DNA of 51,964 nt from Bacillota bacterium (GCA_023451115.1 JAEXFV010000117.1:1-51964); one strand, 5' to 3'. Counted from the stretch's first letter, positions 1 to 51,964 are shown. The notes: generated from the sequence alone by a model not told the origin. Translations and numbers: made by a program.

Positions 1-2330
1 ACCAGCCCCTCGTGCTGGGCCACGAAGAAACGGCTGCGCTTTTCTTTGAGAAAGTACACACCCCAATATTCTCCATTGAGATAGAGCACATAAGGCTTAT
101 AGGCCTGATAAAGGAAGTTGACGTCAGAGCCTTCCAATAGCCCGGTGCACAACTCATCCCTGATTTTGGAACGCGGCTGATCCTGGGCGCCTGCTCGCAA
201 CACCAGGGATTTGTACTCCGTGAACGGCCGGTTGTCAAAAAAAGCATAGGACATGCGGTTGTCCCCATACTCGGAGCGGGCAGTGATGTTAAACCCTTTT
301 TGGGCCGCAGCCCGTCCATAGGCGCCGGCAATACGGATGGACACATTTTGGGAAAACACCTGTTTTTTGGTGTCGTCTCCAAATACGGCGAAGTTGGCTT
401 CCCGCTCCCATTTGGCCTGATCCGCTTCGCTGGTTTTGCCCTGATAAAAGTTGGCCGAAAGCAGCGTATCGCCCAAGGGCAGGCTTTGGTCCCCTACGTA
501 GCTGTCCCCAAAGGCGTAGATGCCGGTTTGTCCATCCCATAGATTTTTTTCATCCGTCACCAAAGTAGCGATGGGCAGGGCATGGTTTACCCCATCAGAG
601 GTAAAAAGAAAGGTACCGCTTACCGTATATCCAGTAACATACCCGTCCCGCACGGATACGGCACGAACCACCGTGTTTTCTCCCACCGGGATAGGCCCGC
701 TGTAAACGGTGGAGGAGGTGGTGGGCGTGTCGCAGTTCAGGGTGTAGTAAATGGTTTCTCCCTGGGCGGCTGTCAGCTCTACCTGAATAGGACTCTCATA
801 TATTCCTGGTGTAGTAACAAACACGGGCTGGGAGGTAACGCCTGCTGCGCCGGAGCCATTGGCAGCGCCGGGCGTGGGGGATTCATAATACAGCAGCTGC
901 GCCCCGGTGCGCCCATAACTCATGCCGCTGCGCGCAGGGCCAATACTGAGCTTGTCCACTAAATTCCCTTCTGGATCAAAAAGAAAAACAACGTCTCCGC
1001 TGCTGTTCAAACCAAAGTTGGTTTCCAGATTTTTTTTTTGCAGGTCCCGGACGTTATTGCCGGTAGCCAGCACCACCAGATATTCTCCCGGGCCAATAGA
1101 AGCGCCCTGGGGAAATACCCATTTGGCCGGGTTTTTGGGGTTGTCGGAAAGGGCATAGCCTTCTAAGTCCAGAGCCGATGCACCGGAATGATACAGTTCA
1201 ATCCAGTCCGGGTAGCTGCCGTCAGATTGCATCAGGTAGGATACGTTGGAGACCGTAGCTTCTGAAATGGAAAGATCCCCCAAAGGCAACGCGCTGGTAG
1301 CTTGAAAGGCGGCGAAGCCCTCGTCCGTGTTGGCATAGCCAGGAGTAGGGCGGGTGCTTACTTGGAAATCCCCCGTGCCATCCGGCGTGCGGGCCATGGA
1401 TTGGTCCGCCTCCTGGCGGGTATAAGAGAAGCTATCTAAAATACGCCCCGAAGCATTGGAAAAAACCACATCCTCTGCAAAAGCCCGCAACGAAAAAGAG
1501 GCGTGAAGTGCGTCGTCGATCCACCCATCCTGCCCAGAACAAAAGATGAGCAAATATCCGTTGGCAGGAATGGTTGTCCCTTGGGGAAATTGCCACTTTA
1601 CAGGCTGGGAGATATCATCGGACAGGCCAAATCCGCTGATATCCACGTCGGCAGCCGTACGGTTATATAATTCAATCCAATCGGCATATTCGCCGGAAGC
1701 AGTAGCAATCGTGGTAGCGTTTGAGGCCATAAACTCGTTGATGGAAACGCCTACGTCAACAACATCTGCATTCAATGCGGCACGGTATTCCGCCGCGCCT
1801 TGTTCTGTGTTGGGGTAGCCCGGAGAGGGCTGAGACTGCTCGACCCAATTGCCGCTTTCATCCAACCCCAGGGTGCAGCCGGAGCTTACGCCTTGCAGCG
1901 CCAAGCTATCCACAGGATTGCCTGTGGAGTTGGTAAGAATTAAGTCGTCCGTAGCAGCCAGGCGAAATCCGGCATGAAGAGGGCCGTCTTCTGGGTTACC
2001 GGAACAGAACACCACAACATATCCCTTTGCAGGAATTACTGTACCCGCGGGGAACACCCATTTGGCTGCTGCCAGCTTGTCATCTGTTAACCCAAATCCG
2101 GAAATATCGATTCCAGTATCGGTAGGGTTATACAGTTCTACCCAATCAGGATAATTCCCTTTTTCATCCGGCACTGCGCCTTTATTGGACGTCATTACCT
2201 CGTTAATGCGTACCCCTATTTTAGCGCTGCTACCAACGCCGCTGCTGTCATGAAGGGAAAATACCAAAATCAGCCCTGCTACACACAGCGCTGCAATGAA
2301 GACCAATAATATAAGCCGCCTTGCTCTCAA
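1..2330 (-). CDS. cotH: CotH-family (spore-coat kinase-like) protein with an N-terminal membrane anchor and three lamin-tail (LTD) repeats; the C-terminus runs off the window
   Basis: This gene is absent from the supplied ORF track. My minus-strand translation from TTG at 2330 (AAAGGAG 8 nt upstream) stays open to position 1. The N-terminus is LRARRLILLVFIAALCVAGLILVF. Three LTD-like copies follow (INEVM/INEFM..., YPDWVELYN / YADWIELYN / YPDWIELYH, DISGFGLTDD / DISGFGLSDD / DLEGYALSD, KW.FP). Next comes a YYTLN...TVYSGPI segment, then CotH-like sequence (IRIAGAYGRAAAQKGFNI, KIRDEL, YLNGEYWGVYFLKEK). Confidence 0.8.
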   Translation of the reverse strand, partial: MRARRLILLVFIAALCVAGLILVFSLHDSSGVGSSAKIGVRINEVMTSNKGAVPDEKGNYPDWVELYNPTDTGIDISGFGLTDDKLAAAKWVFPAGTVIPAKGYVVVFCSGNPEDGPLHAGFRLAATDDLILTNSTGNPVDSLALQGVSSGCTLGLDESGNWVEQSQPSPGYPNTEQGAAEYRAALNADVVDVGVSINEFMASNATTIATASGEYADWIELYNRTAADVDISGFGLSDDISQPVKWQFPQGTTIPANGYLLIFCSGQDGWIDDALHASFSLRAFAEDVVFSNASGRILDSFSYTRQEADQSMARTPDGTGDFQVSTRPTPGYANTDEGFAAFQATSALPLGDLSISEATVSNVSYLMQSDGSYPDWIELYHSGASALDLEGYALSDNPKNPAKWVFPQGASIGPGEYLVVLATGNNVRDLQKKNLETNFGLNSSGDVVFLFDPEGNLVDKLSIGPARSGMSYGRTGAQLLYYESPTPGAANGSGAAGVTSQPVFVTTPGIYESPIQVELTAAQGETIYYTLNCDTPTTSSTVYSGPIPVGENTVVRAVSVRDGYVTGYTVSGTFLFTSDGVNHALPIATLVTDEKNLWDGQTGIYAFGDSYVGDQSLPLGDTLLSANFYQGKTSEADQAKWEREANFAVFGDDTKKQVFSQNVSIRIAGAYGRAAAQKGFNITARSEYGDNRMSYAFFDNRPFTEYKSLVLRAGAQDQPRSKIRDELCTGLLEGSDVNFLYQAYKPYVLYLNGEYWGVYFLKEKRSRFFVAQHEGL

Positions 2331-2568
2331 TAGCCTGGCTCCTTTCTATATAGGGGGCATCCCCGAAAATATTGCTAAAACCGCGCACCAGGGAAGAAGC
2401 CCACATACGCAATTCACAGTTTACCACAAAGGGGCTGCCCTGCAAAGGCGAAGCAGGAAAATTCATAAAAACATAACCATTTCTTCCGTTGGCGTGAACA
2501 AGCAGTATTCTAACCCGGGCAAAAACCACATATACTGTTGCAACCATATAACGAGGGGGAACGGCAGC

Positions 2569-4071
2569 ATGGAAGCAATTTGGAATGAACTGACGCTGGA
2601 ACGTGTGGCAGCGAAGACTGTGGCGCAGGCGTTGATGGAAAATGAAATCCCCCTGCCGGCAGGCAGAGAAGCGCAGCGTGTGCTGCATGTGGAAGGCACG
2701 GCTCAAAACCAGAGCGCCCGTTGTGCCAAAGGCAGGGTGGAGGCGGAGGGCACGGTAGACTTGCAAATTCTTTGCTTGCCGCCAGAGGGCGGGGCACCCT
2801 TTGGAATGCGCACCGCAGCAGGTTATCGCCATGATATTCCCATGGAGGGGGTAGAGGAGGGAATGCGTGCTACCGTCACGCCGCAACTCCAGGAGATCCA
2901 ATGCAGGCTGGAAAATGGCAGGCTGCGCCTGTCCGGCGTAGTGGAATTAAGCGCAGTGGTGCAGCAAAGCGACCGGATGCGGGTGCTTTCCGGCGTAAAT
3001 GGGGCGCAAAATTTACAAACCTTGCGAAAAGAGCTGCATGTGGAGCGCGAAATCCCTCTAGGCATGACGACTATGCGCCTGCGGGAGGAAATTCCAGCGG
3101 CAGATGCGGACACTGTGCTGCTGCAAAGCGGGGCGGCTCAGGTGCGAGGCATGGAAATGGCGCAGGAGGGTATGAGCGTGGAGGGAACGCTAAGCGTTAC
3201 CGTGCTATGCGCTGCGCCACAAGGGCAGATGAATCAAATTGTACAGCATATTTCTTTTGAAGAGTTGGTACCTGTGCAGGGAGATCGGGCCCTTTATGAT
3301 ATAGAGGACTTACAGGCGGATATTCGCGTGCGGGATATAACGGTAACCCCCGCGGGGGAAGAAAGCGGCGCGCTGGATGTGGAAGCAGTGTTGGATATTT
3401 ATGCCTATGGCAGGGAACAGGAACAGGTTTCCGCTTTGGCAGATGCTTATTCTCCTGCCGGTGACTTCACCTGTGTGCAACAGCAGGTGGAACGGATGCG
3501 TTCTCTGGGGCGGGTACGTAAAAAGTGCAGTTTCAGGGAAAGCGTGGCAATCCCGGAGGATATGCCGGAAGCCTACCGCTCCGTATACGCTGCAGCGCGT
3601 CCGGTGGTGATCGGCGTTTCGGATGCGGAAGGACGGCTTGGAGTGGATGGGGTGCTGTTTGCCAGCATCATATTCCAGACAGATGAAGGGGAAATCTTTG
3701 GATTTGAGGAAGAAGTGCCCTTCCAGTGCGTTTTGGACGCGCCCTTCCAAGAAGATGCCGCCGCCACCGCCAGGGCTCTCCATGCACAGGTAAGCGGCAG
3801 CGGCAGGATGCTGGATGTAACCTTTACCTTAGAGGTGGAGGCAAACCTTCAAACGCTGGAACAGGATCAGATCGCAGTGGATGCAACAGCTTGTGAACCT
3901 GCCAGGCAACCCCAGGGGATCTTGATTTATCTTGCCAATGAAGGGGAAACGTTCTGGGACGTGGGCAAGCGTTTTGGCCTTACCGTAGATCAAGTAAAGG
4001 ACTGGAATCCCGGTATGCAGGAACCCTTGCAGGAGGGCCAGCAGATGGTGCTTTTGAGCGCGGGAAGATAG
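2569..4071 (+). CDS. DUF3794 (SPOCS-type) repeat protein with a C-terminal LysM domain; spore-coat/cortex-associated type
   Basis: I chose the in-frame ATG at 2569 (GAGGGGGA 8 nt upstream). The track start at 2296 would overlap the divergent cotH start. The C-terminus ILIYLANEGETFWDVGKRFGLTVDQVKDWNPGMQ...GQQMVLL is a LysM fold signature. The body has the repeated V.G.V.L..L-type pattern of DUF3794 proteins. Confidence 0.72.
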   Translation: MEAIWNELTLERVAAKTVAQALMENEIPLPAGREAQRVLHVEGTAQNQSARCAKGRVEAEGTVDLQILCLPPEGGAPFGMRTAAGYRHDIPMEGVEEGMRATVTPQLQEIQCRLENGRLRLSGVVELSAVVQQSDRMRVLSGVNGAQNLQTLRKELHVEREIPLGMTTMRLREEIPAADADTVLLQSGAAQVRGMEMAQEGMSVEGTLSVTVLCAAPQGQMNQIVQHISFEELVPVQGDRALYDIEDLQADIRVRDITVTPAGEESGALDVEAVLDIYAYGREQEQVSALADAYSPAGDFTCVQQQVERMRSLGRVRKKCSFRESVAIPEDMPEAYRSVYAAARPVVIGVSDAEGRLGVDGVLFASIIFQTDEGEIFGFEEEVPFQCVLDAPFQEDAAATARALHAQVSGSGRMLDVTFTLEVEANLQTLEQDQIAVDATACEPARQPQGILIYLANEGETFWDVGKRFGLTVDQVKDWNPGMQEPLQEGQQMVLLSAGR

Positions 4072-4083
4072 AATATTCATAGA

Positions 4084-4116
4084 AAAGGGCCTTCCAGTAA
4101 CAGAAGGCCCTTTTTA
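4084..4116. terminator. Bidirectional intrinsic terminator between the convergent LysM gene and metK
   Basis: AAAGGGCCTTC-cagtaaca-GAAGGCCCTTT forms a perfect 11 bp stem. It is followed by TTTTTAT on the + strand and flanked by an A/T run on the other side. Confidence 0.75.
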
Positions 4117-4140
4117 TATGCTTAAAAACAGGTTTTCTCC

Positions 4141-5325
4141 TCAGCGCAATTTTTCCACAGCAAGCTTTAGGGCCTCCACCCGGTCCGTCTGCTCCCAGGG
4201 GAACGAAGAATTGCCAAAGTGGCCGTAGGCAGCAGTCTGGCGGTAGATTGGCCGGCGCAAGCCCAACATCTGGATAATGGCTTCTGGGCGCAGGTCAAAC
4301 ACGCTGGAAACCGCCTGAGCCAACAGATCATCGTTTACAGCACCGGTGCCCTGGGTATCTACCAGAATGCTTACAGGCTTTGCCACCCCTATGGCGTATG
4401 CAAGCTGAATTTCGCACCGCTGGGCCAAGCCTGCGGCCACAATGTTTTTTGCAACATATCGTGCTGCATAAGCGGCGCTGCGGTCCACCTTAGTAGGATC
4501 CTTTCCGGAAAATGCGCCGCCGCCATGGCGGGCATAGCCGCCGTAAGTGTCTACGATAATCTTGCGCCCGGTGAGGCCGGAATCGCCATGGGGGCCGCCG
4601 ATCACAAACCGCCCGGTGGGGTTTACCAAAAAACGGGTGTTTTCGTCCAGCAATTGTGCAGGGAGGACGGGGAGAATGACTTGGTCTACAATACCTTTTT
4701 CAATTTCCTGCTGCGTCACTTCCGGGTTATGCTGTGAAGAAATCACCACGGTATCCACCCGCACAGGCTTGCCGTTGATATACTCCACTGTAACCTGGGA
4801 CTTACCATCAGGCCGCAAAAAGGGCAGAATGCCTTCTTTTCGCACTTCGCTGAGCCTGCGGGTAAGGGCATGGGCCAGGGAAATGGGCAAGGGCATCAGT
4901 TCTGGGGTTTCATCGCAGGCAAACCCAAACATCATGCCCTGATCCCCGGCTCCAGTCGCCAAAGTATCCTGTATTTCCCCCTTTTTTGCCTCTAAAGACT
5001 TGTCCACACCCAAGGCAATGTCAGGGGATTGGCCGTCCAGCGCCACCAGCACTGCGCAGGTGTTGCCGTCAAAACCATAGTCAGCATTATCATAGCCGAT
5101 GTCTTTTACAACCTGGCGTACCAGGCCGGGAATGTCTACGTAGCAGGACGTAGTCACTTCCCCCATAACCAAAGCCATGCCGGTGGTGCAGGCGCATTCG
5201 CAGGCGACGCGGGCATTTGGATCCTGGGAGAGCATGGCGTCCAGCACTGCATCCGAAAGCTGGTCGCACACTTTATCGGGATGTCCTTCGGTTACGGATT
5301 CAGAGGTAAACAGCATTTTTTTCAT
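4141..5325 (-). CDS. metK: S-adenosylmethionine synthetase
   Basis: 394 aa with hallmark MetK motifs: [69 protein letters not shown]. Confidence 0.97.
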
Positions 5326-5388
5326 TGGGTATCGCTCCTTCTTGTTTTCCGCAATGCCTTAGGCTCCCCTGTCTCGCCTCCTGGAGGC

Positions 5389-5545
5389 AAAAAAGCGCCC
5401 CGCGGAAGACGAGGCGTTCATTATAGCGGTATCGCTCATCTTCCGGCTATTATTCCTGATAGCCGTGGGAATTAGCACCTTGCGCATCAGCGTAGGTTGC
5501 CGGGTTTCATCGGGCCCGTCCCTCAACCACTCTTGATAAGGCTTA
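5389..5545 (-). promoter_or_regulatory. SAM-I (S-box) riboswitch with intrinsic terminator in the metK leader
   Basis: The minus strand reads CTTATCAAGAGTGGTTGAGGGACGGGCCCGATGAAACCCGGCAACC...AAGGTGCTAATTCC...GAAGATGAGCG, which matches the S-box core. It is followed by CGCCTCG-tcttccg-CGGGGCG and then CTTTTTT (5389-5416). Confidence 0.9.
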
Positions 5546-5564
5546 TGCGGTTATTCTGTGTGGT

Positions 5565-5593
5565 AGTGTATCATGACGGGTCGGCCCGGTCAA
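5565..5593 (-). promoter_or_regulatory. Putative sigma-A promoter of the metK riboswitch leader
   Basis: On the minus strand, TTGACC, a 17 nt spacer and TACACT sit about 20 nt upstream of the S-box 5' end. Confidence 0.4.
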
Positions 5594-5716
5594 GGGATAG
5601 ATTGCAAAAAATGTTGTAATTAGCAGGGATGAAGGCCGGTATAAATTAAGCTTTTCAATTATAATGCCTATCGGTATAATAGGTAAGTCAACAGTTTAAA
5701 CGATGAGGGGGAAGCG

Positions 5717-6496
5717 ATGAAGCGCGTATTAGGCAGCATCCGCAGAGCGGATGAGCGGTGGAACATGATCAAAGATGGGGATACGGTTTGTGTAGGAGTG
5801 TCTGGCGGGAAAGACAGCCTTCTGCTGATGGAGGCATTAAAGCTGTATCAGCGTTTTTCTAAAAACCGGTTTACGCTTCAGGCAGTGATGTTGGATTTGG
5901 GCATTACCCAGGCGGATACTTCAAAAGTTGAGGCGTTCGCAGAAAAAATCGGCGTGCCGCTGGATGTGCGCCGCACGGACATCGGAGACGTTGTATTCAA
6001 CATCCGCCAGGAAAGCCATCCCTGCGCGCTGTGCGCAAAGCTGCGCCGGGGAGCGTTGAACAATGCTGCGGTAGATCACGGATGCAATAAAGTCGCCTTG
6101 GGACACAACCGAGAGGACGTGCTGGAAACCTTTTTGATGAGCCTGCTGTATGAAGGCAGAATCAATACCTTTGCGCCCGTCACGTTTATGAATAGGAAAA
6201 ACGTCACATTAATCCGCCCCTTTGTGTTTTTGCCCGAAAGATATATTTTGCATATCGCAAAAGAGCGTGAGCTACCTATTATGCCGCCTAACTGCGCGGT
6301 GGCAGGCTCCACCAAACGGGAAGAAATGAAACAACTCATTGCCCACCTCTGCACCTTGGTGCCGGATGCCACGGAAAAGATGATCAATGCCATTTCCGGT
6401 ACGGAAAAGTATCAGCTCTGGGATAAGCTTAAGCTGCCACCGGAGGATTTGCAGGTGAGCGCAATCGTTTTGGAAGACACGATGGAAGAGTTGTAA
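5717..6496 (+). CDS. PP-loop ATPase, TtcA-like tRNA 2-thiocytidine biosynthesis family
   Basis: The PP-loop motif VGVSGGKDSLLL is near the N-terminus. CALCAKLRRG and HNREDVLETFLMSL are typical of TtcA-type tRNA thiolases. The RBS is GAGGGGGA. Confidence 0.8.
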   Translation: MKRVLGSIRRADERWNMIKDGDTVCVGVSGGKDSLLLMEALKLYQRFSKNRFTLQAVMLDLGITQADTSKVEAFAEKIGVPLDVRRTDIGDVVFNIRQESHPCALCAKLRRGALNNAAVDHGCNKVALGHNREDVLETFLMSLLYEGRINTFAPVTFMNRKNVTLIRPFVFLPERYILHIAKERELPIMPPNCAVAGSTKREEMKQLIAHLCTLVPDATEKMINAISGTEKYQLWDKLKLPPEDLQVSAIVLEDTMEEL

Positions 6497-6503
6497 AGAC
6501 AAT

Positions 6504-6546
6504 CAAGATGCTTCTCAATGCCAATAGGCATTTGAGAAGCATCTTG
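6504..6546. terminator. Long hairpin between convergent genes (probable terminator)
   Basis: CAAGATGCTTCTCAATGCC-aata-GGCATTTGAGAAGCATCTTG is an almost perfect stem of about 19 bp with one bulge. The U-tracts are weak on both sides. Confidence 0.5.
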
Positions 6547-6606
6547 AAAAACCAATTATTGATCCAATCAAGGCCGGCTTTTTTGAGCAGGCCTTTTGCT
6601 AACAGT

Positions 6607-7455
6607 CTATTGTTTGACAACCGGGATCCACACTTCAAACCGTGCATTTTGGGGATCGGGCGCCAAGTATAGCTCTATATCCGGCCCATCGTCATAGAGG
6701 TATCCGGAAGTGGGCAGCCAATCCGTCACAATGCGCCGCTCCAGCTCTTGGATTGCCTGTGGGCAGGCGCCTTCTCCAGGAAAAACCGCCCAAGTGAAAG
6801 CGGGCACTGTATAAGCCTCCAAGCCCTCCTGAGCAGGTTGGCTGCTGGCCACGGCAATATAATACTTCCAATCTTCCTGATTGCCGCACCCGCATACGCC
6901 CAGTATCCCATGTGGAGGGCCTTCCATCAGCCCTGCCAGCCTGGGAATTGTGCCGTCCATAGCGGCTTTGTTCCATAGCTGTGGGACGGTTTCAAAGTTC
7001 TTTTCCGTTTCCTTGTCCATAGGCTGGGAAATGCCCAGAACACGAAACGCTTCCTTTTTCTCAATTCGATATTCCATTTCTTGCGCTCCCTTGACTGTGA
7101 TTTTGAAGCTGATGGGCGGGTAAGCCTTTAACAGGGTTCCGCTTTTGCGAATGGTGGAAGGCGCAACGCCATGCACGCTTTGAAAGGCCCGGTTAAAGGC
7201 GGTTGGGGAAGCATAGCCGTAACGCAAAGCAACGGTAAGCACCCGTTCACCGTTTTGCAAATCTACTGCTGCCAAAGACATGCGCCTGCGCCGCACATAC
7301 TCGGAATAGGGAAGCCCAGCCAGGTATGTGAACATGCGCTGAAAGTGATAGGCAGAGCAGCAAGTGATCTTAGTTAGTTGGGCTAGATCAATTTCCTCCA
7401 TTAAATGGCTTTCGGTATAACGGATTGCTTCGTTTAGCCGGTCAACCCATTCCAT
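6607..7455 (-). CDS. AraC-family transcriptional regulator with a GyrI-like (Rob/SOUL-type) effector domain
   Basis: I chose the ATG at 7455 (AAGGAG 8 nt upstream). The N-terminal HTH_AraC region reads ITCCSAYHFQRMF...ALRYGYASPTAFNRAFQSVHGVAPS. The C-terminal half (FRVLG...VWIPV) is GyrI-like. Confidence 0.8.
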   Translation of the reverse strand: MEWVDRLNEAIRYTESHLMEEIDLAQLTKITCCSAYHFQRMFTYLAGLPYSEYVRRRRMSLAAVDLQNGERVLTVALRYGYASPTAFNRAFQSVHGVAPSTIRKSGTLLKAYPPISFKITVKGAQEMEYRIEKKEAFRVLGISQPMDKETEKNFETVPQLWNKAAMDGTIPRLAGLMEGPPHGILGVCGCGNQEDWKYYIAVASSQPAQEGLEAYTVPAFTWAVFPGEGACPQAIQELERRIVTDWLPTSGYLYDDGPDIELYLAPDPQNARFEVWIPVVKQ

Positions 7456-7586
7456 AAAACAGCTCCTTATAACAAATTTTATCAGGGCACAGGAGGGTTG
7501 TCCTCTCTTTTGGTGAACGTAATTTGAGAGCATTCAGCCAGCCCTGTCAGAGCAAGAGATCTGCAAAGCGAAAAACTGACTGTGCT

Positions 7587-8297
7587 TTAAGCAATGGAGA
7601 GGGCAATTTCCATCATGGTGGTGAAGGTGGTTTGCCGCTCCAAAGCCGTGCATTCTTCCCCTGTAAAGGGAAGGTCGGAAATGGTGCAAAGGCATAAGGC
7701 GTTTTTGCCTGCCCGGGCAGCGTTCATATAGAGTGCAGCCGCTTCCATCTCCACTGCCAACACGCCCATCTTCACCCAATCTTTGAGAGAGGCCGCGTCA
7801 TCATAAAAACAATCGGAAGAGAACAGGTTGCCAACCATCATGCGGGCGCCTCTGCGCTGCCCTTCTTCTACTGCCGCTTTTAGGAGACCATAGCTGGCGA
7901 TGGGCGCAAAAGTGCCTGGCAGACGGAATTGTGCCCCATAGTTGGAATTGGTGCAGGCTCCCATACCCACCACGATATCCCGGAGCTGTAAAGAAGGATG
8001 GATGCCGCCAGCGGAGCCAATGCGGATGATGTTTTCTACCCCGAACACGTGAAACAGCTCGTAGGAATAGATGCCAATGGAGGGCATACCCATGCCGCTG
8101 GCCATTACGCTTACCCGTTTGCCCTGATACTCGCCCGTGTATCCTTGTATGCCCCTAATGTTATTGATAAGCGTTGCGCCAGTAAGAAATGTTTCCGCGA
8201 TAAATTTGGCCCGCAGCGGGTCGCCCGGCATCAACACGGTTTTTGCAAAATCCTCTTTCCCACAGGCAATGTGAGGGGTCAGGTTTTGTGCGCTCAT
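7587..8297 (-). CDS. deoD: Purine nucleoside phosphorylase, DeoD type
   Basis: 236 aa with TPHI...FAKTVLMPGDPLRAKFIAE, SVMASGMGMPSIGIYSYEL, IRIGSAGG and VEMEAAALY, the canonical hexameric PNP motifs. Confidence 0.93.
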   Translation of the reverse strand: MSAQNLTPHIACGKEDFAKTVLMPGDPLRAKFIAETFLTGATLINNIRGIQGYTGEYQGKRVSVMASGMGMPSIGIYSYELFHVFGVENIIRIGSAGGIHPSLQLRDIVVGMGACTNSNYGAQFRLPGTFAPIASYGLLKAAVEEGQRRGARMMVGNLFSSDCFYDDAASLKDWVKMGVLAVEMEAAALYMNAARAGKNALCLCTISDLPFTGEECTALERQTTFTTMMEIALSIA

Positions 8298-8438
8298 TTG
8301 GTATATCCTCCTTTTGTAATGAAAACTTATGATGCAAACGCGGCCATGGAATAAGTGGGAACCGCTTTACAGCAGAAAGTCCTATGAGCGTATGCACCAT
8401 GTTTGCCTATAGTATAGCATAAAAGGGGGCTATAGCAT

Positions 8439-8975
8439 ATGCTGTTAAAAAGACAGTATAAGGAGGGGGAAGCTGTGGAACTGGGCCATTATGATCGTAA
8501 AGCAGCTGTGGACTATGCACACAAATGGGCCTTTTCTCGCAATCCTGCATTTTTCGATTTTTCGGGCATTGGAGGGGATTGCACCAATTTTGCCTCCCAG
8601 TGCGTGTTTGCAGGCGCGGGGGTTATGAACTATACGCCGGTATTCGGTTGGTTTTATATCAATGCCAACGATCGCACCGCCAGCTGGACGGGCGTAGAGT
8701 ATTTTTATAATTTTATGGTGAACAACAAAGGGCCTGGCCCGGTGATGCGCGAAGTGCCGTTAAAAGAAATTTTGCCCGGAGATGTCATCCAGCTGAACTT
8801 TGGCAATCCTTTTTTTGAACATACGCCGGTAGTAGTAGCGGTGGGAGATAATCCTGCCCCGGATAACATTTTGGTGGCAGCGCATTCGTATGACTCGGAC
8901 AATCGCCCCCTCTCCACCTATCAATATACACAGCTGCGGCCCTTGCACGTAATTGGCGTGTACCGTCCCCAATAA
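8439..8975 (+). CDS. Putative amidase-domain protein (PF12671-like)
   Basis: YDRKAAVDYAHKWAFSRNPAFFDF..GGDCTNFASQCVFAG is the characteristic start of the putative amidase domain. An in-frame GTG at 8475 with AGGAGG 8 nt upstream is an equally good or better start. Confidence 0.68.
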   Translation: MLLKRQYKEGEAVELGHYDRKAAVDYAHKWAFSRNPAFFDFSGIGGDCTNFASQCVFAGAGVMNYTPVFGWFYINANDRTASWTGVEYFYNFMVNNKGPGPVMREVPLKEILPGDVIQLNFGNPFFEHTPVVVAVGDNPAPDNILVAAHSYDSDNRPLSTYQYTQLRPLHVIGVYRPQ

Positions 8976-8987
8976 CAAAATCAAAAC

Positions 8988-9031
8988 GCCTTTTCCGGCG
9001 CTGAAAAACGCCGACGCCGAAAGGCATTTTT
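8988..9031. terminator. Bidirectional terminator between convergent genes
   Basis: GCCTTTT...GAAAGGC is the outer stem, enclosing an inner GGCG/CGCC helix. T-runs flank it on both strands. Confidence 0.5.
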
Positions 9032-9039
9032 ATGCTGTT

Positions 9040-9927
9040 TTAATGGAATAAGCTGATTTGCTGGGCAGGGGCCAACCTTTGGATATAAGCGTTGATCTCT
9101 TCGTGCTGCCACAGCAGGCCGTTGGATTTGCAGGCCGCTTGAAAGGCGGGCCATAAGGCCGGATTAGGCGAGGGACACCAATAATCATCCCCAAAGTGTT
9201 GGATATATCGTTGCTTAAGGCCCGGAAACAGCCGATCCAGCTGGGCATAGTAATAATCCCGCTGTCTGTCTCGCAGGGAAACGGGGAAGCCGGGCTGGGC
9301 ATAAATCCACTTGGCCCCTGCCTGTGCACAGCGGGAAACCAGCGGCAACAGATACTCCAATGTGTCATTGAGAAATGGCAACAAGGGCATAAGCGTAACG
9401 CCGCAAGAAATCCCGCCGCGGCTCAGCTGCTCCATGGCTTGCAGACGGGCCTGGGCAGAAGGGGCGTATGGCTCAATTTTGCTGCACAGCACCGGGTCCA
9501 GCGTAGTAATAGTGAAATTCACTGCAACTGGCGCGGCTGTTGCGATTGCCCGCAGCAACTCCAAATCTCGTACAACCAGATCGGATTTTGTAATGATGAT
9601 TGCTCCAAAGGCATAACGGCTTAGCAGCGCCAAAGCGCCCCGGGTGAGTTGCTCTGCTGCTTCAAAAGGGTTATAAGGGTCGCTCATGGAGCCGGTAAGA
9701 ACCAGGCCTTTGTGCCGCTTTGTTTTTAACTCGCGCTCCAAAATGAGCAAAGCATCCTGCTTTTTCTGCACTTCAGAGAAGACTTCGATACCATAGCAAT
9801 CGCTGCGGCTATCACAATAGATGCAGCCGTGGCAGCAGCCACGATACAAATTCATGGTATAATCCGAGCCAAACCAGCCTCCTGGTTTACGGGCAGATAA
9901 GATTGATTTTGCGGAAATGGTGTTCAT
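9040..9927 (-). CDS. Radical SAM protein, SPL/DNA-photolyase-like (COG1533) family
   Basis: NLYRGCCHGCIYCDSR carries the Cys cluster typical of SplB-like radical SAM enzymes. I chose the ATG at 9927 (AGGGAG 6 nt upstream) rather than the GTG at 9948, which abuts the upstream stop codon. Confidence 0.78.
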   Translation of the reverse strand: MNTISAKSILSARKPGGWFGSDYTMNLYRGCCHGCIYCDSRSDCYGIEVFSEVQKKQDALLILERELKTKRHKGLVLTGSMSDPYNPFEAAEQLTRGALALLSRYAFGAIIITKSDLVVRDLELLRAIATAAPVAVNFTITTLDPVLCSKIEPYAPSAQARLQAMEQLSRGGISCGVTLMPLLPFLNDTLEYLLPLVSRCAQAGAKWIYAQPGFPVSLRDRQRDYYYAQLDRLFPGLKQRYIQHFGDDYWCPSPNPALWPAFQAACKSNGLLWQHEEINAYIQRLAPAQQISLFH

Positions 9928-9948
9928 AAACGGCTCCCTGGACTGCAC

Positions 9949-10986
9949 TTATAGGAGAAAGTCCGCCTGTTCCGGAATATGGAAGGCGCTGAAATAAGCT
10001 TCTTCCATGGGAATCCAGCGTTGAAAAAACGCATCTGCCCGCGCTCCATCCCGGGCTACAATCCGCTTACGCTGCTCTTGGGGCGAAACATCGCAAAAAA
10101 AACGGAGATCCATATAATTGCCAAACAGGGGGTGACAGCAATAGCACCCTTCTACAATGTGCCATTTCGTCGGTGGAACCGTGCGCCATGGGCCCAAAGC
10201 CATGGAGCCGCAATCAAAGCGCTGGTAAACAAAAGGCAATTGTTCTTTTAAATGCGGCAGCACTTGGGCCTGAAACCGCTCATAGTGGATGTTGCCGCCG
10301 GGTTGGGCCAGGCGCTCAGGGGTACGCAATAGGGGAGGAAGGAAGAAATCGTCCATATGTACCACACCCGCTTGGATTACTTGGCTTAATTGTACCGCCA
10401 GGGTAGACTTGCCGCTGGCAGCACGCCCATCCAATGCCATCACATAGGCCCTTTCGACAGGAGGCAGAGCGGAAATGGCCTTTAAAATGGGAAGCATTCT
10501 CATGAGCTGGCTGGATACCAGGCGGTAGGAAGGCTGTTCCTGCTGGCGGTAAGCTACGCTATGGTGCACTGCAACCGGGGACTGCAATGGGTAACTACTC
10601 AACAACGCTTGCCAGGCAGCGGCGGAAAAGGGCAGCCTTCCCGACAGTGCCAAATCGCCTGTTTGCTCCAAATATCTTGAAAAGGCGCCCTGATTGGGCA
10701 GAGGAGAGGTCAGGACAAACAGGCGAAACAGCCACTGTGCTGGAAGTCCGCAGGCTTTCCAGGCTCCTAAGTTCACCCGGCATACCTCCGGGGAGATGGC
10801 CTCCCAAAGAAGGCCCTCCCGGGAAGGCACCATATCGAATTCTTTCATAAAATGAAGCCTTGCTGTTTCCTCGTCCAGCAGCAGATGCTCCGCCCCAAAA
10901 GCGGCCTGATAGCATAGCTTAAGGGCATCCTGGGCCTGCATAGCGGGATGGAGGAGCGCCTGTTCTTTGACATATTCTTGGATCAT
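9949..10986 (-). CDS. P-loop nucleoside/uridine-kinase-like protein with an uncharacterised N-terminal domain
   Basis: The Walker A motif is ALDGRAASGKSTLAVQL, followed by VHMDDFF, which resembles the uridine kinase/PRK family. The N-terminal ~170 aa have no motif I recognise. Confidence 0.65.
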   Translation of the reverse strand: MIQEYVKEQALLHPAMQAQDALKLCYQAAFGAEHLLLDEETARLHFMKEFDMVPSREGLLWEAISPEVCRVNLGAWKACGLPAQWLFRLFVLTSPLPNQGAFSRYLEQTGDLALSGRLPFSAAAWQALLSSYPLQSPVAVHHSVAYRQQEQPSYRLVSSQLMRMLPILKAISALPPVERAYVMALDGRAASGKSTLAVQLSQVIQAGVVHMDDFFLPPLLRTPERLAQPGGNIHYERFQAQVLPHLKEQLPFVYQRFDCGSMALGPWRTVPPTKWHIVEGCYCCHPLFGNYMDLRFFCDVSPQEQRKRIVARDGARADAFFQRWIPMEEAYFSAFHIPEQADFLL

Positions 10987-11086
10987 GTCTCTATCGCTTT
11001 CTTGGTATGCTGGATACCCGTTTTTTGCAGCTCATATTGATTATAGGGGATCACATAAGGCTTGTCGAACCGGTTTTTCCATATGC

Positions 11087-11116
11087 AAAGCGGCATTTGG
11101 ATACTCCAAATGCCGC
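11087..11116 (-). terminator. Terminator hairpin downstream of nfnB
   Basis: GCGGCATTTGGA-gta-TCCAAATGCCGC is a perfect 12 bp stem (minus-strand reading; + strand loop is tac), followed on the minus strand by only a short TTT run. Confidence 0.55.
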
Positions 11117-11132
11117 CTGGTTTCAAAAAACT

Positions 11133-12539
11133 TTATTTGCTCTGCAAATATTCATGGATGGCTGCCGCTGCTTTTTTGCCGGCGCCCATGGCCAGGATTA
11201 CCGTAGCTGCGCCAGTTACCGCATCGCCGCCGGCATATACGCCCTCTTTGGAGGTTTTACCGGTTTCTTCATCAGCGATGATACCGCCCCATTTCTGAGT
11301 GGCCAGGCCGGGAGTGGTGTTTTTGATGAGAGGATTGGGGGAGTTGCCAATCGCCACTACCACCGTTTGCACATCCAGCACAAACTCGCTGCCTGCCTTA
11401 GGCACAGGCCGCCTGCGGCCGGAAGCGTCCGCCTCGCCCAGCTCCATCTCCACGCACTCCATGGCTTTTACATAGCCGTTTTCGTCCCCTTCGATCCGGG
11501 TGGGGTTGGTGAGCATTTTGAAGATAATGCCCTCTTCCTTGGCGTGGTGGACTTCTTCTACACGAGCAGGCATTTCCTTTTCACTGCGGCGGTAAACAAT
11601 GTAAACGTTCTCTGCGCCCAAACGTTTTGCACAGCGTGCGGCGTCCATCGCCACGTTGCCGCCGCCGATTACCGCAACGTTTTTCCCAATCTTCACCGGG
11701 GTATCCGCTTTGGGGAAGGAATAGGCCTTCATCAGGTTGATACGGGTCAAAAATTCGTTGGCGGAGTAAACACCGTTCAGGTTCTCGCCAGGGATCTTCT
11801 GGAAATTGGGCAGCCCTGCGCCAGAGCCTACGAACACCGCGTCAAACCCTTCTTCTTCCATGAGCTCGTCCAAGCTGATGGCCCGGCCAACCACCATGTT
11901 GGTTTCAATCTTTACGCCCAGCTTTTCTACTGTGGCAATTTCTTCCCGCACCAGGGCCTTGGGCAGACGGAATTCAGGAATACCGTATACCAGCACGCCG
12001 CCGGGCGTATGCAATGCTTCAAAAATATGTACTTCATATCCCAGCTTCGCCAAATCGCCTGCACAGGTCAGGCCTGCAGGGCCGGAACCAATCACGGCAA
12101 CTTTTTTGCCATTCTTTTGGGGCAGCGCTACTTCGGCTGCGCCTTCTTTGCGGGCCTTTTCCATAGCATAGTCCGCTGCAAAGCGCTCCAGGCGGCCAAT
12201 GCCCACCGGCTCTCCCTTGATACCACGGACGCATTTGGATTCACACTGGGTTTCCTGGGGGCAAACCCGGCCGCAGATAGCAGGCAGATTACTGGTTGAT
12301 TTGATGATGCTGTATGCTTCCTCAAAATTGCCTGAGGCAATCTGCGCGATAAATTCAGGGATCCGCACGTTTACCGGGCAACCGGATACGCAGGGCATAT
12401 GTTTGCAGTTGAGGCAGCGGGTGGCCTCTTCCATGGCCATGGCGGCATCATAACCCTGAGATACTTCGGAGAAGTTTTTATTGCGTACGTTGGGATCCTG
12501 CTCCCGGGCAGGTAGCTTTTTGGGGTTCATGTTCGCCAT
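11133..12539 (-). CDS. nfnB: NADPH-dependent glutamate synthase small-subunit-like oxidoreductase (NfnB-type, 2x[4Fe-4S] + FAD/NAD(P))
   Basis: 468 aa with CLNCKHMPCVSGCP and CGRVCP cluster motifs and a VAVIGSGPAGLTCAGDL Rossmann motif. It is paired with the NfnA-like gene upstream through a TAATG overlap. Confidence 0.86.
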   Translation of the reverse strand: MANMNPKKLPAREQDPNVRNKNFSEVSQGYDAAMAMEEATRCLNCKHMPCVSGCPVNVRIPEFIAQIASGNFEEAYSIIKSTSNLPAICGRVCPQETQCESKCVRGIKGEPVGIGRLERFAADYAMEKARKEGAAEVALPQKNGKKVAVIGSGPAGLTCAGDLAKLGYEVHIFEALHTPGGVLVYGIPEFRLPKALVREEIATVEKLGVKIETNMVVGRAISLDELMEEEGFDAVFVGSGAGLPNFQKIPGENLNGVYSANEFLTRINLMKAYSFPKADTPVKIGKNVAVIGGGNVAMDAARCAKRLGAENVYIVYRRSEKEMPARVEEVHHAKEEGIIFKMLTNPTRIEGDENGYVKAMECVEMELGEADASGRRRPVPKAGSEFVLDVQTVVVAIGNSPNPLIKNTTPGLATQKWGGIIADEETGKTSKEGVYAGGDAVTGAATVILAMGAGKKAAAAIHEYLQSK

Positions 12540-13393
12540 TATTTTGCACCTCCCTGTGCCAACAGGTTGCAGCCATGGGCTTCCATGCTCTGGGCTTCTT
12601 CTGCTTTGAACATACGGCTTCTTTGAATTGCCTCGTCAAAATCCACCAGATGGCCGTCAAAATCCGGACCGTCCACACAGGCAAACTTGGTTTCGCCGCC
12701 TACGGTGAGGCGGCAACCGCCGCACATGCCCGTGCCATCGATCATGATCGGATTCATGGAAACGATGGTTGGGATATTATATTGCTTGGTAAGGTTACAT
12801 ACCGCACGCATCATGGGAAGGGGGCCAATGGCGATTACTTCATCATATTTTACGCCTGCTTTGATCTGGTCCTCCAGCGCAGTGGTGGTAAAGCCTTTGT
12901 GGCCATTGGAGCCATCGTCCGTCATCACATAAAGGTTATGACATGCAGCCTGCAACTCGTCTACCAAGATGAACAGGCTGGTGTTGCGGAACCCTACGAT
13001 AATATCCACGTCCGCGCCAACGGCATGCAGTGCTTTTGCCTGGGGATACGCGATGGCAATGCCCAAACCGCCGCCAATCACTGCGATTTTTTTGCCTTCC
13101 TTGCCTTCCAGCTCGCTGGGTTTACCCAAGGGGCCCACAAAGTCCTGGAGATAATCTCCCTGGTTCAGAGTATCCAGACGTTTTGTTGTAGCGCCCACTT
13201 TTTGGAAGATGATGGTCACAGTGCCTTTTTCCCGGTCATACCCTGCAATGGTTAGCGGGATGCGCTCCCCTTGTTCATCGATCCTCAGAATGATAAACTG
13301 GCCAGGCTGCGCTTTTTTGGCCACAGCGGGTGCAGCAATCTCCATGAGCGTTACCGTATCATGCAGCGGCCGCTTGGTTACAATCTGGTACAT
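12539..13393 (-). CDS. nfnA: Ferredoxin-NADP+ reductase-like FAD/NAD-binding subunit (NfnA / sulfide dehydrogenase-like)
   Basis: I chose the ATG at 13393 (AGGAGG 7 nt upstream), giving MYQIVTKRPL.... The sequence contains FIILRIDEQGERIPLTI, VIGGGLGIA and a C-terminal CGGCRL...FACVDGP 2Fe-2S motif. Confidence 0.84.
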   Translation of the reverse strand: MYQIVTKRPLHDTVTLMEIAAPAVAKKAQPGQFIILRIDEQGERIPLTIAGYDREKGTVTIIFQKVGATTKRLDTLNQGDYLQDFVGPLGKPSELEGKEGKKIAVIGGGLGIAIAYPQAKALHAVGADVDIIVGFRNTSLFILVDELQAACHNLYVMTDDGSNGHKGFTTTALEDQIKAGVKYDEVIAIGPLPMMRAVCNLTKQYNIPTIVSMNPIMIDGTGMCGGCRLTVGGETKFACVDGPDFDGHLVDFDEAIQRSRMFKAEEAQSMEAHGCNLLAQGGAK

Positions 13394-13681
13394 GATATTC
13401 CTCCTCAACCTAATATTCAAACCGCATTTTTGCGGGTAATACTTCTATTTAATATGGTAGGTTTTCTTAAGAAAATTGTCAAATGTTTATCAATATATAG
13501 AGATATTCCAATTTGATATAAGAAAACAATACCAATAGCTATTCTACCCCAAGGGAAAACCGGTGTCAAACGTTAGCGCCATTATTTCGGCGCGAACTCA
13601 GCAAAGTAGTGAACTTTTAGAAACAACACGCCACTGTGTGGCTACAATATGATATACTGAATAAAATCGAAAAAGGGAGCG

Positions 13682-15393
13682 ATGAACATGAAAATCATGC
13701 TGGATGGCATTGCTGTCGAGGCTGACGCGGGGGAGAGCTTGTTAACGTTGCTTCGCCGTGCCGGGCTGGATGAGCCGGCTTTGCAGAAAAAGCCTCTCGC
13801 GGCCCAAATTGGCGGAGAAGTATACAATTTAAATATTGACCCGATTCATTTGGAGGAAAGCGGCATTGCACGGCCCCGAAAAGCAGTGGAAAAGGCACAG
13901 GGCTGTATCAAACTGCTGCGTTATGGGGACGATCTGGGCCACCGGGTATATGAGCGCACGCTGCAATACGTGCTGCTGCTGGCTGTGCGGCGTTTGATGC
14001 CGGAGGCACGGGTCGTTGTGCGTTACTCTCTGGGGCCGGGATTATATGTAACCATGGACAAATCCCCCCGCCTCAATGAGGAAGACGTAAAGCGGCTGGT
14101 GGAAGAATGCCGCCGTATCATTCAGGCGGATTTGCCTTTGCGGCGGGAGCGGCTGGATATCCGGCAGGCTATCGATTTTTATAAAGCAGAGGGTCAGATC
14201 GATAAAGTTAGGCTGCTTAAATGGCGCAAATTCAATTACTTTGATTGCTACCGGCAAGGAGATTATCTGGATTATTTTTATGGGGAGATGGCGCCCAGTA
14301 CAGGTTATGTAAACGTGTTTGACCTTTATTTTCAGGGGCCGGGCATGATTATGGCCTTACCCGATCTTAACGCGCCAGACAGGCCGGGAAAATGTGTCAA
14401 TGTGCCGAAACTCGCCAGTGTATTTGCCCAGAGCGATGAATGGGGGCGGTTGCTTCATTGCGCCAACGTGGCGGATTTAAACGATATGGTACAAAACGGT
14501 AAAGTGCGTGAACTGGTGCGGGTGAGCGAGGCATTGCACGAAAAAAGCTATGCTGCCATAGCGGACAGCATTGTCCGCCGCAGCGCCCGGGCCGTCATGG
14601 TAGCAGGCCCGTCCTCTTCCGGAAAAACCACGTCCGCAAACCGTCTGTATACCCAGCTCAGAGTGCTGGGCAAAAATCCGGTGCTGCTGTCGCTGGATAA
14701 TTATTATATCGACCGGGACCAGATCCCGATGGACGAAAAAGGGGAACGTGATTTAGAGCATATTGAAACCTTGGATATTCCCCGCTTCAACCAGGATTTG
14801 GAGCTGTTGATTGCCGGGGAGGAAGTGGAGGTGCCCGTGTTTGACTTTAAAACCGGAAAACGGGCTCCCAAAGGAATCCATATCCAGGTAGGCAAGGAAG
14901 AGCCGCTGATCATCGAGGGTATCCATGGCCTTAATCCACGCATGCTTAGCCCGGCAATCCCCAAAGATAGTGTGTTTCGGGTACATGTAACGCATTGACT
15001 ACGCTGAATTTAGACGACCATAACCGTATCCGCACTACGGATGTGCGTTTGCTGCGCCGTATGGTACGGGACCATGAAACCCGGGGAGCGTCGGTGGAGC
15101 ACACGCTTTCCATGTGGCCCAGCGTGCAGCGGGGGGAGCAGACCTGGATTTTCCCTTATCAGGAGCAGGCGGATGCCCTGATGAATACGGCGCTGATGTA
15201 TGAGCCCTGTGTGCTGAAAAAACATATTTTCCCGCTTTTGCTGGAGGTACAGCCGGAAAGCCCCTATTATGCTGCTGCTCGAAGCATTATCAAATTCCTG
15301 AATTATATACAGGATGCGGATATAGAGGATGAAATCCCCCCCACTTCCATTTTGCGCGAGTTTGTGGGCGGCAACACATTTTACCGGGATTGA
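13682..15393 (+). pseudogene. Long nucleoside/uridine-kinase family gene (N-terminal TGS-like region + P-loop kinase) interrupted by a 1-nt frameshift near 14990-14995
   Basis: ORF 13682..14998 contains the P-loop VMVAGPSSSGKTTSANRL and ends ...FRVHVTH*. ORF 14995..15393, in the -1 frame, continues LTTLNLDDHNRIRTTDVRLLRRMVRDHETRG...SMWPSVQRGE. That is the expected continuation of a single kinase domain. Adding one base between ACG (14990-92) and CA restores ...VHVTALTTLNLD.... Confidence 0.75.
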
Positions 15394-15480
15394 CGGTTTT
15401 TCCCCCAATGTGTTATACTAAATGGAAATAGCGGCAGGAAGCCGTGTAAAAAGGTTTGAAACGATTTGATAGCATCTGTC

Positions 15481-15536
15481 AGGAAGGCGGATAGAGCAGG
15501 CATAATGCCTGCATATTCTGCCTTCCTTTTTATTTT
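15481..15536 (+). terminator. Intrinsic terminator, either for the kinase gene or as a leader attenuator of the ECF S-component gene
   Basis: AGGAAGGC...GCCTTCCT is the outer stem and GCAGGCAT-aa-TGCCTGC the inner stem, followed by TTTTTATTTT. Confidence 0.6.
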
Positions 15537-15560
15537 GGAGGGCGGGCAAACAAAAGGAGG

Positions 15561-16094
15561 ATGGATAAAAGGATGAAACGGAATACACATCGTACCATTT
15601 GTGCTGCGGCCTGTTTGGCTTTGGGGCTGGTGCTGCCCCAGGTGTTCCACTTGCTGGGAGCGGGCACTGTATTTTTACCTATGCATATCCCGGTGTTGCT
15701 GTGCGGCTTTTTATGTGGCTGGCAATATGGCCTGGCAGTAGGGGCGATTACCCCTTTGCTTAGCGCGTTGGTAACTGGCATGCCGCCCATTTTTCCTACG
15801 GCGGTGGCTATGATGTTTGAGCTGGCAACCTATGGAATCGTGTGTGGAGCGCTGTATCCCAGACGCAATATTTATGTGGCCCTGGTATCCGGCATGCTGG
15901 CGGGGCGTGTGGTAAGCGGCGTAGCCAATGCTGTTTTTATGGGCGTTGCAGGAAAAGCGTATACATTTAGCGCTTTTATAGCGGGCGCCTTTGTCACGGC
16001 ATTGCCTGGGATTATCATCCAGGTGATTGCATTGCCCATTCTGGTAAAGCTGCTGGAAAGAACCAAACTGGTGCCGGCCAGACAGCCTGCTTAA
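15561..16094 (+). CDS. ECF-transporter substrate-specific (S) component, substrate unknown
   Basis: About 170 aa with six predicted hydrophobic helices. The LPMHIPVLLCGFLCGWQYGLAVGAITPLL pattern is typical of ECF S-components. The second ATG at 15573 has better spacing to GGAGG (15556-60). Confidence 0.68.
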   Translation: MDKRMKRNTHRTICAAACLALGLVLPQVFHLLGAGTVFLPMHIPVLLCGFLCGWQYGLAVGAITPLLSALVTGMPPIFPTAVAMMFELATYGIVCGALYPRRNIYVALVSGMLAGRVVSGVANAVFMGVAGKAYTFSAFIAGAFVTALPGIIIQVIALPILVKLLERTKLVPARQPA

Positions 16095-16182
16095 GAAGCA
16101 GAAAACCTTAGCGCTTGAAGGACCCTTATGGATGCTGTTATAATATAAAAATAACATGCTTGGGGATGTGGAGGAGCATAGA

Positions 16183-16557
16183 ATGGGTTTTTTTAATGGC
16201 GCCGGCTTTTTTGGCCTGTTTTGGATCGTTTTTGCGGTAATTGCTGTGGTGATCGTGGTGCAATTGGTGCGTGGGATTGGGCAATGGAGCAAAAACAACG
16301 CTTCGCCAGTGCTTAGTGTGGAGGCTACGGTGCGGGCAAAACGGCCGGAAGTACACCATTCTCATCGTTCTGCCAGCAATAATGGAGCTATGCACCTGTC
16401 CAGCAGCACTTCCTATTATGTTACGTTTGAGGTAGAAAGCGGGGATCGGATGGAGCTGCGGGTAGACGGGGGAGATTATGGCCAGCTGGTGGAAGGGGAT
16501 AGAGGCCGCCTTACGTTCCAAGGAACCCGCTTCAAGGAATTTGTGCGTTACCGGTGA
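16183..16557 (+). CDS. DUF2500 family protein (single N-terminal TM helix)
   Basis: I chose the ATG at 16183 (GGAGGAG 6 nt upstream). FGLFWIVFAVIAVVIVV is the TM helix. YYVTFEVESGDRMELRVDGGDYGQLVEGDRGRLTFQGTRF is the DUF2500 signature. Confidence 0.72.
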   Translation: MGFFNGAGFFGLFWIVFAVIAVVIVVQLVRGIGQWSKNNASPVLSVEATVRAKRPEVHHSHRSASNNGAMHLSSSTSYYVTFEVESGDRMELRVDGGDYGQLVEGDRGRLTFQGTRFKEFVRYR

Positions 16558-16610
16558 ACTGTTATGAGAACCCCGAATCTCTTATAAAAATCGAAGGAAT
16601 GGGTTGGAGA

Positions 16611-16641
16611 GCGCCTGCCGGAAAATGCCGGCAGGCGCTTT
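16611..16641 (+). terminator. Terminator after the DUF2500 gene
   Basis: GCGCCTGCCGG-aaaatg-CCGGCAGGCGC is a perfect 11 bp stem followed by TTT. Confidence 0.55.
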
Positions 16642-16817
16642 ACATACCACGAACAGAATAAAAATCTGTTAGGCAACAAAAATATTTTTTAGGAAATTTG
16701 GCGCAAAGCATTTACAAACAGAAGGAAAAGGAATACACTATATATATGAAATTAGCCCAATTTATGTGGGCGAATCATACAGATCCAGATAGAATAGTGA
16801 AATGGAGTGGAATTAAT

Positions 16818-18293
16818 ATGATTGATTTGACTATCCATCGTGACAATCTCCAACGGACCATCCAACGGGCCAAAGAGAACAAAATTGTGATTCCCACCTT
16901 TGCGCAGATGCGTAACCCGGACCTGATCCCGGATAAAATCAAGCAAGGGCTTAAGCACACTGGGCTTTGGGATATTAGCCCCTTGAACCTGTTCCGTATT
17001 ACTTGGCATAACGAGCCCAAGATGGAAGGCGGACTGTATGGCGGTGTTAATTTTATTGAACTGCCTGCAAAACTTACTGGCGTAAACGCCCGTATCTTTG
17101 TACTCACCGGCAAGTGGTTTCCCACGGGTTGCCATAAGGTGGGTGCGTCCTTTGGTTGCCTGGCGCCTCGATTGGTAACTGGTCAGTTCGATCCCACCTA
17201 TCATAAGGCGGTATGGCCTTCTACCGGCAACTATTGCCGTGGCGGTGCCTATAACTCCAAGCTCCTCTCTTGCGACAGTATTGCAATTCTCCCGGCGGAG
17301 ATGAGCAAAGAGCGCTTTGAGTGGCTGTCCCAAATTGCTGGTGAAGTAATTGCTACTCCTGGCTGCGAAAGCAACGTAAAAGAAATCTTTGATAAAACCT
17401 GGGAACTGCGCAACACCAGGGAAGATGTGGTAATCTTCAACCAGTTTGACGAAATGGGCAATCACTTATGGCATTATACCGTCACAGGGAAAGCCATCCA
17501 GGACGCTTATGAATCCATTAAAACCGAAACCAGCCGTTTGGCAGGCATGGCCTTTACCTCCGGTTCCGCAGGCACTATGGCAAGCGGCGATTATGTGAAG
17601 GAACAATATCCTCATGCGAAGCTGGCTGTGGGCGAAGCGCTGCAATGCCCCACTTTGCTGAACAATGGCTTCGGCGGCCACCGTATCGAAGGGATTGGCG
17701 ACAAGCATGTGCCGTGGGTACATAATGTTAAAAATACGGATATGGTAATTGCCATTGATGATGAAGATAGCCAGAATCTGCTCCGGTTGTTCAACGACCC
17801 GGTAGGCAAAGAATATCTGGTAAACGAGTTGGGCCTGGAGCCTGAGTTTGTAGAAAAGCTGTCGCTCCTGGGTATTTCCGGTATTGCAAACGTGCTTTGC
17901 TGCATCAAGATGGCTAAGTACTATGAGCTTACCAGCGATGACTGCCTGTTTACAGTGGGCACTGACTCTGCTGTGATGTATGGTTCCCGTATCGAAGAAC
18001 TCAACCAGCAGCAGGGCGCTTATCGGCCCACCAAGGCAGCGGCGGATTATTATGAGCACATGCATGGCGTGCGCACGGATAATATGGAAGAGCTTACCTA
18101 TGAGGCACGTAAGCGGGTGCATAACCTGAAATATTACACTTGGGTTGAGCAGCAGGGCAAAGACGTTGCAGAGCTCAATGCCCAGTGGTATGATTATGAC
18201 AACTACTGGGGCGGCATCCATAAACAGGCAGCAGAAATCGATGCGCTGATCAATGCGTTTAATGAAGCCACGGGCGTGCTGGATAGCCTGTAA
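16818..18293 (+). CDS. Fold-type II PLP-dependent enzyme (cysteine synthase / Trp-synthase-beta superfamily), unusually long; substrate unknown
   Basis: PTGCHKVGASFG carries the PLP lysine, STGNYCRGGAY is the counterpart of SSGNTG, and GGHRIEGIGDKHVP is the counterpart of the IEGIG motif. The start is uncertain: the frame is open from TTG 16698, and in-frame ATGs occur at 16746, 16764 and 16818. Confidence 0.72.
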   Translation: MIDLTIHRDNLQRTIQRAKENKIVIPTFAQMRNPDLIPDKIKQGLKHTGLWDISPLNLFRITWHNEPKMEGGLYGGVNFIELPAKLTGVNARIFVLTGKWFPTGCHKVGASFGCLAPRLVTGQFDPTYHKAVWPSTGNYCRGGAYNSKLLSCDSIAILPAEMSKERFEWLSQIAGEVIATPGCESNVKEIFDKTWELRNTREDVVIFNQFDEMGNHLWHYTVTGKAIQDAYESIKTETSRLAGMAFTSGSAGTMASGDYVKEQYPHAKLAVGEALQCPTLLNNGFGGHRIEGIGDKHVPWVHNVKNTDMVIAIDDEDSQNLLRLFNDPVGKEYLVNELGLEPEFVEKLSLLGISGIANVLCCIKMAKYYELTSDDCLFTVGTDSAVMYGSRIEELNQQQGAYRPTKAAADYYEHMHGVRTDNMEELTYEARKRVHNLKYYTWVEQQGKDVAELNAQWYDYDNYWGGIHKQAAEIDALINAFNEATGVLDSL

Positions 18294-18320
18294 TTCCTGA
18301 TACACGCTGAAACATGGTTT

Positions 18321-18352
18321 AAGGGCCGCAGATATGCTGCGGCCCTTTGTTA
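18321..18352 (+). terminator. Terminator after the PLP enzyme gene
   Basis: AAGGGCCGCAG-atatg-CTGCGGCCCTT followed by TGTTATT. Confidence 0.6.
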
Positions 18353-18427
18353 TTGCCTGTTGCCACTTTGGAGAGTAAGAAGGGCTGGCTGAAAGCCACA
18401 GCTTTTATCAATATTATTCTTGATCGA

Positions 18428-18478
18428 AATAGAAAAGAGAAATGGCCCGGTGGCAATTGCCACCGGGCCATTTTGTTG
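18428..18478. terminator. groEL terminator built on a perfect 30-nt palindrome
   Basis: ATGGCCCGGTGGCAA|TTGCCACCGGGCCAT spans 18441-18470. On the minus strand it is followed by TTCTCTTTTC, and on the + strand by TTTGTTG. Confidence 0.7.
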
Positions 18479-18501
18479 CAATTGAATTGGATTTACCGGG
18501 A

Positions 18502-20163
<1,662 letters not shown>

Positions 20164-20448
20164 CTATTCCACAACTGCCAGAATATCGTTCTGCCGTACG
20201 ACGATGTACTCTTCCCCGTCCAGCTTGACTTCCGTGCCGGCGTATTTGGAATAAATGACCTTGTCGCCTACGTGAACGTACATGGTTACTTCTTTGCCCT
20301 CTACTACGCCGCCGGGGCCAACTGCGATGATTTCGGCCATCTGGGGCTTTTCCTGCGCACTGGAAGTGAGCACGATGCCGCTCTTGGTGGTTTTCTCGGT
20401 CTCAAGGCTCTTAATGACAACCCGATCCGCCAAAGGCTTGAGTTTCAT
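20164..20448 (-). CDS. groS: Co-chaperonin GroES (Hsp10)
   Basis: 94 aa: MKLKPLADRVVIK...SGIVL..., located immediately upstream of groEL. Confidence 0.97.
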   Translation of the reverse strand: MKLKPLADRVVIKSLETEKTTKSGIVLTSSAQEKPQMAEIIAVGPGGVVEGKEVTMYVHVGDKVIYSKYAGTEVKLDGEEYIVVRQNDILAVVE

Positions 20449-20499
20449 AGTTGATGTACCTCCTTATATTCTGCCTGCTGCAATGATTACAATTTTGTT

Positions 20500-20526
20500 G
20501 TTAGCACTCAATGCTAATGAGTGCTA
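20500..20526. promoter_or_regulatory. CIRCE operator (HrcA binding site) of groESL
   Basis: TTAGCACTC-aatgctaat-GAGTGCTAA is an exact match to the CIRCE consensus TTAGCACTC-N9-GAGTGCTAA. It lies 52 nt upstream of the groES start. Confidence 0.92.
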
Positions 20527-20534
20527 ACATCTAT

Positions 20535-20563
20535 TATAATAGAGCACCGCTTTATCCACTGCA
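20535..20563 (-). promoter_or_regulatory. Putative sigma-A promoter of groESL
   Basis: On the minus strand, TTGCAG, a 17 nt spacer and TATTAT sit directly upstream of CIRCE, which is the classic arrangement. Confidence 0.5.
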
Positions 20564-20776
20564 AGTATTGACAATATCCAAATTTCATATAATTTGGCTG
20601 TTTTTTAAAAATATTAACTAATATCTTCTAAAATCTTGATTTAAATAATGATTTCTTCGTTTTTCAAGCATTAATTGCTTAAAATAGAAGAATAGTTTAA
20701 AATAAAATAATAATTGTCTTTTTACCGTTTTTCTCTGAAATGGTTGGATTTCAGAGGTTTCAACCAAATGATGTGT

Positions 20777-20806
20777 CAAAGCTTGTAGCTTTGCTTTCTT
20801 TTTTGC
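20777..20806 (+). terminator. Weak terminator-like hairpin in the glpK leader
   Basis: CAAAGC-ttgta-GCTTTG followed by CTTTCTTTTTTGC, 30 nt upstream of the glpK ATG. Confidence 0.3.
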
Positions 20807-20836
20807 TTAAACTTTTCTGGACAGGAGCGATGTGAT

Positions 20837-22345
20837 ATGCAGCAGCTTTTACTGGCTTTGGATCAGGGCACTACCAGTTCCCGGGCAATATTGTTCAATG
20901 GTTTGGGCAATATTTGTGCCAGCGCCCAATTTGAGTTTGCCCAGCATTATCCTAAGCCGGGGTGGGTGGAGCACGATCCCATGGTCATCTTGCACAGTGT
21001 GCAGCGTGCGGCGGCAACGGCCTTGCACCAACGCAATGTTGGCCAGGGGGAAATCGCCGCTATCGGTATTACCAATCAACGGGAAACAACCGTGGTTTGG
21101 GAACGGGCTACGGGCAGGCCGATATACCCTGCAATTGTGTGGCAGTGCCGGCGTACGGCGGCAGAATGCGAAGCGCTGCAAAGCCAGGGGCTAGGGGAAT
21201 ATATTGCACAAAAAACAGGGCTGCTCATTGACGCTTATTTTTCCGCCACTAAGATCCAGTGGATTTTGTCCCATGTAGAGGGGGCGCAGGCCAGGGCGGA
21301 GCGGGGGGAATTGCTCTTTGGCACCATTGACACCTGGCTGATTTGGAATTTGACGGGTGGCAGGGCCCATGTTACGGATTACACTAACGCGGCTCGAACC
21401 ATGTTGTTTGACATTGACCGCCTGTGTTGGGACGAAACGTTGTGTAAAGCGTTGCACATCCCGCTGTGCATGCTGCCGGAACCAAGGCCTTCCAGCTGCG
21501 TTTACGGCGTAGTCGCCCCAGGGATCGCCGGGTTTGAGGAATTGGCAGGCGTACCCATTGCAGGAGCAGCGGGGGATCAACAGGCGGCCTTGTTTGGCCA
21601 GGCATGTTTTACCCCGGGACAAGCAAAAAATACTTATGGTACGGGTTGCTTTTTGGTCATGAACACCGGGAGCCAGTCCTTAAGGAGCCGGAATAGGCTG
21701 TTATCTACCATTGCCTGGGGGTTAAAAGATGGCTCGATTACATATGCTCTGGAAGGAAGCATTTTCAATGCAGGCAGTGTAATCAAGTGGATGCGGGATG
21801 ACCTGGGCATGCTCAAAAACACGCCGGAAATCAATATTCTTGCCGAAAGCGTGCCGGATGCAGGCGGATTGTACCTGGTGCCCGCCTTTACGGGCATGGG
21901 CGCGCCTTATTGGGATATGTATGCTCGGGGGGCTATGTTGGGCATGACCAGGGGAACTACCCGCGCCCATTTTGCCAGGGCGGTGCTAGAGAGCATTGCC
22001 TACCAGGTGAAGGACCTGATCGCTGCCATGGAGGATGACACCGGCGCTGTCCTTTGCGAATTGAAAGTGGATGGCGGCGCATCGGTTTCCAATATTTTAA
22101 TGCAGTTTCAAGCAGACTTGCTGGGCGCTCGCATCAATCGGCCCCAAAACGTGGAAACAACGGCTTTGGGCGCTGCCTATTTGGCAGGGCTTGCGGTAGG
22201 ATTATGGAAGGATCAAAAGGAGATTGCTGCCAACTGGAAGTCGGAGCGGGTATTTACCCCGCAAATGGCGCTGGAACAAAGCCAAGCATATTATGCTGGA
22301 TGGAAGAGGGCGGTAGCCAGGGCGCTGGATTGGGTAGAGCATTGA
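20837..22345 (+). CDS. glpK: Glycerol kinase
   Basis: 502 aa: [44 protein letters not shown] and VDGGAS. Confidence 0.96.
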
Positions 22346-22416
22346 GCCATAATGAAAATGAGCTTTTTTCAATGGGAGCGGGCTAGAATTTTGAAAAGGG
22401 AGAAGACAAAAAGAGC

Positions 22417-23526
22417 ATGGAAACCAGGCCATATGTTTCATGGGAGTGTATCGTTGGTTTTATGACGGAAGCCTTTGAAAAGCTGGGAGTTCCGCCAGAG
22501 GAAGCAGCACTGTGTGCGGATGTGTTGGCAGAAAGCGACCGCCGGGGCATTGAGAGCCATGGCTGTAACCGCTTTAAGCCCATCTATGTGGATCGAATTC
22601 AGGCGGGTATTCAACGGCCAATTACGCAATTTGAGGTTTTAAAGGAAACCGCTACCACCGCAGTGGCGGATGCCCATGACGGCATGGGCATGGTGGCTGG
22701 GTATAAAGCCATGTCCATGGCGATAGAAAAGGCCAGGCAGTATGGAATGGGTATGGTGGCGGTGCGCAATTCCACCCATTATGGAATTGCCGGGTATTAT
22801 GCTACCATGGCCACCAAAGAAAACATGATCGGCATAACCGGAACCAATGCACGACCTTCCATTGCCCCTACATTTGGCGTGGAAAATATGTTGGGCACGA
22901 ACCCTTTAACCATCGGGCTTCCCACAGATGAAGACTTTCCCTTTGTGCTGGATTGCGCTACCTCCATTACCCAACGGGGTAAAATTGAATACTATGCCCG
23001 TACTGGGCAGGATACCCCGAAAGGCATGGTAATAGGGCGGGATGGTTCTGCCATGACGGATAGCGGCCAAATATTAAAGGATTTGACCAGCGGCCATGCC
23101 GCTTTAGCCCCATTAGGCGGTATTGGGGAGGAACTGGCCGGTTATAAGGGCTATGGCTATGCTACGGTGGTAGAGGTGCTTTCTGCTGCGCTGCAAGCGG
23201 GGAGCTTTTTGAAAATGCTTACCGGCCTAGACCAGCAGGGACATAAACAGCCCTATCACTTGGGCCATTTCTTTATGGCCATCGATACGGAGGCATTTTT
23301 GGGGGCCGAGAGCTTTAAAAACACGACAGGAAATATTTTGAGGGAATTGCGGGCCTCACAAAAAGCGCCCGGCCAACAGCGCATTTATACTGCCGGGGAA
23401 AAGGAATATCTGGTGTGGCTGGAGCGAAAGGACAAGGGCGTGCCCGTAGGTGAGGCGGTGCAAAAGGAATTCATTGCTGTTCGGGATGCTTTGGGGTTAA
23501 AGCGCCGTTTCCCTTTTGAAAATTGA
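22417..23526 (+). CDS. Ldh_2 family oxidoreductase (malate/L-lactate/ureidoglycolate dehydrogenase type 2 family)
   Basis: DRRGIESHGCNRF, VRNSTHYGIAGYY, NPLTIGLP and GYKGYGYA are typical family motifs. Confidence 0.8.
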   Translation: METRPYVSWECIVGFMTEAFEKLGVPPEEAALCADVLAESDRRGIESHGCNRFKPIYVDRIQAGIQRPITQFEVLKETATTAVADAHDGMGMVAGYKAMSMAIEKARQYGMGMVAVRNSTHYGIAGYYATMATKENMIGITGTNARPSIAPTFGVENMLGTNPLTIGLPTDEDFPFVLDCATSITQRGKIEYYARTGQDTPKGMVIGRDGSAMTDSGQILKDLTSGHAALAPLGGIGEELAGYKGYGYATVVEVLSAALQAGSFLKMLTGLDQQGHKQPYHLGHFFMAIDTEAFLGAESFKNTTGNILRELRASQKAPGQQRIYTAGEKEYLVWLERKDKGVPVGEAVQKEFIAVRDALGLKRRFPFEN

Positions 23527-23547
23527 TAAGCGCTATAATAGCAAAGT

Positions 23548-23583
23548 GCGTCTGCTTCCTTTCCGGTTGCAGACGCCCTTATT
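23548..23583. terminator. Hairpin between convergent genes (possible terminator)
   Basis: GCGTCTGC-13 nt loop-GCAGACGC followed by CCTTATT. Confidence 0.4.
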
Positions 23584-23592
23584 ACACTCAGG

Positions 23593-24876
23593 TCATATGG
23601 TTATTTTGCGCCCTGCGGAATATCGGCCGATTATCGCCTGATCATCTCCAAGGTACATCAAACGCTCCAGCCGTTCGGATATCGTGAGGGGGCGAGAGGG
23701 TGGCAGGGTGCTGTCGTCCAGCGCCAGGGCATGGAGTAGGTTCCCTTTTTGAAAACCGGGGCCTTCCCCAAAGTAAAGCTGGCCGGCGGAAGTAATGAGA
23801 TAAAACGCTTCCGCTACCGTGAGAAATGCCTCTTGTTGATTGGTCAGCAGCCAATTGCGTTTGGAGGCCCGGATAGCGGCCGCAGCCGTACCCAACATGG
23901 AAAGCTGAGCGCCGCCGGCAATATCCGAGCCTAAGGCAACGGATAAGCCCTCATTCAGCATCCGGCGTACTGGAGCGACACCGGTAGGGATGTTAATATT
24001 GCTGTCCGGGCAATGGGCCACCCATGCGCCGTGGTCTTTGATTGCCTGCCGCTCCTTTTCATCGGAGTATACGCAGTGGGCCATTACAGTGCCAGGGCCG
24101 AAAAGCCCGCAGGAGGCGTAACTTTCCCAATATTGGTGGCAATCGGGGCGCAGGGAACGCACCCATGCGTCTTCTTCCAGGTTTTCCGATAGGTGTGATT
24201 GCACCCGGAGGCCATATTCTTGCGCCAATTCCCCTAAGCCGCGCATCAGCTCATCTGAACAGGAGGGGGTAAACCGAGGCGTAAGCATGGGCGCAAGGTG
24301 CGGATATTTGCCCCGGCATTCTTCCACCCAACGTCGGGTTTCCAGCAGGGATTCCGCTGTGGTTTCCCGCAAGCTGTCAGGACAATTGCGATCCATATTC
24401 ACTTTGCCTACAAACCCGGTGACGCCTGCCTGTTCCAGCTCTTCCATCAGCACATGGGTAGCCTCCCGATGCACAGAGGAGAACATGCACACCCGGGTAG
24501 TCCCCTTGCAGACCAAAGCATATGCCAGATGGCGATAAACTTTGCGGGCAAAATCCAGATCACGAAACATCGCTTCTGTTTTAAAGGTATAGGTCTCCAG
24601 CCAGTCCAGCAACTGCAGATCCATGCCCAGGCCCAACATAGCATATTGTGGCCCATGCAGGTGTAAATCCGTGAAAGAGGGCACGATCAGGGCATCTCCA
24701 TAATCTTCCACAGGCAATCCTTCCCACTCTGGGCGCAAAACCGGAACGATATCCGAAATCACGCCATCCTCAACGAAAAGATAGCCATGTTGCAAAATTT
24801 CTAGGCTGCCGAAAACCGGAGCATGCACCAAATTGCCGCGAATAAGCATGGCTCCATGAAGTTGTTGCAGTTTCAT
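23593..24876 (-). CDS. guaD: Guanine deaminase (amidohydrolase superfamily)
   Basis: I chose the ATG at 24876 (AAGGAG 8 nt upstream). FTDLHLHGPQYAMLG...LLDWLETYTFKTE, GKVNMDRNCPD, TPRFTPSC, HLSEN and GSDIAGG run collinear with E. coli GuaD motifs. Confidence 0.84.
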   Translation of the reverse strand: MKLQQLHGAMLIRGNLVHAPVFGSLEILQHGYLFVEDGVISDIVPVLRPEWEGLPVEDYGDALIVPSFTDLHLHGPQYAMLGLGMDLQLLDWLETYTFKTEAMFRDLDFARKVYRHLAYALVCKGTTRVCMFSSVHREATHVLMEELEQAGVTGFVGKVNMDRNCPDSLRETTAESLLETRRWVEECRGKYPHLAPMLTPRFTPSCSDELMRGLGELAQEYGLRVQSHLSENLEEDAWVRSLRPDCHQYWESYASCGLFGPGTVMAHCVYSDEKERQAIKDHGAWVAHCPDSNINIPTGVAPVRRMLNEGLSVALGSDIAGGAQLSMLGTAAAAIRASKRNWLLTNQQEAFLTVAEAFYLITSAGQLYFGEGPGFQKGNLLHALALDDSTLPPSRPLTISERLERLMYLGDDQAIIGRYSAGRKITI

Positions 24877-24945
24877 CGTAATTGCTCCTTTTATGCCGCA
24901 TGCTATCATGGGGCGATATACCAAGTCGTTTGCCTTCATTCGAAA

Positions 24946-25542
24946 TCAGGGCAAAAAGTCCGCCGGTGAATCGATATCCAACAGTTCTTGCTCCTGTGAA
25001 ACTTCAATTAGCCTGAGCGCTTCCTCATGGGCCCGTATTACTGCGCTGCCCCCCGTATCCCCTTGTAGGGAGAGCAACTCGGGAAAATAAATCCGCGGGA
25101 AGATAGCAGGGTTGCCCCGTTTGCCATGGTAAGCCAAGGCTAGGATATGCTGGGGGCCTTTTTTCCATGCGTCCGCCAGAATAGTAATGCTTTGGGCATT
25201 CAGGTAGGGCTGATCACCCACGCAAAACATACAGCCGCTCAGGTTGGGGCAGGCAGTAAGCAAGGCCCCCAGCCCCAGCCGGATGCTGCTGCTTACCCCC
25301 TGCTTTGGATCAGGGTTAAAAACGGTTAAAAACCCCCGCTCAATCGCCAGATCCGCTACCGGCTGATATTGGGTAACCACCATTACCGGTGAAAGGCCGC
25401 TGGCCTGCAGCGCATCCATCCCATAGGCAATGATTGGCTTGCCGTTTAAAGGCTGTAGCAGCTTGTTTTTACCAAATCGGGCGGCATTGCCTGCTGCCAT
25501 CAGCACGCAACCCAAAGTTGGAAGAAGGGCAGAGGAGCTCAT
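24946..25542 (-). CDS. MobA/MocA-like nucleotidyltransferase (molybdenum cofactor cytidylyl/guanylyl-transferase family)
   Basis: VLMAAGNAARFGKNKLLQPLNGKPI is the N-terminal NTP-transferase motif, and GDQP appears later. The start overlaps the upstream stop codon (ATGA). Confidence 0.78.
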   Translation of the reverse strand: MSSSALLPTLGCVLMAAGNAARFGKNKLLQPLNGKPIIAYGMDALQASGLSPVMVVTQYQPVADLAIERGFLTVFNPDPKQGVSSSIRLGLGALLTACPNLSGCMFCVGDQPYLNAQSITILADAWKKGPQHILALAYHGKRGNPAIFPRIYFPELLSLQGDTGGSAVIRAHEEALRLIEVSQEQELLDIDSPADFLP

Positions 25543-26906
25543 TGGATTTGCCCTGACGGGTGGCGGTGCACATACTGGCCCTTGCCAGGCGCCACCACCG
25601 TGCCGTTTTGTACCACATGCTGTCCTCTGAGCAGCACATCCCTGGCGTAGCCCTGCACTGGGAATCCTTCAAATGGGGTATTGTCGCAATGATGGGCTAA
25701 GGTCTTATGGGAAAGAACCTCTTGATGATCCGGGTCCCATATCACAATATCGGCATCTGCGCCTGGAACAATTGCGCCTTTTTCCGGCAGCATGCCGAAT
25801 AAGCTTGCCGCATTGGTGGAAAGAAGCTGGGCCATCTGCGGCAGGGTAATGCGGCCAGCCAGTACACCATAGGTGTAGATCAGCTGCGCACGGGTCTGAA
25901 CGCCTGCGCCCCCATTGGGGATCAGGGAAAAGTCGTCCTTGCCCAGGGCTTTGTCGGCCATGGTGAAGGGGCAGTGATCCGTGCCAATGGTTTGAATGGC
26001 GGCGCTTTGCAACCCTGCCCACAAGGCCTCGTTGTCTTCCTTCTTGCGCAGCGGCGGAGACATGACGAATTTCGCCCCATCCGGGTCCGCGTAACGGCTG
26101 TCATCCAATAATAAATATTGCGGGCAGGTCTCCAAATAGACCTGTTGGCCCCGTTTGCGGGCAAGCTCAGCCTCCAACAGCCCTTGCGCAGTGGATAGAT
26201 GTACGATATACGCCGGAGCCTTTGCCAACTCTGCCAGCCGCAAATAGCGGTTTACAGCTTCTGCTTCCATGGGACCGGGGCGGGAGGCCGGGTGCCCGGT
26301 AGGGTCAGTATGGCCCAATGCTTTCTGTTCCTCAATCATAGCCAACAGCAAATCCCAGTTTTCACAATGCATGCCGATCAAACAGCCTTTGTCCCGGGTA
26401 TACTTCAGGGCGCGGTAGATGGCCCCGTCATCCATTTTCAGCCCGTCATATACCATGTACATTTTATAGGAAGTGACCCCTTGTTCCGTCATGCGTGGGA
26501 TTTCAGCGGCAACGTCGGCATCCCAACGGGCAATGGCCATGTGAAAGCCGTAATCACAGGAACTGCCCTGGGCTTTTTTATGCCATTGCTCCAAGGCGGT
26601 CTGCAGGGTACCGTCACGCTGTTGGGTAGCAAAATCCAGTACTGTGGTAGTGCCGCCTAACAAGGCTGCTTTGGTGCCTGTAACAAAATCGTCAGCGGCG
26701 GTGGCGGTGGCAAGCTCCAGGTCAAAATGGGTGTGGGTGTCGATAAACCCAGGAAAAACCAGGCAGCCGCCTGCGTCGAGAACAGTAGCGCCATCACACT
26801 TGAGGCCCGGGCTTACGGCTGCAATTTTTCCCTGCCGCACCAGCACATCCGCCTGCCATACTCCGTTGGGGAGCACCACTTGGCCGTTTTTAATTAGCAT
26901 GCACAT
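25539..26906 (-). CDS. Cyclic amidohydrolase of the dihydropyrimidinase / D-hydantoinase (HyuA/YgeZ-like) family
   Basis: 455 aa: GFIDTHTHFDL, SYKMYMVY (carboxylated-Lys context), HCEN, VHLS and GTDHCPF. Confidence 0.86.
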   Translation of the reverse strand: MCMLIKNGQVVLPNGVWQADVLVRQGKIAAVSPGLKCDGATVLDAGGCLVFPGFIDTHTHFDLELATATAADDFVTGTKAALLGGTTTVLDFATQQRDGTLQTALEQWHKKAQGSSCDYGFHMAIARWDADVAAEIPRMTEQGVTSYKMYMVYDGLKMDDGAIYRALKYTRDKGCLIGMHCENWDLLLAMIEEQKALGHTDPTGHPASRPGPMEAEAVNRYLRLAELAKAPAYIVHLSTAQGLLEAELARKRGQQVYLETCPQYLLLDDSRYADPDGAKFVMSPPLRKKEDNEALWAGLQSAAIQTIGTDHCPFTMADKALGKDDFSLIPNGGAGVQTRAQLIYTYGVLAGRITLPQMAQLLSTNAASLFGMLPEKGAIVPGADADIVIWDPDHQEVLSHKTLAHHCDNTPFEGFPVQGYARDVLLRGQHVVQNGTVVAPGKGQYVHRHPSGQIQ

Positions 26907-26961
26907 ACGATTTCCCTCCCTAATTAAACAATGATATCGATCGTTTGATACAATGGAAATC

Positions 26962-27091
26962 TAAAACAAAAAAAGCACCCAACCGCAGGGAAACACGCTT
27001 CCTGCAGAGGGGCCCTCATAGCGGAACATATGTATTGCGGCTGTTCCGTAGAAACATTTGCGCCATCAAAAGCAAATCTATATGAGAGGCC
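26962..27091 (-). promoter_or_regulatory. Purine (guanine-class) riboswitch variant plus intrinsic terminator, in the leader of the hydantoinase-like/MocA/guaD operon
   Basis: The minus strand reads CTCTCATA-TAG-ATTTGC-ttttgatggc-GCAAAT-GTTTCTAC-GGAACA-gccgcaatacata-TGTTCC-GC-TATGAGGG. This gives P1, P2 and P3, an exact J2/3 GUUUCUAC, and a C at the specificity position. It is followed by GCCCCTCTGCAGGGAA-gcgtgt-TTCCCTGCGGTTGGGTGC and TTTTTTT. Confidence 0.72.
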
Positions 27092-27264
27092 ATCGCCGAC
27101 AAAAAAAATTTAAAAAATTTATTCCGTACATTCTTTGTATTGTCAGCAACAAACATTCATTCTTTTATGATAGTTTATCATCCTTTTTTTTAGATTACAA
27201 TAGCCCCACCGTATTTTCTCGGCATACTGGAGATTTCCCCTCTTTTCAGAGACTTTGTACGCCC

Positions 27265-27292
27265 TTGCCGAATTTGTTTATTCTGCTATACT
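27265..27292 (+). promoter_or_regulatory. Putative sigma-A promoter of the ade-xdh operon
   Basis: TTGCCG, a 16 nt spacer and TATACT lie about 25 nt upstream of the ade ATG. Confidence 0.35.
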
Positions 27293-27316
27293 ACAAAAAA
27301 GGCAGGTGTTGAAGCG

Positions 27317-29011
27317 ATGCATTCTGAAAAACTGGCCCACCTGATTACCAGCGCTATGGAGCGCCGGCCGACATTAGCGCTGAAAAATGCGCGCATTGTC
27401 AATGTGTTTTCTCAGGAAGTGATCCAAGGAGATATTGCCATTTGTGATGACACCCTCATCGGCATTGGAAGCTATCACGCCCCCAGGGAGATCGATTTAA
27501 AAGGCGCTTATGTTTGCCCTGGATTTATCGACGCACATGTCCATATAGAGAGCACCATGGCCCATCCTGCCCGGTTTGCCCAGGCAGTATTGCCTCACGG
27601 CACTACCACAGTGGTGGCGGATCCCCATGAACTGGCTAACGTGTGCGGAATACCGGGCATTCAATATCTTCTTGAGCAAACAGAAGGGTTACCGCTTCAA
27701 GTCTATATGATGGCGCCTTCCTGCGTTCCCTGCACCGGATTTGAAAGCAGCGGAGCAACATTGCTCGCAAAGGATCTGAAATCGCTTCTGTCTCACCCCA
27801 GGGTATTGGGGTTGGGAGAGGTGATGGACTACACGGCGGTCAGTCAGGCAGAGCCAAACATGCTGGATAAGTTATCGCTTTTTGCCGGGCGGCCCATTGA
27901 TGGCCATGCGCCTCTGGTAAGTGGGGACGCCCTGAACGCCTATTGCATTGCCGGCCCGATGACCGACCACGAGTGCTCCAATTACGAGGAGATTTTGGAA
28001 AAGCTGCGCTGTGGCTTGCGTATTCAGCTACGCATGGGTTCCGCAGCCCATGGAATTGAATCCATTTTCCGCCGTATTGCATGGGAGGAATTGCCTACGG
28101 ATCGCATGATGTTCTGTACGGATGACAAACATCTGGAGGACACCCGGCGGGATGGGCATATCAATTACATCCTGCGCAGGGCAGTGGCGGCGGGAATCGG
28201 ACCGATCCAGGCCATCCGCATGGCCACATTGAACCCTGCCCAGGCTTATGGCCTGCGGGACCGGGGCGCAATTGCTCCAGGTTGCCGGGCGGATCTTGTG
28301 GTATTGCCCAATCTGCGGGAATTCAAACCGGAAATGGTTTTTGTAGCTGGGCAGCCTTATGAGGATTGCTCGTTATCCATAGAAAAAGTAACAGGAAATA
28401 TGGCGTCCTCCGTGCGGCTTGCCCCCAGAACCCCAGGTTGTCTTGATTTGCAGGCCAAAGGCGTTATGCCGGTGATTGAGCTTGTCCCTGCCCAACTGGT
28501 CACCAAGCTGGCCTATAGGGAGGTGCCGGTGGATGCTCAGGGAAATTTTCAACCGGGTTGGGGATTGAATAAGCTGGCGGTGCTGGAGCGGCACCATGCT
28601 ACTGGACGTATTGGGTTGGGGATTTTAAGCGGGTTGGGGATCCAACAGGGAGCGATTGCTTCTACGGTAGCCCATGATTCCCATAACCTAGTGGTGGCAG
28701 GGGATAACGACAGGGACATACGGTTGGCCATCGATGCTTTGGAAGGCTGTGGCGGCGGATATGTAGTGGTAAATCAAGGGCAAGTAAAGGCGTTGCTCCC
28801 TCTGCCCATTGGTGGGCTGATGACGGAGCTGCCGCTGGATGCGTTGCTTGCGGCGCAGCAATCCTTGCTGCAAGCCGCGGCAGAGCTGGAGGTATCCCAT
28901 GGATCCGACCCATTTATTACGTTATCGTTTTTAGCATTGCCAGTGATCCCTTATGTGCGCTTGACGGACTTGGGGGTATTCGATGTATTGCAGCAGCGGT
29001 TTATCCGCTGA
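27317..29011 (+). CDS. ade: Adenine deaminase
   Basis: 564 aa: PGFIDAHVHIESTM, TTVVADPHELANV, DGHAP and FCTDD, which is the Ade (amidohydrolase) family layout. Confidence 0.9.
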   Translation: MHSEKLAHLITSAMERRPTLALKNARIVNVFSQEVIQGDIAICDDTLIGIGSYHAPREIDLKGAYVCPGFIDAHVHIESTMAHPARFAQAVLPHGTTTVVADPHELANVCGIPGIQYLLEQTEGLPLQVYMMAPSCVPCTGFESSGATLLAKDLKSLLSHPRVLGLGEVMDYTAVSQAEPNMLDKLSLFAGRPIDGHAPLVSGDALNAYCIAGPMTDHECSNYEEILEKLRCGLRIQLRMGSAAHGIESIFRRIAWEELPTDRMMFCTDDKHLEDTRRDGHINYILRRAVAAGIGPIQAIRMATLNPAQAYGLRDRGAIAPGCRADLVVLPNLREFKPEMVFVAGQPYEDCSLSIEKVTGNMASSVRLAPRTPGCLDLQAKGVMPVIELVPAQLVTKLAYREVPVDAQGNFQPGWGLNKLAVLERHHATGRIGLGILSGLGIQQGAIASTVAHDSHNLVVAGDNDRDIRLAIDALEGCGGGYVVVNQGQVKALLPLPIGGLMTELPLDALLAAQQSLLQAAAELEVSHGSDPFITLSFLALPVIPYVRLTDLGVFDVLQQRFIR

Positions 29012-29032
29012 GTTTGGAAGGAGGATTGTCGT

Positions 29033-31330
29033 ATGGCGGTTGGAAAAAGCGTAAAACGTGTGGACGCTTATGATAAAGTCACAGGCCGCGCCCGGTATAC
29101 CGATGATTTTTATGAGCGCAACCCTTTGGTGGCAAAAGTGCTCCACAGCACCATTGCAAACGGCAGGGTAGTGAAGATGGACATTCAGGAGGCGCTCTGC
29201 ATACCAGGTGTGGTAAAAGTTGTCACCTGCTTTGACGTGCCGGATATTGCTTTCCCCACCGCAGGGCACCCTTGGAGTACAGACCCTGCCCACCAAGATG
29301 TGGCGGACCGCAAGCTGTTAAATGCCCGGGTTCGGCTCTACGGCGATGATATTGCCGCAGTAGTAGCGGAGAATGAAATCGCCGCGGCGCAAGCGCTGAA
29401 AAAGATTAAGGTGGAATATGAGGAATATCCGCCGCTGTTGAGCGTGGAAGCGGCTATGGCGCCCGGCGCAACACCGTTGCACCAGCGTTTCCCGGATAAT
29501 ATCCTGGCCCACAGCGGCGTTGAACAGGGGGACTATGAAAAGACCAAATCCCAGCCAGGGCTGATGCGGTTTGAAGGCTGGTATGAACCCCCTACTGTGC
29601 ATCACTGCCATATTGAACCGCCGATCTCTTATGCCTATATGGAAGGCGGGCGCATTGTGGTGGTATCCTCTACCCAAATTCCCCATATTGTGCGGCGGGT
29701 AGTGGGTCAGGCGCTTGGCATTCCATGGGGTAAGGTGCGCATTATCAAGCCCTATATAGGGGGCGGTTTCGGCAACAAACAGGATGCGTTGTACGAGCCT
29801 CTTAACGCCTATTTGACCACTCTGGTGGGCGGGCGATGCGTCAAGCTGGAGCTAAGTCGGGAGGAAACCTTCGTATCCACCCGGGTGCGCCACGCGATTC
29901 AATACCATTTGGTGTCCTATGTGCAGCCGGATGGCAAACTGGTGGCGCGTAAAATGGAGGCTTGGAGCAACCAGGGTGCTTATGCCTCCCATGGCCATGG
30001 CATTGTAGCCAAGGGGATCACCGGGTTTAAACAGCTTTATCCTTATGCAGAAGCGATTAAGGCTGACGCTTGGACGGTGTTTACCAATATGCCTGCTTCC
30101 GGTGCCATGCGTGGGTATGGTATCCCCCAGGCCATGTTTGCTGTAGAAAGCCATACGGAGGATATTGCAAAGGGCCTGGGGATAGACTCGGTGGAATTCC
30201 GGCGTATGAATATGATGCGCAAGGGGTTTTATGAAGATTTCTCAAAAAACGAGTGCTATGAAGACAGCCTGGAGCAATGCATACAAAAGGGCAAAGAATA
30301 TATTCATTGGGACGAAAAAGTAGCCCGCTATAGCAACCAGACTGGCCCCATCCGGCGGGGAGTAGGCATGGCTATTTTCTGGTATAATACGGCGGTGTGG
30401 CCGATTTCCCTGGAAGCCAGCACGTGCCGCATGGTATTGAACCAGGATGGATCTGTGCAGGTGCAGATGCCGGAAACGGAAATCGGCCAGGGCGCGGATA
30501 CAGCCTTTGCCCAGATGACAGCCCAGGTGCTGTCTATCCCCCTGGAGGATGTGCACATGATATCCACGCAAGATACGGATATCACTCCCTTTGGCACTGG
30601 CGCTTATGCATCCAGGCAAACCTATATTGGAGGCTTTGCCATTCGGCAGACCGGGGAGTTGTTGAAGGGGAAAATTTTATCCTATGCACACGAACTGTAC
30701 CGAATCCCCCAATGCAACCTGGATTTGCAGGACGGCTGCATCGTCAACACCAGCAGCGGGCGCAAACTGGGCACGTTGGCAGAGGTTGCAACTGAGTCGT
30801 TGTATAGCCTTACCCATGCACAGCATATTACCGCGGAAAGCACGTATCAGTGTAAGACCAACGCATTGTCTTTGGGATGTTCTTTTGCTGAGGTAGAGGT
30901 GGATATCCCATTAGGTAAGGTAAAAGTGCTGGATATCATCAACGTTCACGACTGTGGTAAGCTCATCAATCCCCAGTTGGCTGCGGCCCAGGTGCATGGT
31001 GGTATGAGCATGGCTTTGGGCTTTGGTTTGAGCGAGCAGCTGCTTTTTGATGAAAAAACCGGCAGACCTTTAAACAATAACCTGTTGGATTATAAGATCC
31101 CTACTATGATGGATCAGCCGGACTTCCAGGCGGATTTTGTAGAAAATGCGGAACCTACCAGCGCTTTTGGCACCAAGGCTTTGGGCGAGCCTCCGGCGGT
31201 ACCCGGTGCGCCTGCCATCCGCAACGCTGTGCTTCACGCCACGGGGGTAGCATTTAACACCGCGCCGTTGACGCCCCAGCGTTTGGTAGAAGGGTTTGTG
31301 CAGGCGGGGTTGCTCCCCAAACGTTCATAA
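29033..31330 (+). CDS. xdhA: Xanthine dehydrogenase-family molybdopterin-binding large subunit
   Basis: 765 aa: VKRVDAYDKVTGRARYTDD, GGGFGNK, AMRGYG and TEIGQGADT. It is followed by the FAD and 2Fe-2S subunit genes. Confidence 0.9.
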   Translation: MAVGKSVKRVDAYDKVTGRARYTDDFYERNPLVAKVLHSTIANGRVVKMDIQEALCIPGVVKVVTCFDVPDIAFPTAGHPWSTDPAHQDVADRKLLNARVRLYGDDIAAVVAENEIAAAQALKKIKVEYEEYPPLLSVEAAMAPGATPLHQRFPDNILAHSGVEQGDYEKTKSQPGLMRFEGWYEPPTVHHCHIEPPISYAYMEGGRIVVVSSTQIPHIVRRVVGQALGIPWGKVRIIKPYIGGGFGNKQDALYEPLNAYLTTLVGGRCVKLELSREETFVSTRVRHAIQYHLVSYVQPDGKLVARKMEAWSNQGAYASHGHGIVAKGITGFKQLYPYAEAIKADAWTVFTNMPASGAMRGYGIPQAMFAVESHTEDIAKGLGIDSVEFRRMNMMRKGFYEDFSKNECYEDSLEQCIQKGKEYIHWDEKVARYSNQTGPIRRGVGMAIFWYNTAVWPISLEASTCRMVLNQDGSVQVQMPETEIGQGADTAFAQMTAQVLSIPLEDVHMISTQDTDITPFGTGAYASRQTYIGGFAIRQTGELLKGKILSYAHELYRIPQCNLDLQDGCIVNTSSGRKLGTLAEVATESLYSLTHAQHITAESTYQCKTNALSLGCSFAEVEVDIPLGKVKVLDIINVHDCGKLINPQLAAAQVHGGMSMALGFGLSEQLLFDEKTGRPLNNNLLDYKIPTMMDQPDFQADFVENAEPTSAFGTKALGEPPAVPGAPAIRNAVLHATGVAFNTAPLTPQRLVEGFVQAGLLPKRS

Positions 31331-31415
31331 AGAAGGCAGGCTGTGGGCATGCCGCATGGAACTTTGCTGAAATCCCCGAGATCCATTGGATTTGGGGGGA
31401 AGGAGGATTTGGCCT

Positions 31416-32297
31416 ATGTATGATATTCAGGCACTGTATGAGGCAACATCGGTGGCAAATGCAATCGAGCTATTGTGCGCCCATCCCGAAGCGTTGATTA
31501 TTGCCGGCGGCAGCGACATTTTAATTAAGCTGCGGGAAGGAAAGCTGGCGGGGTGCTCGCTGGTAAGTATTTTCAAGTTAGATGAACTGCGAGGGGTAGA
31601 GATGGAGCCGGATGGCACGTTGAAAATTTTGCCGTTGACCAGCTTTTCCCACATTACCAGGCATCCGCTCATTCAAAAACATGTCCCGGTTCTGGGCGAG
31701 GCGGTGGATCAGGTAGGCGGCCCTCAAATCCGCAACATCGGCACCATTGGCGGAAATATCTCCAATGGTGTCACCAGCGCTGATTCTGCGTCTACCTTGT
31801 TTGCCCTGGATGCGCAGGTGGAAATTACCGGCCCAAAAGGCGTGCGGAATTTGCCTATCCCGGACTTTTATCAGGGCCCGGGCCGTGTGGATCTGCAGCC
31901 AGGAGAACTGGTCACTGCCATCCGCATTCAAAAAGAGAGTTATGAAAACTGCTATGGCCATTATATCAAGTATGCCATGCGAAATGCTATGGACATTGCC
32001 ACTACCGGCTGCTCCTGCAACGTGGTGCTAAGCCAGGATAAGGCAACCATTCAACGCCTGCGGCTGGCCTTTGGCGTAGCAGGGCCTGTGCCGATGCGCT
32101 GCCATGAGGCAGAGGCCGCCGTGCAAGGCGCGCCGGTTTGCGAAAGCACGCTAGAGTTGCTTGCCCAGCAAGCCCTGAAAGAAGTGAAGCCGCGTACCAG
32201 CTGGCGGGCCAGCAAGGAATTCCGCTTGCAGCTGGTGGAGGAACTTTCCAAACGGGCGGCCAGGGAATGTATTCAGCTTGCGGGAGGTGCGCTATGA
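31416..32297 (+). CDS. xdhB: Xanthine dehydrogenase-family FAD-binding subunit
   Basis: I chose the ATG at 31416 (AGGAGG 9 nt upstream). IIAGGSDILIKLR and IRNIGTIGGNI are CO-dehydrogenase flavoprotein-type motifs. Confidence 0.87.
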   Translation: MYDIQALYEATSVANAIELLCAHPEALIIAGGSDILIKLREGKLAGCSLVSIFKLDELRGVEMEPDGTLKILPLTSFSHITRHPLIQKHVPVLGEAVDQVGGPQIRNIGTIGGNISNGVTSADSASTLFALDAQVEITGPKGVRNLPIPDFYQGPGRVDLQPGELVTAIRIQKESYENCYGHYIKYAMRNAMDIATTGCSCNVVLSQDKATIQRLRLAFGVAGPVPMRCHEAEAAVQGAPVCESTLELLAQQALKEVKPRTSWRASKEFRLQLVEELSKRAARECIQLAGGAL

Positions 32298-32770
32298 TGG
32301 AGCAAAAACTGGTTTGCTGCACGATCAATGGGAAACCATGCGAAAAATATGTGGATGTACGGGCTTCTTTGTGGGATATGCTTCACAACGATTACCAACT
32401 TACCAGCGTGAAAAAGGGTTGCGAGGTGGGAGAGTGCGGCGCGTGCACCGTGCTGATTGATGGGGAAACTTTTAACGCCTGCATTTACCTTGCAGTATGG
32501 GCGGACGGGAAAAACATCCGTACAACAGAAGGCTTGGCGCCGGAAGGGGAGCTGGCCCCCATCCAAAAAGCGTTTATTGGAGAAGCGGCAGTGCAGTGTG
32601 GCTTTTGCACGCCGGGTTTTCTGATGAGCGCTACGGAAATTCTGGAGAGCGGACAGCAGTATACCCGCGAGCAGCTTAGAAAGCAGCTTTCCGGCCACCT
32701 TTGCCGCTGTACCGGATATGAGAATATCCTCAACGCCGTAGAAAAAACCATGAAGGGCGAGTACCGGTAA
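32294..32770 (+). CDS. xdhC: Xanthine dehydrogenase-family [2Fe-2S] small subunit
   Basis: The ATG at 32294 overlaps the xdhB stop codon (ATGA). GCEVGECGACTVLIDG and QCGFCTPGF...CRCTGY are the two 2Fe-2S motifs. Confidence 0.9.
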   Translation: MMEQKLVCCTINGKPCEKYVDVRASLWDMLHNDYQLTSVKKGCEVGECGACTVLIDGETFNACIYLAVWADGKNIRTTEGLAPEGELAPIQKAFIGEAAVQCGFCTPGFLMSATEILESGQQYTREQLRKQLSGHLCRCTGYENILNAVEKTMKGEYR

Positions 32771-32877
32771 CAAAGAAATTTGAAAAAGGCAGGGGATAAT
32801 ATTTTTCCCCAAGATGTCGGGTATAGGATTTTGCAAAATCTTTTAAAACCACTGGTTTTCAAGTGGATTGCCGAAAA

Positions 32878-32907
32878 GAACGGCTGAAAGAGGCCGTTCT
32901 TTTTTAT
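32878..32907 (+). terminator. Terminator of the ade-xdh operon
   Basis: AGAACGGC-tgaaaga-GCCGTTCT followed by TTTTTTATT. Confidence 0.65.
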
Positions 32908-33003
32908 TCGTTAATGGCAAAACAATAGTTGACTTATAGAATAAAATCCATCAAAATATGCAGTATTAAAAAATAGCTTGTGATACCTAAAAGGGGGAAC
33001 AGC

Positions 33004-34281
33004 ATGGCAACTTACGAAGCAATGGACGCTGGGCAGCGAAAGGCAGAATACCAGGCGCTGGAAAGTCAATTTGCCGCCTGCAAAGCCAAGGGACTTAAAC
33101 TGGATATGTCCAGAGGAAAGCCGGGCAAGGAACAGCTTGACATTGTCGCTGGGCTGCTTACGGTGCTAACCACCCCGGAAGATTGTATTGCCGACGGCAT
33201 GGACACCCGCAATTATGGCGCACTGGACGGTATTCCCAGCGCCAAACGGCTGTTTGCAGAGCTTTTGGGGGTGCAGCCTGAAGAGGTGTTTGTAGGCGGC
33301 AATGCCAGCCTGCAGCTGATGTACGACACCATTTCCAAAGCCTTTACCCATGGCCTGCTGCACAGCGAAACGCCGTGGGCTAAGCTGGAAAAGGTAAAAT
33401 TTCTGTGCCCTTCCCCAGGATATGACAGGCACTTCAAAGTGACTCAGTCTTTTGGCGTGGAGCTGATCACCATTCCCATGACGCCGCAAGGCCCGGATAT
33501 GGATGCGGTAGAGGCAGCGATCCAGGACCCTGCCGTGAAAGGCATGTGGTGTGTACCCAAATACTCCAATCCAGAGGGGATCATTTATTCCGATGCTACC
33601 ATTGCCCGCATTGCAGCCATGAAGCCTGCGGCCAAAGATTTTGCCCTCATGTGGGATAATGCTTATTGCGTCCATGAGTTTGATGGAGATTTTGTGCCAT
33701 TTGCCGATATCCTCACCCTGTGCAGGGAGGCTGGCAACCCGGACATGGTGTTTGAGTTCGCTTCCACCTCAAAAATTACCCTGCCTGGGGCGGGTGTGGC
33801 GGTGATGGCTGCCAGCGTGGACAACATCAACTATATGAAAAAGCTGATGGGAATACAGGTTATCTGCTTTGATAAGGTAAATCAGCTACGGCATGTGCGT
33901 TATTTACAGGATAAAGAGCACATCCTGACGCTGATGAAGCGGCACGCTCAAGTGTTAAAACCCAAGTTTGAAGCCGTGCTGCAGGAGTTGGACCAGGAAA
34001 TTGCACCCCTTGGTATTGCCAGGTGGAATAGGCCCAAAGGCGGGTATTTCATCAGTTTGGATACCTTGCCCGGCTGCGCCAAACGTACATTGGCGTTATG
34101 CAGGGAAGCGGGTGTCGTCATGACGGAAGCTGGCGCTACCTTCCCGTATGGATTGGATCCCCGGGATACCAATATCCGTATCGCGCCCAGCTTGCCCCCG
34201 GTAAGCGAATTGGTAGAGGCCATCCAGGTGTTCTGCATTTGTCTGAAGATGGCGGCCCTGGAAAAACTGGGGATGGAATAG
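33004..34281 (+). CDS. Class I/II-fold PLP aminotransferase (PF12897 aspartate-aminotransferase-like family)
   Basis: I chose the ATG at 33004 (AAGGGGGA upstream). LDMSRGKPGKEQLD is near the N-terminus. NPEGIIYS and STSKITLPGAGVA (PLP Lys context) also fit the family. Confidence 0.83.
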   Translation: MATYEAMDAGQRKAEYQALESQFAACKAKGLKLDMSRGKPGKEQLDIVAGLLTVLTTPEDCIADGMDTRNYGALDGIPSAKRLFAELLGVQPEEVFVGGNASLQLMYDTISKAFTHGLLHSETPWAKLEKVKFLCPSPGYDRHFKVTQSFGVELITIPMTPQGPDMDAVEAAIQDPAVKGMWCVPKYSNPEGIIYSDATIARIAAMKPAAKDFALMWDNAYCVHEFDGDFVPFADILTLCREAGNPDMVFEFASTSKITLPGAGVAVMAASVDNINYMKKLMGIQVICFDKVNQLRHVRYLQDKEHILTLMKRHAQVLKPKFEAVLQELDQEIAPLGIARWNRPKGGYFISLDTLPGCAKRTLALCREAGVVMTEAGATFPYGLDPRDTNIRIAPSLPPVSELVEAIQVFCICLKMAALEKLGME

Positions 34282-34307
34282 AACACCCTGTAATTCGTTT
34301 TTATGAA

Positions 34308-34340
34308 GCGCCTCTGGTGATACAGGGGCGCATTTGCTTG
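34308..34340 (+). terminator. Possible terminator after the aminotransferase gene
   Basis: GCGCCTCTG-gtgata-CAGGGGCGC followed by a weak T-rich tail, ATTTGCTTG. Confidence 0.4.
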
Positions 34341-34458
34341 TAAAGAAAAAATGTTTTCTTGCATTTGTTTTGTATATATGGTTCAATAAAATCCGTGAGC
34401 TTTTCCTGTTTCCGTAACCAAACAGGGAAAGCCATTTTTCTCGTGAGGAGGATCATGC

Positions 34459-35166
34459 ATGGAGAAAAAGAAATTTTACACGGAGCTTGCTTATCTGCTT
34501 GGTTTATTGGCATTGGCCTTGGGCGCAGCGCTGATGGAAAAGGCGGACTTTGGCATGTCCATGGTAGTAGCGCCTGCGTATCTTCTTTACGCCCGCCTTT
34601 CCCAAATTTGGAGCTTTGTCACCTTTGGCATGATGGAATATTTGTTGCAGGCGGCCCTTTTGCTGTGTATGATACTGCTGTTGCGTAAATTTCGAATTTT
34701 TTATCTTTTCTCTTTTATTACGGCTATTTTATATGGTTTTCTGTTGGATGGATGTATGGCTCTGGTAGGCATCATGAGTGCTGACCTATTTGTATGGCGG
34801 CTGGTATTTTATATTTCAGGTGTTTGTTTATGCTCCATTGGAGTGGCATTTATGTTCCATACCTATATTGCGCCGGAAGTATACGAGCTGATTGTCAAAG
34901 AAATTGCCGCTCACTTCCAGTGGAAAATCCATCGAGTCAAAACTTGCTATGATTGCCTGAGCTGCCTTACTGCGGTGATTCTCTCCTTTGCTTTTTTTGG
35001 ACTTGGGCGGTTTGAGGGTGTAAAACTGGGCACCATCCTTTGCGCTTTTATAAACGGCTGGTTAATTGGGCGTTGCGGGCAATGGATGGAACGCCATTGG
35101 GACTTTCAGGACGCTTTTCCATTACGGCGCTTTTTTGTAAGCGGCCCTGACATAAAGAAAACGTAA
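34459..35166 (+). CDS. Polytopic membrane protein, YczE/DUF6198-like
   Basis: 235 aa with about six hydrophobic helices. The N-terminus KFYTELAYLLGLLALALGAALMEKADFGMSMVVAPAY resembles YczE/YitT-related small permease-like proteins. The assignment is tentative. Confidence 0.55.
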   Translation: MEKKKFYTELAYLLGLLALALGAALMEKADFGMSMVVAPAYLLYARLSQIWSFVTFGMMEYLLQAALLLCMILLLRKFRIFYLFSFITAILYGFLLDGCMALVGIMSADLFVWRLVFYISGVCLCSIGVAFMFHTYIAPEVYELIVKEIAAHFQWKIHRVKTCYDCLSCLTAVILSFAFFGLGRFEGVKLGTILCAFINGWLIGRCGQWMERHWDFQDAFPLRRFFVSGPDIKKT

Positions 35167-35251
35167 AAAAACAAGGAAAATGATGGACGCAATTGTAATC
35201 GCCTCAGTCCATATGATATGCTAAAATGACTAGCATGTTAAGTATATTGAG

Positions 35252-36886
35252 GTGATGGCAATAAGCAACAGCAATAAAAGAAAAAAATTCAGGGAGCATT
35301 TTGGCCATAACAAAACGGTGCTGAGAGAAAAGGTGCAGGAGTCTTTGGCTTCCGTGCTTCCCATAACAGGCATTGTACTGGTGCTTTGCTTCAGCATTGC
35401 CCCTATTCCCAGCTCTACGCTGATGGCCTTTATAATCGGTGCTGTGCTATTGATTGTGGGCATGGGGCTGTTTACTTTGGGGGCGGAAACCGCCATGATT
35501 CCCATTGGCGAACGGGTGGGTGTGCATATGACCAAATCCCGCAAGCTATGGATTGTGATTGCGGTGAGCTTTTTCATCGGCGTGGTGGTAACCATTTCAG
35601 AGCCGGATTTACAGGTGTTGGCTACCCAGGTTCCCACAATTCCCAACGCATTGCTCATTGGGGCGGTGGCAGTGGGCGTAGGAATTTTTTTGGTCATTGC
35701 CCTTTTGCGAATTCTGTTCAAAATCCCCCTTTCCTATCTTCTGATTGGCTTTTATGTGGTAGTCTTTGGATTGGCGACATTTGTTCCTTCGGAGTTTCTT
35801 TCCATTGCCTTTGATTCTGGCGGCGTTACCACAGGGCCTATGACAGTGCCTTTCATTATGGCATTGGGCATTGGCGTTTCGTCTATCCGCAGCGATACGG
35901 ATGCGGAAAACGATAGCTTTGGCCTGGTAGCCCTTTGTTCCATCGGGCCTATCTTGGCAGTGTTGATTTTGAGCATGGTGTTCCATTCCGGTGGAGGAAC
36001 GTATACCCCCCTTGCGATACCCGATGCCCAAGATAGCCGGGCGCTTTGGATGTTATTTGCCCATGGATTTCCGAATTATTTTGCAGAGATGGCGGTTTGC
36101 CTTGCGCCAATTGCGCTGTTTTTCGCCATCTTTCAAATTGTTTCATTAAAGCTAAGTAAAAAGAAAGTCCTTAAAATCATCATTGGAATTTTTTATACTT
36201 ACCTTGGCCTGGTGTTGTTTTTGACTGGGGTCAACGTAGGGTTTATGCCTGCAGGCAATTACCTGGGACAGCAAATTGCAGCGTTGCCGTATCGCTGGAT
36301 CATCATTCCGATTGGCATGCTGATGGGTTATTTCATTGTAAAGGCGGAGCCCGCCGTGCATGTGCTCAATAAGCAAGTGGAGGAGATTACCTCTGGCGCA
36401 ATCCCGGGCAAAGCGATGGGATTTAGCCTCTCCATCGGTGTGGCGGCTTCTATTGGCCTGGCTATGGCCCGGGTGCTTACCGGTATCTCCATCTTCTGGT
36501 TCCTGGTGCCCGGGTATCTTGCTGCGATTGTTATGACATTTTTTGTGCCTAAGATTTTTACGTCTATCGCCTTCGACTCTGGCGGTGTAGCCTCAGGCCC
36601 TATGACCGCAACATTTTTGCTGCCTTTTGCTATGGGCGCCTGCCAGGCTGTGGGAGGGAATATTGTGACGGACGCCTTTGGCGTGGTAGCAATGGTAGCA
36701 ATGACGCCGCTGATCACCATTCAACTCTTGGGGCTGGTGTATCAGCGCAAATTGCGAGAGGCTCCAAGGGGAGATTCTGTTGTGGAGGATATGCCTGTGG
36801 ATGTAGCCCTGCAAGAGGAAGAAGATTTCAACATGCAGCTTCCTGCGCCGCTGCAAACAGAGGATGACGAGATCATTGAGCTATAG
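35252..36886 (+). CDS. DUF1538 family membrane protein (two internal DUF1538 repeats), putative permease
   Basis: Duplicated signatures FDSGGVTTGPMTVPFIMALG and FDSGGVASGPMTATFLLPFAMG sit within a polytopic membrane protein of about 12 TM helices with an acidic C-terminal tail. Confidence 0.8.
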   Translation: MMAISNSNKRKKFREHFGHNKTVLREKVQESLASVLPITGIVLVLCFSIAPIPSSTLMAFIIGAVLLIVGMGLFTLGAETAMIPIGERVGVHMTKSRKLWIVIAVSFFIGVVVTISEPDLQVLATQVPTIPNALLIGAVAVGVGIFLVIALLRILFKIPLSYLLIGFYVVVFGLATFVPSEFLSIAFDSGGVTTGPMTVPFIMALGIGVSSIRSDTDAENDSFGLVALCSIGPILAVLILSMVFHSGGGTYTPLAIPDAQDSRALWMLFAHGFPNYFAEMAVCLAPIALFFAIFQIVSLKLSKKKVLKIIIGIFYTYLGLVLFLTGVNVGFMPAGNYLGQQIAALPYRWIIIPIGMLMGYFIVKAEPAVHVLNKQVEEITSGAIPGKAMGFSLSIGVAASIGLAMARVLTGISIFWFLVPGYLAAIVMTFFVPKIFTSIAFDSGGVASGPMTATFLLPFAMGACQAVGGNIVTDAFGVVAMVAMTPLITIQLLGLVYQRKLREAPRGDSVVEDMPVDVALQEEEDFNMQLPAPLQTEDDEIIEL

Positions 36887-36960
36887 TTTGCCGGGCTTGA
36901 CACGGCAGGGAGATTACCATAAGATGCAGAAACAGGATGTTGCAAAGGAGGGAAGCTGTC

Positions 36961-37644
36961 ATGGGCGGGATTGATTTCGTGATTACGATTACAGACCGCA
37001 GCCGGGGTGAAATGTTTTTGGCACGATACCGCAGCCATGGGGTTTCCATGGTATTAGGCGCCTTGGGACATGGCACGGCCACCGAGGAAGTGCTGGACTA
37101 CTTGGGCCTGGAAGCCACGGAAAAGGCAGTGCTGTTTTGTATGGTGGCACAAGCGCAGGTAAAGCGCTTTGTAAAAGATATTGTAAAGGAACTGTGGTTG
37201 GATGTGCCGGGGAACGGTATTTTGCTTACCGTTCCAGTTTCCAGCATTGGCGGCGCAGCCACCAAAGCGTATTTTATCCAGGATCAGCCTATGCAGACGG
37301 GAGAGATAGCAATGGAAAAAACAGCAACACACGAGCTGATTATTGTAATTACCAATCAAGGATTTACTGACCAGGTGATGGATGCAGCCCGTGGAGCAGG
37401 GGCTACGGGGGGCACAGTTCTCCACGCCAAGGGTACGGGCATGGAGCTGGCCCGCAAATTCTTTGGCGTATCCATCGCCGCGGAGAAGGAAATGATTTTT
37501 ATCGTAGCCAACCAGCAGGATAAAAATGCCATTATGAAAGCTGTAATGGCGGATGTGGGGATTCAGTCCAAGGCGCAGTCTATGGTGTTTTCCCTGCCGG
37601 TCAATCAAATTGCTGGATTACGGCTGCTGGAAGAGGAAGCATAA
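36961..37644 (+). CDS. Tandem P-II-like (nitrogen regulatory protein P-II superfamily) protein
   Basis: I chose the ATG at 36961 (AGGAGGG 9 nt upstream). There are two ~100-aa halves, each with a beta-alpha-beta P-II-like pattern (IDFVITITDRSRGEMFLARYRSHGV... and HELIIVITNQGFTDQVMDAARGAGATGGTVLHAKG...). Confidence 0.72.
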   Translation: MGGIDFVITITDRSRGEMFLARYRSHGVSMVLGALGHGTATEEVLDYLGLEATEKAVLFCMVAQAQVKRFVKDIVKELWLDVPGNGILLTVPVSSIGGAATKAYFIQDQPMQTGEIAMEKTATHELIIVITNQGFTDQVMDAARGAGATGGTVLHAKGTGMELARKFFGVSIAAEKEMIFIVANQQDKNAIMKAVMADVGIQSKAQSMVFSLPVNQIAGLRLLEEEA

Positions 37645-37670
37645 ACACAAGGACAATTTCTATAACGAAT

Positions 37671-37708
37671 AGGAGGCGCAGCGGTTTTTTAGCGGCCTCC
37701 TTTTATTG
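37671..37708 (+). terminator. Terminator after the DUF1538/P-II pair
   Basis: AGGAGGC...GCCTCCT stem followed by TTTTATTGTT. Confidence 0.65.
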
Positions 37709-37881
37709 TTGCCCAACAGGGAAAATGTTTTGGGTTTTGTAACATTCCTCAAACCAGGCGAGTTTTCAGGGCTTTTTCAGGGTAAATTAACAAAATAAGT
37801 TTTTTGTTTTGCTTGCCGGGGTGGACGGATGCTCTCCCAAAATGTAGAATGAAATGGGGAAATAACGGGAAAGAGAAAAAA

Positions 37882-38916
37882 ATGGGAAACAGAGGTATAA
37901 ACAAACAACTTTGGCGGACGGCTATTCTGGCTGTGCTGTTAATAGCGGCAATTGTTCTGGGTGTATCTGCGCTAAGCAGCGCCTCTCCACAAAGGGAGGG
38001 CGCAGCAACTACCCAGCAGCCAGATGATACGCAAACAGGCTTTGTTTTAACCCAGCCCCCAACAGAGCCTCCAGTTTCCGGAGCAATAGCGGCAACACGG
38101 CCGCCACAGACTCCCTTGGCACAATCGCCCCAGTCGGCTACAATGGAGACGCCAGCGCAGCTGCATAGCCCTACACCCAAAGCAACGCAGACGCCAGAGA
38201 GCACGCCCACCCTAATGCCAGAGCCAACGCCGGTGGACAAGCCGTCTCCCACGCCGGGACAGACAAAGTCACCTGTTTCAGGCAAACCGCTAGCGGGGAA
38301 GGTAATCGGGTTGGATCCTGGCCATCAAAAAAGAGGAAATAATGAACAGGAGCCCGTAGCCCCCGGATCTGCAGAAACGAAAAAAAAGGTTTCCAGCGGT
38401 ACCCAGGGAAAATACACCGGAGTTGCGGAACACGAGGTAAACTTGGCAGTCGGTTTACTGTTGCGGGATCTTTTGGAGGATGCTGGCGCAACCGTGTATA
38501 TGACCCGCACCAAGGCGGATGTGGATATTTCCAATGTGGAGCGTGCCCAGCTGCTTAACAAATGGGAGGTAGACTTGGGGATCAGGTTGCACTGCAACGG
38601 CAGCACCGACACCAGCAAGAAGGGCGCCTTTATGTTGGTGCCTGGGGATAAAAATTACCCCTATTACAGCGAAAGCATTCAGGCGGCAAAGATGATATTG
38701 GCCGCCTATGGAGAAGAGACTGGCCTAAGTACAGAACGTGGCATTACCTATCGGACGGATCAAACCGGCTTTAACTGGTGTGAACGGCCTGTGGTGAATA
38801 TTGAGATGGGGCATATGTCCTATGAAGCGGATGACCGCAAGTTAGTGGACACAGCGTTTCAAAAGAAAATGGCGCAAGGTATTTTCCAAGGAATTGTGAA
38901 TTACCTTGCAGCGTAA
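37882..38916 (+). CDS. N-acetylmuramoyl-L-alanine amidase (Amidase_3) with an N-terminal TM anchor and a Pro/Thr-rich linker
   Basis: LWRTAILAVLLIAAIVLGV is the TM helix, followed by a PT-rich low-complexity linker. GLDPGHQ..., EHEVNLAVGLLLRDLLEDAGATVYMTR, RLHCNG and NIEMGHMS are Amidase_3 motifs. The start is uncertain (alternatives at 37804 and 37849). Confidence 0.83.
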   Translation: MGNRGINKQLWRTAILAVLLIAAIVLGVSALSSASPQREGAATTQQPDDTQTGFVLTQPPTEPPVSGAIAATRPPQTPLAQSPQSATMETPAQLHSPTPKATQTPESTPTLMPEPTPVDKPSPTPGQTKSPVSGKPLAGKVIGLDPGHQKRGNNEQEPVAPGSAETKKKVSSGTQGKYTGVAEHEVNLAVGLLLRDLLEDAGATVYMTRTKADVDISNVERAQLLNKWEVDLGIRLHCNGSTDTSKKGAFMLVPGDKNYPYYSESIQAAKMILAAYGEETGLSTERGITYRTDQTGFNWCERPVVNIEMGHMSYEADDRKLVDTAFQKKMAQGIFQGIVNYLAA

Positions 38917-38931
38917 GGATGGGGGAGCGGC

Positions 38932-39360
38932 ATGGATTATCAAAAATTTGTTGCCTGGTTTAACCAAAATGACCTCTGCAGCATACGGATGGGGATATGC
39001 CTGCAAACCATGGGGGAAGGATTTGCTGAAGCCACCCTTTCTCTAACGGACGATTGCCGCAATATCATGGGCGGCATGCACGGCGGCGCGCTGGCCACAC
39101 TAACGGACATTGTGTCGGGGTGCGCTGTGGCTTACCATGGAAAAATGTGCGTCACGCTGGACGCCTCTATCCGCTATCTCAAACCGGTGCGCAATGGACA
39201 GGTGCACGCTATTGCCAGAGAGATTCACGGTGGAGGCAGGACGGCCGTAGTACGGGTAGATGTAAATGATGAGTCGGGTGTGCTGTGCTGCGCCTGTACT
39301 ACTACCATGTATTTAACGGACCAGCCAATTTCCCAACTGAAAATGGAAGAGAACGAATAG
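38932..39360 (+). CDS. PaaI-family hotdog-fold thioesterase
   Basis: 142 aa: N.MGGMHGGALATLTD...G.A, which is typical of PaaI/YdiI thioesterases. Confidence 0.83.
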   Translation: MDYQKFVAWFNQNDLCSIRMGICLQTMGEGFAEATLSLTDDCRNIMGGMHGGALATLTDIVSGCAVAYHGKMCVTLDASIRYLKPVRNGQVHAIAREIHGGGRTAVVRVDVNDESGVLCCACTTTMYLTDQPISQLKMEENE

Positions 39361-39378
39361 TATTGTGAAAATGTTTCC

Positions 39379-39420
39379 TGCCGTCCACTCTGAAATCGCC
39401 TGATTTTGGGATGGACGGCA
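39379..39420. terminator. Hairpin between convergent genes
   Basis: TGCCGTCCA...TGGACGGCA is a 9 bp stem with a long loop. Confidence 0.35.
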
Positions 39421-39466
39421 ATATGTCATGTCATAGCAAGCAAATGAGTCGCCTTAGGTTGCCGCA

Positions 39467-40882
39467 TTATTGTTGCTGGATAGATAAAATCCAATCAACC
39501 ATGTCCGAAATCACCTGCTCATCCACATAACCCGGTTGCAGATAAGCTTCCTGCACATTTTGAATGCTTGCCTCTTGGGGAGCGGGCATGAACAAATGGC
39601 TCAGTCCCGGATAACTGTGATAAGATACCAGGTTTCCCATGTCATTGAGCGCAGCCTGCCAGGCTGAAAAGTCTTCTTCCATGGTTACCTGAAAATCCGC
39701 TTCTCCCTGTAAAATCAAAAGGGGAAGGCCGTTTTCTTTGGCCAAGGCCACCGCGTCAATTCCCTCCAAGTGCTGCAAGTATGCGCCTGGCATCCCGAAT
39801 ATGGTGGTGCCCAGCGCTTGTTCTGCCGTCATAGTGGAAAGACGTTGGGCTTTTTCCAGTTCGGATTGTATTTGCGCTTGTGCCTGTGCCTGCTGCTCCT
39901 GAGGTAATCCAGCTAAAATGGCTAAGTTTTGGGAATAAGATATCTCCCATAATTTGCGTGGGGAGCCTGCCAGCAGAATGCCGCCGGCAAAACCACCTTC
40001 ACTTTTCTCCATTAGATAAGGAGTTAACATGCCTCCAAGGCTATGCCCTGCTAAATAGGCAGGGCCCAGCTCCTGCGTTTCCCGCAAAAAGCGCAAAGCC
40101 TCCTGCAGCGTAACGGTATATTCCAGTTCCACCGTCATATCCGGTTGGGTGAAAAGTTCCGGATGCGCATAAGGGAGTTTATCATAACGCAGTGAGGCGA
40201 TGCCGCCTTGCGCCAGGCCGTAAGCCATATCCCGAAAAGGCTTGTTGGGGCCAATGGTTTCGTCCATATCGCTGGAACCGGACCCCTGCACAAAAATTAC
40301 TACCGGGGTAGAAGCATTGGCTCCCTGGGGCAGCACCAGCTTGCCGGGCAGTTCCATTTCGCTGCCCTGGTGCAAAACAACGTCTTTTTCCATTGCGCCT
40401 TGTGGAAGGGAAAGCTCCGTCGTTTCCAGCCCTTGGGAAGAAACCGCTTTGATGTAGATGCCGGACAACAGCATTTGTGCATTAAACGTACAGGTGAGAA
40501 CGCTTTGGCCTTGTTCATGCTGGCAAAGCAGCTGCACGGTAATATACCCCTTTTGCTTTTTTGCGCCACTATCTCCAAAGGACACTACCCTGCCCAAGGG
40601 CGCGCCTTGGCTTTCCCAACCGGCCTGCAATTGGGCTGCGTCTACTTTGCGTTGCAAGCCCGGCTCCATTAGAGAAACAATCGCTTCGAACTGGCCTGCA
40701 TCCAATGCCTGAGCGATTTGCTGTGTAGCCGTGAGGGCAATTTGCTTTTCCCCATTATCGGAAACCGCTGGCAGAGTAATGGGGTGGCTGGCACTGGGGG
40801 GCAGGGTAGAGGAACAGCCTGCAAAAATGGAAAACAGCAAGATGAAAACGAGCAGGCTTACCGCCCGAAACATGCCTTTCAT
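39467..40882 (-). CDS. Lipoprotein: DUF3887-like N-terminal domain fused to an alpha/beta-hydrolase (serine hydrolase)
   Basis: I chose the ATG at 40882 (AAGGAGG 7 nt upstream). The signal peptide has a lipobox, LLFSIFAGC|SS. The nucleophile elbow is GHSLGG, and LILQGEAD and LSH lie near the C-terminus. Confidence 0.78.
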   Translation of the reverse strand: MKGMFRAVSLLVFILLFSIFAGCSSTLPPSASHPITLPAVSDNGEKQIALTATQQIAQALDAGQFEAIVSLMEPGLQRKVDAAQLQAGWESQGAPLGRVVSFGDSGAKKQKGYITVQLLCQHEQGQSVLTCTFNAQMLLSGIYIKAVSSQGLETTELSLPQGAMEKDVVLHQGSEMELPGKLVLPQGANASTPVVIFVQGSGSSDMDETIGPNKPFRDMAYGLAQGGIASLRYDKLPYAHPELFTQPDMTVELEYTVTLQEALRFLRETQELGPAYLAGHSLGGMLTPYLMEKSEGGFAGGILLAGSPRKLWEISYSQNLAILAGLPQEQQAQAQAQIQSELEKAQRLSTMTAEQALGTTIFGMPGAYLQHLEGIDAVALAKENGLPLLILQGEADFQVTMEEDFSAWQAALNDMGNLVSYHSYPGLSHLFMPAPQEASIQNVQEAYLQPGYVDEQVISDMVDWILSIQQQ

Positions 40883-40995
40883 TTGGACGCCTCCTTGCAT
40901 AACACATTGTTTTTGTATTATACCTCTGGCAGCAATAGGGAACAACGGATATCTGTAAATTTTATTGCAGCAAAAGGAGCGGGTGATCCGTTATA

Positions 40996-41556
40996 TTGGT
41001 GATGGAAGAGAAGCAGGGAAAGGTGAAACGGGGAATGGCAAGCTGCGAAAGCTTTGAGAAGCTGTATGAAGACCATAGTGCCATGGCGTATTGGACCGCG
41101 TACAGCATTTCCCACAATCACGATACAGCGATGGATATAACCCAGACTGTTTTTTTGCAAGCACTGCGTAACTGGGAGATTTTGTCAACCATGCAGCAGG
41201 CCCAGGCGAAAAGCTGGGTTTGGCGGACTGCCCGGAATGCCGGGTTGGATGTATTGCGCAAAAACCATCGGGAAGTGATCACAGATTTGCCGCCGGATGG
41301 GCCGGATTTCAATCCGGAACAGGCGCCGGAGGCGGCATATCTGGAGAAGGAACAGGCTGAAATTGTTTGGAAGGCGGTAGAGGCGCTGCCTGCCCATTAC
41401 CGGGAAGCCATTGAACTGCATTATTTTGCGCGCTTGTCGCAAACGGAAGCGGCGCAAGCGTTAGGCGTTTCGGGTGGGACATTTCGCTCCCGGCTGGCGC
41501 GAGGGAAAAAACTGCTGGGGAGACAATTGCGGAAGGGAGGCATGCTGGATGAATAG
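40996..41556 (+). CDS. ECF-type sigma-70 family RNA polymerase sigma factor
   Basis: Region 2 reads DITQTVFLQALRNW. Region 4 reads YREAIELHYFARLSQTEAAQALGVSGGTFRSRLARGKKLL. The start is uncertain (TTG 40996, ATG 41002 or ATG 41035). Confidence 0.83.
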   Translation: MVMEEKQGKVKRGMASCESFEKLYEDHSAMAYWTAYSISHNHDTAMDITQTVFLQALRNWEILSTMQQAQAKSWVWRTARNAGLDVLRKNHREVITDLPPDGPDFNPEQAPEAAYLEKEQAEIVWKAVEALPAHYREAIELHYFARLSQTEAAQALGVSGGTFRSRLARGKKLLGRQLRKGGMLDE

Positions 41557-43000
41557 CATGGATCAATTGGAACGCTTATTATATGCTACGGCGCAGTCTA
41601 AAACAAAAGAGCTGCCTCTGGGAGCGCTGCGCAACGCTATATTGGAACAATCAAAAAGTGAGCCGCAGCAGAAACAGCCTCTCGTGCGTCCTATGGGCGA
41701 AGGGCAAAAAGAGGGAGGCATTACCATGAAACGAGCCGTTACGTTGCTGATAGCCGCCGTGCTGGCGCTGACTTTATTTGCTATGCCGGCGTTGGCCCAA
41801 ACGGTAGTGGTGGATGGAAAAACCTATGTTGCCTTTAACGGCAAGGTGAGTATTGACGGGGTAATCCATGATTTAAATGCTCCTGCCCAGCAGGCAACCT
41901 TAACGCAGAAACCCCAGAGCAACGAATATATGCTTTTAGAGGAGGAAACCCCTGCGCCAACGCCTAAAGCTACAGACAAACCGGTACCGCCGCCTATGCC
42001 TACGCCTTCGGGTGAACAGCTGGGAAATGTAGTGAGTGCAGTGACGCCAGTGGATGTTTACGTGACCTCGCAAGTGACTCTGTACGAAGGCCCAGGGGAA
42101 GGGTACGGGATTGTGGGCGTAATGAACAATGGGGAACAGGCGGTGAAAACTGGGGTGTCCAACGGGGGATGGGCCAGGATCCTCTGGATGGGGAAAACGG
42201 CGTATGCGCCGGATGCGGAATTTACTCACGTGCCCCAGCAGGGCGGCGCACGTTACCCAGAGGTTCCCCAATTCGCCACGGAGGAAGTAAATGTGCGCGC
42301 TGCGCCGCGGAGCACCGAAGACAGCCAAATTTTAGGAAAACTGCAGCAGGGCGACCGGGTAGTCGCCATCGGCTCCCTGGGGGATTGGACAGCGATCCAA
42401 TGGGAAGACGGTATGGCATATGTATATAGTAAATATTTAGAGAACAGCATGGAAGGGGAAGAACGGGAGCAGGACGGCTGCTTTGTGATAGATGGCGTAT
42501 CATATGACTTGGGCTATCCGGAGGCGGGAACCCGGTGGAGTGCCGTGCAAACAGAGCCAATGGATCTTTATGCAACAGCGGATGTTACCCTGCACTGCGG
42601 GCCGGGAGAAGGCTATGGGGAAGATGGTTCCCTTTTTCCAGGGCAGAGAGTAAAAAAGGTAGGTTTTTGTGGAGAGTGGATGATCTTGCTCTATGAGGGG
42701 AACCTGCGATATGCTCACAAGGATCGTTTGAAAATTGCGCCTACTACCAGCGTATCCTATGAGGGAAAAGATAAGATCGTAATTGCACAAACCGGCGTAT
42801 GGGCATTGCCACGTACCGATGGGGAAGCAGAACTGCTAGAAATTTACCCAGTTGGTAAAAAAGTGGTTGCTACTGGCAGCATTGGGGAATGGGCACAGAT
42901 CAAATACCAGGGCGGCAAGGCCTATGTACTGCAAGAAACATTGGCAAACCCTTGGGAAGTGACCTACGGGGAAAGCGAGACCACAGAGTTGGAAGAGTAG
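41549..43000 (+). CDS. Single-pass membrane protein with four bacterial SH3 (SH3b) repeats; candidate anti-sigma factor
   Basis: The ATG at 41549 overlaps the sigma gene by 8 nt (GGAAGGGAGG upstream). The TM helix is AVTLLIAAVLALTLFAMPALA. Four SH3b-like repeats are present, e.g. LYEGPGEGYGIVG...GGWARILWMGKTAY, VNVRAAP...GDWTAIQWEDGMAYVYSKYL, LHCGPGEGYGEDG...GEWMILLYEGNLRY and GEWAQIKYQGGKAYVLQETL. Confidence 0.7.
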   Translation: MNSMDQLERLLYATAQSKTKELPLGALRNAILEQSKSEPQQKQPLVRPMGEGQKEGGITMKRAVTLLIAAVLALTLFAMPALAQTVVVDGKTYVAFNGKVSIDGVIHDLNAPAQQATLTQKPQSNEYMLLEEETPAPTPKATDKPVPPPMPTPSGEQLGNVVSAVTPVDVYVTSQVTLYEGPGEGYGIVGVMNNGEQAVKTGVSNGGWARILWMGKTAYAPDAEFTHVPQQGGARYPEVPQFATEEVNVRAAPRSTEDSQILGKLQQGDRVVAIGSLGDWTAIQWEDGMAYVYSKYLENSMEGEEREQDGCFVIDGVSYDLGYPEAGTRWSAVQTEPMDLYATADVTLHCGPGEGYGEDGSLFPGQRVKKVGFCGEWMILLYEGNLRYAHKDRLKIAPTTSVSYEGKDKIVIAQTGVWALPRTDGEAELLEIYPVGKKVVATGSIGEWAQIKYQGGKAYVLQETLANPWEVTYGESETTELEE

Positions 43001-43013
43001 ACCGCATGCAAAA

Positions 43014-43045
43014 TCAGGGGCCCGCCTTTTTGGCCGGGCCCCTGA
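43014..43045. terminator. Bidirectional terminator between convergent genes
   Basis: TCAGGGGCCCGCC-ttttt-GGCCGGGCCCCTGA forms a GC-rich stem of about 13 bp with one bulge. Confidence 0.6.
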
Positions 43046-43062
43046 ATGCTGAAACATGGTTA

Positions 43063-44454
43063 TTATTCCAAGGAAGATTCCTTTTCTTTGCTGCCGCATG
43101 CCGAGGCGATTACCAGCCCGGATAAGGCAATCAACGCCATGACGTTAGGCAATACCATGAGCTGATTAAACATGTCCGTTAATTCCCAAACCAAATCGTT
43201 GGATAAGCAAGACCCTAGGAAAATAAAACCTATGGCCAAAATAGAGTAAATGAGATTACCCTTTTTCCCAAACAAATAATTCATATTAATGCGTCCGAAC
43301 AGGTTCAAACTGATAATGGTGGAGAAGGCAAAGAACAGCAGGCAAACCGCCACAAAGCCATTGCCCAGCCCTGCTCCTAACACGCTGGAAAAGGCTAACT
43401 GGGCCATATTGGTTTTCACTACTCCCTGGGCAGTTCCGCTTGCCAGGATACCGTTGCCAGCATAAAGGGTGGAAATGACCACGAGCGCCGTCATGGTAAG
43501 GACTACAAACGTGTCGATAAACACCCCAATCATAGCCACTACGCCTTGTTCATGTGGCGTTTTTACTTTTGCCATGGCATGGGCATGGGGGGTGGAACCC
43601 ATACCGGCCTCATTGGAAAACAGCCCCCGCTTTACGCCTTGGCTGATTGCAGTTTTTAGGGCGTATCCAATGCCCCCGCCAATAATAGCATTGGGAACAA
43701 AAGCATATTTGAAAATCATGCCGAATGTTTCCGGTATATACTGGATGCGGGCAATAAGAACCGCCAAACTGCCAATCAAATAGAATCCCGCCATAATGGG
43801 CACTAATTTTTCTGTAACCGAAGCAATGCGCTGCATGCCGCCAATGAAAATAAATGCTGCCAAAGCGGATACGATTAGGCCCATAACCCAGGTGGGGATA
43901 GAGAAAGCGTTATTGCAGGCTTCGCTGATGGAATTGGATTGCACCATGGAGCCCATAAATCCCAAAGCCAGGATAATGGCAACCGAGAAGAAGCCTGCCA
44001 GGATCTTGCCAAACCGGCCGTGGAACGCAGCTTTGATATAATAGACCGGGCCGCCTAAAATAGAACCGTCTTCACTTACTATGCGGGTTTTCTGAGCCAA
44101 TACGGCCTCGGAATAGATGGTTGCCATGCCGAAGAAGGCAATGACCCACATCCAGAAAATAGCGCCAGGGCCACCGATCAGGATTGCACCGCAAGCGCCC
44201 ACAATATTTCCTGTGCCAACTTGTGCTGCGATTGCAGTTGTCAACGCCTGGAAGGAAGTCATTCCTCCTTGGTGCTTTCCACCATGAAGGCTAAAACCGC
44301 GGAACATATGGCGCCAACCTTCTCTAAAGCAGCGTATCTGTACAAATTTCGTGCGGATGGTAAAGTAGACGCCCGCGCCTACCAACAGGAGGATTAGGAT
44401 ATAGTCCGAAAGGTAGGCATTGATGGTCTGTACGATTGTGAGCAGTGTATCCAT
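43063..44454 (-). CDS. Alanine/glycine:cation symporter (AGCS family)
   Basis: I chose the ATG at 44454 (AAGGAG 7 nt upstream). FQALTTAIAAQVGTGNIVG, GGPGAIFWMW and SNEAGMGSTPHAHA are AGCS hallmarks. Confidence 0.9.
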   Translation of the reverse strand: MDTLLTIVQTINAYLSDYILILLLVGAGVYFTIRTKFVQIRCFREGWRHMFRGFSLHGGKHQGGMTSFQALTTAIAAQVGTGNIVGACGAILIGGPGAIFWMWVIAFFGMATIYSEAVLAQKTRIVSEDGSILGGPVYYIKAAFHGRFGKILAGFFSVAIILALGFMGSMVQSNSISEACNNAFSIPTWVMGLIVSALAAFIFIGGMQRIASVTEKLVPIMAGFYLIGSLAVLIARIQYIPETFGMIFKYAFVPNAIIGGGIGYALKTAISQGVKRGLFSNEAGMGSTPHAHAMAKVKTPHEQGVVAMIGVFIDTFVVLTMTALVVISTLYAGNGILASGTAQGVVKTNMAQLAFSSVLGAGLGNGFVAVCLLFFAFSTIISLNLFGRINMNYLFGKKGNLIYSILAIGFIFLGSCLSNDLVWELTDMFNQLMVLPNVMALIALSGLVIASACGSKEKESSLE

Positions 44455-44520
44455 AGTGTTCTCCTTTGCGTATATTTCGGAGCAAACAAAAACCGCTAGC
44501 ATTTTTGCCAGCAGCCCTAG

Positions 44521-44690
44521 AGAAAAAGACAGTGCATACGCCATGCTTGTTGCTTTAAACTGTATCTGCTCTGTCCTTTTGCCTGAGAGATTCGGCAATC
44601 GCCTTGCACCTTCGGCACTCGTATAAACGAGATTCTCCAGAGTTTCCTCCCACTCCAGTTTCGGCGAACCGATCCTAGAAGTTTCAACGG
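44521..44690 (-). promoter_or_regulatory. Glycine riboswitch (single complete aptamer) with an overlapping terminator
   Basis: The minus strand reads CTCTGGAGAATCTCG...CGAGTGCCGAAGGTGCAAGGCGATTGCCGAATCTCTCAGGCAAAAGGACAGAG (44569-44642). The P1 3' strand GACAGAGC doubles as the 5' arm of the terminator GACAGAGCAGATAC...GTATGCACTGTC followed by TTTTTCT. Confidence 0.85.
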
Positions 44691-44709
44691 AATCATTTAA
44701 TTTTATCTT

Positions 44710-44738
44710 ATTGAACCATGTTTTTTCGGGTTTGTCAA
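44710..44738 (-). promoter_or_regulatory. Putative promoter of the glycine-riboswitch leader
   Basis: On the minus strand: TTGACA, a 17 nt spacer ending in TGg, then TTCAAT (extended -10 type). Confidence 0.4.
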
Positions 44739-44763
44739 TGCGACGTTAAGAGGAAAGTGATGG

Positions 44764-45483
44764 TTACCAACTGATGTCAATCCCCGCCTTACGGGCCTGG
44801 GCATGCTGGTATTTTCGGGGCACCAGATAACATATGCCATCCTTCACCAGGCGATAGCCTGTTTGGCGAAAGGTGAAGGATACATGGCTTTGTATGCACT
44901 GCTCCCGTATCTGCAACACCCAGGCATAATCACATGGGCGTGCCTCTAATCCCGATTCGCCTCCCACTAACACTTCCTGCGCCCAGGGCCCCAGGTGCGG
45001 TTGGAGCTGCAAGGGGCCCAAAAGAGGCTCGCAAATGACGCTTTTGTACCGGATGGGTAGTTGGCGAAAAAACGGCAGCCTTTCATCCACAGCCAGCTGA
45101 TTTTCCATGGTGCAACAAATATGCACATTTTCGTAGCCATTGCCCCAATCTGGCGGGATGCATTCATAAAATCGGAGGATGCGTTTCGTAATAAAAAGAA
45201 AACGGCAATCCCTGCGTTCCCGGATTATGGCCCAAGCCTCCGGACGCCAGGGGTCCGCGTCTTCCAGAAAAAAGTCGGATGTAAAGCAAGTCCATACCAT
45301 AGAGCCGGGAGGGAGCTGATAATCGCCGGTTTTTTTACTTTTGCGCACCGGTAGGTTAAAATCCCCCGTTTTGCGTACCAGGCTGGCATCCCGCTGGTAT
45401 TTTTCATCCATGCGATAGACATAACAGTGTGCGCAGCCTTGAGAATATTTATGGCAACCGTGCCAGGGGTTCCAACTGGCCAT
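44764..45483 (-). CDS. DUF5131 (phage Gp37/Gp68) family protein
   Basis: I chose the ATG at 45483 (GAGGGAG upstream, 4 nt after the upstream stop codon). MASWNPWHGCHKYSQGCAHCY is the conserved N-terminal Cys motif of the family. Confidence 0.78.
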   Translation of the reverse strand: MASWNPWHGCHKYSQGCAHCYVYRMDEKYQRDASLVRKTGDFNLPVRKSKKTGDYQLPPGSMVWTCFTSDFFLEDADPWRPEAWAIIRERRDCRFLFITKRILRFYECIPPDWGNGYENVHICCTMENQLAVDERLPFFRQLPIRYKSVICEPLLGPLQLQPHLGPWAQEVLVGGESGLEARPCDYAWVLQIREQCIQSHVSFTFRQTGYRLVKDGICYLVPRKYQHAQARKAGIDISW

Positions 45484-45487
45484 GGAA

Positions 45488-47134
45488 TTACTCCCTCTTT
45501 TCTCGCTGCTGTGCGTCTTCCATCTGCTGCACATATGCCATAAGCTCCTTACGGGAAGATACGTTGAGCTTGGCATAGATCCGGCGGTTATGCGTTTTAA
45601 TTGTATTGATACTCAGACAAAGAATTTCAGTAATTTCCTTGGCAGTATGTCCTTCCATATACAAATCGAACACTGCCCGCTCGGCCATGGAAAGCGTTTT
45701 CACGTTTTGAAGAAACGTTTGGTATTGATCGGCCACAAATGGGGACGCCTCTGCACATTCGCTGATAGGAGGTGCATCATCCTGCCGGGAAAGAAATTCG
45801 ATTAAATCGTCGATTTCCGGAATACGGGTGCGGGGCAGCTCGGAAAGGTCCTGGGATTTTACCAAGGACAGCGCCCGGACCACAGGAGAAATATAACGTT
45901 TGCTCAAAACCACAGCCCCAATGACGCTGAGCAGCATCAATATCCCCAATAAACCGATGAGCTTCCATCGGTTTGCCGCCAGCTGGCCAAATAAATCCTG
46001 CTGGGGCAGCAACAGCGTCAACATCCGGTTATTGGAAGCGAAGGGGGAGTCAGCGGGATATAAGGTGATAGGTATATGGAGCCCGGCATACATCTCGCCG
46101 TTATCCGCCTCATAAGCATAAAAATCCCCATCAGCTTTAAGCGTTAGATCCGTATTTTTTAAAGGGGCATAGAGCCCTCTGTTTCCTGCAAAAACCCCTT
46201 GAGAAGCGATAATGGAAAGCCCCTGCACAGGAGAAAAGGCATAGAAAAGATTGGGGTAAGACTGGTTTTGCGCAGAATATGACATTTTAAACAGCATCGC
46301 GCTAATCTCGAAGCCGCAAACGCCCAGGGCACTACCGTCGCTGGCAATCAACGGAACGCTGCAAAGCAGCACGTCCTCGCTTGTGCCGCAAACCATAGTG
46401 GCAGCGCTCCAGTAGTATAACCGGGAAAGTGGGAGGGTTGTTTGCTGGGCAGTTTCCAAAGGCGTATAAAAATAATCCGCATCGGTTACATCGAATTCCT
46501 GGGTCCATTGGGATTGCAGCCGTATACTATTGTCACGGGCCAAGCTGGCTGGCCCTCTCTGCAAGTGGATGTAGGGGGAACTGTCGCTGATAATATTGGG
46601 TTCCAGGTTTTTAAAATAGAGCCCGGCGCGGGAAGTGTGAGCGTTCTCCAGTGCTGGGTTGATGGTGGCGTTCAAAATCAGAAATACGCCGCTGCTTTTT
46701 ACGCGGCTCAACCCGGCCAAAAGGTGGGGAAAAGCATCGGCTAAAAGGGAGTCCAGGCACTCAGGATGCTGCGCCAGTTCGGCTGGCACCACTCCTGCGT
46801 CCCCCAAACTCCGCTCAAGTACTTCCCCCAGGCTTTCACTCAAAGCCACACTTTGTACCGAAACCGTACCAAAGTCCTGATACACGCTCTGGGCGGTGTG
46901 GGAAAGCTCGTTGCTTAACAGTTGCTTTTGGGCGCTGTGATCTGCATAAAACACGCCGGTTGCTAACAACACCATAAAAATGCCCAGCATGATGATGACT
47001 AAAAATAACAGGAAAAAACCAAACAGGCGCACTTGCATCGTCGTGCCCGCTTGATTGATTTTCTTAAGCCCTGCCCAAAAAGCCGATAATGGCCGTTGCA
47101 TGGCGGGCGCTTCATGGCGCAAAGGAGAAGTCAT
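45488..47134 (-). CDS. Membrane-anchored LuxR-family transcriptional regulator (TM1 - ~330 aa extracytoplasmic domain - TM2 - LuxR HTH)
   Basis: TM helices are LFGFFLLFLVIIMLGIFMVLLATGVF and WKLIGLLGILMLLSVIGAVVLS. The C-terminal GerE/LuxR HTH reads ERAVFDLYMEGHTAKEITEILCLSINTIKTHNRRIYAKLNVSSRKEL. The start overlaps the SBP stop codon (ATGA). Confidence 0.8.
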   Translation of the reverse strand: MTSPLRHEAPAMQRPLSAFWAGLKKINQAGTTMQVRLFGFFLLFLVIIMLGIFMVLLATGVFYADHSAQKQLLSNELSHTAQSVYQDFGTVSVQSVALSESLGEVLERSLGDAGVVPAELAQHPECLDSLLADAFPHLLAGLSRVKSSGVFLILNATINPALENAHTSRAGLYFKNLEPNIISDSSPYIHLQRGPASLARDNSIRLQSQWTQEFDVTDADYFYTPLETAQQTTLPLSRLYYWSAATMVCGTSEDVLLCSVPLIASDGSALGVCGFEISAMLFKMSYSAQNQSYPNLFYAFSPVQGLSIIASQGVFAGNRGLYAPLKNTDLTLKADGDFYAYEADNGEMYAGLHIPITLYPADSPFASNNRMLTLLLPQQDLFGQLAANRWKLIGLLGILMLLSVIGAVVLSKRYISPVVRALSLVKSQDLSELPRTRIPEIDDLIEFLSRQDDAPPISECAEASPFVADQYQTFLQNVKTLSMAERAVFDLYMEGHTAKEITEILCLSINTIKTHNRRIYAKLNVSSRKELMAYVQQMEDAQQREKRE

Positions 47135-48531
47135 GATTGAGCACTCCGCAGGGCCTGCTTGGTAAGGGAGAGCTGGGTATCCAATACGGCTTGCTGGTAG
47201 CCACTGGCCTGGTACGCTTCCCTCGCCGATAGGATGCAGGCCTGCAACTGCTTTTGATAGGCGCTGTCCAGATCATGAAAGCCATCAAAAGTTGGAGGAA
47301 TATAGAAATCATAATCCGCGTACATAGTGGTAGCCGCTGTCAGAAGTTTTTTAATATTCTGATTTTCAACAGCATCAATTTCCTGCTGCATACTTTCCCC
47401 AAAGGCGGCGATGGTCACAGGGAGATACCCTGTGGAAGAGATAAATTTCATATTCTGTTCCGGCGCGGTAAACCATTTTAAAAAAGTAGCGGCTGCAAGT
47501 TCCTTTTCCGGAGTAGAGCGGGTGATGCACATGCCGCTGCCACGCTGTATTGCCACTTTTTTACCGCCCTCAAATACAGGGTAAGGTAATATGGTATAGG
47601 TTACCTCTTCCGTTGTATTGTCCGCATAAGTGATGCTGTCCCCATAAAATAGAATACCGGCTGTTGATCCGGTGGAACAGATAATTTCCCCCGTTTTTGA
47701 TAATTCGGAGGAGTAACTATCGGCGATCACAATCGCACCTTTTGCAGCTGCATAAAATAACGGATCAAATACCCGGGAAAAAACGGGGGAGTCATAGTCT
47801 ATAGAGGCGTCCTGAATGAGGGAAGCGCCCAGCTGCGCCATTCCCACCTGGGCGATGTTGAACCAGGAATCGGGCATATAAAAAGCCTTTCCATCTCCCG
47901 GGATATCCGGCGTTTGCGCGTCCGCCCAGTCATAATAGGTAACGGCGGCTTGCGCCAGCCCTTCGAAAGTGGAGAGCTGCTCCAATGTTGCGCCGGTTTC
48001 TGCGGCAAAACGATCAAATAAAGTTTGATTGAGGAACAATACTTCGGTGGATTTTGCAAAAGGAAACACATACAGCCCGCCGTCTGCCAAGCGGCCTTCC
48101 TCAACGAAACGGGGAAGATAGGCGGAGAGCTCCTCCCGGGTAAACGCTTCGTCCAAATTCACCAAAAGGCCCTTTTGCTGCAATGTAAGGGCTGTATTGG
48201 GATAACAAGTGGTTATGTCAGGAAGCACAGGAGCGCCGGGATCACCGTTAGCGGCCATGGTGAGCTTTTCCTGCAAAATAGCTGACCCGGAAACGGAAGT
48301 TACGTTTAACTGGATGCCGGTTTCTTTCCCTAGGGTGCTGTTAAATTCGTCTACCAGCTCATCCATGGTGGCAAGCATTTGGCCACCAAAGTTGTGCCAG
48401 AGGGTGATGGTTACCGGATTTTTAGGATCAAGCCCCGCTTTCTTTTGGCATCCGCACAACAACATGCCACATATCAACCCGATGCAGGTGAAAAGGGAAA
48501 ATAGGCGATAAACAGTGCCTTTTTTATACAA
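47131..48531 (-). CDS. Extracellular solute-binding lipoprotein (ABC-type SBP family 1) with no adjacent permease or ATPase genes
   Basis: TTG start at 48531 (GGAGG 9 nt upstream). The lipobox is MLLCGC|QKK. ITLWHNFGG... and the ~45 kDa size are typical of family-1 SBPs. Confidence 0.83.
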   Translation of the reverse strand: MYKKGTVYRLFSLFTCIGLICGMLLCGCQKKAGLDPKNPVTITLWHNFGGQMLATMDELVDEFNSTLGKETGIQLNVTSVSGSAILQEKLTMAANGDPGAPVLPDITTCYPNTALTLQQKGLLVNLDEAFTREELSAYLPRFVEEGRLADGGLYVFPFAKSTEVLFLNQTLFDRFAAETGATLEQLSTFEGLAQAAVTYYDWADAQTPDIPGDGKAFYMPDSWFNIAQVGMAQLGASLIQDASIDYDSPVFSRVFDPLFYAAAKGAIVIADSYSSELSKTGEIICSTGSTAGILFYGDSITYADNTTEEVTYTILPYPVFEGGKKVAIQRGSGMCITRSTPEKELAAATFLKWFTAPEQNMKFISSTGYLPVTIAAFGESMQQEIDAVENQNIKKLLTAATTMYADYDFYIPPTFDGFHDLDSAYQKQLQACILSAREAYQASGYQQAVLDTQLSLTKQALRSAQS

Positions 48532-48550
48532 TGCCAGCTTCCTCCAAATG

Positions 48551-48574
48551 AAAAATCACCCCAAAAATCACCCC
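48551..48574. repeat. Perfect tandem direct repeat 2 x 12 bp (AAAAATCACCCC) in the divergent intergenic region
   Basis: Read directly: positions 48551-48562 are identical to 48563-48574. On the minus strand this is GGGGTGATTTTT x2, ending 5 nt upstream of the SBP Shine-Dalgarno site. Confidence 0.9.
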
Positions 48575-48705
48575 TGCAGAGTGCTTACAACCCGTTGAAC
48601 ATACGCTATACTCAAAATAGTTAATCTCCATTATTCATTGTACCGTTTCACATCCGGATCGTCAACGGGCCCATATGTTGTAGACCAGGTGGGAGAGGTA
48701 AAAAG

Positions 48706-49065
48706 ATGTTTGCCAAGCGATATAAAATCCAGATGACGCACAAAGGTACACGGTATCTTTTTTATTGCGATTTATGTAATGCGTGCTGTGCGGTGGATGC
48801 TTTATTACAAAGTGGCCCGGAAAAAGCATGGAGGCAAGCGAGAAGCCATTTTAACCGTTGTCACCGGTGTGGAAGGTGGGTATGCGACAATCACTATGAC
48901 GAAAGCGTAATGCTCTGCTGCCCTTGCGCTGCGTTGCAGTTGCGGGAGGCCCAAGCGGCCTGGGGTTATCGCACGTCCCATTGTGAATGCTGCGGCGCTA
49001 CGCTTCAGGAGAAAGATCTTTTTTGCCGGGTATGCGGTAAGCCTATAGCAGGCAAGGGGGCGTGA
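48706..49065 (+). CDS. Small Cys-rich protein: uncharacterised 8-Cys module + one zinc ribbon
   Basis: 119 aa. YCDLCNACC...HFNRCHRCGRWVCDNHYDESVMLCCPCA is followed by CECCGATLQEKDLFCRVCG. The RBS is GGAGAGG. Confidence 0.7.
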   Translation: MFAKRYKIQMTHKGTRYLFYCDLCNACCAVDALLQSGPEKAWRQARSHFNRCHRCGRWVCDNHYDESVMLCCPCAALQLREAQAAWGYRTSHCECCGATLQEKDLFCRVCGKPIAGKGA

Positions 49066-49121
49066 TGCTTTCGTAATGGATGAACAGCCATACACAACAA
49101 TCACTGTTTAGGAGGCAAACA

Positions 49122-49595
49122 ATGGCAAATGATTTATTTGGCGGATTAGGTGGTTTTATGAAGGGACTCTCCAGCTTTATGCCACAGGATGACCCTAACG
49201 TCCAGTTACTCAATGCCCAAACGGAATTATCGGACTTGATAAAAAGGGAAGCAGAATTATATGCCCAGATTGGGAAAAGAGCGATGGAAGTAGATCCAGG
49301 CCGATATGTAGAGTTTGGAGACCAATTACGGCTGGTGCAATCCAATATTGCCGCAGCCCAATCCAAGCTCAACCAGCTTAAAAATGAAAAAGAGGCGAAA
49401 GAAAAGGCGGAAAAGGAAGAACGGGATAATCGTACTTGCCCGGAGTGCGGTCATGAAAACCCGGAAGGCGTAAAGTTCTGCCAGGAATGCGGCACAAAGG
49501 TGGGAGGAACCGAAAAATGCTTCTGTGGCGCGTGCGGCGCGGAAAATCCCAGAGGAACCAAGTTTTGCGGCGAATGCGGCAATAAATTACTGTAA
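49122..49595 (+). CDS. Coiled-coil protein with two C-terminal zinc ribbons
   Basis: I chose the ATG at 49122 (AGGAGG 6 nt upstream). It has a Gly-rich N-terminus (DLFGGLGGFMKGLSSFMP) and a heptad-like, K/E-rich middle region. The ribbons are CPECGHENPEGVKFCQECG and CGACGAENPRGTKFCGECG. Confidence 0.75.
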   Translation: MANDLFGGLGGFMKGLSSFMPQDDPNVQLLNAQTELSDLIKREAELYAQIGKRAMEVDPGRYVEFGDQLRLVQSNIAAAQSKLNQLKNEKEAKEKAEKEERDNRTCPECGHENPEGVKFCQECGTKVGGTEKCFCGACGAENPRGTKFCGECGNKLL

Positions 49596-49618
49596 ATTGC
49601 CTAAAAAGGAGGGAGCCT

Positions 49619-49951
49619 ATGGCCAGCTACAAACAGTCTTGTATCCACTGTGGCACATTACTGGATCGGGATGCGCGGTTTTGCCCCCGTTGTGGAAGCG
49701 GGAGCCCGTTTGGGTATCTGTGCCCCAATTGCCTGAGGCCCATAGAAAAAGGGAATGCCCTGTGCGCTGGATGCGGCAGACCTCTGTATACCAGCTGCCC
49801 AACCTGTGGCGGCATGACGTTTGTACAGGAAGCTTGCGAACAATGCGGCGCCAGCCTCATGGCGCCTTGCTCCAATAAGCGTTGCGGTGTGCTGCAGTTT
49901 TTTGAAAACACAAAATGCACTGCCTGCGGCAAAAAGATAAAAGCAAAATAA
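49619..49951 (+). CDS. Protein made almost entirely of four zinc-ribbon (CxxC...CxxC) units
   Basis: 110 aa with AGGAGGG upstream. The units are CIHCG..FCPRCG, CPNCL..LCAGCG, CPTCG..CEQCG and C.NKRCG...CTACG. Confidence 0.75.
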   Translation: MASYKQSCIHCGTLLDRDARFCPRCGSGSPFGYLCPNCLRPIEKGNALCAGCGRPLYTSCPTCGGMTFVQEACEQCGASLMAPCSNKRCGVLQFFENTKCTACGKKIKAK

Positions 49952-49966
49952 GAGGTGGAAGAAGCC

Positions 49967-50731
49967 ATGTTAAAAGCGTTTACCAGAAATTATAGTGACG
50001 ATTCTACAGAGGCCGGTTTTCAATTTACATTTTATTGCGATATTTGCTCAGACGGATATAAATCCTCCTTTATTCAGTCCGAAACCTATAAAAAGCGCAA
50101 AGGGCTTCGGGGTATTTCGCAAGGAATTAACATTGTAGGGAGCTTGATTGGAGGAGCGGCAAGCAACTTTGGCTCATCGGTAGCAAGAGGCGGGGATGTG
50201 CTGGCAGACCGGTTTGAGGAGCGTAGCCCCGAATGGATGAAGGAACACGAACAGGCTTTTGAGCGTGCGCAGAATGAAGCGCAACAGCATTTCCACCGCT
50301 GCCATAGTTGTCATAAGTGGGTTTGCGATGCGGATTATAACGAAGATGAGGGTTTATGCGTTGAGTGTGCGCCGCGGCAGGATATTTATGTTGCCAAAGC
50401 CCGTTCTGAGGCAATGCGCCGTAACATCGATGAAAAGGCAGAAACGGCTACTGTTTGGAAAGGTGAGGTGGAATATAAAACCACAGTTTGCCCTGTATGC
50501 GGTAAACCTGCCGGTACAGCAAAATTCTGCAACAACTGTGGCGCATCCCTGGCTCGCCCCACCTGCCCCAACTGCGGTGCACAAATGTCGCCAGGCGTTA
50601 AGTTTTGTAACGAGTGCGGCTCCCCCATGCGTGCAGCCGCTCCCCAGCGGCCTGCCCGTTGCTCCCGCTGTGGTGCAGAACTGGTGCCGGGCATAAAGTT
50701 TTGCGGCGAATGTGGCGCCAGGGTTGAGTAA
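49967..50731 (+). CDS. Cys-rich protein: second copy of the 8-Cys module (with a Gly/Ser-rich insert) + three zinc ribbons
   Basis: I chose the ATG at 49967 (GAGGTGGA upstream). YCDICSDGY...HFHRCHSCHKWVCDADYNEDEGLCVECA is followed by CPVCGKPAGTAKFCNNCG, CPNCGAQMSPGVKFCNECG and CSRCGAELVPGIKFCGECG. Confidence 0.75.
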   Translation: MLKAFTRNYSDDSTEAGFQFTFYCDICSDGYKSSFIQSETYKKRKGLRGISQGINIVGSLIGGAASNFGSSVARGGDVLADRFEERSPEWMKEHEQAFERAQNEAQQHFHRCHSCHKWVCDADYNEDEGLCVECAPRQDIYVAKARSEAMRRNIDEKAETATVWKGEVEYKTTVCPVCGKPAGTAKFCNNCGASLARPTCPNCGAQMSPGVKFCNECGSPMRAAAPQRPARCSRCGAELVPGIKFCGECGARVE

Positions 50732-50805
50732 AGAAACCGGTTGCTTATATGGCGACAACGAACGTTACACACAACTCACTGCTGAAAAAACAAAAGGAGG
50801 ATGTT

Positions 50806-51579
50806 ATGCCATTTTGCAACCAGTGTGGCAGCCAGGTGCCGGAGGAAGTGCGTTTTTGTACAGAATGCGGCGCGCCAATGGATGCCAAGGAAAATGCGAG
50901 AGAGAAACGGGAGGCTGAGTTTTCAGGGCAGCCTGCGTCGTATCCTCCGCAACAGACCTATGCCCCGGCTCAACCATATCAGCAGCCTTATGTACAGACA
51001 CAGGCAATAACGGGCGCAAACACCGGTTATGGCGCCCAACCGGCTTATGTGCCACAGCCCGGCCATGGGCCTGCAGCATCCAAAGCACCCAAAGCCCGTA
51101 AGGACGGTATAAACGCCATGGGCGTAGGCGCTTATTTAGGGACGCTGTTATTGATGATGATCCCGCTGGTAGGCTTCATCCTTACGATTGTATGGGCCTG
51201 CGGGGGCACCAGCAATCTTAATAAACGTAACCTGGCCAGAGCTTACTTAATCCTGATGCTGATCATGCTGGTGATTAGCGCGTGCTTCTATTTTGCAGTG
51301 CGGGGGTTAATTGGCTCAGCCCTTGCAGAACTGGAGCTGCTAAGTGGATATAGCGGTTTTTTCCAAGAAGATGGCTTGGAAAGTAAAGTGCCCACGATGA
51401 ATGACAATGACGATTATGGCTTTCACAGCAGCGATCAAAGCGGTAGCAATCTTGAGGAGGACTCTCCTGGTGCAGAGGGAAACGAGCTGGATTATTTGGA
51501 AGATATTCAGGCTACCAGCGAGGATATGAAAGCGTTGCAGGATTTGTTGAACGCATTAAACGGCCTGCAAAATGAATAG
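50806..51579 (+). CDS. N-terminal zinc-ribbon membrane protein (Q/P/Y-rich linker, two TM helices, acidic C-terminal tail)
   Basis: I chose the ATG at 50806 (AAGGAGG 7 nt upstream). MPFCNQCGSQVPEEVRFCTECG is the ribbon. TM helices are GAYLGTLLLMMIPLVGFILTIVWA and AYLILMLIMLVISACFYFAV. The tail is D/E-rich. Confidence 0.75.
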   Translation: MPFCNQCGSQVPEEVRFCTECGAPMDAKENAREKREAEFSGQPASYPPQQTYAPAQPYQQPYVQTQAITGANTGYGAQPAYVPQPGHGPAASKAPKARKDGINAMGVGAYLGTLLLMMIPLVGFILTIVWACGGTSNLNKRNLARAYLILMLIMLVISACFYFAVRGLIGSALAELELLSGYSGFFQEDGLESKVPTMNDNDDYGFHSSDQSGSNLEEDSPGAEGNELDYLEDIQATSEDMKALQDLLNALNGLQNE

Positions 51580-51632
51580 GGTTTTCCATTATTAAAACAG
51601 TGAGGATATAACAAATTTAGGAGGTAAAGAAG

Positions 51633-51964
51633 ATGGCTTTTTGTGGAAAATGTGGTACACAGTTAGCGGATGGTGCAAAGTTTTGCCCCTCTTGCGGGGC
51701 GCAGACCGGAGCGGCTCCAACGCCCCAACCCCAATACAACGCCGGCTATCAGCAAGCGCAGCAGGGATACCAGGGGAATTATCAGCAAGCGCAGCAGCAA
51801 CATCAGCAGCGTCAAGGCGCACAAAGCAACGCCCGGGATGCGGAAGAAAACAAAGTGATGGCTATTCTGGCTTACCTTGGCATTCTAGCTTTGATTCCCT
51901 ATTTTGCCGCACCCAATTCCCGCTTTGCCCGTTATCATGCAATCCAGGGATTGAACCTGTGCAT
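51633..51964 (+). CDS. N-terminal zinc-ribbon protein with a Q-rich linker and the start of a DUF4870-like membrane domain; truncated by the window end
   Basis: ATG at 51633 (AGGAGG 7 nt upstream). MAFCGKCGTQLADGAKFCPSCG is followed by a Q-rich stretch and then MAILAYLGILALIPYFAAPNSRFARYHAIQGLNL, which resembles the start of DUF4870. Confidence 0.7.
   Translation, partial: MAFCGKCGTQLADGAKFCPSCGAQTGAAPTPQPQYNAGYQQAQQGYQGNYQQAQQQHQQRQGAQSNARDAEENKVMAILAYLGILALIPYFAAPNSRFARYHAIQGLNLC

Follow-up and report, generated by a model that had tools for sequence, protein, structure and literature searches.

A genuine guanine-type purine aptamer precedes a purine-catabolic operon in the window, by which we mean the entire 51,964-nucleotide stretch of Bacillota DNA analyzed here. 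The aptamer has three stems and spans 27091-27011 of the minus strand; the genes behind it code for a hyuA-like hydantoinase, a mocA-like protein and a guanine deaminase. On balance, our findings lean slightly towards a guanine-I-type (C74) riboswitch that binds guanine and turns on the transcription of genes for purine breakdown.

Read along the minus strand, the element is GGCC-U-CUCAUA / UAG / AUUUGC-(UUUUGAUGGC)-GCAAAU / GUUUCUAC / GGAACA-(GCCGCAAUACAUA)-UGUUCC / GC / UAUGAG-GGCC, and its junctions of 3/8/2 nt have the canonical guanine-I lengths (Table 1; positions 22-74 follow xpt numbering). The preliminary description had reported a three-stem purine aptamer on this strand, a C at the guanine-specifying position and deviations in J1/2, J3/1 and L3. 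All of its sequence details are right, with C74 found at 27021 and G24, G73 and a 13-nt L3 as the deviations. A potential L2-L3 kissing loop (G37-C61 and G38-C60) would join a GG in L2 (GAUGGC) to a CC in L3 (GCCG...), both of which are conserved. The loop that carries this CC usually has about 7 nt, and its enlargement here may have a functional effect.

Table 1 Leader, aptamer, terminator and operon features in the window.
Feature	Position	Strand	Basis
Candidate sigma-70 promoter: TTGTAA (27200-27195), 17-nt spacer, extended -10 TGaTAAACT (27180-27172)	27172..27200	-	sequence inference
Conserved leader motif AAUGUACGGAAUAA, with a hairpin (~27150-27133) before it	27119..27132	-	recurrence in hyuA-type leaders
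Purine (guanine-type) aptamer: extended P1, P2, P3 and three junctions	27011..27091	-	RF00167, R1, covariation
P1, GGCC-U-CUCAUA with UAUGAG-GGCC	27091-27081 with 27020-27011	-	sequence
J1/2, UAG = U22-A23-G24 (G24 versus the usual A)	27080-27078	-	sequence
P2, AUUUGC/GCAAAU; L2 of 10 nt, UUUUGAUGGC	within 27091-27011	-	sequence
J2/3, GUUUCUAC = G46-U47-U48-U49-C50-U51-A52-C53 (U47 and U51 canonical)	27055-27048	-	sequence
P3, GGAACA/UGUUCC; enlarged L3 of 13 nt, GCCGCAAUACAUA	L3 27041-27029	-	sequence
J3/1, G73-C74; C74 (27021) is the guanine-specifying nucleotide	27022-27021	-	sequence
GGCC, 3' strand of the 4-bp P1 extension (partner 27091-27088), common to the terminator base	27011..27014	-	
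Intrinsic terminator: imperfect hairpin (27013-26975) and U7 (26974-26968)	26968..27013	-	hairpin -18.4 kcal/mol
Ribosome binding site GGGAGGG (26920-26914) and start ATG (26906-26904) of hyuA	26904..26920	-	sequence
hyuA-like D-hydantoinase/dihydropyrimidinase, first gene of the operon	25539..26906	-	TIGR02033, 534 bits (cutoff 393); Pfam Amidohydro_1
MocA/YgfJ-like molybdenum cofactor cytidylyltransferase	24946..25542	-	Pfam NTP_transf_3, 120 bits; TIGR03310, 155 bits (under the cutoff of 186)
Guanine deaminase family amidohydrolase	23593..24939	-	TIGR02967, 331 bits (under the cutoff of 375)

The purine riboswitch model RF00167 aligned to the window aptamer over the full model, with a score of 35.3 bits (E = 5e-4 in a 501-nt scan). 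In this cmsearch, which had been proposed as a check, the aptamer stayed below the family's gathering score of 37 bits. Due to this shortfall, a scan of the whole window at the gathering threshold did not report the purine aptamer and returned only SAM and glycine riboswitches elsewhere. The low score stems from the loop insertions and G73, and the core is not responsible for it. Among the members of the Rfam clan, Purine was the best match. A covariance model built from four orthologous leader sequences (R1) scored the window aptamer at 87.6 bits, and a search with R1 for further purine aptamers in the window and the loci compared found only one per locus. When 20 relatives were scanned with RF00167 (17 at the gathering threshold and 3 at an E-value threshold), 17 scored at or above the gathering score (37.4-61.8 bits), and L209, L004 and L007 fell under it. 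In a structural alignment of 44 sequences, 97.6% of the pair cells were paired and both P2 and P3 covaried, with compensatory changes at 11 of their 12 pairs. Only 0-1 of 500 shuffled controls matched the observed measures, and slid controls dropped to 33-55% paired. An independent ENA contig from a second assembly (L208) has a leader identical to that of the window, long L3 included, which rules out a misassembled loop. A match to the pntA sRNA just upstream (27096-27154) was set aside as chance (18 bits versus a gathering score of 54).

The other two riboswitches in the window are a SAM-I riboswitch (5433-5542, minus strand, 78.6 bits), in an ordinary arrangement upstream of metK for S-adenosylmethionine synthetase (4141-5325, minus strand), and a single glycine riboswitch aptamer (44561-44650, minus strand, 64.2 bits) upstream of a sodium:alanine symporter family gene (43063-44598, minus strand). 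The longest open reading frame of the symporter overlaps the glycine aptamer, and its true start must therefore be further downstream. A 670-aa open reading frame at 18442-20454 (plus strand) had no Pfam or NCBIfam match.

The genes behind the purine aptamer had been described as catabolic, and the hydantoinase, the MocA/YgfJ-like protein and the guanine deaminase family protein were indeed all found with Pfam and TIGRFAM models and among structural relatives. The best solved relative of the third gene product is 2i9u (E = 2.6e-108), which we take to be the guanine deaminase of C. acetobutylicum, followed by the human, yeast and E. coli guanine deaminases. Against the model for 8-oxoguanine deaminase this protein scores 94.6 bits (cutoff 532), versus 331 bits for guanine deaminase. 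The true start of guaD is probably ~25-30 codons past the start of its open reading frame. In the reductive 2,8-dioxopurine pathway, by which urate is degraded, ring opening of hydantoin was recently shown to be the task of HyuA (PMC12507026; bioRxiv 10.1101/2025.04.24.650524), and the window operon can therefore be considered catabolic. The divergent genes code for adenine deaminase, XdhA and a FAD-binding Xdh subunit. The divergent adenine deaminase-xdhA operon has an extended -10 promoter, TGCTATACT, at 27265-27292 (plus strand), the AGTATAGCA block of which is kept in L001, L004 and L007.

The same aptamer was found in the same place in loci with the same synteny (L001, L004, L008, L009, L068, L209, L210 and L211), and the arrangement of ade-xdhA diverging from hyuA-mocA-amidohydrolase is kept, aptamer included, in L001 and L004. 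HyuA homologues were at most 68% identical among the matches listed and came from metagenome-assembled genomes of uncultured Clostridia, Christensenellales and Oscillospiraceae. A protein-anchored genome scan found the aptamer in at least three loci (L008, L009 and L068) among the 80 matches listed, and none upstream of the more distant hyuA orthologs (≤59% identity) among the matches listed.

Parts of the leader upstream of the aptamer are also conserved. The promoter arrangement appears as TTGTCA-17-TGATAAACT in ortholog L001, and the hyuA-type leaders L001, L008, L132 and L211 share the motif AATGTACGG(A/C)AAAA at a distance of 20-45 nt before P1 (L211 has it twice). The motif is present once in the window. 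In hyuA-type leaders, ~70 nt separate the promoter from the aptamer and hold a structurally conserved hairpin, then AAUGUACGG(A/C)AAAA and an A/U-rich run. The hairpin and the AAUGUACGG stretch are absent from guaD-type leaders, and the corresponding part of the window (27119-27150) matched no Rfam family. This stretch could be a second regulatory site.

We also searched metagenomes with the pattern TATAR..GGCN6GTTTCTAC..GCTATGRG, which demanded G73 and one particular P1. We obtained 120 loci, among which 34 different cores were represented, and essentially all of them are genuine aptamers. At the 119 loci with a readable downstream open reading frame, it coded for a guanine deaminase homologue in 107 cases (~415-421 aa, 55-60% identical to that of the window) and for HyuA in 12. 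These loci form a coherent clade, yet they give no unbiased estimate of a link between G73 and catabolic genes, because the pattern imposed G73. Nor can G73 serve as a marker of the catabolic clade, a possibility we rejected since a canonical purD riboswitch has G73 and the hyuA ortholog L210 has A73. The metagenome elements score 37-62 bits against RF00167, so that Rfam already catches most of them, at low scores. One identical aptamer with an overlapping terminator was present in 59 contigs (L088 and 58 others, e.g., L097-L163), directly preceding a 419-aa guanine deaminase homologue (MKILKGNLVSAP...). Its recurrence, mostly in human-gut assemblies, indicates that it belongs to a common gut organism. 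The window element is a member of a clade from uncultured gut and rumen Clostridia in which the aptamer fronts guaD or hyuA-mocA-guaD.

Guanine is the likely ligand, as far as the sequence of the binding pocket allows us to infer. The nucleotides that contact guanine (U22, U47, U51 and C74) are all present in the window and are unvarying in the family alignment (n=44), with A23 nearly or fully so. C74 is found in all 44 members, and J2/3 is GUUUCUAC throughout, bar one U48C and one A52G. The hallmarks of the related classes are absent from the window. Xanthine-II aptamers combine U51G with a two-nucleotide J2-3 insertion and a J3-1 insertion, and guanine-II aptamers combine a one-nucleotide J2-3 insertion with the same J3-1 insertion (PMC9295807); in the window, J2/3 is exactly GUUUCUAC, J3/1 has 2 nt and all junction lengths are canonical. 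The 8-oxoguanine class has lost U47 and is always upstream of an 8-oxoguanine deaminase gene (PMC10556655), whereas the UUU at 47-49 is whole here. The adenine hallmark, U74, is replaced by C74. In the 2'-dG classes, altered J2-3 and other junction nucleotides form a deoxyribose pocket, and 2'-dG-III, which is associated with a nucleoside hydrolase gene, has changes in all three junctions (PMC9295807, PMC10556655); none of the 2'-dG I-III hallmarks was found in the window, where J2/3 is canonical and the best clan match is Purine.

The deviations of the window aptamer had been taken to suggest a variant with shifted specificity that may sense a degradation intermediate. On this reading, G24, G73 and the enlarged L3 would reshape the pocket for xanthine, hypoxanthine, urate, 2,8-dioxopurine or 8-oxoguanine. 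Such a sensor would suit the catabolic gene context and the low Rfam scores of the clade (35-62 bits versus about 75 for a canonical example), and new-ligand variants of the same scaffold are well documented. In addition, A24G and A73G each abolish binding of 2-aminopurine in the xpt context (PMC2018637), and the pocket environment would hence differ. However, neither the ligand-contacting nucleotides nor the junction lengths have changed, and positions 24, 48 and 73 are the least conserved core positions of natural guanine aptamers (Mulhbacher and Lafontaine, PMC2018637). Positions 24 and 73 make no contact with the ligand, A24 being a spacer between G72 and A73, and A73 taking part only in a water-mediated triple (PMC2018637). 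Furthermore, the pbuG aptamer of L. monocytogenes naturally has G73 and binds 2-aminopurine normally (PMC2018637), and G73 is also found in a canonical purine riboswitch upstream of a purD-like gene (LKVLVVGNGGREHALSWKI...) in locus L187 (1172-1272, minus strand; RF00167 74.9 bits). The main gene associated with the clade codes for guanine deaminase, the substrate of which is guanine. Lack of conservation of the extended L3 among orthologues had been named in advance as grounds against the variant reading, and the loop indeed has 13 nt in the window lineage only, as against 5-9 nt in each of the 43 relatives. We therefore consider altered specificity quite unlikely and do not read the deviations as its signature.

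Of the 44 family members, 18 have a G at position 24 and 26 have an A. G73 is found in 43 of the 44, a figure biased by the demands of the metagenome pattern, and in 9 of 10 in the protein-anchored set. Relatives L009 and L068 have an extra nucleotide 5' of position 73 that is absent from the window. The loss of binding in xpt with A24G or A73G counts against assuming an xpt-like affinity for the window aptamer, and hypoxanthine or xanthine may possibly be bound, more weakly. A broader proposal is that the whole R24/G73 clade, long-L3 copy included, is a distinct sensor, either of low affinity or for a different purine such as xanthine, hypoxanthine or 2,8-dioxopurine, which acts as an ON switch for anaerobic purine catabolism in abundant gut Clostridia. 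We regard this as decidedly improbable; if true, it would add another specificity or affinity class inside RF00167.

Two relatives depart further from the canonical form. L004 (3837-3908) is best matched by the 2dG-II model of Rfam, at 40.8 bits versus a gathering score of 60, yet its J2/3 is the canonical GUUUCUAC, and the preference for this model is probably due to a high GC content of P2 and P3 together with a basal C-C mismatch in P3. At the hyuA ortholog in L007 (347-405), a degenerate aptamer retains P1, P3, G73 and C74, but P2 has shrunk to a GC-GCAA-GC tetraloop hairpin, so that an L2 able to kiss L3 is missing, and the J2/3 sequence is GUUUCUGC (A52G). Either this copy is in decay or it represents a minimised form of the aptamer.

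The terminators of the relatives overlap P1. In 48 of 51 unique leaders, the 5' arm of a terminator that reaches the U-tract takes 2-5 nt of the 3' strand of core P1, and the closest relatives of the window copy (L209, L210, L211 and L008) conform to this family pattern. The exceptions are L008, in which the U-tract was mis-detected and the overlap is present, L103, and the purD control L187. The latter, a biosynthetic leader, has a long expression platform without overlap between P1 and terminator and can be considered a natural control. In the unconstrained minimum free energy (MFE) folds of most relatives (e.g., L001, L104, L119, L132 and L088), P1 is not formed, and its 3' strand supplies part of the 5' arm of a full terminator. 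When P1 was forced in the 51 unique leaders, the leftover hairpin stopped 2-6 nt before the U-tract. The P1-formed and full-terminator states of these leaders differ by ~0-6 kcal/mol, which is within the range that a ligand can tip. No antiterminator was evident in the folds of relatives, and with P1 blocked the full terminator formed. The modeled platforms of the relatives are thus fairly clearly of the ON type.

In the window itself, P1 extends to 10 bp through GGCC:GGCC past a bulged U, and the overlap with the terminator, put at about 1 nt in the preliminary description, amounts to 3-4 nt with this extension. A simple scan that allowed loops of 3-8 nt had missed the terminator, most likely on account of its 11-nt loop. 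Only the 4-bp extension competes with the terminator's three or four basal pairs. The extended P1 with a truncated terminator folds at -36.5 kcal/mol, the 6-bp P1 with the full terminator at -33.4 kcal/mol and the full terminator with no P1 at -29.2 kcal/mol. With 10 more 5' nucleotides, the 6-bp P1 and the full terminator together are the MFE structure (-41.6 kcal/mol), and the pair probability of the P1 extension is only ~5%, owing to competition from a small GGC/GCC hairpin upstream that can take up the 5' GGCC. A 6-bp core P1 is compatible with the full terminator, and the case for ON switching by the window copy is therefore built on kinetics and homology rather than on the fold. The P1 extension forms ~35 nt before the 3' arm of the terminator is made, and the same competing extension is found in L001, L004 and L209. 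Our analysis makes it fairly probable that the window copy is an ON switch.

The coexistence of core P1 and full terminator in the MFE structure is also what would be expected if the aptamer switched weakly or not at all, with the terminator acting as a near-constitutive attenuator and regulation coming from another factor, for example at the conserved AAUGUACGG motif upstream in the same leader. The sub-threshold Rfam score and the abnormally long L3 fit this reading as well, as does the degenerate aptamer of ortholog L007, taken as decay within the lineage. Yet the window copy retains every core nucleotide and every stem, along with GG in L2 and CC in L3, the leader is preserved identically in the second assembly, close relatives retain both the aptamer and a terminator that overlaps P1, and the competing P1 extension is shared with relatives. 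We find such a loss of switching unlikely.

A classical OFF switch, in which the 3' half of the aptamer serves as antiterminator without ligand and guanine frees the terminator to repress the operon, would be in keeping with most guanine-I riboswitches, and pairings of UUCCGC with GC(A)GGAA and of L3 with the terminator (GCCGCA:UGCGGU) can be drawn in the window. Neither candidate pairing held up. Forcing the UUCCGC antiterminator costs ~6 kcal/mol relative to the MFE, and this pairing lacks conservation. The pseudoknot between L3 and the terminator 3' arm is at chance level, its complementarity being reached by 55% of shuffled L3 sequences and significantly enriched in 0 of 39 unique leaders (including the window's own, as the identical L208). 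Relatives with P1 blocked form the full terminator rather than an antiterminator, and it is physiologically implausible that guanine would repress its own deaminase. OFF switching is thus very unlikely. The preliminary description had rightly seen that an OFF switch would make little sense for a guanine deaminase operon, but the paradox it raised dissolves given the ON-type platforms of the family.

In the ON switch that we favor, the strong terminator would form by default up to the U-tract and transcription would halt before hyuA. Ligand binding would lock the junction and P1, and so withhold the P1 3' strand from the terminator, this strand being the 4-bp GGCC extension in the window and 2-5 nt of core P1 in relatives. 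Deprived of its basal pairs by the U-tract, the terminator would fail and RNA polymerase would read into hyuA, mocA and guaD. An excess of guanine would in this manner induce its own catabolism.

Comparison with known systems places the element within guanine-I (RF00167; B. subtilis xpt-pbuX), with which it shares the three-stem junction, U22, GUUUCUAC, C74, the 3/8/2-nt junction lengths and the potential kissing loop between L2 GG and L3 CC. It differs from xpt in having G24 and G73 instead of A24 and A73, and P2 closed by A25-U45 instead of U25-A45. Unlike guanine-I riboswitches in general, it has a 13-nt L3 (usually 7) and a 10-nt L2, its genes are catabolic rather than for salvage, biosynthesis or transport, and its terminator abuts and overlaps P1 with no separate antiterminator, which predicts ON rather than the usual OFF behavior. 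The ssnA-associated guanine aptamer of B. halodurans is guanine-specific with an affinity of ~414 nM, roughly 100-fold weaker than xpt (Mulhbacher & Lafontaine 2007, PMC2018637). Like the window element it is of the guanine class, fronts an amidohydrolase of the guanine-deaminase/SsnA superfamily and has an unusual J3/1, but, by the description in that paper, it has an extra nucleotide 5' of 73 that the window lacks. Such weak binding would be fitting for a switch that controls catabolism.

The ON principle predicted here is that of the B. subtilis pbuE (ydhL) adenine riboswitch, which has the same scaffold and in which ligand-stabilised P1 withholds the 5' arm of an intrinsic terminator (see also PMC7707468). 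That riboswitch differs in having U74, in being adenine-specific and in controlling an efflux pump. There, a far larger part of the aptamer (P1 and P3) is shared with the terminator. ON switching with terminators that overlap the aptamer has also been predicted or shown for guanine-II, xanthine-II, 2'-dG-III and 8-oxoguanine riboswitches, several of which control purine-degradation genes (Hamal Dhakal et al. 2022, 2023; Breaker laboratory). These classes share the scaffold and the occurrence in Firmicutes with the window element, but each is defined by junction changes (or loss of U47) that the window lacks. The RF00167 aptamer, the ON mechanism and an ssnA-associated example (2007) are therefore already known. 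In the literature covered by our search, we came across no account of guanine-I riboswitches acting as ON switches for guaD, hyuA or ssnA, and the 2025 reports on the reductive urate pathway (PMC12507026; bioRxiv 10.1101/2025.04.24.650524) do not mention riboswitches. The window element would be an under-threshold copy with an unusual L3 in an apparently ON-type, catabolism-associated clade.

The guanine-I scaffold, usually described as switching off salvage and biosynthesis genes, is also used with an overlapping terminator. Copies with a long loop sit just under the Rfam threshold and so go unannotated, and a deviation at position 24 or 73 is not to be taken as evidence for a new ligand. Gut and rumen Clostridia appear to use the overlapping-terminator form of the scaffold to induce operons for guanine deaminase and hyuA, and human-gut metagenomes very commonly contain one of these leaders. 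The finding is relevant to the question of how the recently worked-out pathway of anaerobic purine and urate degradation is controlled in gut bacteria.
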